This document shows positions 1-64,000 of a stretch of 64,000 bases of DNA, piece after piece; position 1 is the stretch's first letter, and each line of letters opens with the position of its first letter. The notes under the pieces are model-generated. The model ran no database searches and was not told the origin of the DNA. It saw only the letters and a program-made list of their open reading frames with translations. This DNA is from Lama glama (lineage: Eukaryota). The DNA is taken from the NCBI GenBank assembly GCA_028534125.1, contig CM052838.1, forward strand, positions 65,286,001 through 65,350,000, written 5' to 3'. A program made the translations under genes and the position numbers.

Positions 1-574
1 ACACAGCACACCTCCCTGACATTCGAGACCCACAGAGAGGCTTCCTGGAACAGGTCAGGCTCTGCCCCAACCCGCGATCAACAGGAAGGTGGAGACAGCC
101 AGGGAGGGGCGCCTGGGGTTCAGGGCATGGGCGCTGCCTGTGACTCCAGGGCCCGAGGCCGCGGAACGTCGAGGGTCAAGCTCAGCATACAGGACGGTGG
201 GCAGAGTGCCGGCGGGGACACCCCACGGTGCTGGGGGGGGTTCTGCTCCCACACTCTCCACACCGAAGCTCGTTTCCACTAGAGGGGCTGAGGCCCAGGC
301 CCTTGGGACGAGGGAGCCAGCGGAGGAAGCAGCCCCCACCCCTAACTGCAGACCCCCACATCACCCCAGACATGCAGCCACTGGGGAGACACAGGGCAGC
401 GAGGCTGGGGGGTCTCATCCCCTCCCTCAGGGACCTGCGGCCTTGGGCCAGGTCTTCCCCTCTGCAAGCCCTGTCCCCTCACCCATAATTTAGGGAGCTG
501 GAGTCACTCCCCTTCCAGGTCACCCCTCTGCTCCATTCTGAGTTCTCTGTGGTTGGTGACTCTGGGGGCCTGGA

Positions 575-700
575 AGTCAGGGCTCATCTTGGGGAACAGG
601 ACTCACGTGAGAGGTCAGGAGGTCAGGGGTCACCTGAGAGGTCAGGGCCCAGGGCTCATCTTGGAGTTCAGGCCTCACGTAAGAGGTCAGGAGTCAGGAC
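575..700 (+). repeat. Imperfect ~72-bp duplication rich in AGGTCA half-sites
   Basis: agggctcatcttgg...ctcacgt.agaggtcagga occurs at ~579 and ~651. Confidence 0.7.
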
Positions 701-802
701 CCCTCTGGGGGAGCCATGGTCCTGGGCCGTGGACTTCGCGCCCAGGCGAGGCCCTTGGGCCCTGCTCCCCGGCTGGAACGAGGTACCCCGGTGTGTGTTT
801 AG

Positions 803-871
803 GAGCAGAAGCGGCTGCTGGAGCTCGGCGTCACCGGCCCTGAGGGCCACGTGCTCAGCCACCCCGAGGAG
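803..871 (+). CDS. DPYSL4: DPYSL4/CRMP3 exon 7 ([23 protein letters not shown])
   Basis: AG at 801-802, GTAGG at 872; 69 nt; CRMP-family GPEGH motif. Confidence 0.95.
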
Positions 872-1180
872 GTAGGAGTGACCTGCTCGGAGCGCTCCCC
901 ACACCAGGGGTGGGAGCTGGCCCCTTGGCCCGGGCAGGGCTGTCATCCTGCTGCCCTCACCTGGGAGGTGTGAGTCAGACCCCCCCACCCCCGCTGTGAC
1001 CCCGAGGCCTTTCTGCGAGGCTAGACGACCCTGGGTCTGGTGGGTCAGCCAGATTCTGGGCACCGAGCCCCGGCTGAGGGCCTCACCCGCCCCGGGTGCC
1101 CCTTCTGGGCCCCAGGGCCACACCCACCCCCCGTCAGGGGCCCCAGGGCCCTTGTGGAGCCTGAGCACCCTGGTCCCCAG

Positions 1181-1301
1181 GTGGAGGCTGAGGCCGTGTA
1201 CCGCGCCGTCACCATCGCCAAGCAGGCCAACTGTCCCCTGTACGTCACCAAGGTCATGAGCAAGAGCGCGGCCGACGTGGTGGCCCGAGCCAAGCGCAGA
1301 G
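1181..1301 (+). CDS. DPYSL4: DPYSL4 exon 8 ([40 protein letters not shown])
   Basis: cccag|GTG...AGAG|gtgag; 121 nt, phase 0 to 1; matches CRMP3. Confidence 0.96.
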
Positions 1302-1692
1302 GTGAGCGTGGCAGGTGGGGTGCTGGGGTCAGCCCAGTCCTCAGCCTCCCAGGGCCTGGCTGGCTGGACCAAGGCCGTGTGCCCTCTGCCCCGGAGGCCC
1401 AGGTAGGAGGCGGTGGGTCAGTGAGAGAGTCCACGCATGCAGGCATGTGCAGGCATGGTGGGCAGTCAGCTGGCAGTGTCTCTCTGCAGGCCCCCTGCAG
1501 GGGTGTGAGGGCGCGGGTACAGAGGGACCCACTGTGGGAGCCCCGGGCCGGGTGTCCCGGAAGCAGGGGATGAGCCATCCAGGGCCGGGAAGCAGAGGGG
1601 CAGTTGGGGCGTGAGCAGCACCGTGCTGAGGCCTGGCCCTGCTGGGGTCCGGGCGCACATGGGCCGCGGTGCCTCTCACTGCCTCACCGCAG

Positions 1693-1849
1693 GGGTGGTT
1701 GTGTTTGGGGAGCCCATCACCGCCAGCCTGGGCACCGACGGCTCGCACTACTGGAGCAAGAACTGGGCCAAGGCCGCGGCCTTCGTCACATCGCCCCCTA
1801 TCAACCCGGACCCCACCACGGCAGACCACCTCACCTCCCTGCTGTCCAG
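1693..1849 (+). CDS. DPYSL4: DPYSL4 exon 9 ([35 protein letters not shown]...LLS)
   Basis: AG/GT boundaries; 157 nt, phase 1 to 2; conserved CRMP sequence. Confidence 0.96.
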
Positions 1850-2103
1850 GTAGGGAGCTGCCCCTGCGGCCCCAGTGCCCTGACCCCTGCCGCTTGCAGC
1901 TCCAGGCCTCTCCCATTCAGAGAATCCACACCGATGTCCTTGCCCTCCAGTGCCCTGCACTCAGGCCCCAGCGCTGCCCTCTCTGACAGCCTCTGGCCCC
2001 CATGGGCCGTGTGGCCCGGGTTCGGGGTAGAGTGGAGCCAACAGGGCCTTTGCCAGTCAGGAAGGACAGGCCCCTGGGCTCCTCTGACCCTGGCTTTCCT
2101 CAG

Positions 2104-2245
2104 CGGGGACCTGCAGGTGACGGGCAGTGCCCACTGCACCTTCACCACTGCCCAGAAGGCTGTCGGCAAGGACAACTTCACACTCATCCCCGAGGGCACC
2201 AACGGCATTGAAGAGCGCATGTCCGTGGTCTGGGAGAAATGCGTG
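2104..2245 (+). CDS. DPYSL4: DPYSL4 exon 10 ([47 protein letters not shown])
   Basis: cag|C...GTG|gtggg; 142 nt, phase 2 to 0. Confidence 0.96.
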
Positions 2246-2917
2246 GTGGGTGCAGAAGTAGGGGCATGGGGTCCCCTCCACACTGGAATTCTGCCCGTTC
2301 ATCAGAAAGGGAGGTCACTTCACCAGTGAATTCACTGAGTGGAGCAGAGTTTGGAGTGGGTGGGCCCCAGGGTGTCGCACCCTGCCCTCCATCCAGGGCT
2401 CCTCAGACATTTGTTTCTGGTCCCCCTGGAAAAGACCCCACAACGATGGGGTCCTAACATGGCCCTGGGGGAGCAGGGTCCCTGCCCCAGTAGAATTACA
2501 CTCTGGGATGTCGTGGTCTCCCCAGAAGGCCTGCCATTTCCTCAGACGTCCATCTCACTTGGAGGGCCCTACCTGGGGGCCTCTGTCTGCATCCCCCAAC
2601 CTTGGCCCTGAGTCCTTCCTGGGGCCCTGACCCTGGTTCCTGGCCACCCCAGGGGGACTGTCATGTCCCTCAGGAACATGGACATCTTTGTGGAAATGTC
2701 CGCGTTGACTTGCCTGCTTAGTGAGCAGCCTCGTGCCCAGGAAGGACCAGACCCGCAGGCGTCACTGAGATGGACCCGTCGACTCGCAGGCAGCGGGTTC
2801 TGATGCTGCCCGAGGCCTGGGGGACAGGGACCGCCTCCACACCAGAGCCCCAAGAGCAGCCCCACGTGGGGTCACCCAGGCCCTCCCTCCCCTCACCCAG
2901 GCCTTCTTGCTTCCCAG

Positions 2918-3088
2918 GCCTCGGGTAAGATGGACGAGAATGAGTTCGTCGCCGTGACCAGTACGAACGCTGCCAAAATCTTTAACTTCTACCCACGGAA
3001 GGGGCGGGTGGCTGTGGGCTCTGATGCTGACCTGGTTATATGGAACCCCAGGGCCACGAAAATCATCTCTGCCAAGAACCACAACCTG
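2918..3088 (+). CDS. DPYSL4: DPYSL4 exon 11 ([44 protein letters not shown]...HNL)
   Basis: 171 nt; AG/GT; dihydropyrimidinase-family [14 protein letters not shown]-type motif. Confidence 0.96.
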
Positions 3089-3330
3089 GTGAGAGACGCA
3101 GGTTCCATGTGGGGTCAGGCTGGGGTCCGGCTGGGAGCCACAGCGCTCCTGGGCAGGGGCAGCGGGGCGGGGAGGGTGCCGGGCGGGGCCTGCCCCGGCC
3201 GAGGGAAGGCTCCACAGGAACCCGCGGGGCTCCTGAGAACACGGCTTCCTCCTGAATCCCGCCCAGCCTGCGGGGTCCGAGAACGTGAGGACGCGGGCCA
3301 GCCCCGGGCTGAGGGCTACTGTCTCCCCAG

Positions 3331-3510
3331 AACGTGGAGTACAACGCCTTTGAAGGTGTTGAGTGCCGGGGAGTCCCCACGGTGGTCATCAGCCAGGGCC
3401 GGGTGGTGATGGAGGACGGGGCCCTATTCGTCACCCCCGGGGCTGGCCGCTTCATCCCCCGGAAGACCTTCCCGGACTTTGTCTACAAGAGGATAAAGGC
3501 TCGCAACAGG
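3331..3510 (+). CDS. DPYSL4: DPYSL4 exon 12 ([14 protein letters not shown]...[12 protein letters not shown])
   Basis: cccag|AAC...AGG|gtaag; 180 nt. Confidence 0.96.
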
Positions 3511-5063
3511 GTAAGGCATGAGCTGGGCAGGCGGGCAGGCGTGGAGCTTTCGGGGCTCCCCTGGGTCTGCCGACGGCCTCGGGCAGGAAAACACAGCGGC
3601 CCCACTGCTCCCGGCCGTGCTTAGCAGCGTTTTGCCTGCTGCGTTACCAGGCAGCCCGTGTGGCCATAGATAGCATGGGAGCGAGGCACATAAAGACCCC
3701 TAGTAGCCCCTCGCCAGGCCGACGTCCACTAAACCTGGCGGAGGCCTCCCGGGAGAGCCCGTGAGCAGGCGCGCACCTTGATACAGTCAGCACTGAGGAC
3801 GTGTGCTTTGCAGCGGCGCCTCTGAACTTGGAAGTGGGGAGCCCTTCTTCCCATGAGGGTTTGGCCAGCTGCCCGATGCCTCTGACAGGTGCCTGGGTGT
3901 CGCCCGGACCCTGTGCAGCAGGGGCGGCGAGTCAGGCACGAGCACACTCGTGCACACGCGGTTACTGTGCACACCGGTTTGCTTTTCCCAGCCCTGTTTC
4001 CAGTTTTCTAGGGTATCTGAACTGGAGGTGACGAGGGGTGGCTTTCGGGACAGGCTGTGAGCGGGTCCTGGGGGCCAGGCGTGCGTGGGTTTCTCCCTGG
4101 GAGAGTGGAGTCTGTCCTAACCAGACCCCGCTGCTCAGGCTGGCAGGGCCCTCGTGGCTGCCTCCCCAGGTCTGACCTGGGAGTGCTCCAGGGTTTGAGC
4201 AGGGCGAGAGGCAGGGGCCAGGGCCGAGGGCTGGGCACCCCGGCCGAGGGGAGAGGTCCAGGGCCCCCGGGGGCGCCGGCCACAGGCAGCTCTGTGAGGT
4301 GGCCGACCAGCCCGTGCGCAGCCACGGCACAGAGCAGGCAGAGGGGACCAGCTCCTCATCACACACCCGGGGTGGTGGGGCCGGGTGCACACCCAGGTCC
4401 TCAGACTCCACACCCCACGCTCGCTCCTGCCTGTGCCCCCGCCCCGCTGGGACTCCCGGCCGAGGGCAGGGTCAGGTCAGGACCCCAGGGGCGGGCTCAG
4501 GCCTAAGGTCGTGAGTGTGAACCACGAACCCCAGGGTGCTGCCAGCTGGAAACAAGAATTTCTGAAGGTTTTACTTCAACCCTCAGACAGTTCATCTGTC
4601 ATGGGGGGCAACCCCCCAGGAAAGGGTGTCTGACTTTGGGGGCCATTCGTGGAGGACAGGGCCCAGGGCTTCCTGGGGACAGAGCGGGGCCTGCGTGGGG
4701 GCCGCGTGGAGACCGCGGGGCAGTGGGCGCTCAGGGGGCAGTGACTGCTGGGCCACTTTTTGATCCCAGAATGAGGCCTCCTCTGCTGGGCCTCCCGTCT
4801 GAGCAGCTCCTCCTGCTCAGGGCGCTGCTGCCCAGTTTTGGGGGGGGGCGTGTGCGGGAAGGTGTGCCCACACTCGTGCAGGGGGAGGGGTGTGTCCATG
4901 TGTGTAGGAGGGAGCAGGGAGGTGCGTGTCTGCACTTGGGGGACGCCCACATTAGGCGTCCAGCTGCGAGGGGAGCAGGCCGGGCCCTCTTCTTCCCGGG
5001 ACCCCCGTCCTCCGCTGAGGGCCAGCCCAGCGCCCCCTCACGCCCAGCCCCCTCGGCCCACAG

Positions 5064-5229
5064 CTGGCGGAGATCCACGGAGTGCCCCGAGGCCTCTACG
5101 ACGGGCCGGTCCACGAGGTGATGGTGCCCACCAAGCCGGGGGGCGGCGCCCAGGCCCGTGCAACCTGCCCCGGGAAGATCTCAGTCCCGCCTGTTCGCAA
5201 CCTGCACCAGTCAGGGTTCAGCCTGTCTG
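5064..5229 (+). CDS. DPYSL4: DPYSL4 exon 13 ([19 protein letters not shown]...[14 protein letters not shown])
   Basis: cag|CTG...TCTG|gtgag; 166 nt; [10 protein letters not shown] and [17 protein letters not shown] motifs. Confidence 0.96.
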
Positions 5230-5909
5230 GTGAGTTGAACCTGGGGGTGCCCAGCCTCTGTGGGACTCAAGGACCCCACGGAGTCCAGTCTCCCCGCCCT
5301 CGGGGCCCCAGCCCCAGGGCTGCGTGTGAGGCGCGTGAGGAAGGGGTCTGGGTCCGTGGGGGCTCTGGTGGGTGGGCTTTGCGTGCAGCCGCCAGGCTCG
5401 GGCCTCTGGTCAGGGTCTTGGCTGTGCTCCCAGCATGCTGAGGGGCACAGATTCTAAGGGAAGCACTGAGCACCCAGGTCTCGCTGCAAACCAGAGCCAG
5501 ACCCTCCTCCATCTCCCCAGCCCCTGGGTGGAGGCCAACCCACCCCCGATGTCCTGTCTCCTCCCTCTCTGGGAGGTGACGGCGGTCCCTGCTCCCCTCC
5601 TGGGGACGTAGGGCCAGGGCCAGATCCTCTTTGAAATGCAGTGTCGTCTTAAAGGCTAGGGTAGCCCTGGGCCATCAGGGGTCCCATGCGGGGCAAGACC
5701 CCCAGGAGGGACGGACAGGACGCACCTGGCCTGTGCTCCTCTGGACAGGCTTGTTGGAGGTTCCACCTTGACCTCCAGTCTCTGGCCTCAGCCATGGCCG
5801 TCGGGGAGCGTGTGGGGAGTGGGGGCTCTGCAGTCCTGGGCTCAGGATGCGGCCAGCCTGTCTGTGTCCCCTCCCCGAGCTGCCGCTTCCACCCCCGCCA
5901 TTTCCCCAG

Positions 5910-6001
5910 GATCTCAGGCCGATGACCACATCGCCCGACGCACGGCTCAGAAGATCATGGCGCCGCCCGGCGGGCGTTCCAACATCACCTCGCTGTCCTA
6001 G
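5910..6001 (+). CDS. DPYSL4: DPYSL4 last coding exon (SQADDHIARRTAQKIMAPPGGRSNITSLS*)
   Basis: cccag acceptor, phase 1; TAG at 5999-6001; CRMP C-terminus APPGGRSNITSL. Confidence 0.96.
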
Positions 6002-6719
6002 GTGCCGCGGGCCGGCGCGTGGGTGCTGCCCTGGGGGCCAGGCCCCCTCCCCGCCCCCGTCACTGTCCCTCCGTTGAACCTACTTTCAAAGGTGCTTGGC
6101 CTTACCTTCCCCTCCCCAGAAACAGTCCTCCTGGGGTCCCAGTCCTGTCACAAGGAGCCCCCACAGGACAGGCTGAGCTGGGGGGTTACTCTGCCAGGGC
6201 GAGGGGACAGCTCAGGTGGCCCTGAGCCCAGGTGCTGGGGCTTCGGGATCCCGGGGCGGCTGGGCCAGGCCGAAAGGCTGCGGGTGCAGTGCCCTTGTCC
6301 CCGACACGAGTCACTGCCCCTCAAAGCCCCCAGCCCTTCCTCCTGCTCCCGGATGGAGGAGCAGCCTGTCCCCGCTGTCCGCCCCGCGCAGGGAGGCGTG
6401 CCCCCCTCCCCGCCCCCACTGGAGCTGCCGTGACTTCAGGGACCTGCCAGGAACAGTGTAGGGCAGCCTCCGGCGGGACTTCCGCAGACTCGTCTGCACA
6501 CCTCCCAGGACCAAACCTCTGCTTCCATAGGGCCCGTCTCCAGGGAACCTTAGGACCCTTTGGCTAAGATGCATTTCTTCACTATTAAGTGTGCATTCCA
6601 GTAGTTTATTAGAGCAACAGTTTTGTGTGGTGAGGACACCTGGAGCCAGGAACCCGCATGCCACCCGCAGCCCAGCGGCCTCACCGGCGCTGTGCCTGAG
6701 TCCCACGTGAATCAGGTCG

Positions 6720-6725
6720 ATTAAA
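6720..6725 (+). terminator. Probable DPYSL4 polyadenylation signal ATTAAA
   Basis: First A(A/T)TAAA hexamer I find on + after the stop; GT-containing sequence ~25-30 nt downstream. Confidence 0.55.
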
Positions 6726-8790
6726 GGCATCTGGGCTGGAAGCCGCTGGCGTGTGGAGAGCCCTGACTTCTCTGCCCCTACGCCGTCCCCCGGGGGTTCA
6801 AGCATGGGACCCTGGGGAACACCCTGCAGCCCCCAGACCTGTCTTCGTGCGCCTTCGAAGCTGGACTTGCAACCACAGGCAGGGCTGTGCTTGGCCTCCG
6901 GGCTGGGGCCGGGGCAGGGCTGGGTCTGAGCTGTGGGGAAGGGCCTTGCCTCTCAGCGAAGGGGGCCCAGGCCTGCAGGTCAGAGACAGCCAGACATTCA
7001 GAGGGAGCGGACCGGCAGGGAGGCCCCCCACCCACATTCTGACCCAGCAGGCCGGGGGCAGCACAGGGCCTGGGGCGCTCCCACAGCCAGCGGGTGGCAG
7101 CGGAGGAGGTGGGGCCTGGGTCCTGCCCCCTTAAGGCAGAGTGGCCCAAGTTCTGATCCAGACCCCTGGACTGTGCTGCCCCAGAACCTTCCAGAAGATG
7201 GAGCTGCTGGCCTCAGCCCCATTCTCAAACGTGTGCCTGTTCTGTGCCCCAGGTGTGGGGCACTCCCAGGGTGCAGTCTTCGCCCCAAGAGCATGGGGAA
7301 GGGTCGAGGTCAGCACCCCCACCAGGCGTCCATTCCCAGTGGTGACGGGGGGCGGTCCAAGCCGTGTCCTCTGGGGGAGCACAGACAGCCCTGCCTTTGC
7401 ATCCAGGCCTCTCACGTGCTACGCTGGACCAGGGCAGCCCCCTGGAGAAGGTCTGTCCTGGGGCTCTGCCGCGTTCCTGGGGGCTCCCTCTGGCTCAGAT
7501 TGCTGGTCAGTGTCACCTCAGAGCCAGCTTCCTGGGGCTCCACTGAGGCCACTGCCCACTGTGCCCGCGTGCACCCCACTGGAAGACAGGACGGCTGGGA
7601 GCCACACCCACATCCCTGCCACTGACTCGGGGACAGCCATGCTGTCCCCAGGATCTCAAAAACGCACACTGGGATGTACACGTTTACACAGAGCCCCACG
7701 CCTCCCCCCACCCAGTTCCTGCCTCTGACGTCACCAGAGGCCCAGAACTTTCTCTGGGGGTCAGTGCACCCACGGTGCCGTGCAGCCCTGGCTTCCCTGG
7801 TGCACCTGGGCCCTGTGTCCCCCGAGTGGGCTTGCAGGGCGTGCTTCCGACTTTAACTCCCTGCGCCCAGGTGGGGGGCAGTGGACGTTCAGCTCTGCCA
7901 GCTCCTCCTCCCTCAGCACAACCCAGGCGTTTTACCAACACCTTGGCCCTGCCACCGCCACCGCAGGTCCTGCCCCAGGTTCCCCGCCCAGCTCTGCCTC
8001 CCCCTTAACCCTTCAGTGGCCTTAGGGCTTCGGGGGCAGGAGACAGGCAACCCCGCCAAGGCCAACAACCAGGCTCCAAGGCCCTGCCCTGGAAGGAGCC
8101 GCCCCGGCGCCCGGACAGACGTCCTCTGCGAAGCCGCAGGCACAGAGCGTGCAAGCCCCCGACACCAAGCGGCCCTCGTGTGGGGACTCTCAGAGGCGGG
8201 AAGTGTACAGAGCGCGGCAGAAATCACCAGAGCAGTCTGGGTCTCTAGAAAACATTCTTCACACCCACGACCCTCCCCACTTCGAAGTACAAGAAGCCGG
8301 CGGACCCTGGGCCGCCCCACGGCTCCGGGCAGCAGGCTCACGACGGCGGGCAGCTGACAGCGGGGACGCGGGCCATGGACAGCTGACAGGTGGCTGGAGA
8401 CCAGAGCGCCTGTCCCACCACGCGGCCCACGCAGCGGCCACCAGGAGAGTCCAGGCAGGCAGCCACATGCCCCCTCCACCGTGACAGGTGACTGGAGCGG
8501 CCTGTGGCGCCCACCCTCCTTGCCCACCGCTCTCAGCCGCACCAACAGCCTCTTGTCACCATGTGCCACTGAGAGCCGGGGCAGGCTCAGCGGTCAGACT
8601 GCGCCCGTGAAAATATGGCCAGGGAGCAGCGGAAGCCCCTGGCCTGGGCCTGTGTTTGGATGCACCAGGCTCCTCGGCTGGGAAAGTCCACGCTGGGCCT
8701 TGCCCACTGCCCGCCGCCTGCCGTCCAGTCCCTCTGGAGGCCTTGAGTCTCCAACGTGACCTGAGTTACCTCCACGGGCTGGGGGGCTGC

Positions 8791-8923
8791 CTAGCCGCTC
8801 CCAGCCGAGGGGCAGATGGAGCCGCACACGGGCAGGGCAGGGCGCACCCCCTCGCCGCCTGCTGCCTCGCTGGGCTCGGGCGCAGGCCGGGTCTCACTCA
8901 CGGGGTCCTGGCTCCTCTTCAGC
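8791..8923 (-). CDS. STK32C: STK32C last coding exon (LKRSQDPVSETRPAPEPSEAAGGEGVRPALPVCGSICPSAGSG*)
   Basis: accag acceptor, phase 2; TAG at 8793-8791; ends ICPSAGSG like human STK32C. Confidence 0.92.
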
Positions 8924-9876
8924 CTGGTGAGGGGACACAGGGAGGGGCTTCATGCAGCCTCACCGGCAGCCCCAGACACTGCTCTCTGGCCCAGGACCTG
9001 TCCCTTAGGACCACACGCCGGGCATCTCTGACTGAGCCACGCTGGCACAGCAGGGAGCTGAGAGCGAAAGGGGCCAGCCGAGGGTGTGCAGGCACATGGG
9101 CCGTTCAGCCCAGCACCCTCTGTCTGGCCATCTGTGGCCCTTGGGCTGGGAGCTGTGGGGCTGGTGAGTCTCAGTCCCTTTCCAGCCAGAAGCCACAAGG
9201 AGACCTAGTTTAAGTGCAGGTTCTCTGGGTTGGCAATTTGGAACAAAACTTTCCAAAGAGCTTGGCCAAGTCTTGTTATGACCCAGGCCTCTGACCTCTA
9301 GGATGGTGTCCAGTGTCCGCACATCTTGGTCACCAAGGCAAAACAGAGCACCTGCTCTCCTCCCAGGCCAGAGCTCAGAGTCACCTCCTCCAGGAAGCCC
9401 TCTGCGCCTCCCCCTGCCTCCCCTCCCCTGGGGCCCCACAGCACTGGGACTCCTCCCTCCACCGTGGCACGTGTCTTAGCTATCTATGGCCTGTCACCTC
9501 CCTGCCAGCCAGCTGTGCGCTTTCTGCCCCACGATCCCTGGCACTCGTAAAGGTTTGCTGAATGACTGAGTGAGGGATGAGAGTTGATGTGACTGCAGGG
9601 GCCGCCCAGGAGGTCAAGTGCCTCAGCGGGGCAGGCCACCAAGTGTCGCCCAGGAGACTCCGGCCATTGGCTGAAAGTGCCCAAGTTCAGAACAGAACGC
9701 TCCCAAGGAGCCCCTCCCCACAAGCCTGAACAGGGACCTCCCACGGCCGCCACTCCCCGGGGAGGGCAAGGGTCAGGGGCCCCAGCCCCGCCGATGCCAT
9801 GTGGCTGCTGAGAAAATGCCAGCCCAACCCCTGAACTCCCCTGTGCCCTCGTTGCCGCCCCCACGCACACACTCAC

Positions 9877-9944
9877 TTTTCTCTGTTAAAAATCACAAAG
9901 TCCTGCTGGATTGCATCAAGGCAGTCCTGAAGGTAGTCATTCTC
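9877..9944 (-). CDS. STK32C: STK32C exon 11 (ENDYLQDCLDAIQQDFVIFNREK)
   Basis: aacag|GAG...AA|gtgag; 68 nt; YANK F.IFNRE motif. Confidence 0.95.
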
Positions 9945-11749
9945 CTGTTAGCCAGAAAGACACAGAAATGAGTGTAGTGGATGCCACCAGGTTTCCTCAC
10001 GTCCCTCAGGTGGGCTCTGGGGCATCCCTGGTCTGCTTCTCCATGGCCTTCTGAGAAGCTTGCCTTTGGGCTCTTGGGGAACTCTGCCCTCAGGCAGCTG
10101 GAGCCCAAGGGAGTCTGCACCTCCCAGTGACCTTAGCCTCTGACAGAACAATGCCCTGGCTCAGAAGCCCGGCCCCTGCCTCAGGGTGGATGCTGTCTGG
10201 GCCACAATGTCTGCAGAACCAGGCTGGTCTGGAAGTCATACGTCCCATGGCTCCCTCTGGGTCCTCCCAGTCACTTGTCCTTGGTGCACAAATCCCATCT
10301 CAGGGTCTGCTTCCGGGAAGCTAAGGAGGTCGGTGGTGCCCTGGGTTCACGCTCCTGTTCTCTGTCACGACACGGTCAGAAAGAGCCTTGTTCGCCCAGA
10401 CATCCAGGTCACCCACCACGCTGACAGCAGGAAGTTAATCCGATCGATGAGCAGGAGGTGGCAAGTCCTCAGAGGCCCTGGTCAGACACTTCCCAGGGTG
10501 GGGAGAGAAATCCTACAAGGAGCCAAGAGCCTGCTCTACTGGAGCGTTGTCTAGGGGTCTGGCGATACGGGTCGTGCCAGGACCCCCCCCTCCAATGCAA
10601 AGAGGAGCCATGTGACCCAGCACCTCTTCCACAGAAGCAGCACAGGCTGCGGCAGGCTTATGTGGGTCTTGGAGGAGGCTCTTTCCCCCTCTGACGACTG
10701 CCTGGCGCCCCAGACATCACGAGGGCTTCCACTCGGGCTGGCGGGTCATGACTGTTCCCAGCCGTGGGTGGCTCTGAGGATGGGTCTGCCTGCCCCGTCT
10801 GTGGTTCCCTCCCGTCTCCTCGCACGTGTGCACAGCCTGTGCCAGGCGGCACCCCCGGGGAGACTTGAGGGGACCTCTCTGCAGATCTCCGGAGCCGTCT
10901 CTCCTCTCTGCTACCTGCCTGGCACCTTGTCCCCGCCACCGCGGAGTCCCTGTCAGGGCAGGGGTAGCGGACCTGACTCATCAAGAAGGGGTGGGGCTTC
11001 TGCACCAAAACCGCCAGGTAAGTCACGTGGCCGCCACCTTCCCTGGCTCAGTGTGGATGCTAGGTGCACACGTGCACAAGCTCCAGCCTGCGAAGGTCCC
11101 ATGACCAGAGGCTCAGGCCACTCAGGGGCAAGGGGCAAGGTCATGCTGGGAGGTGAGCCCCTGAGACATGGAGACCGAAGGGGGTGCAGGGCGAGGGTGA
11201 GGAGGCATGAGAGTGGGAACGGCCCTGGGGGGCTGCCGAGGGCAGGGCTGCGGCTCACCCCACTACCCTTTCTCACCAGGTTCTCCCAGGACGAGAGGGG
11301 GTCTGAGTGGACCGTGTGAACCCCGAGACGCGCCCCACGGCCCCTCCTCTTTCTGAGCCCCACGGTGTGCTATTGGCAGGGGGCCCTAAACTGTGCCTGT
11401 GCGCCCCGTGCAGCCCTGGGGCACGTCCCTCTGACGGCACACCCCCGTGGCCCAGGGGAAAACGCCGTCCCTCTGGGCCCCTCGCTGGCACCTGCTGGGT
11501 GCGCGGCAGGAAGGCCCCGCCCCCTGAGGACGGAGCCCACGTGCAGAGTGCCTGTTCTGGGTGCACCTCTGAGTAAACCCTCGCACGTAACCCTCAGGGA
11601 AGACGTTCCCGGGCCTCTGTCAGCGCTGACGCCCACAGCATCTGGCCCCAGATGTCACCCCACGTGGGAAGTGACAAAGGGCTTGGGCATGGAGACCAGG
11701 CTCCAGTCCCCAACTTTGTTGCAAACAACCTGCTGAGCAGTGATTCCCA

Positions 11750-12520
11750 AACCTGTCAAATTCCCTGGACGTGCACGGGGCCCGGAGAGTGGGCCAGTCT
11801 CACCAAGAACAGGCTGGAGGACTCACACTTCCTGACCCGGAACTCACGAGAGCTCCCTAGTCACCAGGGCGGCATGGACCAGCGGGCCAGGCATTCACGT
11901 TCAGACCAGTGGGACAGTAAATAAACCCCTCCGTTCACGGTCAATTAATTTCTGAAAATGACGCCGAGCAATTCAGGGGAGGAAATAAGAGCCCTTTCAA
12001 CAAGCAGCACCTGGAACACTGCACGTCCACGCGCAAAAGGATCAGGTTGGACCCCCACCTGACACCACCCACAAAACTCACGGCAGGTCCTAGACCGAAA
12101 CGTGGGAGGAAAACTGTCAAACACTCAGAAGAACGCACAGGAGTGCACCTCTGTGATTTAGGTTCGGCGGCGGTTTCTTAGAATTGACACCAGAAGCACG
12201 AATGGAGAGAGAAGGACAGACACACGGGACTCCATCGAAGCCAAGAACTTCTGCTGCAGGTGACGCCTTCCGGGAAGGAACAAGGGGCCACCAGAACAGA
12301 AGGAAGCCGCTGCACATCGCCGAAGGCATTTATTTGCGCGCAGACACGTAAACGAGTAACGCCTATCAGTCAACGATGAAAAAGACAAGCAAGGAACGCG
12401 CTTTCGGCTCTTTCACGTCAAGAACCGGGAAGCCGTCCCTCCTGGGAAAAAGCTGGACCCGCGGGAAACAGCTCCGCACCTGCAATGCCGCTGCTGGACA
12501 CCAGGGGCCGCCAGCAGCAC
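11750..12520 (+). mobile_element. Old L1 (L1M-type) ORF2 3' fragment, GC-shifted
   Basis: Resembles L1 consensus: ctttcaacaagcagcacctggaac, ttggacccccacctgacaccacccacaaaa, ttcttagaattgacaccagaagcac. Confidence 0.7.
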
Positions 12521-12762
12521 ATGGCGGGAGGTGGGGAGCTGAGCCAACACACCTGCTCCCTGAGAAGTCGAGGTTTCCAGGGGGAGACCCCAACCCCGGC
12601 CCCTCAGCGCAGTGAGGAGGGGCTGACGCACGTCTCTGCCTAGGACCGGTGCCTGGAGCAGCACAGGGCCCACCAGGTGTAGGAGACTGCAGCCCAGGGC
12701 GACCCCGAGGGCTCCGCCGGGTCCAGGGGCAGGGAGACTGCCAAGCACGCACAGTGTGACCC

Positions 12763-12953
12763 CCTGAGTTTGTGCAACTTGAAATGGAACCAGGCAGTGA
12801 GGATTAGATTAGATCACGACACACCTGATTCCACTCACACCAGCGTGCACGCAGGCCGAGCTACCATGAGGACAGAGCTGCCGCCAGGCCAGGCCGGGAG
12901 CCTGGCCGGAGAGGGACGTGAGACACAGAATGCAGGAACCAGGGCCCCCCCCA
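12763..12953. repeat. ~190-bp direct repeat, copy A (STK32C intron 10)
   Basis: Matches 14680-14870 with ~7 substitutions. Confidence 0.95.
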
Positions 12954-13437
12954 GTCCACACCTGCATCCCTGGCAGCGTTGTGAGCACCAGCCGTACCCC
13001 GGGAACAGGCTCAGGCTGGATCCCCTGCTCCGCGGGCACCGACCCACTCCAGAGAAGCAGGCGACACGGGGCAGGTTGGGGGTTGTGACAGGTTAAACTG
13101 TACCCCCCAAGGGGGTCCTAGCCCTGCACCCTGGAACGTGGGATGAAGTCCCTGCAGCTGCCACCAGTCCAATGAAGGGCAGGTCATCCTGACTAGGGGT
13201 CCTGCCCAGGGTGACTGCTGTGCTTGTGGGAAGACCAGGCAGACACATAACGCACGCGCACACACGCACGCAGGAAGACGGCCCGTGACCACGGAGGCAG
13301 AGCCTGGCCCGATGGCCACAACAGAGCTGGGCGAGGCAGGAGGGCCCTCCCCAGGCTGCCCCGGCCACGTCCCCCCGACATGGAGGAGGGAGCGTGAGGC
13401 AGGGGCCGGCAGACGCTTGCAGCCGGCCTGCACTCAC

Positions 13438-13569
13438 CGACTGGGAGCTGTCTCTGCTGCTGTCTCGCGACCTGTTCTTGGCCAGGCGCTTCTTCTTCTT
13501 GTGCAGGGGCCTCGACTCCAGGATCATCTCCTCCAGCTCGAAGGTGGGGTCGCAGTGCAGGCGGCCTTT
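13438..13569 (-). CDS. STK32C: STK32C exon 10 ([44 protein letters not shown])
   Basis: 132 nt; AG/GT; YANK C-tail [14 protein letters not shown] motif. Confidence 0.96.
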
Positions 13570-13662
13570 CTGTGGAGGGCGGGGCGCTGAGCCCGGCCTG
13601 GGCCTGCCCGCCTGCCCTGTCCGCCCCGTCTGCCCCACCCGCCCGCCCGGCTGCAGGCTTAC

Positions 13663-13788
13663 GTTGGGCACGAAGCCAGGTTCCACCTTCTTTTCGCTGA
13701 GCTCGGCCCACAGCACGCCGGCCAGCGCCGGGGCCGCCTGCACATCCCGCAGGCTGGACACGCGATGCTTGGGGTCCACAGTGAGCAG
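13663..13788 (-). CDS. STK32C: STK32C exon 9 ([42 protein letters not shown])
   Basis: 126 nt; ttccag/gtaag; kinase subdomain XI and AGC-type P.FVP. Confidence 0.96.
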
Positions 13789-14679
13789 CTGGAACAAAGC
13801 TCCCGTCAGCTGGTGCCCAGGCCCAGTCCTGCCGGCACTCGGCCCAGTGTGGTTCCCCCCGGACCCGCCAGCAGCCGGCAGCCGCAGCCTGGCTAACTGC
13901 TCCCCTGAACTGGCTCAGAGCAGAGACAGGACAGGATCAACGTCACAGCCCCAGGACCTGCACGCCTGGCCAGCGTCACAGCGGCTGGGTCGCCCCACAC
14001 GCCCAGACCAGGGATGCCGTCCGAGGCTTCCCGGCTTGGCAGGCGTGCAGCTCATCCCCCTGCCCCACCTGGGTCTCTGGGAGCCGAGGTCCCACCTTAT
14101 GAGCCACCAGGGCAGCTGTGGACGCAGCTGCGTGGAGTGAGAGCTGCATTAAGGCCCATCTCAGGGGTGGGGGGGCCATACTGGCTTGGCTACAGCTCCA
14201 GGGCCAAAGGTCTGCAGCCAAGGGCCAGGAGACGGGAGCTGGGAGTGGGCCGGCCACGTGCGCCCGGCCCGCCCTCCCACACCCGTCCTGACCCGGCCTC
14301 AATGCACCGGTGTGTCCGAGGTGCGGCTCTACGAGTGGAGAGCTTCGCAGGCCAGCCAAGGAGCAGCCTCCAGCCCAGCCTGGGACACCAGCGGGAGGCA
14401 CTCGGACCACGACACCACAGCCCCAGGTCCCTGCCAGGCTGAGGTGCCCTGGGCTACTGCAGATGCGTGTTCAGGACCTGGGGTGTGCAGGGGGTTCTGG
14501 GATCCTCTCTGCTTGCTCCCAGTGGGTGGGCTGGCCAGGCCGCTGGCAACGGGCAGTGGCTTCCTACTTCCAACAACAGGAGAGGGGCAGAGGACGCTAC
14601 AGCAGAGCGGGCCCAGCCCCCGCCCCCCCCCCACCAGCACACACGATGTGGCCACCTGCCCCAGGGTTAACTCTCCGCA

Positions 14680-14870
14680 CCTGAGTTTGCGCAACTTGAA
14701 ATGGAACCAGGCTGTGAGGATTAGATTAGATCACAACACACCTGATTCCACTCACACCAGCGCGCACGCAGGCCGAGCTACCATGAGGACAGAGCTGCCG
14801 CCAGGCCAGGCCGGGAGCCTGGCCGGAGAGAGACGCGAGACACAGAATGCAGGAACCAGGGGCCCCCCCA
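14680..14870. repeat. ~190-bp direct repeat, copy B (STK32C intron 8)
   Basis: Matches 12763-12953 at an offset of 1917 bp. Confidence 0.95.
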
Positions 14871-14974
14871 AGACCAGGGTCTCCACGCGGCCCGCCCTCA
14901 GGACAGGATGCGCAGTCCAGCCCCCGTGACCGGCTGGCACTGCACTCCAGGTGGGGAGGCGGGAGGGAGCTCAC

Positions 14975-15091
14975 CTTCCGCAGCAGGGCCACCATCTCCT
15001 TGGACCAGGTGGGGACATACTGGACACTCACAGTGCTGAACAGCTGCACCAGGGAGTCCACGGCGTTGCTCGAGTGGATGTCGTAGGGCCT
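14975..15091 (-). CDS. STK32C: STK32C exon 8 (RPYDIHSSNAVDSLVQLFSTVSVQYVPTWSKEMVALLRK)
   Basis: 117 nt; AG/GT. Confidence 0.96.
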
Positions 15092-15485
15092 CTGGGGCAG
15101 GGCAGGCAATGCTGCCCTGGGTGCCTCCCCAGGGCCCCAGCCCTACGCTCCCCACACCCAGGCAGGCACAGGGAAGAGCTGCGAAGGCAAAGCCTGCGCC
15201 GCAGCCAGAAAAACGGCCAGAAACGACCGGAGAGGCCGCCGGTCAGCTGGGAAGGGAGCCCAGCACCCCAGAGGTCTGGGCCCAGTGGGTCTGCCAGAGG
15301 GCAGAGGGGTGACCTTCCTCAGGGCAGCGGCCAGGGCCTCAGAGGCCCCCACAAGGGGTGGGACAGCAGCTGGAGCCCAGGCAAGGCCACTCCAGGGACC
15401 CGCTCGCACAGGAACCTCCCAGGAAGCCCGAGGGGGCAGCCCTGCTGGACAGTCCTCCGCCCGGCCCCGCTCTGGCACATCCTCA

Positions 15486-15902
<417 letters not shown>

Positions 15903-16041
15903 TCACTGTCCCACAAGTCACAGCCGCCACTGGACTCTTCCGTACGGCTCAAGCACGGCTGCTCCTAACGGCCCAACCCTGTACCTTTAGGGAAGCCGCC
16001 CGACCCCTCCAGCCACAGGGCAGCGCGGGCAGCGGGCTCAC

Positions 16042-16131
16042 CCATGTAGGGCTTGGTCCCGGCCAGCGCGGTAGCCCTCTCGCCATCCTTTATGATGGTG
16101 GCAATGTTGAAGTCGGTCAGGTGCGCATGTC
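16042..16131 (-). CDS. STK32C: STK32C exon 6 (GHAHLTDFNIATIIKDGERATALAGTKPYM)
   Basis: 90 nt; DFN in place of DFG, typical of STK32/YANK. Confidence 0.96.
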
Positions 16132-16221
16132 CTGTGAGGAAGGAGGACGCCGTGTCTGTCCCACGGCTTGGGAACACGTCCTGCGGGCAGGGCCTCGCGG
16201 CACGGGAGTCTGCGGCCCCAC

Positions 16222-16259
16222 CTTGCTCGTCCAGGAGAATGTTGTCGGGCTTCACATCC
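16222..16259 (-). CDS. STK32C: STK32C exon 5 (DVKPDNILLDEQ)
   Basis: 38 nt; completes the HRDVKPDN catalytic loop. Confidence 0.96.
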
Positions 16260-17054
16260 CTGTAAGAAGAACAGGAAGCGGGGGGATGAGTCCAGACATT
16301 CCGCAGGGATGCGGGGTCCCTCGAGGGCCCCCCAGCAGAGCCCGGGGAGGGGGCTGGGGCCTAACACCCCCGCCCCGCCCCACAGCCCCGGCAGAGCTGG
16401 GCGACACCAGCCACCGTAACTGTTGGGGAGCTGCCTCCAGCCCACCTCCTGAGGCCGGACAGTGGGGAGAACACCCAGCACTGGACGCTGAAGGGTGCCA
16501 GAGGCCCCAGAGGACAGCAGTCCCCCACCCGGGGCCCCCAGGCCGGCCCCTCTCCCAGAGCCCCGGCTGCACAGAGCTGTTGCTTTGGGGTCTGAGGCTT
16601 CATCAACCGGCCTCCAGCCTCACCTTACTCCCTCATGCTCCGTAAAGTCCGGTGCCTGAATCAGGACCAGAGAGCGGAGTCCCCAAGGCAGATGCAGAAA
16701 TTACGTCTATTTCACTTTATAATACTCCACGTGGGGTTTTTTTTCTGTTGTTCTGTGGAGGCAACCTTATCTTCCTAATTTCATCTGCCTTCGGGTAATG
16801 TTACAATCAGTTTGAATTCACCAGGGACGTGGCAGTGGGCAAAAGGGCACCTGCCCAGCAGTGGCCAGGACCCTGCAGTGGACCTGACCAGGTGAAGGCC
16901 ACCCCGATGAAGGCCAACCGTCTCCGTGCCGGCCTCAGCTGGGGCTGCTCAGACACGACCCAACCTCAGGTGGACGTCACCTGTGCAGCTGGGGGGCTGG
17001 CCTGGGAACCAGGCACCGATGGCCCAGGTGCCACACCTGGGGGCAGGTCCGCAG

Positions 17055-17433
<379 letters not shown>

Positions 17434-17759
17434 TCAATGGGCACCCCAGAGCGGGGTCCTGCCCAAGATGCTGACTCCACCTCTGCTCAGGGGCTGCCCG
17501 GAGCCAGGACCCTCGGGAAGGACAGAGGGGCTGGTCCCGGCGGGAGGCACTCGGCTGGGGCAGAGATACCGGTGAGGGGCCAATAGAGAGTGGAACACAG
17601 CACCATCTCTGGGCCATTTCCCTGCTGCTCTGGTTTCCTATTCTCTAAAAAAGGGGTTAAAAAATCTAACTTCGAGGGTCATTAAAGAAGAAATTGAGAC
17701 AGTGAGGCAAAATGCTCAGGCAGTGCTGGGCAAGGGGCCAGCTTCTAACAGCCAGCAGC

Positions 17760-17930
17760 TGTGGTGATGGTGATGGTGGTGATGGTGATAATAATGGTGA
17801 TGAGGTGACGGTGGTGATGAGGTGATGGTGATGGTGGTGATGGTGGTGGTGATGTTGAGGATGGTGACGGGGATGAACATGATAAAGAAGAAGAAAATAG
17901 TGATGAAGATGACGATGAACATAGTGGCAG
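17760..17930. repeat. (TGG/TGA)n trinucleotide low-complexity tract
   Basis: gtggtgatggtgatggtggtgatg... Confidence 0.95.
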
Positions 17931-19233
17931 TAACAAAGCAATGCTTTAAGGGTCCCCTTCCACTTTGTCATTTATTCTGTGAGCTCTCAGAGGTAGCTCT
18001 TACTGTTAATCAGCAGGCTCTTCTGAGAATAAAGCTACAAATAACTCATTTTTCATGTGCTGTTCCTCTCCCTGACCACCAGAAGCCACCCTGTCGTCAT
18101 TCTCAGGGGCCAGTGGCCTGGGGAGGGCGGTCAAGCTGGGGCCTGCAGTGGGGCATGCAGATAGGACCACAGAGCAGAGAAACTTGGATGCCAGGCTCCA
18201 GGACAGGCCAGGGTCCTCGAGAGAAGTGGGCAAGAGCAGGTGTCCTCCCACCCCTGGAAGCAAGACGGCAGCGGCCCCACTGCCTGGCCCTGGGACGGCG
18301 GGAGACGCCCCCTGGTGGGCTGGCCTCTGGGGGTGGGGATGCTGGCCACTGCGGGAGGGGGAGGGGAGGAGAACTAACTATGACTGCAGCCGGCAGCCCT
18401 GAGTCAGCCCTGCAGGGGCCTCTGCGGAGCCCATCCCCCGACTTCAGAGGAGGGGACTGAGGGAGGGAGGCTGGGGCACCGCCTGCAGCAGGGCAGGGAG
18501 ATCTGGTCAGGAGCCTGTGCTCCTGATGACTAGGCCACACGGCGGCCCAGGGAGAGGCCGGGAGGGCCGAGGCCCCCACGGAGGGGAACCCTGGGTCTTC
18601 CTCCTTCGTGAGATGCCCCAGCACCAGCACTGCGGCCGAGTGTCGACCACAGATGGCAGCCTGCTCCCCCGAGGCCGCAAGCCAGCCCTGCCGCAGTGAG
18701 GTCACTCCATCCCACTGACCCACCTAGGGGCAGTCACTGCCTTCCGGGATCAAGAGCCTGCCCCACCCTGGCCGCTGGGTGCAGGGCCACGTTTAAAGGG
18801 TGCTTGGTGTGTGGACACCCCTATCTTTAGAGCCATTGTCCCAGGCCACTGGGTGCAACCACGGGGTCCAGCCCTGCCCCCAGCCCCTCTAACTGCCTGA
18901 GACCTGACAGCCATTAGGGCAGTAGGGACACCCCAGGATGCAAGGTGCACCCCGTGTGCAGAGGGCAGGCAGCGAGGAGCCCCGGGATGAGTGCCCTTTC
19001 CCCATGCCCCTTCCTCCCGGCCTGGGCAGCCCCAGGCTCCACCACGCCCCAGGGCCTTGGAGGCCTTGGTCAGCGACTTCTGCCTCCACCCAGGCTCCTG
19101 GGCAAGGCCACGCCCCAGGGCACTGGATGGTGAGCAGCTGGAGAGCCGAGAGGACCAGCTCAGGGGACCAGCCCAGGGGCAGGAGAGGAGGGAGCAGGGG
19201 GCGCCCTGCAGCAGGAGGGGCCGGCCTATCCTA

Positions 19234-19425
<192 letters not shown>

Positions 19426-21906
19426 CTAGGGGCCGCGGCGCGTCAGCACCGCCAATGGGATGGCACGGGGCTGGTGCAACACTCAACCGGCCGGTTTCAC
19501 ATCTGGGGCAGGACAAGTCTCCTGCACACAGGCACCTTCCAAAGGAGATGGGACCAGCCCGAGAGCCGGGGTGGGGGAGTTCCCACGCCCCTCCCCAGCC
19601 CAGACCTGGACGCCCCCTTCCCAGGGCTCCGGGCAGCTGGCTTGGAGGGTCGCTGGGGAGGGAACGAGAGGACCCCTGCAAGCCCGTGAACGAGAGCAGC
19701 TATTCTCACCCAGCACGGGCCATCGCCCCCACTGCAACAGGGCCGCTCCCAGTGACAGCCTCTCTGCACAGCTCATATCCCAGCCCTCCGAGAGCAAACT
19801 GCGGCGTCGATTAGCAATGCTGACACTGTGAACACAGTGCTAATTGCCTGACAGAGGGATCAGGGCGAGGAGAGCAGCGAGAAGAACAGAGCAAGGCTGA
19901 GGCTCAGGCTGGGGTCCCTCCTGGCCAAGGAGCAGCTGTCAAAACCGGGACAGAGGTCTCCAAAGGGAACCGGGTTAATGCACAAAATACTGGGCTGCAG
20001 AGCCAGGGCCGTGCCCTTCATCCCAGTGGAGAGACCCCTCCAGAATAGGTAACCCTGAGCTCTGAGTCCCCACCGTCTTCAGTCTCCAGATCTTCAAGGA
20101 GTGGGAGCTGGGGGCCCAGAGGAAGTGGAAGATTCTGGAACTGGAGGTGGGCAGAAGACTGTCCCAGGGCCTCACCCAAAGGCAGGTGGCCTGGAACTGA
20201 CCAGACATCTCAGCAGGCGCCAGAATCTTGGGCCAAACCTGCTGGAGCCAACCCTTTGGTGAAACCCGGTCTGTCGTGCAGGGATGCACCTTAAAGACGA
20301 AGGTGGCTTTTCCAAAGTTGAAAAAACTATAGCAAACCTTCAGCAACCTTGACACCCAACTCTCACAGACACGGGCAAGCAGGTGCAACAAAACATCACA
20401 CAGACACTGGAGCGACGTCTGTGAAGGCTGGTAGTGGCGTATGGCAATTTGTGAAACGCCAGGTGGAAAGGCCAGCCTGCATTATTTAGCGCAAACAGTG
20501 TAGAGATGAAAACCAACAGGGGCAGAAGCCAGACTCGGCCTCCGGCAAACAGAGCAGCTAAGCCGGGGTGGGGGGGTGGCACACCGAGCCCCCTCCCTCA
20601 CCTGTTCCTGCAGCGTCATCGTGAGGGCATCTGGCGGCAGAGGCTGGAGGGTCACTCCAGCTCCAGGCCCACCCGCGGACTTCTGCACACCCCACGTCCC
20701 CCAGGACGGTGATCTTCGCAGCACAGCTGCGGTTTCCAGGTAACTCCTGCTCAGCCCCGTGCTGCCCATGGGCCGCATCCAGACCCCAAGGGGAAAAGCT
20801 CGCAGGGGACGCCCCTAGGCACAGGGAGGGCATCTCCCACACCTGAGCTGCACCCCTCCGAGCCACCCGGCCCACCCCTGGAACCCACCCGGGGAACAAA
20901 TGCCACCTGGGGCCACACAGGCCACCAAGATGCCCGTGGGGCCCTGTGTAAAACTGCCCCGGCCTGGGCTGCCGTCCGGGAAGACCCCAGCCTCCCAGGG
21001 ACACGGTGGGGTGGGAGCTGAGACCTGCATCGCTCAAGCCTCCAACGACACCCTCCCAGTCTCAACGCGGCGAATCGCGGCCCCTCCTCCTTCTCTGCGA
21101 GCACCAGCTGGCCGCAGCGCACGTGCAGAGGGGAGCCCTCGGGACAGCACGGGCTTCACTCAGCTGTGCCTTCCTGAGTCTCCAGTCGCCCAGCCCGGCC
21201 TGAGCACATCGCCCAGAAGAGCAGACCAACGCGGAGAAGACAGAGGCTCAGTGCTGGCGGTCAGTAACCGTGTCTGATGACGCAGTTACACCAGCCAAAG
21301 CCAAGTCACCTGCTTGCCACGCAGCTCTCCACACACCTTCTCGGGTCTCAGAGCTGGTGTCAGGGTTGGGTGGGGGCACCGGAGTTCCCCTTCCTGCCAG
21401 CCAGAGCACCAAAAGGCCAGGAAGCTGCTGGCAGGGCCCCAGAGGGACAGGGGGCCACCCACCGGGGCTCCTGGACAAGGTCACGGGAGAAGAACCCATT
21501 TCTGCCCACAGAGGTACACACTCAGTCCCCTGGGAGCTCTGAAGGCCAGGGCCTGCCCCGGAGCTGGCCACCCAAGCTCCCTGGTCATTCCGTCACGCGG
21601 CAGGCGAGAGCTACCCCAACCCCAGCTGTAGGGAAAGGCCCCGGAGCCCTTTTAAGAGCAAGACTCCAGCCTCCCCTCCCACCCTTGGCCGGGAGCTGGA
21701 AGGCCTGGCTGACAGGTGCTGCCTTCGCAGGCTGCCAACCTGGGCATGCAAATGGCCTATCAGACAGACATCAGTCAGAAACACAAGCAAAATTCTGCCG
21801 CTGTTGAGATGAAGGTCCCCAAGTCCCTGCCAGAGAGCCCTGATGCAGAAACCTGAAGTCCCAGAGGAATATCAGAGCCTGTTCTGACTGATGGCCAGCC
21901 CCAGGC

Positions 21907-22040
21907 CACAAAGACCCGGCCCCCGGCCACAGGGACCCTCCCCCGATCACAGGGACCCTCCCCTGATCACAGGGACCTGGCCCCGAATCACAGGGACCCG
22001 ACCCCTATCACAGGGACCCGGCCCCGGATCACAGGGACCC
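21907..22040. repeat. 20-21-bp minisatellite, ~6-7 copies
   Basis: Variants of atcacagggacccggccccgg in tandem. Confidence 0.92.
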
Positions 22041-22089
22041 AGCGCCGGCCAGAGCAATGCCACCCACTCGAGTAGACACTGCCCTTGGG

Positions 22090-23374
22090 GCGGATGGCCT
22101 AGAAAACAAAGATTCTGCGTTTTCTCCAAGTAACTTCCTGTGCTCCATGTTGTCTTATCAGGTCTTTGATTACTTAGAAGAGCTGTGCCTTCTCAATATT
22201 AAAAGAACTAAGCTTTTTCCCCTAAAATATGTGATTTCCTGTATTTGCCTTTAAAGTCTTTGTCACTTTGGTTCAATGGCTAAATACTGTTTCACGATGA
22301 CCTGCAATCTTCCTTAACTGTGTTTCAACCTTTCGACATTTTTACAAATGTCCGAAAATCAAATTTGAAATAAAGTATTTTTTGACCCCGAACTAACTTT
22401 GGGATTTTCAGGAGGGCCCCTGGAGAATCTCAAAAGATTTGCAATTGTGCCTTTATATAAAAATAGAGAGATTAAACCAGTGAGGCTTATCTAACATCCT
22501 AAGTTACACAGAAAGCATTGCCAAATAAAAGCTGGTGATAAGCCTGCTCTAGCTTATACTGGTGTGGACACAGGCTACTTACAGGCCAGTGTTTCCAGAA
22601 TTAGATAGGATGTCCAGAGATTCTTCAATGTCCTCACTGTTCATGCAATGTCACAATTCCAATGATTACTGTAAACATCACGCGGCACAGAACCCAGCAC
22701 CTTCGGTGTCAGTTGCGTCACTTCTGCAATGAACTCGTCAGATCTCTGACCGTGGCTATTTTCAGCCTTCGGTCATTTACAGACACTTACTGTTCTGCGC
22801 TGACACCTTCGCGGACACTTTTACAATCCACCATAGACAACAGGGCCTCCCCTTCAAAAAGCTCACGGAAAGGACTCTGACGACGACCCTAGAGCACAGG
22901 CGTCTGGACGCTTTATAATCAGACCACTGGCCTCGATGAGACCTCCTACAACCCTGACGGGACCAAGGGTGGGTTCATCAAACTACTAACCCAAGATCGA
23001 GCAAAAGAAGGCCTAAATAAGCTCAGGAAGGTGGTCACCATTTTCACGACTTCTGTTTGGAGCACTGCTGCTTCCTTAATGTTTTGTTTTTCAGGCTTAA
23101 GAATTTCTTTTTGTCTCTTTCTCAGGCTGTTGATGGCTTACAGCAACCTGGCAAATCACACCTTCGTAAACAGAATCAAGACATTTATCTTTCCTCCCAA
23201 CCTGATCCCTCCAAAACTTAGAAGCCTTTGTTAAAGACTCTATTTTCACAGGTACAGTTTTTACACAAGGCCAGGAAGAATACGTTCTCCTGGTAACGGG
23301 GCATGATTTATAACAGGGGTCATGTTACCAAGACTCCGACGGGAAGGTCACACTTTAAAATAACGCGATCAGGT
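22090..23374 (+). mobile_element. ERV1-class (MER4-group-like) internal remnant, left part
   Basis: AT-rich block resembling MER4-group internal consensus (aactttgggattttcaggagggcccctggagaatctcaaaag; tttatctttcctcccaacctgatccctccaaa); no intact ORF. Confidence 0.6.
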
Positions 23375-24390
23375 GGCTCTAGGCATTTTCACCGTGAGAA
23401 TCTTCGCTTCAGCTGGCTTCGTCGCACAACTAATCAGCCATAAGACAATTCTGCCGTACAAGATAAACTAGTGAAAATGCAGTAGAAGAGAGGCATGCAA
23501 AAGGACTTACTGAAACATGAAGATCAGTAACAAACATTTTTAAGCACTTCATTGTAAAAAATAAAAATAAAAAAACACCCAAATGTGTTTAAAACGTGTG
23601 CAGACTCATGATTACAGCTGTGCTGGGGCACATCTTAGAGAGAACACTGCTGCTTCCTCCCTCAGAGTCAGCCATCAAGGACTTAACGTCGACATAAATT
23701 CTTACTACATAAAAAAATCTGCTCTGAGTCTCTCTGGATTTTCCTGGAAGTGAAACACATGCTGGACGCTGCTGCTTCCTGTCGCTGTACGGGACGTACG
23801 TGCCTGGTAGTAGGTGCCCGGGCGTCCCCGAAACGCTCCGTCCTGTGGCCAGTCCCTGTCCTGCTGCAAACCGTCTAAGCGGGGTCCCGGACCAAGCACC
23901 AGAATCCTGTCTGCATCACATTCTCCACCAACAAACATCAAAAAGGTCTCACCGCTTCCAAGAAAGTTACACTCATCAGGAGTCACGGAACCACTTCCTT
24001 CAGGGGAGCCGGAGGAGCTGAGCCTTCCGTTGCCCCCAGCCTCTAAAACTGCGCCAAACATTTGGGAAAGACGGTGTGAGACACTGTATCTGACTTAGCT
24101 GAAGAATCGATAATTAGTGCCAAGATGGCTGTGGGTTCGTTGCTGCCCCTTTTCCATTTGCAGTAGGTTGGGAAACTTCTGGTTTTGTTGGGTGGGAGGG
24201 GCGTCTGTGCTCAGAAAGGACCCGCCCACCGACATCACTGTCTAGTGTAGTTTGCAGTCTGGCTTCTGTGGCTTGGAAACTCAACTGTCAAACCGAACTG
24301 CCAAGCAGTCAGTTTATCTTTTATGGCCAATTAGATGTGCAGGGAAACTGTTCGGGACAAAGATGTTCACAGGTGAAAATACCAGATGCT
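23375..24390 (-). mobile_element. Mutator-like (MULE/MuDR) DNA transposon fossil, internally deleted
   Basis: Imperfect ~80-90-bp TIRs (23375-23470 vs 24310-24389) enclosing a decayed transposase segment with DG[T>A]F, LPGKS.ET..RFF and MAD[F>S]E motifs. Confidence 0.8.
23590..24061 (-). pseudogene. Decayed MULE-family DDE transposase fragment with one frameshift
   Basis: ...GETFLMFVGGECDADRILVLG...DWPQDGAFRGRPGTYYQ /frameshift/ PACVSLPGKSRETQSRFFYVVRIYVDVKSLMADSEGGSSSVLSKMCPSTAVIMSLHTF*. Confidence 0.75.
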
Positions 24391-24860
24391 CAAATCGGAT
24401 TTGAGCAGAAACTAAGGCGGACTTTAGGGAGCAGTGCTTGCAAGGCCCCGTGAAGCTCAGCCTGGTGCCTGGCTTACAGGGTTAGGGACCTTAAAGGTGA
24501 GTAACGGGCACTTGTCGGCAGGCCCAGGGGCTCAGGATTATCTTAGGGACCTCGAGAGGGGAGGAATTCACCCAGATTCATGGGTACTGGAGGCACAGTC
24601 TGGTGACAAGCTGCTGGCTTGGCTTCTGAGCTTTGAGAGGCTTTTAAAAGTCGAACGTGGAATTCCTGGTAAGAGTTCCAGCAAAGCAGACTTAGAAGAG
24701 CCTTCGCGGCCAACCTGCTGCCGCTGCACTTACGTCCGTGATCAGGGCAAGTCTAACAAGACGAGACTTACTCTGCAAACAACTCAGCCTTCAGTTACCT
24801 TCAGTAGGAACGGGGGTGACTGCGGACAGAGACTTCCCTTTCAATAAAAGCACAGCACAC
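24391..24860 (+). mobile_element. ERV1-class (MER4-group-like) internal remnant, right part
   Basis: ggacctcgagaggggaggaattcacccagattcatgggtact...gagaggcttttaaaagtc...gttccagcaaagcagacttagaagagcc resembles the MER4-group internal 3' region. Confidence 0.6.
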
Positions 24861-27800
24861 CTGTGGGGGCTTGAGCTGCCACGGTCTCCCAGGGTCTCCC
24901 CCACCCTTCGGACCTGGCATCCCCGAAAATGAAAACTGCTCTGCAAGCCGAGGCTGGACTTCTCAGCATAAACCTCAGAGAAACCACAGCACATCAGGAG
25001 TGGCCGCCTCTGCTGCGGGGCTGGCGGGCGCCGCGGACATTCCAGCCGCGGGCCAGGGGCCGGTCAGAACGGCCAGGGCCCTCTTCCAGCATCGCAGGGC
25101 ACACGGGCCCCCCCGCCTGGAAGTGTCCCCAGCTGCCCACTCTCAGGGCGCAGGCCCTGCAGGGAGAGACCCCTCATTAATCACTGATCGCTCAGGCCAC
25201 ACAGAGGACTCCCTCACTATGGCGGGGAGACCCCCCCCAAACGAGACTCGGCTGCTGAACTAAACTGACCTATTCTGAGGACTAAGAACTTGGCTGGCAG
25301 TGACGTGGAGCAGTTCACAGCTCTGCTCTGGACAGTGAGGCCGCTGCGAAGGTGCGTGGGAGGGTGGGGAGAAGACGGCTCCACCCCGAAGCCTGCCCTC
25401 GGGCCCATGACTGCTTGCAGCTAAAGACTCTCACGCAACAGCAGGGCCACAAGGCACCCTGACCTCCGTTTTTTCCCAGAAGCAAGGAGTCGCCCCGTAG
25501 GGGAAATGTCTCCCCGCCACCAGGAGGAAACAGCATTCTCATCCTCATGGACGGGACGCCGAGGCCGAGAGACCTGCGCACGGCCACCTCGTTAAAGGAA
25601 CTGTCGCCCTCGGCCTCGCACAGCCCTGCCCGCCGCGCTGCCGCGTCGTCGGGTCTGGCCCCTCCCCCGGGTCTTCGTCTCCCACCAGGGCTCCCGTGTC
25701 CCAGGAAACACGTCAGACAGACGTGCAGGCCTTTCTCCTGCTCACCTGTCTCTCGTCGCTTTAACTGTCTGGAGACCCTGGGAGCCTGGGAGAGGAGAGA
25801 TGAAGTCCCGCCTCACCCCAGCCTCCAGGAGGACCAGCCCTGGGGGCCTTCCAGGTCGGGCCGCAGCCTCTGGACGGGGGTGGACACGCTTCTGCTGTTC
25901 TGTGTCCCCCGGGCGCAGTGCTGGGGTGTCCCGGCCGCCCCAGGACACGGACACCCTCCCCAGGCCTTTGCGCTGGCCCGGCCTCGAGACACCCTGTGAC
26001 CCCCAGGGCCCGTGACAAGTCTGCTGGCACCCGCTGGCACCCGCCCCTCCTCCCTTCCCTAGTGTCCCCGCCAGGCCCGTGCCCTCCGAAAGCTCCTTCA
26101 GCAACGACAGCCCCAGGCCAGGGGGCGGGCCGCACGGCCGCAGGCCGGCCTGAGAGCAGCCCTTGGAGGCGCGGCCGGCGGGCACACTCAGTGAGGAGTG
26201 GAGATGGTGCGGAGCTCCCCTCAGAGACAACGCAGCGGGTGCTCTCTGGTGGGGGCAGCTGACAAGGGCTTGCCCCCCAGCGGCCCAGCTGGAGATGCTC
26301 CCATTAGCAGGGGTGTAAAGCGCTGGGGCTTGGGGCCTCCCTGTGCAGACGGACCTCGCGCTGCAGCTCCCACGGGGCAGCAGGGACCGGGAAGCGGAAG
26401 CCCCCGGCCTCCACGAGGCAGCCGCGGGCTGACGCAGGGCCCCGTGAAACCATCAAACCATTTCCTCCGTTGGAATCCGGCTCGGCTTCTGAGCCGCTTC
26501 CTCCCACAATCTTAAGATAAACGAAGAGGAAATGGAACTAGATCTCAGGAACAACCCCTGCAGCCCCGGGGCCTCCGTGTGACACACCCCAGGCCGCAGG
26601 GGGACTGATGGGGGCGAGGGCCGTTTCAGTTGAATGTTGTTCACATGTTCTGCAGATTTAGTGATTCACCCCAAGCTCCTGTTCTTTCCAAGTAATCTTT
26701 GTTTCCCAGAAAGCAAATGCCAGCCTGCAGGCCCGAAAGCCTCTGACATCACAGTGGAACCACCTCCTGGTCCTGCCTGGGCTGCCCCTGGGCCCTCCAG
26801 GCACGGCTGATCCCCCAGCACAGCGGACGCCCCTCCCTTCTACACAAAGGACACCCCTGGGCACTGCAGACACCCCCCCCCCAGGGCACAGCGGACGCCA
26901 GGGGAGCAGCCACGCGGTGACCCCGCAGGCCCAGCACAAGGAAGCCCACACACCCGAGAGGCACGGCGTTGGCTACAGGCTGCGTTTAGCCCCCCTGGGG
27001 GTTCTCACGCAGCCCTCCACCCACGACAGCCCAGCGCCCTCGCCTGGGGTGCACACACCGTGGGAGCACATGGCGCCCCCAGGACATTCGAGGGTGTTAA
27101 TCACCACCATCTTCCTGGGCTGTCAGTTGCGCTCAGATTTAGCGACACAGTGGGGATGCGTCATTTTAGTATTATAAAAACATAAGACGTTTACAGCACA
27201 GAACACAACATTCCCATGAATCAGAGAAGACATGAGCCGCATAGGAACCCTGGTCTGACGTAGGCCGTTCCAGGCTGTCCTGACTGCGGCCCCAGGGCAC
27301 CGTCTGCAAACCTCCGGCAGGGACTTCACCCCCTCTGCCCGGCCGGAGAGGAGGGTCCTGGCCCGCATCACCCTGGCCGCTAAGGGACCACGATGAGTCC
27401 CCCGCTCCAGGTTTCAGACCCCAGCTCCGAGGCCTGGCCGTGCAGCCAGAATGCCAGGAAGGGTGGGGGGCAGGTGGACAGGGGATGGAAAGACCCTGAA
27501 CACCTGTCTCAGCCCAGGACTTGCCACCCAGAAGGGAGGTGCTCAGGAGAGCCCAGTTCCTGGACAGCCCGGAGCTGGAAGGGCAGCCCCAGGCCATACC
27601 AGTCTCGGCAGGGGTGCAGCAGCCCCTCTGAGGCCATGAGGGGGCAGAAGGAGCCCTGCCCGCACACCCTTCCTGTGGGCGTCTGGCCGCACCGGCATCG
27701 GGACCCACGTCTAGACCCCGTGGGGCAGGGAGCGCGGGGGTCAGTCTCCCCGGGACGGGCGGGCAGCCCGAGGGTCAGACGGGCGCAGGAAGACAGAGGC

Positions 27801-28369
27801 GGCCGACCTCTGCTCGCCTGAGGCCGCTCCCCGCCTGGCGGAGGACAAGCCCCCAGTCCTGGCCGCCCCCCGCATGCCTGCCTCCTCCCTCACCGGCTGT
27901 GTTTTAAGTCCGGTGTCTTCACCTCGAATGTCATAGTCATTTGTTGACCTGCTCGTGTCTCCAACGGATCAGCCCCAGAGCTGGGGGTCTGTCTTGTTCC
28001 CAGATGTCTCCCCAGTGCCCAGGGCAGGCCTGGTACAGGGTAACGCATATTTCAGTAAATACGGGACGCAGAAGGCCTCGTGCCATCCAGAGGAACCTCC
28101 CCTCCAGGCCGGGGGAAATGGTTTGGCCAGACCCCTTCCTCCAGAGGCCTAGGCAGACGCTCAGCGAGCCACGCGGGACCCCTTGCCCACAGGCAGCCCC
28201 TGGCCAGAAACCCTGCGTGCAGGCACCGGCCTGGGTGGCAACACGTGTTTCCTCACCTAACCCCACAGCACCCCTGGGGGCAGGCCTTCTACTGCCCCCA
28301 CCTTGCAAATGAGGGGCAGAACCAGAGTGCAGTGGGTCCCCCCGCAGCGTCCACCCCAGATTCGTGGCC

Positions 28370-29737
28370 AAAACTGGGAAGAAAGATGTAAAACCAGCTC
28401 TGCTTGCAGATGAGTTGGGTCTGTTTCCAGATTCGACGGAATCAAAATAGGCAACGGAGAAACTGCTATAATCAGAGAAAAGTCAGTCGAACGGCAGGCG
28501 GTGAGATCAGCCTAGAAACGCCGACGGCCTCCAGACGCGCCAACAAAACCCAGTCTGAAGGTTTAATGGGAGAGAACGCTTCCATAAAAGCAAAACAGGT
28601 AAAACATGTCGGCAAAAGCCACGTCAGGGAAACCTCCGGGAGGACGGCAGCGACGCGAGCAGCCGGGGCAGCCGGGCGTGGCGGGCGGGGGCTCAGCTCT
28701 GCCACCTGCGGACCCTCCAAAGTCGCCTCGCCACCTCAACACGGCGCCAGCGGAAACCCCGCCAGGGTTGTGTTCTGCTTTGACTTGGAGCTGACAAGTC
28801 AGCAGTACGAGTCACAGGAGGAGACAATCAGGCAAAAACAGCCACGAAAAAATCTGAAAGGCGAGCAGGCAGGACGCGAGCCCCACCAGGCCCCCGACAG
28901 AGCGCGGTCCTAGGGCAGGACAGACGCCGGGCCGACGGCCCGAAGACGAAACCCAGAAACACACCCGACTGCGTGAGGAGACTTAGTACATGATAAAGGC
29001 GGCCCCTCAAATTTATGGGGAAAATAGACGTTTCATTTAATAAGCGGTGTTGGCAAGACTGAATAGCTACATAAAAAATAAAACATACGATTCATTCGTG
29101 ACACTACAAGCCCGGATAGATTCCAAATGCATCGCCGTGTTCACACGGACGCGGAAACACAAACATGATGAAGCAAGCAGGACGGGGTCCTCCGCACTGG
29201 GGCGGGGAGACATTCCTGGGGCCCCAAATCTAAAAGCAACAAGGAAAGAGACTGACAAACACGACTGTGTAAAAGCAAAAATGTTTTACGGGGGGAAACA
29301 AAAACACAAATAATAAACAGCAAAAAACATTTACAACTTACTGAGAAATAAAAGGTCAATATCACTAGCACATAATGAGGCTTTAAAAATTAAGAAGACA
29401 TCAGCCCAACAGAAAAATGGGCAAAGGACGTGCAAACAGCCTTCTAACATGTAAAAAACATGCTCAGCCTCGCTTACCATAAAGGGAATGCGAGGGAAGG
29501 CTACCGGAGATGCCGTTTCTCGCCTGTGGGGCTGGCAGGCACCCAGTCCGGGCAGGCGCCCGGGGGCGCGCGAGCCCACAGATGGCATCACACACGTGTC
29601 TGTCCTCCAACCGCGCGGCCCGTTCTAGGAGCCGACCCAAGGATACGCCGGCCCCTGCGTGAGGCAGGACAACCGCGGTCGGCCCACGACGGCCGAGCTG
29701 GGAAGCGGCCTCACGCTCAGCAGGGACGCGAGTGGTC
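28370..29737 (+). mobile_element. Old L1 (L1ME-like) ORF2 3' fragment
   Basis: L1-like motifs cccagaaacacacccgac...ttagtacatgataaaggc, agaaaaatgggcaaaggacgtg. Confidence 0.75.
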
Positions 29738-30170
29738 TCAGAACCATGGTCCCCTGACGTGTCCACGTCCCAACCCCTGGAACGTGTCACCTCATGTGGC
29801 AAAAGGGGCCCTGCAGCCGGGGCTGCGTGGAGGACGCTGGGACGCAGGGATTATTCTGGGTGGCCCAGCTGGGCTGGGGAAGTCGCAGGGTCTTTGGAGG
29901 AAACAGAAGGAGGCAGGAGGGTCAGAGTCAGGGAGGAGGGGACAAAGGAGCAGAGGTTGGAGGGAGGCGTGGCCAGAAGCCAGGACATGGCGTCCATGGA
30001 AGCCAGAAAAGGCGGGTTCTCCCGAGGCTCCAGGAGGACCCGCCCTGCCGCACCGCACCCCCGGCCCAGGGCTGACCTATCTTAGGACCTCTGACTCCAC
30101 GACTGACACACCTGCTGCCGCTGCCACGGGGCTCAGGCACGTCTGCCCCGCGGCTGCACAGGCAGAGGCT
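29738..30170 (+). mobile_element. MaLR LTR (MLT1C/D-like)
   Basis: gtccacgtcccaacccctggaac...catgtggcaaaagggg...gggattattctgg...ggaggcaggagggtcagagtcag...gaagccagaaaaggc pattern. Confidence 0.7.
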
Positions 30171-31339
30171 GGGACTGGCTTCTGCGGGTAGAGCGTGCTC
30201 CCCAGAAACCCGTCAAGTCTATAGCACAGCACGAGGCAGCGTGCGGGGCAGGCCGGCCACCGCGCACGCAAGCAGCAGGTCGCATGAACACGTCGGAAAG
30301 AAGATGACAGACACATAGACCGACCTCTGTCACAGGGACGCTTTCAGGAGGGCGGCGGGGACGGGGCAGAAGGAGCAGCAGTCGAGGGCGGACTCCAGAA
30401 CGTGCCTCATCTGACCGACCCTAGTGCGGCACCACGCGAGGATCTGACGTGATCATTACATTCAACGTAGAAGGCAGTCTCTAAAAATTGGGAGCAAGGT
30501 AAAACCCGCAGTGGACCGCAGGAGGCTACGCCCAGAGGAACTACTTTAAGTGACTTTAGACACCTTCAGAGGATGTTCCACGGGCATCTCGGAGCCCCGC
30601 CCACCGGAGCCCCGCAGGGCGGCCAGTCCAGGAGCAGCCCCGCTGTGCTAGCTCTGTGTCGGCCCCCCGTCACCGTAAGGACCAGGGTCCCACGGAGAGA
30701 CTGAGGCTTCATTTCCTGGAGGACAGAGCACTGTCGCCCCGGCAGGCGAGGATGCCGTCCAGGACCGCAGGCCCGTGGGCGGGACTCAGGAGCCAGCAGT
30801 GGGGCCCGTCGAGTGCCAGTAGAGCACCGTGACTGCAGGGGACCCGACCCCAGTGGAGGGGTCACAGCGAAACTGCTCTGCAGTCTTCAGAGGACCTGGA
30901 GGTCAGGAGCCAACCCTGTCCTGTGGAAACTGGACAGGAGAGGGGAAGTGGCACCTCCTGTCTAGATGAGCTCCACCCCAAACGGGTTCTGTCGTAATCG
31001 GCAGAGAAAGTTTTTTTTTTAATTATTTCAGCTGATCAGGGATGAACAAGTGTCGGGGTGAGGACCCCCCCCCGGCACACCAGCTCTGTGGAAGTGAGGG
31101 CGGCGACAGTCACCAGTGGCCGCCAGCCTCGGGAGGGTGACCCAGACACGGAGCCCCCAGGACGGAGCTCCTGCCGCCAAGCCCAACGGGGTGGGAGCCG
31201 GCCGGGCGAGATCACGGCCAGCTCACACAGCAGCCCGGGTGGGGGTCAAAGCCACGGGGCGGAGCTCAGGACCCAGAGGACCTGGACCCTCAGCAAAGCA
31301 GCTATGAGGAATCAGAGGCAGGGGGGCCTAGGAGGGGCT

Positions 31340-31655
31340 CCGGCCAACACTGTTCGTTCAATCAAGTAATGATAAATGATCACAAAACGTCCACGGGGCC
31401 ATCGGGAGGTGTCACATCGGGGACTGTTAAGTATTTGGGTGTGAAAAGTACTGTGGTTATGTGCGAGGAAAGAGCCCTTGTCTCTCGGGAGTGCGCACTG
31501 AAACATTTAGGGGGAAAAATCGCCCGGCACGTGGGCGGGAGGGTGACCAGAGCAGCTCCGACCCAGGACAGGTGACTCTGGGAGATGGAGTGTGGGTCAG
31601 TGTTCTCCTTCCATTTGTGTGTATGTCTGATCAAAATTAAAAGTTAAAAAAAAAA
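31340..31655 (+). mobile_element. L1MC/ME-like 3' UTR end with A-tail
   Basis: gtactgtggttatgt...ctgaaacatttagggg...aaaagttaaaaaaaaa. Confidence 0.6.
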
Positions 31656-33369
31656 GATGTGAAGCCTGGGGATGGAGTGTGGAACGGGCTTGGGGGGCTC
31701 AGTCGGTGGTACAGGGCGGACCCCGGGCCAGCTCCATGTGGCGGCAGAGCCCGTGGGGCAGCGTGGTCAGGGAAGGGACGCGGTGCATGGCCCAGCACTG
31801 GTGCATGGCGCGGCCTGGACCGCGGGCCCCTGTGATCCTGGGGAGGCATGCAAAGTCACCAGGCTCCCCCAAGGGCGAATATGATGGGCAGCCAGGCCCC
31901 CCAGTGGGGACGGGCCACTGGGGCTCTGTTACAAATGGAGCTGAGGCCCAGGTGAGCAGCCTGGAGCAAGGGTACCACCACCCCCACCTTCTAGGGAGCC
32001 GCCTCCCCCAGGCGTGGTCTGGCCAAGGAGCTTCCTCCACACTCGGGACACACCAGGGGGCCATCGGCTCACCCTCGTCCGTCCACCCACTAGGTCTACC
32101 CAAGCCGTTCGGCTCAAGAACAGGTACCTTCTGGCCTTGGCTCCCGGGCAGCCGGGTCAAGGTGCCGACCCTCATCCGCCATCTGGACGAGAATGGGAAG
32201 TGGACGTGGACGTCCTCCTCCTGGGATCAGTCACGTGGGAAACGGCCAGTTTAAGGCACAGAAGCAAAGCTCGGGTGACCAGAGGGGCCGGAAGTGCACC
32301 CAGCACTGGGCCACCTGGAAGCGGGTGACAAGTGGTCTCAGATGCTGCCCCGAGGGGAGGCTGCCAAACACAGATGCAGGTGGTGATGACCAGGAGAGGA
32401 GAGTGCTGGACACCTGCGGGTCCCGTCCCAGCTTCGGCCTCAGCGAGGGGGCCCGGAGCAGACCACTCCCGACGTGGTGTCAGCTCCCGTGGTGGCGAGA
32501 GGGAGGAGGCGGTACCGCCCACCCTGTGGCCCCTGCCTCCCCGGCCACCCCCTCCAGCTGGGCCCAGACCTCCTGATTGTGACTCTGTTGCAGGCCGGGC
32601 CCCTCTGCTTCTCTGACCAGCACCTTGTCTGCTCTCCACCCAGCCTCCCTGGGGGCTCCGTCTGTTTCATCCTCAGCATTCATCCCTCCAGGCCACTGAG
32701 CCTGGCACAGCCAGGAGCCCTGGAGACCCCCGTCCCCCACCCAGACCCTCCTGGAGAACACAGAACTTCACAGCTGTCTCCCACAGGTGGACAAGGGCCC
32801 CTGCCCACCAATGTCCCGCTCAAATGCTACGAGCTGACTTTCAAGACTGGCCCCATGAAGACGGCAGGAGCCCGAAGCCTCTGTGGGTCGCAGACATAGC
32901 CCTGGACCGTCCTGGGGCGAGAGGCCCCCCCCGAGGTCCGGCAGCTCACTGACCAGTCAGCCCGGACAGAGGGGCCACCACAATGCTCACACTCAGGGCT
33001 GAGTGGTCCCCTACCTGCCCCAGGGCCGTCCAGAGCAGGATGGCATCCCGAGGCACCACCTCACTCCAGAGGGCGTGGCAGGAGCCAGGGCCATCTTCGC
33101 CAGTCACTCCTGGAGACCCCGACCTACCAAGAAGGCCATCTGGCCACCTACTTAATGTGCGTGACGTCCGCGCACAGTGGAGGGTCCCTAAGGAAAACCA
33201 GGGCTCTTGTCAGGTGTCCCTTCTGTTCATTCCTGCATGTCCCAAGGACACACCAGCCAGAGAAGCCAGCAAGCCACTCCCTCCAGGTGTCGACAGCCCG
33301 TGAAAGTAAAATAATCCTTAAATTATTTTAAAACATCCCAAAGGCTGAGCCACTAAGATATCACCAGGC

Positions 33370-33928
33370 ACCATGTGACCCAGAGACTCCGCTGCGGGGT
33401 GTGCACCCAGGAGGACTGAGCGCGGGCACTCGAGCAAGTCTGTGCACCGGGCTCACGCGGCGTGGCTCACACTCACCTAAAGGAGAACCAATCCGGGTGT
33501 CATCGGTGGGTGAGCAGAGACGCACATTGTGGTCCATCCACGCAGTGAACTATTTACTCAGCCTCTAAAGGAAGGAAATGCTGACACAGGCTCCTGCACG
33601 GACGAACCTGGGTGGCACCGTGCTGAGCGAGGGAAGCCAGTCCCGAAGCAGCAAATACCGTGATCCACTTTTATGAGATATGCAGATGAGCCAAATTCGT
33701 AGAGACAGAAGGTAGATTAGCGGTTACCAGGGACTGGGGGGTGGGGGTGGGGAGTTAGCGCTTCACGGGGACAGAGTGTCAGTTTGGGAAGATGAGAAAG
33801 TTCCGGAGACGGACGGAGGTGATGGTACACAGCAGCGTGAACGTAACTAATGCCACTGAACTGTAGGCTTAAAAGTGGTAAAGATGGTAAATTTTGTGTT
33901 GTGTCTATTTTACTACAATTTTTTAAAA
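33370..33928 (+). mobile_element. L1MB-like 3' end
   Basis: tgtggtccatccacgcagtgaactatt...agagacagaaggtagattagcggttaccaggg...gccactgaactgt...atggtaaattttgtgttgtgt. Confidence 0.88.
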
Positions 33929-36043
33929 CCGTTAACGTCAAGCCGACTTCTGTCCCAACTAATGGAGACAAGAAATGCCGCTGCTCAAGGGGAGGGGGGA
34001 GGGGGCCTTTGACAAACGGGGATCGCTCCACGACATCTAGGGGTCAGAGCGGGCAGCGGCAGGCAGTCTGCTGGCCGTGGGAGGAGACGGGGCTAGAGCA
34101 GCAGCCAAGGCCGTGCGGCTGCGAGGGCGGCGTCTCAGGAAACTCAGACTGGTGCGCGCAGTGAGCACAAGCTGCCGGGCCCAGGCCGCTGGGCTTCTGC
34201 AGACGCCGTCAAGTCTCGTGGCCGCCGCCAGCGTGCCTTCAGCGATGCTTGCCGCGTCTCCCCAGTGCCACCCATACAGTCACAATCAAGGGTGTGCCAG
34301 GAATGCAGAGCCTGGGCCTGGCACCCGGGGCACAGCACGCCGTAGGTGCGGGTTTCTAAGATCCAGAGTCCAGATCTGGCGCCTGGACATCTCAGGAGAA
34401 GGGGCTGCGAGCCAGTCAAGGAGCTGGTTGGTGATGGAAGGGCCAGAACGCAGCACTCACCAGCAGTGGAAAACCAAAGGTCACATGGAGCCGAGCACGG
34501 GCTGAAGGCAAGGCTGTCTCCAGCAGCCCCATGGAGGCTGTTGGGGGCCAGACTCACATCCCAGAACCCGACACCTCTGAGCTCTCAGCCACAGCCACTC
34601 TCCCCGCAGCGTTTCCGCCATAACGGATACACGGACCCCAGAACGGCTCCTCCTGTGCTAACTCAGCGAGATGGCACAGCAGCGCTCTGGAGGGCTGATC
34701 ACTTGCCATCCTTTGAGGTGTTGCCGTAGCAACCACAGCACAGGCTCCTCACAGACGGGGGGGAGGGGAAGAGGAGGCTGGGAAGGAGGCGTCGCTCGAA
34801 AACAGGGTCCACGGGAAAGCGGCGAGGCCGAGAGCCCCCGGGACTGCACCCCTGCCCCTGCCACCACTCTTGTCCCCTCCCACTGCACCTGCCCACCTGC
34901 CCCCCATCCAGGTCCACCTGAGGATCTGGGTCAGGAGGTTCCTGGGGGGCTCCTCCCCCAGTAACTGGAGAAACACAGGCATGTGCCCAGGCTTGGGACA
35001 CTTCATCCCCTGAAGCTGGCCCGGGCCTTCCTCCCTCCCGAGGTAACCGCTCAGCTGGTCCTTCTGCAGGAGCAAGAGGCCGGGCGTAGGCACCTCACCC
35101 CGGGTGGGGCCAGGAAAGGGTCCCTGGGCCCCACAGCTGGGGAACAGCCCCACCCCATCCGTGCCCTGCCTCACAGCAAGTGTCCTGACTCGGACCCTGA
35201 TGGGTGTCCTGATGGGCCTAGGCTAAGGGAGGGTGGCCAGGCCCACCCACCTGAACGTGGACAGCAGGCACCCCAGGGGCCCAGGGTGAGCTCCAGTGGC
35301 GTCTCCAGCCCAGCCCTTGTGCCGGCGAGGAGAAAGGAAGAAAGGGTGCCACGGGGCAGGGGGCACGCCGGGTGCGGGGCGGAGTGGTCCCGGCTGGCGA
35401 GGGCAGAAACCCACCCAGCGGTTAAGACCAGGCCCGGGGGCCAGAGGGCTGGGGTGCAGGACGGGCCTGGATCCTGCCTGCTGTGCAGAGCACCGCGTCC
35501 AGGTCCCAGGCCTCTGGGACTCGCGAAAGGTCCTCCACCCCGCCCCCGGAGACACACCTTTCCTGCTGCAAGGCTGTGGCCGGCAGGTACCTCGACCTTG
35601 CCTCCCAATGCTCCCCTGATCTGGCCAGTTGCCCACTGTGAGGGGCTCTCCAGACCCTGGTCAAGAATGGAGACCTAGCCTCCACCCCACAGCAGCGTCA
35701 CGGGAGCCCGTTACCCTCAGCTCGGGGCACGCTGAGCCCGACAACTCTGGTGAACCCCGGAGTGGGTGCTGCACAGGCTGGCAGAGCCAGGCCCCAGCCT
35801 CGGCTGCCCGCACCTGCTTCAGCCCTGCCCAGGCCCAGGCCGGCTATGTGAGCCGCAGCACGGCCCCTGCAGTGGAGGAGAGTGCAGTGGGCAGGGGGGC
35901 AGAAGCCACCATTGTCCAATAAACTGGGGAAAAAGTTGGAAAATAAAATCTCCTATTCACAGTTACAAAACAAGACAATACACAACAGCGTCACATAAAA
36001 CAAGTACAAGAACGATACGTAATACACATGACAGAACGTGAAC

Positions 36044-36543
36044 NNNNNNNNNNNNNNNNNNNNNNNNNNNNNNNNNNNNNNNNNNNNNNNNNNNNNNNNN
36101 NNNNNNNNNNNNNNNNNNNNNNNNNNNNNNNNNNNNNNNNNNNNNNNNNNNNNNNNNNNNNNNNNNNNNNNNNNNNNNNNNNNNNNNNNNNNNNNNNNNN
36201 NNNNNNNNNNNNNNNNNNNNNNNNNNNNNNNNNNNNNNNNNNNNNNNNNNNNNNNNNNNNNNNNNNNNNNNNNNNNNNNNNNNNNNNNNNNNNNNNNNNN
36301 NNNNNNNNNNNNNNNNNNNNNNNNNNNNNNNNNNNNNNNNNNNNNNNNNNNNNNNNNNNNNNNNNNNNNNNNNNNNNNNNNNNNNNNNNNNNNNNNNNNN
36401 NNNNNNNNNNNNNNNNNNNNNNNNNNNNNNNNNNNNNNNNNNNNNNNNNNNNNNNNNNNNNNNNNNNNNNNNNNNNNNNNNNNNNNNNNNNNNNNNNNNN
36501 NNNNNNNNNNNNNNNNNNNNNNNNNNNNNNNNNNNNNNNNNNN
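36044..36543. other. Assembly gap (500 N)
   Basis: Run of 500 n; the round size suggests a placeholder. Confidence 1.
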
Positions 36544-39247
36544 AGCATGAGACACCCAGAGGTGACAAATGTGCCCAGACTGGCGTGGCAGGAAGACACT
36601 GCCCGGTGTGGGCGGAGGATGGGCCGTGTGCTGGCGACTCTGCGGGGTCCTTCTAAATCAGGTACTTTTCTACCTGCGCTAGTAGAGGTGGGCTGACCAG
36701 GTAACCGAGCACAAGCTTCCATAACCAGAAAGGTGGATGGTGGCCCCAGTACTTCTAGGGACAGTGTCCCTGGGAGCGGGCCAGCTTGGGGCAGGCCCCC
36801 TTCACAGGCACTGGTGTGACTTTGGGGTCAGAGGAGGCCCTTGGTGGCGGCGGGGAAAGGTGAGGCATCGGGGACACAGGGCTGGGGCTGCAGTGTGGGC
36901 TGGAGAGACGGGCTCTGCTGGGTGGCTCAGGGCCTGGGGATACCCGCCTGTCTGCTCAGTCTCCTCCCGGGTCCGGCCCGTTGCTGCCTGGAGGCCCAGG
37001 GCTCCTTCCTCTCTCAGGTTCAGCGTAGCCCCGGCCACTCCCACACGTTGCCGAGGACGAGGGCTGAGCTCGCCCCACCCCAAGAGTGGCCCCTGTGGGC
37101 CTGCAGAGGGCGTCCTGCTGTGCATGGCCGGCTCAGTGCCTCAGTGCCAAACGTCCAGTCTAGCAGGCCCAGCGGGAGAAGTCAGCGCCTCCTGTCCCAG
37201 AGACAGCTTGCTGTGCTGCCCCTGCCCCACGGCTCCAGCGGCCAGCACAATGTGCAGCCCCAACATGGGCACCGAGGCCATGAGTTAGCCAGACATTTAG
37301 CAAGAAAATCACCATGTTCTAGAGAAAAGGACAGATTTCAGACTTCAGTCTTTCCAGGAGAGGAAAGGTGGCAATGACACCGCATTAAGTAAGAGGTCAG
37401 AAACACAAGGCGCCCACGTCCCTCCCCGTGGAGGGAGCTCCTCACGCAGCGCTGACTGGACGGGGCCGAGGGAGCGACGCTGCAGGCCTGCGGGCTCCGG
37501 CCAGGGCAGCAGGAGAAGGGAGCCATGCGGAGAGCCCGGGCCTGGCCGCCCTTGTGGGCTCCCTGGCCTGCGGTCCACGCTGGGCAGCTCACAGAGCCGG
37601 ACCTGTGGTTTTGAGCACAACCCTCCCCACTTCCTGAGACACCAGCAGGGGCGGCCGCAAGATGGGACCCAGACAGCAGAGGGCGCACCGGCGGTCAGGG
37701 ACACCGCCTGGCGAAGACGCAGAGGGCACGGGGACCCCAGGTGTGGCTGCAGCATCTCGAGAGCAGTGGGGTGAGCCGCCAGGCCAGGGCTGGGCAGGTG
37801 GACATGGCTCCAGACCTGGAGAAGCCACCACGGGCGAGAACCACCCCCCGAGGGCAGTGGCCCCGGCCACGTGCCCCTGCTCAGAGTCCTGGCCAGCCCC
37901 AGTCCCCAGGAGAGCCTCAAGTCCACCCAGATAACTCTGCCCTCCGGCAACTGGGGGCTCCTCGAGGGACCCAGGGCCACTGCCCAACCAGAACACCCAG
38001 GCCCAGTCTACCCCGCCCACCCGCTGGGGCTGGAAGCACATGGCTGTGCCAGAGACCCGTATACACCTTCCCCTGCGTTCTGTGCCCCCAGGATTACAAA
38101 GCGCAGAGAAGGAGCAGGTCAATCGGCCCGAGCAGCCCCGAGCGTCACGGCTCCGCCAGGAGCCTAAGTCCTGCACAAAGGAAACACGTCTGCACCGGGC
38201 CCCTGCCGCACAGCCACACGGGCACGGCCACAGACTCCTCCTGGTGGGTGTGGATAAATATTTTTTAAAAAGGGCTTTAAGACTATGCTTCCTGAAGGCC
38301 TTTATTTTGCAGAGCTGACCATGAGAAGCTAGGAGAACAGGTCATCTTAATTCCACCGCCGGACCATGACGGGAGGGAGGCTTAATTCTATTCCCCAAGG
38401 GTCATGGCGCCAGTGCCAACCCCCTGCACTACCCACGGCCTCAGGGGAGCCCACCCAGGCCCCCTCTGCAGACGCGGGCTCGGCTCAGGGTCAGTGGCCT
38501 GAGCCCGCTGGTCACGGGCCGGTTTCCTCGACCAGCTCAGCACCTAGCCCAAAGCCCAGGCGGAGCTCTGCCCCCTCCAAGGAGGCTGCAGCCATGACCC
38601 CAGAGGGCTTCTCACCCAAACTCAGGGCCTCCCCTAAGCCGACCACCCAGGGAAAAAGCCAGTGGCACAGGCAGCTCTCTGACGGCCTTGTTTCCAGGGG
38701 GACTAACAAATGGTCCCTGCGTCCCGGTCCCCGTCTCTGCGCCGCCCAGACACAGGGGCCCCGGCACCAGCACACCCGGCCTGCACGGGTGGCTGCACAA
38801 GATGGGACGGGCCACAGGCTCACGGGGAACGGGGGTGGAGGAGAAAGGGGCCGGTGTTCCCCACGCACCCGGGCGAAGGCAGGAGAGAAACCAAACGCTG
38901 GCTCTTGTGCTGTGTCCCCAAGATCCCAAGCGAAAAAGGCTGGGTAACATTTGAACGCTCTTCCCCCAAAATAGAATGATGGTCTGCCCTTCACGTGCCT
39001 GCCCAGCCTCCTTTCCGAGGCGAGGACCGGGACGCCCCCCACCCCGACCGTCGCCAGAGTCCAGCACCGGGCAGCGCCCCGCGGGAGGGGGGCCCGGCCC
39101 AGCAAGCTCCCGGGATCTCAAGGCAGAAGGCGGTCCTCTCGTCAGCCAGGGCTTCTCTCAAAACGGACAAAAATCTGCCCGACGAGAAAGCAAGAGAGAA
39201 GATGGGCCCTGGGGAGTAAAAATAGACGGTCTGCAGTCATGAGTCAC

Positions 39248-39263
39248 CGGTCTCGTGACCCAT
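39248..39263 (-). CDS. Candidate alternative first coding exon portion of STK32C (MGHET, phase-1 donor)
   Basis: ctcATGGGTCACGAGACCG|gtgact at the end of a CpG-rich patch; phase fits the expected exon 2. Confidence 0.35.
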
Positions 39264-40689
39264 GAGGACGCGGGCGCCGCGGGCGCCGCGGGCCTGGAGG
39301 GGCAGCCGGGCTCCTGACGTCTCGGGGTCGGCGGGCGGAGAAGCCGCGTGGCCAGAGAGCAAGCCCCGGGCCAGGCTGGACCCAGAGCCCAGGCCGGGCC
39401 TGCCTCGGCCAGAGTCCCCATCTCGGGAGAGCCCCGTTCCCAAAGCTGTTGTGATGAACAAACGTCACAAGTTGTGGGAATTCACTCAGAAGGTGCTTAA
39501 ATTTCCTCATACATCCCGTGACCCAGAAAACTCTCCAGGAAAATCGTTCAGTCTGACCAAGGCCCCCCAGAGCAGGGCGGCCCCAGAGCAGCTCCCGTGG
39601 GCCCTGCAGGCCCAGCACAGGACCGGTCTGTGGACACGGACACCTGCATGCGGGGAGCAGCCAGCAGGCAGTCACCTCAGACGCAGCGGGGCCCTGATCG
39701 GGTGCCCCTGCTTGTCTGCAGGACCAAGACCCCACAGGCCAAGGGCCCCGCGGTCGTTATCGCCTTTAGTTCTCAGAACAGCTGGGTGATGAGGGCAGGT
39801 GTTCTGTCTGCAGGCGGGAAACAGCTGGGGAGGGTTCTGGGCACCTCCTCCCCCAAAGGGGCCTGCCCTTCCCTCCACCTGAGACACTCCCCCACCCACT
39901 CCCGCATTCACTCCCGCCTGGCCACCTGCACACCTTCATGTCCTTCTCTGGGAAGCCTTCACAGGCCCCTCTGAGAGCTCACCACCCACCAGGGCCCCCG
40001 AGCCCGTCCGTGGGGCGCCCAGAGCAGCCCTGTGCCTCCCACCACTGCAGCCCTTCCCAGCTGTCCTTTCTGAGAAACAGACACTGCCAGGATGTGGTAG
40101 CAGCCAAGAGACAGAGCTGGAGCCTCTGGGGACCCTGAGTCTGGAGCGATCTGGCCCCTGGTGCCTAGAGTACACCCGGAGCCCTGGCTGCGACCAGAGA
40201 CCAGAAGCCAGCAGGTGCCGCACCGGCCCGCCCAGGCTGGACTCGGGGTGGGGCTGGGGGGCTCCGGGAGACCTCCCCACAGCCACGTCCAGAAAAAGCT
40301 TCCGCCCATAACTCACCCTTGGTGCTAGCACTGTTTATCCTGGCCCCTGTCCGGTCTAAAATAGTCTGGAATCGTGTTCCAGTGCTTCATATCCACATCC
40401 CCAGACGGCACTGGAACTTTCATAAATTAGTGATTAAGGCAACAGCCAGATCAATAAAGCATCTCCGGCCGGCTGGGCCCAGCTCCTCCGGGCCTGCAGG
40501 GAGGTCGCCAGGACGGAACAGGGAGCAGGGCGTCGCTCCGAGGCAGCGGCCCCTGCCACCTGCCTGGGTTGGGGCAGGGGTGCCTCCCCCTGGGCCACCC
40601 AGAGGGTCCTGCTGCCCAAGGCCCACAGCTGGCTGCCTCCCACCACCGGGGTGCTCAGCCCTGCCAGTACCACCAGCAGGACAGACCCC

Positions 40690-40970
40690 CACGCCATCTA
40701 TGCCACAGCACGTGTCAAAATTCAGTTCCTTCTCAAGGATGAACAATATTCCACAGTACAGACAGACCACAGGTCGCGCATCGGTCCATCCACGGCTGAC
40801 AGTGCATTGTGTTCACGTTTCAGCTGCTGTGAGCACGTGTGCCCGTATTTTCTCAGGACCCTGCATTCAGCTCCTTTGGATAAACACCCAGAAGCAGGTC
40901 TGCGGGATCAAATGACGGTTCAGTTTCTAAGGAACCATCACACCGCTCCTCCGCGCCCTCACCAGCACAT
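40690..40970 (-). mobile_element. L1MB-like 3' fragment, antisense
   Basis: gaacaatattccacagtacag...ctcctttggataaacacccagaagc...gtttctaaggaaccatcacacc. Confidence 0.7.
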
Positions 40971-43569
40971 GTGGTTTTCTGGGTTTATCTGAGGCCGGCT
41001 CTGGGGGACCCAGGTGTCAGGGGGACCCGGGTGTCAGGGGGACCTGGGTGGCGGGGGGGGGCACACACAGCCTGACTGGAAGGGGTGTGTGTGCACATTT
41101 GTGTGCGCACGTGTGTGCACGTTGACACACACATGCACGGGTGTGTGCGGAAACAGATGGCTGGCCCAGGCCTGGCAGCCCCTCACCCACCTGAGGTCCA
41201 GGCCCCCAGAGACCCCCACACCCTGAGAGCCCAGAGAAGCCAGCAGTGGGGGCTGGGGCTGGGCCGCCTGTAGCTCTGCTTGGACCAGATGCCGCTTTTA
41301 CCCCCTTTTCCCCAAGCGGGGCCCAGACTGCGGGCTGGGAGACCATCCTTACCCAACGTGGGCACCTCCTCTGCAGCCTCCCCAGACGCCCCGGCCAGGC
41401 GGGAACACTGCCCCGCGCGTCCTGTCCTCTGCCAGGGGAGGGGGATGTGACTAACCGTGGGGGGACACACACAGGACGGCAGGGCTCCCCCTGCAGTTTG
41501 CCCGCAGAACGCCCACTGCAGACCTCCGGGACGGGGCTGCGAAGCAGGTGGCGTCAGTGGGGGAGGGGGATCCCCCCGGCCTTACGGGATCCATCAGCCT
41601 TCACGCGGTGACCGGTTAACTATTAAGCCTGCCCCACCGCAGTCTCGGCCGTTGCCATGGTTTCCTGTTTCTGGACAAGGGTAGAGCCCAGGTCACCGAG
41701 GCCCAGAGCCACACACGTCACATCACAAATGGCATTAAGTTTAATTCAGGAGAGAAAAATTACAGGCAGAGCTCGGCTCTCAGGAAAGAGAAGGTCACAA
41801 GGCTGGGGCTCCTGCGTCAGAGCTGCCCCCAGAGGGGTTTCACGGAGGGCAGGTCATCATGCTCCGCATCACTGATCCGGCCCCCAGCAGCTGATGGGAC
41901 CTGGCCTGCTGAGCCGGACAGAGACACAGCAAAGGCCCACCGGAAAGGCCGGCCGGGGCGGGGGTGACAGCAGCTTCCGAACAGGCGGCCGGCTCAGTAG
42001 ACAGATGTGTGTCAGCGAGATGGACCCCTCTCTGCTCACGGCCCAGCCAGCGCCCCTCGGCCTGGCCCCTCCCATGCACCGCAGAACCAAGCCCCAGCCC
42101 CGCCGCACACGCACAGGCTCCCACACCACGACACGCCGGGGCCGAGCCTTCCCAGAGCAAGAGGTCCCACTGGCTGTCTGTGAGCACAGGGCCCAGCACG
42201 AGGGCCAGCGCGGACCCCTCTCAGGAAGCTGGGCCCCCAGCTGGCTGGTGCTGGTCCCCAGCCCTCCCCTGAGGGACGGTATCACTCCAGGCCCAGGTCC
42301 ACTGAGGCTCAGGCTGACAGGCGCCATCAGGAGGAAGCTCTGCTCCTCACGCGGGCACCCAGCTGGGCAGTCTGCACACAGCTCTCCTGGCCAGGGTGGC
42401 CACAGGGCACCATTCATCCAGGGCCTTTTTAATCAGAGGACAGGACATGTGGGATCTGTCATCACGTGGGGAAGGAGGGCGGGGAATGGGAGAAACAAGG
42501 CCTGTTGAAGTGCTCTGCACACCACGGCAGCCCTCGTGGGCTCCCTGCGTGGCCAAGACCCAGAACCAGGATGCTCAGAGGACAGGCTGAGCCCCTTCCC
42601 CTTCCAGACCCCCAGCTGCAGGGCCTTCCCTCTAGACCCCACCAGGAGGCTCAAGCTGGGCCCCTGTCTCCTCTGCCTGTAGGGGTGGGTACAGCGGTCA
42701 GGCCGGCTTCCGCCCCTCAGGGGACTCGTGCCCACACCCTGAGCCACGGTCACTGCATCCCCTGGGAGCCAGCAGCCAGCCCAGCATCCCCGCGTCACTC
42801 CAAAAGCCCCGATGTGAGGCTAGCTGGCCCTGGACAACCCCCGGGGAAGTAACCTGCCCCTCTCTGCCCTCCGCAGCCCGCACTGGCCCCACATCCGAGG
42901 CTGGAGCCGGGCTGCACAAAGTGGTTGCTGGCATTTCCTGCAGGTCCAGGCTTCGTCAAAAGGAAGTAGAAACAGGAGGGGCCCAGGGGAATCGCACACA
43001 AGCTCCCTGCCTGGGCCCCCAGCTTGTCCGATCCACACGGAGGTACAGGTCGGTCCACACCATGCCTGCAGCACCCGGAGCCTCTGACACGGGAAAAAGG
43101 AAGTAGGTCCAGGGTCCCGGTGCCCAGTTCTGTTCCAGCAAATCAACCCCACGCAGGTGCACCCGACACCCCCACCCCGAGGATGGAACACAGCGAGGCC
43201 CAGGAACACCCACCGTTTGGGCGTGCATTTGTGGGAAAGGCTTTTAAAACTTAAGGGAATCGTGGCCCCCAGACCCGGCTGGTGGCTGCCTGGAGCAGAG
43301 CACAGCGGCGGGGTCGCTGGTCAAGTCCCAGCTCAGGCTGCACGGGTCCACGCCGAGATGAGACCATGAACAGAGGGAGACATCACGGGCACACAGGGCC
43401 GAGGTGGTGCCGGACTCAGAGCCGGGTGCGGCCGCAGACGTGGGCGCGGGGCCAGAGGAAGCAGGCGGGGTGAGGGAGGGAGGAGAGGGAGCAGGTACCC
43501 GGTTCGGGGACCTGGAGGTGCTCCTGTGACACTTGGACCCGAGGAGGTGACGTGAACTAGCCCGGAAGT

Positions 43570-43920
43570 GGAAAGGACTCCAGTGCCCATCAGCTCAGGA
43601 TGGAGGCACGCGAGGTGGTCTGTCCACACCCGGGATATCACTCAGCCATCAAAGGGGTGCAGCGCCAACCCTCGTCGGGGGGTGGATGGACCTGGAGGGC
43701 GTCACACTGAGCGAGAGCGGCAGAACACTGACAGCGCGGTGCTCAGGTCACGTGCTGGGCCGTCCAGCTCAGGAAGCAGACGGCGGCTGCCCGGGAGGGC
43801 GTGGCTGCTGCCCGTGTGGGATCCTCCGGGGCAATGACGATGCCTTGGAACCAGACACCACACTGGAATGCACTTTAAAGTGGCGAATTTTACGTGAATT
43901 TCACCTCGATAAAAAAAAAT
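43570..43920 (+). mobile_element. L1MB-like 3' end fragment
   Basis: ggatggacctggagggcgtcacactgagcga...gcactttaaagtggcgaattttacgtgaatttcacctcgataaaaaaaa. Confidence 0.7.
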
Positions 43921-44339
43921 TCATTTTATTTAACAAGTGACTCCTGAGCGAATCAGGTCTGTGCGGGACACACGCGGGTTTCCTACTCGAGGTGATCGCG
44001 CGGGGTGGAGGCGCGGGCAGTACAGTCACCAACCTTGTTCCTTCTGGAAGGAAGAGGTAAGACTCACGTGTGCAGCCAAGGCAGCTTTGCTCTGACATTT
44101 ACTGATGCTAAATTCACAAAAACCCCAGCCTCATCCATCAAATCTCTATTTTATTTATATTCAGCCTAGTTTCAAAAAAGGACTGGAGGCAGCGACCCAT
44201 TTCCTGGACCCGTCTCTGCAGCAGAGCAGCGGGTTCTGTCTGGAAAGATGGGGGGGTGTGTGGAGGGGGCCAACAGGACAGCCGACCTCCCCCTCAATGG
44301 AGCCCGGCCCACGGAGCTGGCCCCCAGCCCTGCCTCCCA

Positions 44340-44382
44340 CCGCGGCCCCAGCTCTCCGCGGCCCCAGCTCTCCGCGGCCCCC
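44340..44382. repeat. 16-bp tandem repeat, ~2.6 copies
   Basis: ccgcggccccagctct repeated. Confidence 0.85.
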
Positions 44383-44499
44383 ACACCCGGTCACACCTGC
44401 CAGGCCCGTTTTGCTTCATCAAGATGTAAAACGTGTGCTCTCTAAAAGTCACTATCAAGGACATGAAAAATAAACCTGGGTTTGTAACCAGATTATGTA

Positions 44500-45290
44500 A
44501 GTAATAAAATGACAGAACACCCAGTTTAAAAACAGGCAGAGACATCGACAGACCGTTTACAGAGGAGGACGTACGCCAAGGCCAAGGGGCACCGGAAACC
44601 ACGTGGGACGTCCTCAGACACCAGGCGAGGCACCACGGCCCCCACCTGGTGGCCGGTGGGGGGCGGACAGCACCGTGCCCGCCGGACGGGGAACAGTCCA
44701 CCCAACACGTGCTGGTGGGAACAGAACACGTCGCTTTGGAAAACTCGTTGGCAGCCTCTTACAAAGACACACACAGCCCGACGGTGCCACCAGGAAGTCA
44801 GTCCCTAGACACTCACCCCAGAGAAACCAAACAGACGTCTACACAGGAATGTTCTTTGCAACCTTGTTCCTAATAGCCACATCCTGCAACCAACCCAAAC
44901 GTCCACCTGCAGGAGAGTGGACGAAGAGGCTGAGCTGTGCCCGTACAGAACAGGGCTCGGCGATTTTCTTCTAAGAAAGAACAAACTACTGATACGTAAC
45001 AAGGAGGATGGGTCCCCAAAACACTGCACTGAAGCCAGGTTGAAAGGCGCACACAGTGTGACTCTGACTGCGGACGCTCGGGCAGGCACGACTAGTCCCT
45101 AGTGGCAGGAACAGCGTCAGGGCTCACCTCCGGGCGCGGGGAGGGGCCGCCTGCAACAGCGGGGGGGCCCCCAGGCGGGTGGAGATGTTCTGTACCTGGG
45201 CGGGGTCTTGGCTACACGGGTGGACGCGTTTGTCAAAACTCATCAGCGATACGCACTTCAGCACAATTTTCACTCAGTGAAAATACACAG
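44500..45290 (+). mobile_element. Old L1 (L1MC/ME-like) 3' region
   Basis: gctggtgggaacag...ctttggaaaactcgttggcag...aatgttctttgcaaccttgttcctaatagcc...caacccaaacgtccacc. Confidence 0.8.
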
Positions 45291-45384
45291 AACACGTATT
45301 ATGAGCATTTCGTGGGGGGGGGGGTTTGAGGCATCCAATCTGCTCTGTTGCAGGAGAGAGTTGTTCACTGCCTGAGAGCAGGAG

Positions 45385-45465
45385 TCTAAGGACCAGAGAG
45401 GTTCAGTGATCTGCCCGTGTCACAGGGCCAACAAGCGGGGCGTCCGGGTCAGAACCCAAGTCTCA
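45385..45465 (+). mobile_element. MIR core fragment
   Basis: agagaggttcagtgatctgcccgtgtcacag...gtcagaacccaagtct. Confidence 0.55.
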
Positions 45466-46989
45466 GGGTGGAGGGCGGTGCTGCAAAGGGGGGCGAGTTC
45501 ACAGTGGGGCTGGGGAGCTGGCTAGAAGTGCTTCTGGGGGACAAGGGTGCCTGCAGTGGGCTCGGCTGATGGGAAGGGGCTCCAAGGAGCACAGGACATC
45601 GCCTGAGCTCACGGCATGTGAGCAGCCTGGGGGCCTGGGCTTCACGGGGAGAGGGGCTGTGGGCACAGGCCGGGGGCACCCGCTGTCTGCCAGGCACCAG
45701 TGAGCCCCGGGAGCGGGCGGCTGGGCGGGAGGCTCTATCCAGCCCCGCCACCGGGGAGCAGCCACAGCTGCCGTCCCGCCCTCACAGGAGCAGGCTGACT
45801 TTGAGACTGCTCGGCCAGCAGCATCCTGGGTGACCCCATGCAGCCCAGGACTCAGCTCAGGACCAGCCTGGGCCCCATGGGATCCCACATGCTGTGCCCA
45901 CCGATGTCGCACACTTGGGGCTTCCCAGCCCAGCTCCAGGCCTCCCTGGTCCCCTTATCCCCGACGTGGCATCTCTGGCCGGTGACTCATGTGCCCTGGG
46001 GTCAGTTTGGCCAGAGCAAACTAGGTGAACCAGGGGACCGCGCCCCTCCAGAAGCAGAGCGCTCGGTGAGGGCGCTGGTCTCCTGTGGGGTCCCCTGTAA
46101 CCTGGCCCAAATGGGAGGCGTTTGGCCGGGACAGAAGTCACTTTTCCTCTGGAGCTCAGTGACACACCTCAGATCACACCTGTGTGCGCGTGTGCCTGTG
46201 GGTGCTGCTCTCTGCACGGGTCTGCATGCACGCGTGTGTCTGTGGTGTGCCTACACAGCTGGGGGCACAGAGGTCCGGCACAAGGCCTCCTCGAGCGGCT
46301 GTGCTGAGCGCCAGCCCCGGGTCTGACAGACACATCCTGCCCGGAGCCTGCATGCTGCCCTGGGGTCCGGGCAACTTCCAAGCTGTGGGAAAGAGATGCA
46401 GCCGAGCTGCGTCCTCCCCAGGGACCTCGGGCATCCTCGGAGGCGCTGCGGGAGGGGCGGTGGTGCTGGGAAAAGCGTGTTGAGGCGAGAATGGGGCCTC
46501 GTGGCCGTGTACCGCCCCCTGCCCTGCCGGGAGCCGCCTCCTCCCGCGCCTCCTCCGGCCCCGGCTGCTGGGCCTCAGGCTGGCTGACGGGTGGGTTTAT
46601 CCCCTGAGGCGCAGAGGCCACTGGCTGAGCCGACAAGAGCGGACAGTCTCACTCCTGCCCGTCTGCTCAAGAAGCAGCAGGACCGCAGGCGGCCGCCGTG
46701 CCCCATCACCCGGGAGCGCCCTGGCCCACCGCGCAGAGCCCCGCACCCTTACCTAAGCCTCACCGAGTCAGTCAGGCCCTCCAACAGCTTTCGAGCAAAC
46801 AGGTGGGATTTTCGAAGGTGCATCTATGGTCACTAAATGGCCTCACCCCGAGGGTAGCCTCCAATCAAAAGAGGAAGCTCTTTGTCCCAAAAGGTGCTCT
46901 GAGGTTCGCCTCTGAGTCCCTGGCAGATCCAGGTTGGGGTGACTGCGGTGCTGCCTGGGGACTCAGACAAGTACCCCTGCAGCACCAAG

Positions 46990-47060
46990 CCCAGTCCTCA
47001 GCACCCAACAGGGGCTTGTTGAAAGACTGAGTGAGTGAGTAAGCGAATGAATGAACGAGC
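46990..47060 (+). mobile_element. L2 3' tail fragment
   Basis: gcacccaacagg...ttgttgaaagactgagtgagtgag...gaatgaatgaa. Confidence 0.5.
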
Positions 47061-50000
47061 AAATGGCTGAGCGAAAGAAGAATCGCAGAGCTGCCCCCCC
47101 CGCACTGGCCCCGGCCCCCTCCCAGGGCCCCCCTCCCAGGTGGCCCCCGCTGACCTGACAGTGCACTTGGGCGACTTATTTTTTAAGATCCGTGGAATTT
47201 TGAAAATACGTAGGGAACCCAACCGTCTGCAAGACGAATGGAGTGTTCAGGCTGGAGCCGAGGAGAGAGTTGCCCTGGGTCTGCCACCCTGGGGGCCTCC
47301 GTACAGGACGGGACAGGACGGGATGGGGCAGGACCAGACCTCGCCAGGGTGGCCAGAGGAGGGCAAAAGCGGGAGGCAGGTTTCTGCCCGGAGAGCTAAG
47401 ACCTCACAGTTCCAGCGCCGGCCTCCCTAGAACTGCCTGGCCGCCCCCGCGAGCTGTCCACCCGGGTGTGGCCACCTGAGACCACGCCGCGGACCAGGCT
47501 GGAGCTCAGCGGAGGGGATGCCTCCCCGGTGCGAGGGGCCGGAGCAGAGGGACTGGCGCACGTGGTGGGGGCTCTCCCTGCCTGGGGAGCGGCTGACAGC
47601 CAGCCCCGGTGCAGCGTGCCCTCACGCAAGGGCAGCTGGCGTCTTGGTCCCACGCTGGTCCCACGCTGCGTTTGGATAAACAGAAGAAATGCAGGGATTG
47701 TTAAGGAAAAGTTGCTATTTTAAATTCCACCTCACAGTAAGTGCATGGTTTTATTTCAGACCTTTTCTTTAAAAAGAAATTTGCATATGTTTTTGATGGA
47801 AAGTGGATATTTAAGTTTTAATAAACCACATGGTTGCTTGTCTTGCAGGAGAGGGGTGGCGACAAAGCCTTTTAGCTGCCTGCGGCGGCCACACCACCAG
47901 GAGGACGCTTACCCGAGGCTGCAGACTTCATGGAGCCTGGCCACTGCCCCGGCCCAGATGAGGCCACCCCAAGCCCACAGGCACTGGCCCGCCTTCAGGA
48001 TGAACCTGGGCAAACACAGAGCAGAGTGTCGCGGCCAGAGCAGGAGCACGCCGGTCAGCACGTGCATTCTCCCCACCTCTGTGCCATCGCTGGCCAGGAC
48101 CAGCTGCCCTCTCACTCCCCAGAGGGCCTCCCAGCCAGCGGGGGGCAGCTGCACCTCGGAGGAGGGCCATTTGAGGTGACAGCCACGGCAGGGGCCCTAA
48201 GAAATCAGCCCTGGGCCCCCAGGCCCCGAGGACCCACCTCCACACAACAGGGCCCGGCTGACGCACAAACCACGCCGGCTTCCTAGAGGCGCGAGGGGAG
48301 CCCGGGCGCCAAGGGCGCTGTCCCGGGTGCTGCCCCAGCGCTGCCCAGCCGCACGCGCCCGCCGCCCTCCAGGGCCCACGGGGAAGAGTGGGGGGAGCAA
48401 CTGTAATGGTGCGGTGGGTGCGGCAGGCGCAAGGGGCCTGCGGTCCGCCCTTCGGGAGAGCACGGCCTGGCCTGGCTTTGGAGAACTGGTCAATTTATCG
48501 GCATCCGAGCACGGGGAGGGGGGCCGACACAGTTTACCCCAAAAGCCCATCAGAGTCTCAGATCCATCTATTCCGCCTCGTTTCCTCCAACGGCGTGATC
48601 TCACAGCGCCGGCAAACCGCAGAGCGGCCAGCGTCCAACACGGCCCCGAGCTGCTCACCCACACCCAGGACTCCAAGTCGGACGGGCTTCCTGTGCCTCC
48701 TCCGGGCTCAGTCGCCCCAGGAGACCCTCAGAGACCCCCCCCATAAGAGATGCATCAGGCTCCAACCAAAGTCCCCCCAGGCCCATCCGACCCTCCCTGC
48801 TCCTCCCTCCTGCTTCCCTGCGAGGAAGCAGAGGTGCCCCCACTTGGGTGGGGAGAGGGGAGGTTACGGGGACGTCTGTCTGGGAAACGCAGGCTCCCCG
48901 GCCCTCTCTGGGCTATGGCGTCTCTGTGGGTGGGAAGGAGCTTGTGTGCAGCCGAGAACACCCAGAACACCCGCGTCAGCTGCCCCCGCACCTCGTCCTG
49001 TCTCACACAGACCCGCACCCCGAATCTGGACGCCATTTTCTGATGGCTAATTTTTCCAATCCCCAAAATATCAGAAGGTGGATGTATAGCTAGAAAACAG
49101 TACAGAGACAGCTGGGAAAACAACGCGCAAGGAAAGATGCAAGAAGCTGAGTTTTAAAGAGAATCATGAAATGCCGAAAAGCTGAGGTGTCTGAGGCCAG
49201 CGGGTGGCGTAGCCCACGGCCCACAGACGGAGCCCTGCCCCAGGCCTTGGCACAGGACGGGGGTCCGGGCCTTCACCCTGAGCTGGTTGCGAGGCATTTA
49301 AATGGGGTCCTGGGTGCCGGTTAAATGCAGTCGGAGCCTTCCTGTCACACACGCACACGATGTCTCTGCCCCGGGCACAGCTGCCCGAGTGACCAGGCTG
49401 GTCCACAGCCTGACAGCTCAGAGCAGACACCCCCAGGGATCGTGGACACAGCCGGCTCCCCCACAGCCCCGCTCCCCTTCTCTAACCACCCTCTTCTGGC
49501 TCAAGAGGCTGGATTACCATCCTGGCAAAGGGGTGTGTCTATTTTTGGCCAAACTTGAATAGAATTAAGGAAAGATATGATTTTCAGACAGAGCACAAGG
49601 CTGCTGTTCTCTTGGGGGCTTCCAAAAATAAGAGTCAAAGAACTGAGCAGAGCCAGGAGTCTGCATCCTCGGGGACGTTCTAGTTTGTTGTTTCCAGGAC
49701 AAAAACCCACATGACACGCAGAGGGGGTGGCCGGACTGCAAGACGGTCCCGGAGAGCTGCACGGAGAGGACCAGGGCCCACCTGCTTGCACAGGCCTGGG
49801 CACAAAGCAGGCCACAGCCCGCGCCCTTTCCCGCACAGGGAGGAGGCAGGCTGGGGCTCGCTGGGACCCAGACCCTCAGGAGTGTCGGCGTCCTGCCTCA
49901 CCTGCGGCCCCAGCGGGCTTCTTCTCGTGAGGAGACCTTGGGCCTGGAGAGCCGGCCTGACCCCCGCTGGCCTCCACCGGACGGAGGCCTGAGACCCCTG

Positions 50001-50179
50001 AATCGCCTGCTGGCCTGCATCCCCTCGGGACATCCCCCCGAACACACACACACAGTGAATTCATAGGAGCTCTAGGGACGGGTGAGTGAACGTATCTGTA
50101 ATTCTGGAGCAAGAGGGGCCCTTCTAAGGAGGAAGCAAAGCCCAGAAGCACAAAGGGAGACTGCTTGTCGGACGGGTTT

Positions 50180-51110
50180 GCCTTAATCCTATAAACGTCA
50201 GAAGCTTCTGTGTAGAGAAAAAGCAGCCCAGTTAAAAAAGTCAGAACAGTGCAAACTGGGAGAAGGCATCTGCAATAAATACGACCAGACCAAGGGCGAA
50301 TCTCCTTGCATCACGGCAAACCCACACACATTAGCGAGAAAAAGGCCGAGGCCCTGACGGGCCGGTCACTGCGACACTCGGGGCTCAGACCCAGGACAGC
50401 GTCCCCCTCACCCCACCAACGCGGCACGGAGACGCGCCCGGCCTCCGCCTGTGCTGGAGGCGGCGGGGAGGCTGGCTCACCCCAAGGCGCTGCGGCGGCG
50501 AGCGGGGGCCCTGCCGAAGCGACAGCGACCAGCGTGGGGGCACTCGCTCTTTAAGGCCACAGTGCAGCTGCTGTGAATTCCATGTCAGTGACGCACGACG
50601 TTCATCGAGACCAACATGCAGTGACATTCACAACTTACACCTGCAGACCAGACAGGCCCAAGACAGCCCAGGGGCCTGTGACCAGGGTGGGAGCACCTCC
50701 AGTGAGCGGTACACAGACTGCCGTGCAGACGCCACAGGGCGTGTTGTTCACTGTGTAGACTGTAGACAACGGGTGTTGTCGAGTGGAATACTGCGTAGAC
50801 CTTAAATTCCAGGGGGACAGAAAGACGCCATGAAGCTTTGTAAAAGCCTAGGATGCCCCGGACACGACAGTCTGTTCCTGTAAACCAGGACCTCCACGCT
50901 GGCGGCACACGTGTGTGGAGACACGCACGCACACGCGCGTGACACAGCTTCACTGTCCATCCCCTAGTCCTCTGGGCGTGTGAGTATCTGAACCTGGAAC
51001 GTGAATTACTTTTTCATCCCAGCAGAGATGATCTGGGTGTGAGATTATGGGCTATTTTTGGTTTTCTTCTTTATGCTTCTCTATTTTGTTTTATTTTTTT
51101 AAAAGCATTT
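50180..51110 (+). mobile_element. Highly diverged L1ME-like fragment
   Basis: aaactgggagaaggcatctgcaa...tctgggtgtgagattatgggctatttttggttttcttctttatgcttctct. Confidence 0.5.
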
Positions 51111-51247
51111 GAAATGAGATACAGAAACAGCCCCAGCTGTCCCTTACTTCACCAGACCACCCCTACTGAGAGAAAGAATCCACCTGCCGACTCGCGTCTT
51201 CGGGGACGCGGACCCATGTTTCTCATGCTCATGTGAGTGACTTTTTT

Positions 51248-51427
51248 TAAAAAGTTAAAAAAAATTTTTTTTCCTTACTTTTTTTTTGTTTGTGGGGTTT
51301 TTTGGGGGGTGTGTGTGGTAATTAGGTTTATTTATTTATTTATTTGTTTATTTAATGGAGGTACTGCAATTGAACCCAGGACCTCGAGCATGCTGAGCAC
51401 GCTCTGCCTCTGAGCTATACCTTGCCC
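51248..51427 (-). mobile_element. tRNA-derived SINE, camelid Vic-1-like
   Basis: Reverse complement gggcaaggtaTAGCTCAGAGGcagag...cctgGGTTCAATTgcagtacctccattaaataaacaaataaataaa...cctaattacc: A/B boxes, (TAAA)n tail, degenerate ~20-bp TSD-like flanks. Confidence 0.88.
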
Positions 51428-54059
51428 TTACATGAATGGCTTTTTTTAAATAAAAGAACAAAATATTCTCACACAGCCCCAAGGATATCCTCCTGGAACC
51501 TGACCTGGAAAGCACTGGAAACACTGTCTAAAGAAATTAAAATCTTACCCCAAGAAGAGGGCTTCTGGGGCAAAATGAGCAGATGGGAGGTTCTCGCCCT
51601 GCAGCAGCTGGTCAGGTGGCTTTCATGGCCACCGTCCAGGGAAGCCCCTTCTCCCGGTGCTCGGGCCCTTAGGGTTGGCTCAGGGACCACGCAAGCCTCA
51701 GTCCTCAGCGGGAGAAGCTGGGCGGCCATCTCAGCCCGAGCAGGGAGGGAGGGGGCCAGACATCCCCGTGAGGCCGGAGCCGCGGCCAGGCCACCGTCTG
51801 ACCGCATCCTGCCGACCCGGCCGAGGCGGAGCCCTGGCCACACAAGCGCAGCCGCACGCACTGAGCCGGCGGGGGAGGGGTGCTGGGCTGCACCTGCAGC
51901 CACGCTGTGCTCAGAGAGACACGTGGAGCCCAGCTTAGCGGGGCCTGTGGCCGCAGCAGCCGTGAGGGCCTCGCAGAACCACCCACCACTGCTCCCAAAA
52001 AAAAGCAGATTCACGCCACCCCCTCCCCAGGCCACGTGTCCCCGGGACAGCCAACGCGCCAGCTGGGACCGCAAAGGCTCCCGTGTCACCTTCCCCAGGT
52101 GTCGGGTGCTGCCGCCCTCACGTGGGGAGCAACGCCCCGAGACAGCTGCGCGACGAGGGGCAGCACGGGCGGCAGTGCCCAGCCTGCCCCTGTGCCCGAG
52201 AGCCTTTGCCGCTTATTTAACTGATGGCCGCAGGCTGGGGGTGGGGGTGGTAATGTGCACTGAAGCCCCCACCCGAGGGAAAAAAAGTAAAGCCGATGAC
52301 TGTTAGGAAGAGGCAGCAAAGGGCATTCTGATCGCTCAGCTGCCCTGTGACGAGACAAGGGGCCATCGGTTACATGTCCTGACACCAACTGCCTCTCCTC
52401 GCTGGAACTCAGCCATGGAGGTGACTCTACTGCTCCTGTTTTGTCACCAGAGGGAAGGGAGACAAGCCAGCGGGACCGTATCCAGCCCCGAGCCCGCCCC
52501 TCGGAGGCCGGCCCTGCCCCGAGCTCGCAGGGTCAAGGGAGCCCACGCCCTTCGCTCCCCCACAAAGGGCCACCACCAGCACAGACCCCCACACAGGCGG
52601 CAGACCAGGCGTGGCGTCCAGGGGAGCGAATGGTGAGGCCTGGGCAGAGCGGGTGGGCACCCTGCGGTGGGGGGCAGGGCCGGACTGGGCACCCGGGAGT
52701 CAGCCAAGGCCGTGGACCCAGGGTGACGCCCACCCATGTCAGCATCTGCAGACCCTGCGAAGCAGCCCTGGGAAGGCCCTCCCCACCCCGCGCCGCACGG
52801 CTCAGGGATGAGTGCAGAGACGCGCGAAGGCTGGAGGCACTCGGAGGGGCCTGTAGGACATGGGCAGAGCAGACTGGCGCAAAGGGGCTACTAGAAAATA
52901 AGAAATGTCACTGAGGCACAGGGGTTTTGAGGATCGAAGGCTGAGCAGCGTCCCAGGCAGCCTTTCCCAGCTGTGCCACCCAGCAGCCTGGACACCCCTC
53001 CCCTGGGGCTGAAATGGGCCAGAGACATCCGGAAGGGAGGGCACACATGGTGATGGGAGCTCCTGGCCCATGCTGGGGGAGGGTCTGGCCTCAGGAAGGG
53101 GCCACCCCTACCCCCCGCGCACAGAGGAAGCAGGTGAGGAGCAGTTTGCTCCCTGGAATGAATGGGGCACCGTTCTTCCCTCCAGCTGGAAAAGCTGGGA
53201 GGGTCCGGCTGGCTTTCTGCATCGTGGCGTCTGCTGCAGAGCCGAGGCAGCTGGAGGAGAGGAGGGTGCAGACGGAGGCTGTCATGGAGATGACCCCGCG
53301 CGACAGCGAGGGGCGTGTGCGGTGACAGCACACGGTCTGGCTCCGCGGTGGCGGTGACAGTGTGGAAGCAACCAGCTGTCGCCTCCCACCTCTCCTCCCC
53401 AGGGCCCCAGATGGCGCCCACTTCTCCCAGACTGGCGCCCAGCAGGCCCTGCCCAGCCCCCACCACAGCCAGTGGCCAGGCGCCCAAAGGAGCAGAGGGT
53501 GCAGCACCCCGCAACCGTCAGCCGTGATGAGGGAGCCCACAGCGCCGACCAGTACCTGTCTGGCTCAGAACACACTCCTCTTTGTCACAGATTCTCTAAA
53601 TCTGGGACTTGCCGTTGAGGACTTTTCGGGCATCTGCAGCCTCCAGCCCCACTGGCCAAACGAAGCACAGCATCTCATGGGCCCAGGGGTATGGCATTAA
53701 AGGGGCGACTTCACCAACCAGGCCCGAGACCACCCAGACCCAGACCACCTGTTGCCAGGAGGGTCTAGCCGGGGGTGCCGGGCTGAAAGGGGAGGCTCAG
53801 ATGTCAGCCTCGAGCCCAGGAGGTGGTGGCTGGAGGTGGGGCACACAGGACGGTGCAGGTACCGAGCAGCGCAGCCACCCATGCAGACCTGCAGGCCTTT
53901 CCATCCAGATAAACCACTCAGGGGCTGCAGCCCTGGGACCCCCCACCCCAAAGGCCCAAGGGAAACTCAGTGTAGATCCCCAGATTTAAGGGCTGGGTGC
54001 TCAGTGAACAGCTCCCCCCGCCAAGGGGCTGATGTTCTAACTTGGGAACACTGATGATA

Positions 54060-56520
54060 AACAGTTAATAGGTGGGATAACAAATGGAAAAACAGAAAAA
54101 CAGCACGACTGTAGACTTCAACATACAGTTACATTAAAGCAAATGGATTAACATTCCAATTACAAAGCAGTCATTTTCAGACTGGAGTTTAAAAAGCAAG
54201 CATCAGCCGTGTGCTATTTATAAAGGAACCACATCCCACGGAAGGTACCGGCGAGAGGTGAAGGGTGGAGACCAACCAAAGAAAGTGGGGCAGCCACGTT
54301 ACTATCAAAGCAGGCCTGAGGCCAAGGAACATTACCAGGCGTTTCCTAAGGATAAAAGGTTCAGATTGTCCCGGACACAGCAGCACCGAGCGTACATGCA
54401 GCCAAATACACGAGGCAAAGCCAACCGGACAAAAGGAAGAAACGGACTAACCAACAGGGCTGGAGATTTCACCATCCCTCTCTGTTACTGACAGACAGGA
54501 AAAAAAAAGGAGAGAGAGAAAACACAACACTGGCAGGAGTGAAGCGAGGCATCACTACAGACATTAAAAGAAAAGTAACCTCCTTGCGCCAACAAACACA
54601 GCAACCTGGACGAAACGGACAAGCTCCATCCTTCAAGGACGGGTCACCAACACTAACACGAGAAGACACGGAAAATCTAAACACCCCGTATCTATCAACA
54701 AAATCGAGTTTGTCACTAAAATCTCCCCACAGAGAAAACTCCAGGCTTAGACGGCATCGCTGGTGAAAGCCAGCAGCTGTATAATGGAGAAACAGCACCA
54801 ACCCACATAAACTTCTTCAGAAAACAGAGGAGAGGGAACACTGCCAGCCCGTTTCATGGGGCTGGCCTACACCTGACACCAAAACCAGACAAGGCCACTA
54901 CAAGAAAAGAAAACCTAGACCAATATCCCTAACGAGCATCAATGCAGGAATCATGAAGTATTAGCACGCTGAGTCCAGCAGTATCTAAAGATGAACCGAA
55001 GGATGCAAGACTGGTGGACCGCCCAGAAGTCAGTCAGAGCGACTTACCACGCTGGCTAAATGAGGGCGGTCATCTCCCCAGGTACGGAAAAAGCATCTGA
55101 CGAAATTCAACAACCATTAATGACTCAAAAACAAAAAACACTCTGCACAGGAGGAAGAGGAGACGTCCTCAATCTGATAAGGCAATCTTTGAGAAAGCTC
55201 AGCTGACATTACACTTAATGGTGGAATATTGAACGCTTTCCCCCTAACAGCAGGAAAAAGGCAAGGCTGTCTGCCCCCACGGCCTCTATTCAACATTGGG
55301 CTGGAGGTCCTAGACAGCATAAAAAAGCATGAAGTTGTAAAAAGGAAGAAGTAAACCTGTCTTTGCCCACAAATGACACAACAGTGGCGTAGAAAACCCT
55401 AGGAGGTCTACAATCAGAGACCAGAATAGGGTGATCAGCATGGTTTCAGGATGCAGTCAGTACACAGCAACTTATTTTTTAGACCCATAAACACGTAGGG
55501 ATAAATGAAGTGTGTGCAGCCCCTGCGCACTGAAAATCATGAAGCCGTGCTGACAGAAATTAAAGAAGACCAGAACAAACAGCATGACACGCCACGCTCC
55601 TGGACTGGAAAACTCAGAAGGTAAAGAGATCCGTTCTTTTTGAATTGATCAGTAGTCTCGTGTGACCCCAATCAGTGTCTCAGCCAGCTCATTCTAGGAA
55701 CTGACAAACTGGTTTTAAAATATATACAGGAAGGCAAAGAATCTAGAAGAGTCAAAACAATTCTGAAAATGAAGAACAAAGTTGGAGGGCAAACACGTTT
55801 GCTTCCAAGACCGGCTATAAAACCAGGACAATCAATACAGTGTGGTTTTGGTGTAAAGTCAGACAGACAGGCCAACGGGACAGAAGAGAGTTCAGAAATA
55901 GACCCATGATCATAAGTTCAACGGACTTTCAGGAAAGATGCTAAAGGACTTCAGTGGGGGACGGACGGTCATTTCAACAAGTGGTGCCGGATCAGACAGA
56001 CACCATGTTGCAGAAGGAGGAGGGAGAGGGAGGAGGAGGAGGGATGGGGAGAGAACCTTGGCCCTTTCTATTTGTCAATACAAAAGTCAACGTGAAATGG
56101 AACATAAACAAAAATTAACAGCCGAAGCTATAAAAATTCTAGAAGAAAATAAAGGAAAAAAACCTTTGTGACCAAGAGTTAGGCAGATTTTCTAGAAAGT
56201 ACACGAAAAGAACAAGCCATAAAGGAAGGACTGAGTCACCAAAATTAAAAACTTCTCCTTTTCCAGAATCACCATTAAGAACTGAAAGGAATGATGAGAC
56301 GGGGGGCACTGCCCCTCCTCCCACGCGGCAGCTCCGGTACATGACCAGATTGGCCAGAAAGGGGTACAGGAAAGGTCCTGGGGTGACAGAGATATTCCAC
56401 ACTTGAGTGCAGTGGTGGTGATCTGACTGTATACATTTGTCAAATCTCATTGAAACACATCTTTAGAATTGATTAACTTTATTTTATGTAAATTATGCTT
56501 CAATAAAACTAATTTGAAAA
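54060..56520 (+). mobile_element. Fragmented L1 ORF2 (EN-RT-3' region) fossil
   Basis: acaccaaaaccagacaagg...accaatatccctaacgagcatcaatgc...aaaagcatctgacgaaattcaacaaccatt...ctattcaacatt...ctggaggtcctag; many stops and deletions. Confidence 0.9.
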
Positions 56521-57460
56521 ATTTGACTGTATTTCTATGTACCAGCAGTAAGAAAATCTAAGAACAAAACTGTAAAAATAATGCCACTTACCACAGCACC
56601 AAATAAACATAAAATACTGGGGGAGCAAATTTAATAAAAAATGTACAAGACCTGCAATCCATTTCGGAGAGAAACTAAAGCAGACTTAAGTAAGTGGAGA
56701 GATATACCATGTTCATGGATTGGAAGACTCAATATCATTAAGATGTCCATCCTCCCTAAAATTGATTTATGGATTTAATATAACCCCAACCAAAATCTTA
56801 GACTACGTTTTTGTAGACATTAGCAGGCTGATTCAAAATTTGTAAGGGAACACAAAGGACCTAAAATTGACAAAGCAAATTTGGAAAATGAGCAAGGTTG
56901 GATGATGTTCACTACCTCACTTCAAGATTTACTATAAAAGCTACAAGAATAAAGATGGGGTGTCATCGGTATAAGGAAAGACAGAAAGAGATCCCCGAAA
57001 CAAACTTACACATACAGATCAACTGACTCCTGACAAAGATGCCAAAGTAACCCAGCAGAGACAGGGCGGTCTTCCCAGAGAATGGTGCTGAAGTAGATGC
57101 TACCCCACACTCTGCACAGAAATTAATCTGAAGTTTATCCTAGACTTCAACCTGACTTTAGAGTAGATGGGAATTTCTAGACAAGACCCAGAAATCACTA
57201 ATCAGAACAGGGCACTGAGAGAATGAAGGGGAAAACCAGAGCCTGGGGGAAAGCGTTCACAGCACACACCCACCCAAGGACTGGGGTCCAGGGGTTTAGA
57301 GCTCTCCTGCAGCTCAGTATGAATGCCACACACTGCACAACGGGTGAGAGATGTGAGCTGTCACTTCACACGGTAACTGTGCAAATGGCCAGTCAGCAAC
57401 CGGAAGTCGTCCAAGGCCTCATCACCAGGGAAACGCAGGTGCTCCCGACACCAAGGCTCC
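56521..57460 (+). mobile_element. Second L1 ORF2 3' fragment
   Basis: aagtggagagatataccatgttcatggattggaagactcaatatcattaagatgtc is close to L1 consensus. Confidence 0.88.
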
Positions 57461-57819
57461 CCTTTGTTTATTTTGTTCATCACTTTTGGAGATGCCCGTT
57501 GTCTGCTAACACAGGAGGCAAACATTCTGGAGAATGGCAGAGTCCTCCACAGCCACCAGACATGGCCACGCCTGCTGGACGGAGCCTGCAGAGCCTCTGG
57601 AAAACCAGCCGGCCGCCCTGCGGCCAGAGGTGCCTACATCCCAGACCCCACGAGCACCCCTGGAACCCAGCAGAAAGAGCAGGGCTGAGCCACGTCTGTG
57701 CCCTGCACACTCCAGAACAGCCCCTAAAGGGGACCAGCAAGTGTGACACTGGTCGGTCACAAAGCCCCCAGCTGGGGCTGGTCTCAGCACGTCTGCATCA
57801 ACTCCTCCATTTTCCCTCC

Positions 57820-57960
57820 TGTCCAATTTAGTCACACTCAACAAGCCTTTACTGAGAGCCGCTTACGTGCATGGCCCAGAGTGAGCACAGAGTGGAGTCC
57901 AGAGTGGGCACAGCACGGCCCCGCCCTCGTGGCTTTCCTGGCGCTGGAGAGAGACCACAT
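57820..57960 (-). mobile_element. L2 3' end fragment
   Basis: cactcaacaagcctttactgagagccgcttacgtgc. Confidence 0.5.
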
Positions 57961-60399
57961 TTCAGCACAGGAGACCCCCTGGAGAAGGTGTCAGTGTATC
58001 GGCCTGGATCCCACACCAGGGTTCTCACCCAGAGCCACCCACCCAGGACCAGCATACCCAGGACCACCCACCCTGGGCCGCCCCCCCAGGACCCCCAACA
58101 CCCAGAAGGCCCAGGGGCAGAGGTACCACCAGTCACAGACCTGCTCCCCCCACCACCCTCTTCTGAGAAGGACCTACTCCTCTGCGGGAGCACATCGCTG
58201 GTGCGTTGGCAAGATGAAAAGAGATGTGCTTAGAAGAGAGGGCACTGCTGATGGAAGTGTAATTAACAAGCCGTCTGCACCTTTCAATTAACACAGGCAG
58301 CACACGAGCAACCCTGTGGTCTCTGGAGTGTCGCTTTTTTTTCTTTTTAATTAAAAGCAATTTGAGTTCCTTCTATAAAGGTTTCTGGAGATTCCACCGG
58401 ACACATCCACTGGGTCCGAGGCGAGGACCACCCCGCCTGGCTCCAGGTGACCACTGTCCCCTCTGCTTTCTCAGCCCACGATGCTCTCCCTCCTAGGGCT
58501 GCACCCATGGGGCCCGAGGACCTGTGTCACCTCTGGGAGAGGCTGGGCGGACAAGTCCCCACCCGCAGGAGTAATAAGCCCCAAGTCAAGCTGTGCTGAA
58601 CAACCTCACCCCCCGCCTGCGGCATAGTTCCTGACCCACCCCGGGGGTTCTGACCTCACCTGCAGCTCGGCACGGAGACTCCGGCCTGCACAGCTGGTGG
58701 GTGCAGCCAGCACGGGCCCCAGGCCCGCCTGTGTGTACAAGGCGGCCATTCCTAACCCCCCGCCCCAGTGAGCTGAACGCCGGCAGCGGGAGGCACTCGG
58801 GACTCCACGGCCCTCCCATCCCAGCAGAGAAGGGCGCAGGAGGCAGAGCCCATGCACGGGGTGGACCGCTGGCCTTGCCTCCCCAGCCATATCCTGGGCC
58901 TCTCTCAAGATCCAAGGCTTCCCCTGCAGGGGCCCACGGAGGACTGCAGAGACAGAACCGCTGCGGGGCCTCAGCGGCTCCAGCTGCTGCTTCAAGATGC
59001 AGGAGTGAGAACAGGCAGGGGCAGCAGCCCAAGGGGCAGCCCCACCCTGCCCGGGGCTCCCCGCACCTCCTCGGGGGGCAGCACATGGAAGCCCAGCCAC
59101 GGCGGGTGCACCCCAGACACACACACACACGCCTGTGTCACCTGCACATGCAGGTCAGCCCCAGACCCCTAGGTGAGCCCGGGTGCCCTGAGAGCACTCA
59201 GCCAGGCCCTGGAGTTGGTGACACCAGCCGAGACAGGATAGGCTGTGGCTCCCGGTGCAGGGGCCCTGGGGGACCTGGGTCCCAGGCCGAATGCTGACAG
59301 CCACAGGAGGCCAATGCTTCTCTGAGCCTCTTTGGTCCCGACAGCATCTTTCTGGCCGAGAAACCTTGGCCAGACTGTCCAAAGGGCCAGGGGCTTCTGC
59401 TGCCCAGGGAGGTGGGGTCGCCTTCTGCGTGGTCTCCCAGTGCCAGCCAGGGCCCTTCCCACCGACACAGAAAGCACTGCTGAAGGAACGGTGAGCCCCG
59501 AGGCCTTGATTCGGCTGGACAGCCTCGCTGTCCGGGAGTCAGGGCCCTCGGAGCCTCTCCCTGAGGCATGTTCCTCCGCTCCCTGCACAGGCCCTTCAGA
59601 AGGTCCTCGCCCACAGCCCTCCATGTCCCCTCACCCCTGTTCTCCGGGCCCTGCCCTGTCCAGGTGGGGCCGAGTCACTTGGGCCACGAGAGGGACCTAG
59701 GAGATAAAACCCTGCCCCGTGGGATATTCCGTCTGGGGCCAGGGGCTGAGACGTGACAGATATCACAAGTGGCACAGAACGCAGTCACGGGGTAAGTGCC
59801 CGGAGAGGCAAAGCAGGTGGGGGCTGGCGGGCCTGCAGGCCCAGTTTTAAAGCAGGCCTCCCAGGAAAAGGCAGCACAAAGGCTTGAGGGAGACGCAGTG
59901 GTCGGTGCTCAGGCTGCATCACTGTACCACCCTGCTGCCCAGGCCCGGGGGTGGCCCTGCTGGCCTCTGGGGGGCGGGCCATGTAATGCTTCGGGCAGGG
60001 ACTGTGGGCAGATGCTCCTGGGCCTCCAGGCCAGAGTGCCGCTTGAACACTGAGGCCTCCAGTCTGGCTCCACCCTGGGGCCACACTTCATGTAGGCCAG
60101 TGGGTCGCGGATGAGCCCCTGGTGCCCCAGGATGGAAGGAGCCAGAGAGGGAGTGAGGCCTTGCCCTCCTGAACCTGGGAGAGGATGCCGCTGCAGTGAG
60201 CAGGGCCCACGGTCACACAGACAGATGCCAGTGGCGGAGCTGGGCAGCTCAGGGCCGAGGGAGGAGACCGTGCACGCCTTGTGGAGGGACACCCAGGTGC
60301 TGGGAGGTGGGCACAGCCAGACACTTAGGTAGAAAGCATCACTCTAGCCTCCTGGCAGAGAATATGAGGAAGCCCCTTGAGGATGCGCTGCTCAGAGCC

Positions 60400-60517
60400 C
60401 ATGGAGGGGAGGGGACACGGGAGTTCAGGGCCCGTGGAGGGGAGGGGACACGGGAGCTCAGGGGCCGTGGAGGGGAGGGGACATGGAGAGGCCAGGGCAT
60501 GTGGAGGGGAGGGGACA
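60400..60517. repeat. 33-bp G-rich minisatellite, ~3.5 copies
   Basis: Variants of ggaggggaggggacacgggagttcagggcccgt. Confidence 0.9.
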
Positions 60518-60599
60518 AAAAGTAGAAGAGGGTGCCATAGAGGAGTCAAAAGGCAGCTGGAAGGGTGAGGTCATGAGGCAGCCAACTGCAGGATGCAGG

Positions 60600-60900
60600 T
60601 GGAGGGGCTGGAACTTGATTTTGAATGTCCTAAATGTGACACGTCTGAGAGACACTGGAGTCAGAGACTGTACAGAGAAGTCTGGGATGGGGGAGGCAGG
60701 TCAGGGCTGGAGATATCAACTTGGGAGTCTTCGGCACGCAGATGGCGTCTGAAACCCTACGACTGTCTGCATGACTGAAGCAGAAAGGATAGGAGAGGGC
60801 AGGAGCCCCCGGTGCTCCAGCGTCACAGCAAGGGGAGAGCAGGAGGGTCCGCAGAGGGGCAGAGAAGTGCGCATCCTGGAAGCCCCGCGAGAGGGAAACT
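60600..60900 (+). mobile_element. L2-like fragment
   Basis: ggtcagggctggagatatcaacttgggagtcttcggcacgcagatggcgtctgaaacc. Confidence 0.55.
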
Positions 60901-61824
60901 GGAGGGGTCCAGAGTCACGTTCTGCCGAGGGTCCGGGCCGAGCAGGTAAGAACTCAGCTTGGCCACGTGGAGAGACCTGCACAAGACCTCTGGGGCCGAG
61001 CTCTGGTGAGGCTGGAGGGCAGGACTGGGGACAGCGAGGACAAGGTGCTCTCAAGGAGTTCTGCTGAAAACGGGGAGAAAGCAACAGGGACGCAGAGTCA
61101 GGTAGAGCTTCCTCAGCACAGGGAGCACAAGCAGGCTGCTTATTCTCTCCCCAGATCCACGCCGAGTGCCTCCTGAACACCTGGCGCCACGCTCCACCTG
61201 GCGACTCAGAAACGCATAGTCCACTCCTGTCCACCCACGGGAGCCCGCGATGTGACGAGTCCACAGGTACGAAACGTGAATTTCGCACCATGCACAGCTC
61301 AGGCTCAGCCCTGGAGCCCAGGAGCCTGGACCCGCAGGCTGCGGTCCTCCCGTCCAGAGCCGGGACCTTGGACAGCTCGTCCCCAGCCCCCTGCCCGCAC
61401 CCCCCCACCACCACCAGAGGCCTCCTGCAGGGCCTGAGGCCTGGACGGAAACAGTCCTGGCCCTAGTCTGGTGGAGGGGCCTGGGGCAGGCTGGGACACG
61501 GGGCAGGGAGGGCCATGGGGCAGGCGCCTGGCCTGGGGAGACTTCCTGGAGGTCAAGATTCCAGGCCTGAGGAGGAAATGGGCATGGGGGACACATGGCA
61601 GACACAATGGGGAGACACAGTGGGGCACAGGAGACAGGAGAAATGGCTTGGATGTGCAGTTACGCGCAGTCTGGGGCCAACAGAGAAGAGCCTGCAGCCC
61701 AGGAACCCGGGTTCCCAGATCCAGGGCTGCACGGTTCTCCCTTCAGAGCACAGGCCCTGCGGCACCCGCGTCCCCTGAAGCATAACTTCCAGGTGGGGGT
61801 GGGGGGCTGGGCACTGGTGGGGCT

Positions 61825-62060
61825 TTTTAATATGCTTGTAAACTTTTGATTAGAGTAGAGCACACATGCAGAAAAAGTGCACATAGAACGAGTGTCCGGG
61901 TTGAGTAACTTTTACAGAGTGGACACACCAGGCAGTCGGCAGAGTCAGGAGACAGCGTTCCCAAGGCCCTCGAGGCCTCGCGCCCCAGCTCAGGTGACAC
62001 AGGCTTGACACCTGGTGGCACAGATCAGCACTTTGTGCTCCTCATACAGAATCAGTACCT
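61825..62060 (-). mobile_element. L1 3' end fragment, antisense
   Basis: aaacttttgattagagtagagcacacatgcagaaaaagtgcacata...aactttacagagtggacacacc. Confidence 0.6.
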
Positions 62061-62994
62061 GGACCTCTCGCTCCCTCCGCCGTGTGCTAGGAGGCGCACC
62101 GGGCTGGGTGAAGCCACAGGGTGTTCACCCGCCACACAGAGCAATGCCCTCCAGGAAGACGCGCGAATTCGCTTGTCCCGGGGATGCTGTGGACGCTTGG
62201 TCTGGTTCCAGCTGCTGGCAGTTACACACAGTGCCGTGTGGACTCCCGGCGGTGTCTCTGAGTGCACGTTTGGTGGGGGCTACACCTAGGAATGCAACCC
62301 TGGGCTCTAGGTGTCAATGTCCCGAGCCAAGACCACCGGAAACAGCATGAGGCTGAGCACACTGTGTACACTCATCGCAACGAGGGAGAACAGGAGGTCT
62401 CAGGGAGTCTGGGTTTGGGCGCCTGTCATGGCATCACAAAGGCTCAGGCCGCAGGACCCCACGCAGTCAGGAGGCTGGGGCAACTGTACGATGGGCACCT
62501 TCCCCCAACCCCTGCCGCCAGGGAGGCTGGAAGGGTGAAGAGTCTAGAGCTGCGACTGCAAGCCCAGCGGGCAGGACGGGGGTCTGGTCACTTGGGCCTG
62601 GACAGTGGTGGTGTCTGTCTGTGCTCAGGCGGGATGATGGAGGGTCTTGTGTTTGTCCTGGCCCATCACGGTCAGAGGGGCTTGGCCTCTGTGAAATCGC
62701 TCATGTGCAACAAGAGACTGCCGGGGCCAGAAGCGAGGGCCAGGCCAGCTCCTGGATGCCAGGGGCTGCTACGCTCTCTTCCAGGGCTCGGCTGGGCGCC
62801 GGGCCGTCTCCCCACGGTGGTGTGTGCACACTCCCCCTGCTGGCTGGGAACAGGGCAGGTGCACGGAAGTACATGCAGCTAAGGGAAGAGACTAGGAGCA
62901 GTGGAGCTTTAAGCCAGGAGTGGCGCGGTCAGCCTGTGCTTTAAAGGGCCATCCTCCCCAGCAGCGGCGAGCACACCCACACCCAGATCTTGGT

Positions 62995-63920
62995 GTCTAA
63001 CACCTTCCCCAACTGAAAGACCAATGGACCAATGGGCTCCTTGGAGAACTGGCCGACTCTAGGTTGGGAGCGGGTGGTTCACACGACGACCCTGAAGCGT
63101 CCTCTAGCCCCAGAAATAAGGAAGTGCCCAGAAGGAGGCAAAAACAGAACAGTGAGGGCAGCACGCCACAGGACACAGGGGCCCGCGGAAGAGCTCCTGA
63201 AGGCCAAAGCTGGGCCATCTGAGCACAAAACAAACTAATACCATACAGTAGGACTGGACTGTAATGCAAAGTATAAAACAAACATCCATGAGCCACGTAG
63301 GTTTAAACAAACGACTGAATAACAAAATGAATGGGAAGAACACAAAAATCTTCTGTGCAGAAGTAATTTTATGTAGACACCTCCCCCCAAGGGGGGCGGC
63401 CCTTGGGCCCCACCCCACAAAGTGCGGGCCCTGCAGCCACTTCCTTCCGAAGAGCACAGTGTGGATGGGGGCAAAGAGTCACTTGACGGTGGAGACACCT
63501 GACACAAGCCGAGCCATGTGGCCACGGTCAGCCCCAGCGTGACGGGTTGGCCTGAGCCGCGTGGCCACGGTCAGCCCCAGCGTGACGGGCCATGTCGAGA
63601 GGATGTGCCCCCAAAATGGCGTGATGATTAGGACACTTTCCTGTGGTCTTCCCCTCAAAGACCCGTGACCCAAGTCTACCCACTAGGAAAACATCACACA
63701 AATCCCAGCTGAAGGATATTCTACAGAATTCCTGAGCAGTCATCCTCCAAACGGCCAAGGTCATCAGAACAAGGAAAGACTGAGAAACCGTCACAGTTCA
63801 GGGAGCCTAAGGACAGACGACAGTGCCCCTGGGACCCTGGATGGGGCCTGGAACACGGAGAGGACACTGAGCAGAAACAAAGGAGATCGGAACAAACCAT
63901 GGACCTCAGTTACCGAGAGT
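62995..63920 (+). mobile_element. L1MC/L1MD-like 3' UTR with an internal 43-bp tandem duplication (~63511-63590)
   Basis: gagctcctgaaggccaaagctgg...aaacatcacacaaatcccagctgaaggatattctacagaa...aaggtcatcagaacaaggaaagactgagaaaccgtcacag. Confidence 0.8.
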
Positions 63921-64000
63921 CGTGACGCCTGATCTCACGTGTCACGCTGCCTGGCCACGGGCGCCCAGATTGAGCAGCGATCCGGGTGCCCCTCCCTGTG

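Follow-up and report, generated by a model that had tools for sequence, protein, structure and literature searches.

A decayed, internally deleted Mutator-like DNA transposon with a MULE transposase remnant in the llama genome, most probably a copy of RICKSHA_0

The closest described counterpart of the element reported here is RICKSHA_0, a eutherian repeat of the class DNA/MULE-MuDR, for which Repbase gives 79-bp terminal inverted repeats (TIRs) around a distinct internal sequence (Zhi et al., PMC1431705). In its published graph path, each TIR edge measures 72 and the middle edge 855, amounting to ~999 bp (72+855+72; PMC1431705), and the division of 999 bp with 79-bp TIRs into 79+841+79 is our own arithmetic on these figures. 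Ricksha proper is instead a composite that gained the 3' end of ERVL together with an MLT2B LTR (PMC3531169). Only Ricksha, Ricksha_0 and Ricksha_a are listed as MuDR-type repeats for human (PMC5753468). Coding remnants of mammalian MULEs are already on record: 437 human MULE-MuDR protein fossils have been reported, 374 of which lie under RepeatMasker DNA-class annotations (Frith 2022, PMC9004415). The mammalian MuDR/Ricksha entries could not be matched to MULE transposases in an earlier review of Mutator evolution, which questioned the presence of MULEs in vertebrates (Dupeyron et al. 2019, PMC6446971). A further type of relevance is Phantom, a Mutator subclass (Marquez & Pritham 2010) that two papers place in invertebrates, protists and insect viruses (PMC3169594, PMC6446971); the latter also questions an earlier report of a Phantom element in the horse.

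Here we analyzed a stretch of 64,000 nucleotides of Lama glama (contig CM052838.1, positions 65,286,001 to 65,350,000), hereafter the window, in which a first-pass annotation had proposed a TIR-bounded, internally deleted Mutator-like element with a recognizable transposase remnant. This proposal holds, being backed by colinear protein relatives and by inverted arms that score above all controls. We assign a probability of about 0.78 to the reading that the element is a dead, non-autonomous MULE DNA transposon copy on the minus strand, internally deleted and neutrally decayed, and most probably a member of the known eutherian RICKSHA_0.

The element occupies 23375-24389, in total 1,015 bp, with two imperfect inverted ends and 841 bp between the arms. 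The right arm, the 5' TIR in transposase orientation, spans 79 bp (24311-24389, minus strand), while the left arm, the 3' TIR, spans 95 bp (23375-23469, minus strand), that is 79 bp plus an extra 16 bases; conservation is poor in the outermost 10 bases of either arm, leaving the ends, and hence the figure of 79 bp, uncertain by a few bases. Long TIRs as in Mutator/MULE elements are present at 79 and 95 bp. In a global alignment of the left arm to the reverse complement of the right, 57 of 78 positions are identical (73%); the mismatches comprise 15 transitions and 6 transversions, and there is one gap, of 16 bases. A repeat search recovered three inverted pairs (23382-23393/24372-24383, 23424-23443/24321-24340 and 23453-23469/24311-24327) that jointly form one long imperfect TIR, and the two element ends can be aligned by MAFFT across ~100 columns. 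The local alignment score of the arms is 21, to be compared with a mean of 8.1 (sd 1.3, maximum 18) in 1000 shuffles and a mean of 9.4 (maximum 17.5) for 973 control pairs with the same spacing from other parts of the window. Moreover, the 20-base core of the arms is found at only these two sites in the whole 64 kb. Inverted ends had previously been placed at 23375-23470 and 24310-24389, and this assignment is upheld by an arm identity exceeding every control.

The 16 bases present in the left arm alone (23444-23459, the gap of the arm alignment) are located between TTATGGC-like direct repeats; the corresponding place in the right arm, which lacks them, is at 24320-24327. Open reading frames (ORFs) of other copies imply the same segment, as P0032, P0021 and P0033 all read through it as 'WQNC', which implies an ancestral presence of the segment at the 3' end. 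A loss from the right arm via slippage is therefore probable, or else the two ends of the family differ. Target-site duplications of ~9 bp (8-11) were also sought, as had been proposed for verification of the element. The best agreement over 864 combinations of end offsets was 5/8 and 6/10, which does not exceed chance, and no convincing duplication was thus recovered at these ends. A 9-bp duplication is indeed expected to be blurred, because sites have undergone ~17% change since insertion.

We then turned to the interior. The longest of the relevant stop-free pieces on the minus strand, 23708-24094 (129 aa), was searched using phmmer against 1.84 billion proteins, yielding 27 matches at E<=1e-3, the best at 3.8e-9. 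Pfam annotation of 10 long matches identified FLYWCH (PF04500) together with MULE (PF10551) in three, MULE alone in three and FLYWCH alone in two truncated proteins, with the remaining two matching no family. As an example, QQP42000.1 of the copepod Caligus rogercresseyi (P0009) shares 36% identity with the piece over 81 aa without gaps. A profile built from 14 long phmmer matches was subsequently run on the complete set of 1952 stop-free pieces obtained from the six frames of the window. Piece 23708-24094 came first at 64.5 bits, the next being 24117-24287 and 24003-24113, with 23592-23915 (108 aa) in seventh place, all on the minus strand. These four pieces of the element, top or near-top among the 1952, thereby share strand and order with the profile and the proteins.

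Reading along the minus strand, the remnant can be followed as a series of colinear blocks. The first, at 24117-24266 within piece 24117-24287, corresponds to the C-terminal half of the FLYWCH zinc finger and the region that follows; here, blastp against the 1952 pieces aligned residues 42-91 of P0028 with 40% identity (E 1.5e-6), and P0128 of Palaemon at E 1.2e-5. The FLYWCH similarity is thus to the second half, as matched by proteins bearing PF04500; the first half is absent and Pfam FLYWCH does not match the piece. Next, a linker remnant is split over two frames at 24003-24144, with ALIIDSSA at 24097-24120 and RSFRGWGQ at 24030-24053. In this region, residues 9-33 of P0024 align with 24144-24070 (E 0.002), residues 105-135 of P0028 with 24083-24003 in piece 24003-24113 (E 0.046), and residues 12-38 of P0014 with the same 24083-24003. 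The best-kept block, 23756-23995, represents the region before the MULE catalytic domain and its start, including GETFLMF, DADRILVLG, WPQDGAF and PGTYYQ, and is matched by residues 139-218 of P0028 at E 7e-14. The first catalytic Asp is encoded at 23840-23842 of this block.

A frameshift between the main reading frames follows at 23751-23760: the alignment to P0009 and P0127 reaches ..SSSVQHVF (to 23753) and resumes at LPGKSRET (23750) in another frame. The second part of the MULE domain, 23613-23750, contains LPGKSRET.. and SLMADSEG with the second Asp at 23667-23669, and was matched in colinear order by three proteins: P0129, of which residues 216-266 are 37% identical (E 0.020, with this piece third among the 1952), P0127 (E 0.11) and P0014 (E 0.64). 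Finally, a weak continuation at 23475-23612 comprises SLHTF, near the C..FH motif, and then ..CLSSTAF, with an A-rich run at 23549-23583; tblastn with residues 120-210 of P0014 extends to 23475 at 30% identity, which taken alone is not significant, and here the coding similarity ends. The first Asp is aligned to that of the motif W..DGTF, and the second to that of M.DFE. All the minus-strand peptides quoted in the first-pass annotation are present, and the order of motifs, the frameshift and the positions of both Asp are exactly as described there.

Aggregated, the remnant covers residues ~40-312 of a transposase of ~450 aa, starting halfway through the FLYWCH finger, with at least four frame changes and several stops, such that all frames are broken by stops. 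Using a 453-aa relative as reference, the parts that are absent amount to ~40 residues at the N-terminus and the C-terminal third (~140 residues), including the region of the catalytic Glu. Of the D-D-E triad, the first and second Asp are consequently kept and the part with the Glu is deleted, which is expected in a non-autonomous fossil and is no argument against MULE ancestry.

How well the individual blocks are supported was assessed using 300 dinucleotide shuffles per sub-region, with stops read as X in the local shuffle test. None of the 300 shuffles reached the profile score of the central block (60.9 bits), nor that of the upstream block 24003-24300 (12.1 bits), while 3 of 300 reached the 3.0 bits of the downstream block, the second part of the MULE domain. 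The assignment of the second MULE half is the weakest link, resting on colinearity as much as on score. Several searches of the element pieces were negative: a direct Pfam scan with five stop-free pieces searched separately returned no MULE or FLYWCH match at E<=10, the PDB sequence search gave nothing, and the ESM Atlas offered nothing for the 129-aa piece beyond bacterial clusters that are unrelated (0.86). A word-index protein search with the window piece likewise gave no match, as the decay leaves no common words of five residues. The outcome of the Pfam scan can be attributed to the MULE domain starting at DGTF, with the frameshift cutting it ~30 residues later. Thus, where the translated frames had been proposed for comparison with Pfam MULE, the direct route yields nothing, but an indirect one succeeds: the relatives identified by phmmer carry PF10551, and the alignment spans DGTF to the second Asp, indicative of a MULE DDE domain. 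The empty Pfam, PDB and ESM Atlas searches are also what could be cited in favor of the inverted ends and peptide motifs being a chance resemblance in GC-rich DNA. We rejected this explanation, the chance of which we regard as negligible, considering the best E-value among 1.84e9 proteins, the profile score that no shuffle reached, the arm score above 1000 shuffled and 973 genomic controls, and the colinearity of the pieces with the proteins.

The element also belongs to a repeat family. Protein collections contain many short unnamed ORFs that are clear sister fossils, and among these P0005/P0032, P0021 and P0033, from other public assemblies, begin in this transposase block and continue into translated end sequence of the kind seen here. 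For P0032/P0005, the C-terminal match is to 23397-23468 (E 1.6e-4), and for P0021 and P0033 to 23433-23477 (P0021 at E 8.9e-4); in the left arm, it is the translation ..QNCLMAD.LC.. that the C-termini of the unrelated ORFs P0032/P0005 and P0021 match. The junctions between end sequence and transposase block differ among the sister ORFs and from the llama copy, and these therefore stem from further copies that carry internal deletions of their own and have this 3' end in common. A profile built from eight of these ORFs matched 107 protein clusters. In addition, among the Logan contigs of four related organisms, both arms (23424-23477 and 24321-24367) and the coding block 23949-23996 are matched by short stretches of further contigs at 80% likeness. 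Profiles of the sister ORFs recovered 0 loci in viral contigs and JGI metagenomes. Some of the unnamed ORFs, which come from ENA and Logan, could stem from host DNA within metagenome assemblies, and the designation as a mammalian family refers to the shared end sequence as distinct from taxonomy.

Some of the sister ORFs are related more closely to each other. P0024, P0074, P0075, P0076 and P0090 (96-97 aa), together with P0077 (45 aa), are 84-87% identical and terminate at a common stop behind ..DRILVFGT; they resemble a single fossil locus sampled in several related hosts, which would represent an orthologous insertion. The llama copy (24003-24060), P0012, P0016 and P0004 have one frame register in common across A- and C-runs upstream of the RNGY..IPDE block, a region in which the frame is intact in P0006, P0024, P0036 and P0041 and in which other copies shift at nearby homopolymer runs. 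The shared register could be the mark of a defective master copy, or of recurrent slippage, and is suggestive only.

With the architecture established, the element can be placed relative to the Ricksha repeats, using published dimensions. It shares with RICKSHA_0 the 79-bp arm, intact in length on the right and recognizable as 79 + 16 in the 95 bp on the left, a total length of ~1 kb (1,015 against ~999 bp) and a non-retroviral interior, here 841 bp with the transposase remnant; likewise, it is non-autonomous, ancient and much diverged (PMC1431705, PMC5753468). The llama copy differs from RICKSHA_0 in the 16 extra bases of one arm. From Ricksha proper it would differ in that an ERVL/MLT2B piece is not suggested by anything in the six-frame scans. 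By size and end structure, matched to published dimensions as distinct from sequence, the element most probably represents RICKSHA_0 at near full length. The exactness of the size agreement is partly luck, as the copy is old and its ends uncertain, yet the architecture fits.

The first-pass annotation had instead suggested a poorly described family with termini unlike those of Ricksha, a view that finds no support, with TIR length and total size fitting the published RICKSHA_0 (PMC1431705). A related alternative is that the fossil derives from another eutherian family, a relative of Ricksha that is separate from it and so far absent from Dfam and Repbase. Such a family would be compatible with the MULE identity and the multi-copy nature demonstrated above, with the different Ricksha termini noted in that annotation and with the 63 of 437 human MULE-MuDR fossils that fall outside RepeatMasker DNA annotations (PMC9004415), and the likeness to Ricksha is here one of dimensions. 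We nevertheless judge it unlikely, as TIR length and total size are close to RICKSHA_0, no other repeats are as thoroughly curated as the mammalian ones, and one MuDR group alone is listed for human (PMC5753468).

In the preferred reading of a RICKSHA_0 copy, the element would be a cut-and-paste Mutator-like DNA transposon that has kept both 79-bp TIRs. Its transposase gene is decayed and frameshifted, with the start, the last third and the catalytic Glu lost; movement would therefore have been possible only with transposase supplied by a complete element. As judged from the arms, the insertion would have occurred tens of millions of years ago, followed by neutral decay in a GC-rich region.

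The protein similarity in addition provides a connection to the Phantom type. The element resembles Phantom as follows: the relatives matched by the remnant carry an N-terminal FLYWCH finger and a MULE domain, the remnant itself spans from the second half of the FLYWCH region to the second catalytic Asp, and the TIRs are simple. For Phantom, the target-site duplication is given as 8-10 bp; the best values here are those mentioned above, 5/8 and 6/10. The closest named and largely intact relatives are FLYWCH-MULE proteins from a prawn (Palaemon carinicauda, P0128), an octopus (Octopus vulgaris, P0039) and a copepod (Caligus rogercresseyi, P0009), which are open reading frames in invertebrate genomes; the llama piece shares 36% identity with them over 81 aa, and the llama copy is far more decayed. 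When the majority residues of 20 sister fossil ORFs are considered over an 80-aa core, the identity is 71% to both the prawn and the octopus proteins, 65% to Macrobrachium, 59% to Caligus and 42% to sand fly. Over the same core, the Palaemon and Octopus proteins (P0128 and P0039) are 79% identical to each other. Over longer stretches, the unnamed query P0028 shares 86% identity with the protein from prawn and 76% with that from octopus. The two palaemonid shrimps, Palaemon carinicauda (P0128) and Macrobrachium rosenbergii (P0138), are further apart in the core, at 59%. In a tree of the core, the llama sequence groups with Caligus, the prawn/octopus proteins and the fossils in a clade of good support (95/90), nearest to the fossils but on a long branch, with the inner forks of the clade remaining unresolved.

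The patchy distribution among aquatic invertebrates fits, and thereby suggests, horizontal transfer, as a lead drawn from the 80 most conserved residues and from unnamed ORFs. More broadly, either the eutherian Ricksha-type elements may be Phantom-type FLYWCH-MULEs that were horizontally transferred to an early mammalian ancestor, from a donor lineage with its closest living members in aquatic invertebrates, or there may be a second, undescribed mammalian MULE family; this pair of options we put forward tentatively, as possible yet doubtful. If true, the reading of horizontal transfer would answer the question raised in 2019 on true vertebrate MULEs. The similarity between the fossils and the proteins from prawn and octopus represents a lead on the route of the lineage into mammals. 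As a single copy of a known repeat, the llama element matters little. It rather serves as a worked example of a mammalian element in which 79-bp inverted repeats are combined with a significant colinear FLYWCH-MULE match and both aspartates. The match supports the MULE-MuDR classification in Repbase and Dfam, and would place the lineage with the FLYWCH-bearing Phantom type.

The age of the RICKSHA_0-like copy can be approximated from its arms. Their Jukes-Cantor distance of 0.33 corresponds to ~0.17 changes per site for each arm, provided that these were identical at insertion. At ordinary mammalian neutral rates, we infer an insertion that would be tens of millions of years old, an estimate affected by the substitution rate, which may exceed the ordinary one in a region of 61% GC. 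The locus (2.2 kb) is complete in all four related organisms with 4-8 differences, which show no thinning out within the element relative to its flanks. The observed/expected ratio of CpG is 0.58 in the element, 0.49 in the window and 0.51-0.55 in the flanks; being like its flanks and the window in this respect, the element displays no sign of youth or constraint.

These data also bear on the idea that the MULE-derived sequence now serves the host, as a regulatory element or as a domesticated coding piece. While the CpG ratio of 0.58 and the retention of the locus in four related organisms could be taken in its favor, the former equals that of the GC-rich surroundings, and the four organisms are near-identical throughout, so that the shared locus is uninformative on constraint. 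Furthermore, every frame is broken by stops and at least four frame changes, and differences between the organisms are as frequent in the element as in the flanks. We therefore consider host use very improbable and retain the neutrally decayed transposon.

In the surroundings, Pfam analysis of 10 flank pieces and of the 10 longest open frames of the window gave nothing, with no exon or gene identified, and Rfam was negative for the whole 64-kb window. A run of 500 N at ~36-38 kb of the window marks an assembly gap or a masked stretch. The overall GC content of the window is 61%, and the 2 kb around the element, 22001-24000, form an AT-richer island (45%). Compared with the sister fossils, many residues of the llama copy have changed to Gly, Pro, Arg and Ala, as for instance in FGTESGLDDLVKYKDWACDGTFK against LGPGPRLDGLQQDRDWPQDGAFR, which looks like GC-biased substitution. 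Immediately to the left of the element, the stretch 23133-23223 is multi-copy in the four related genomes, with a word depth of 3-6 times the baseline and matches of 80-90% in other contigs, and is probably a fragment of an unrelated interspersed repeat.
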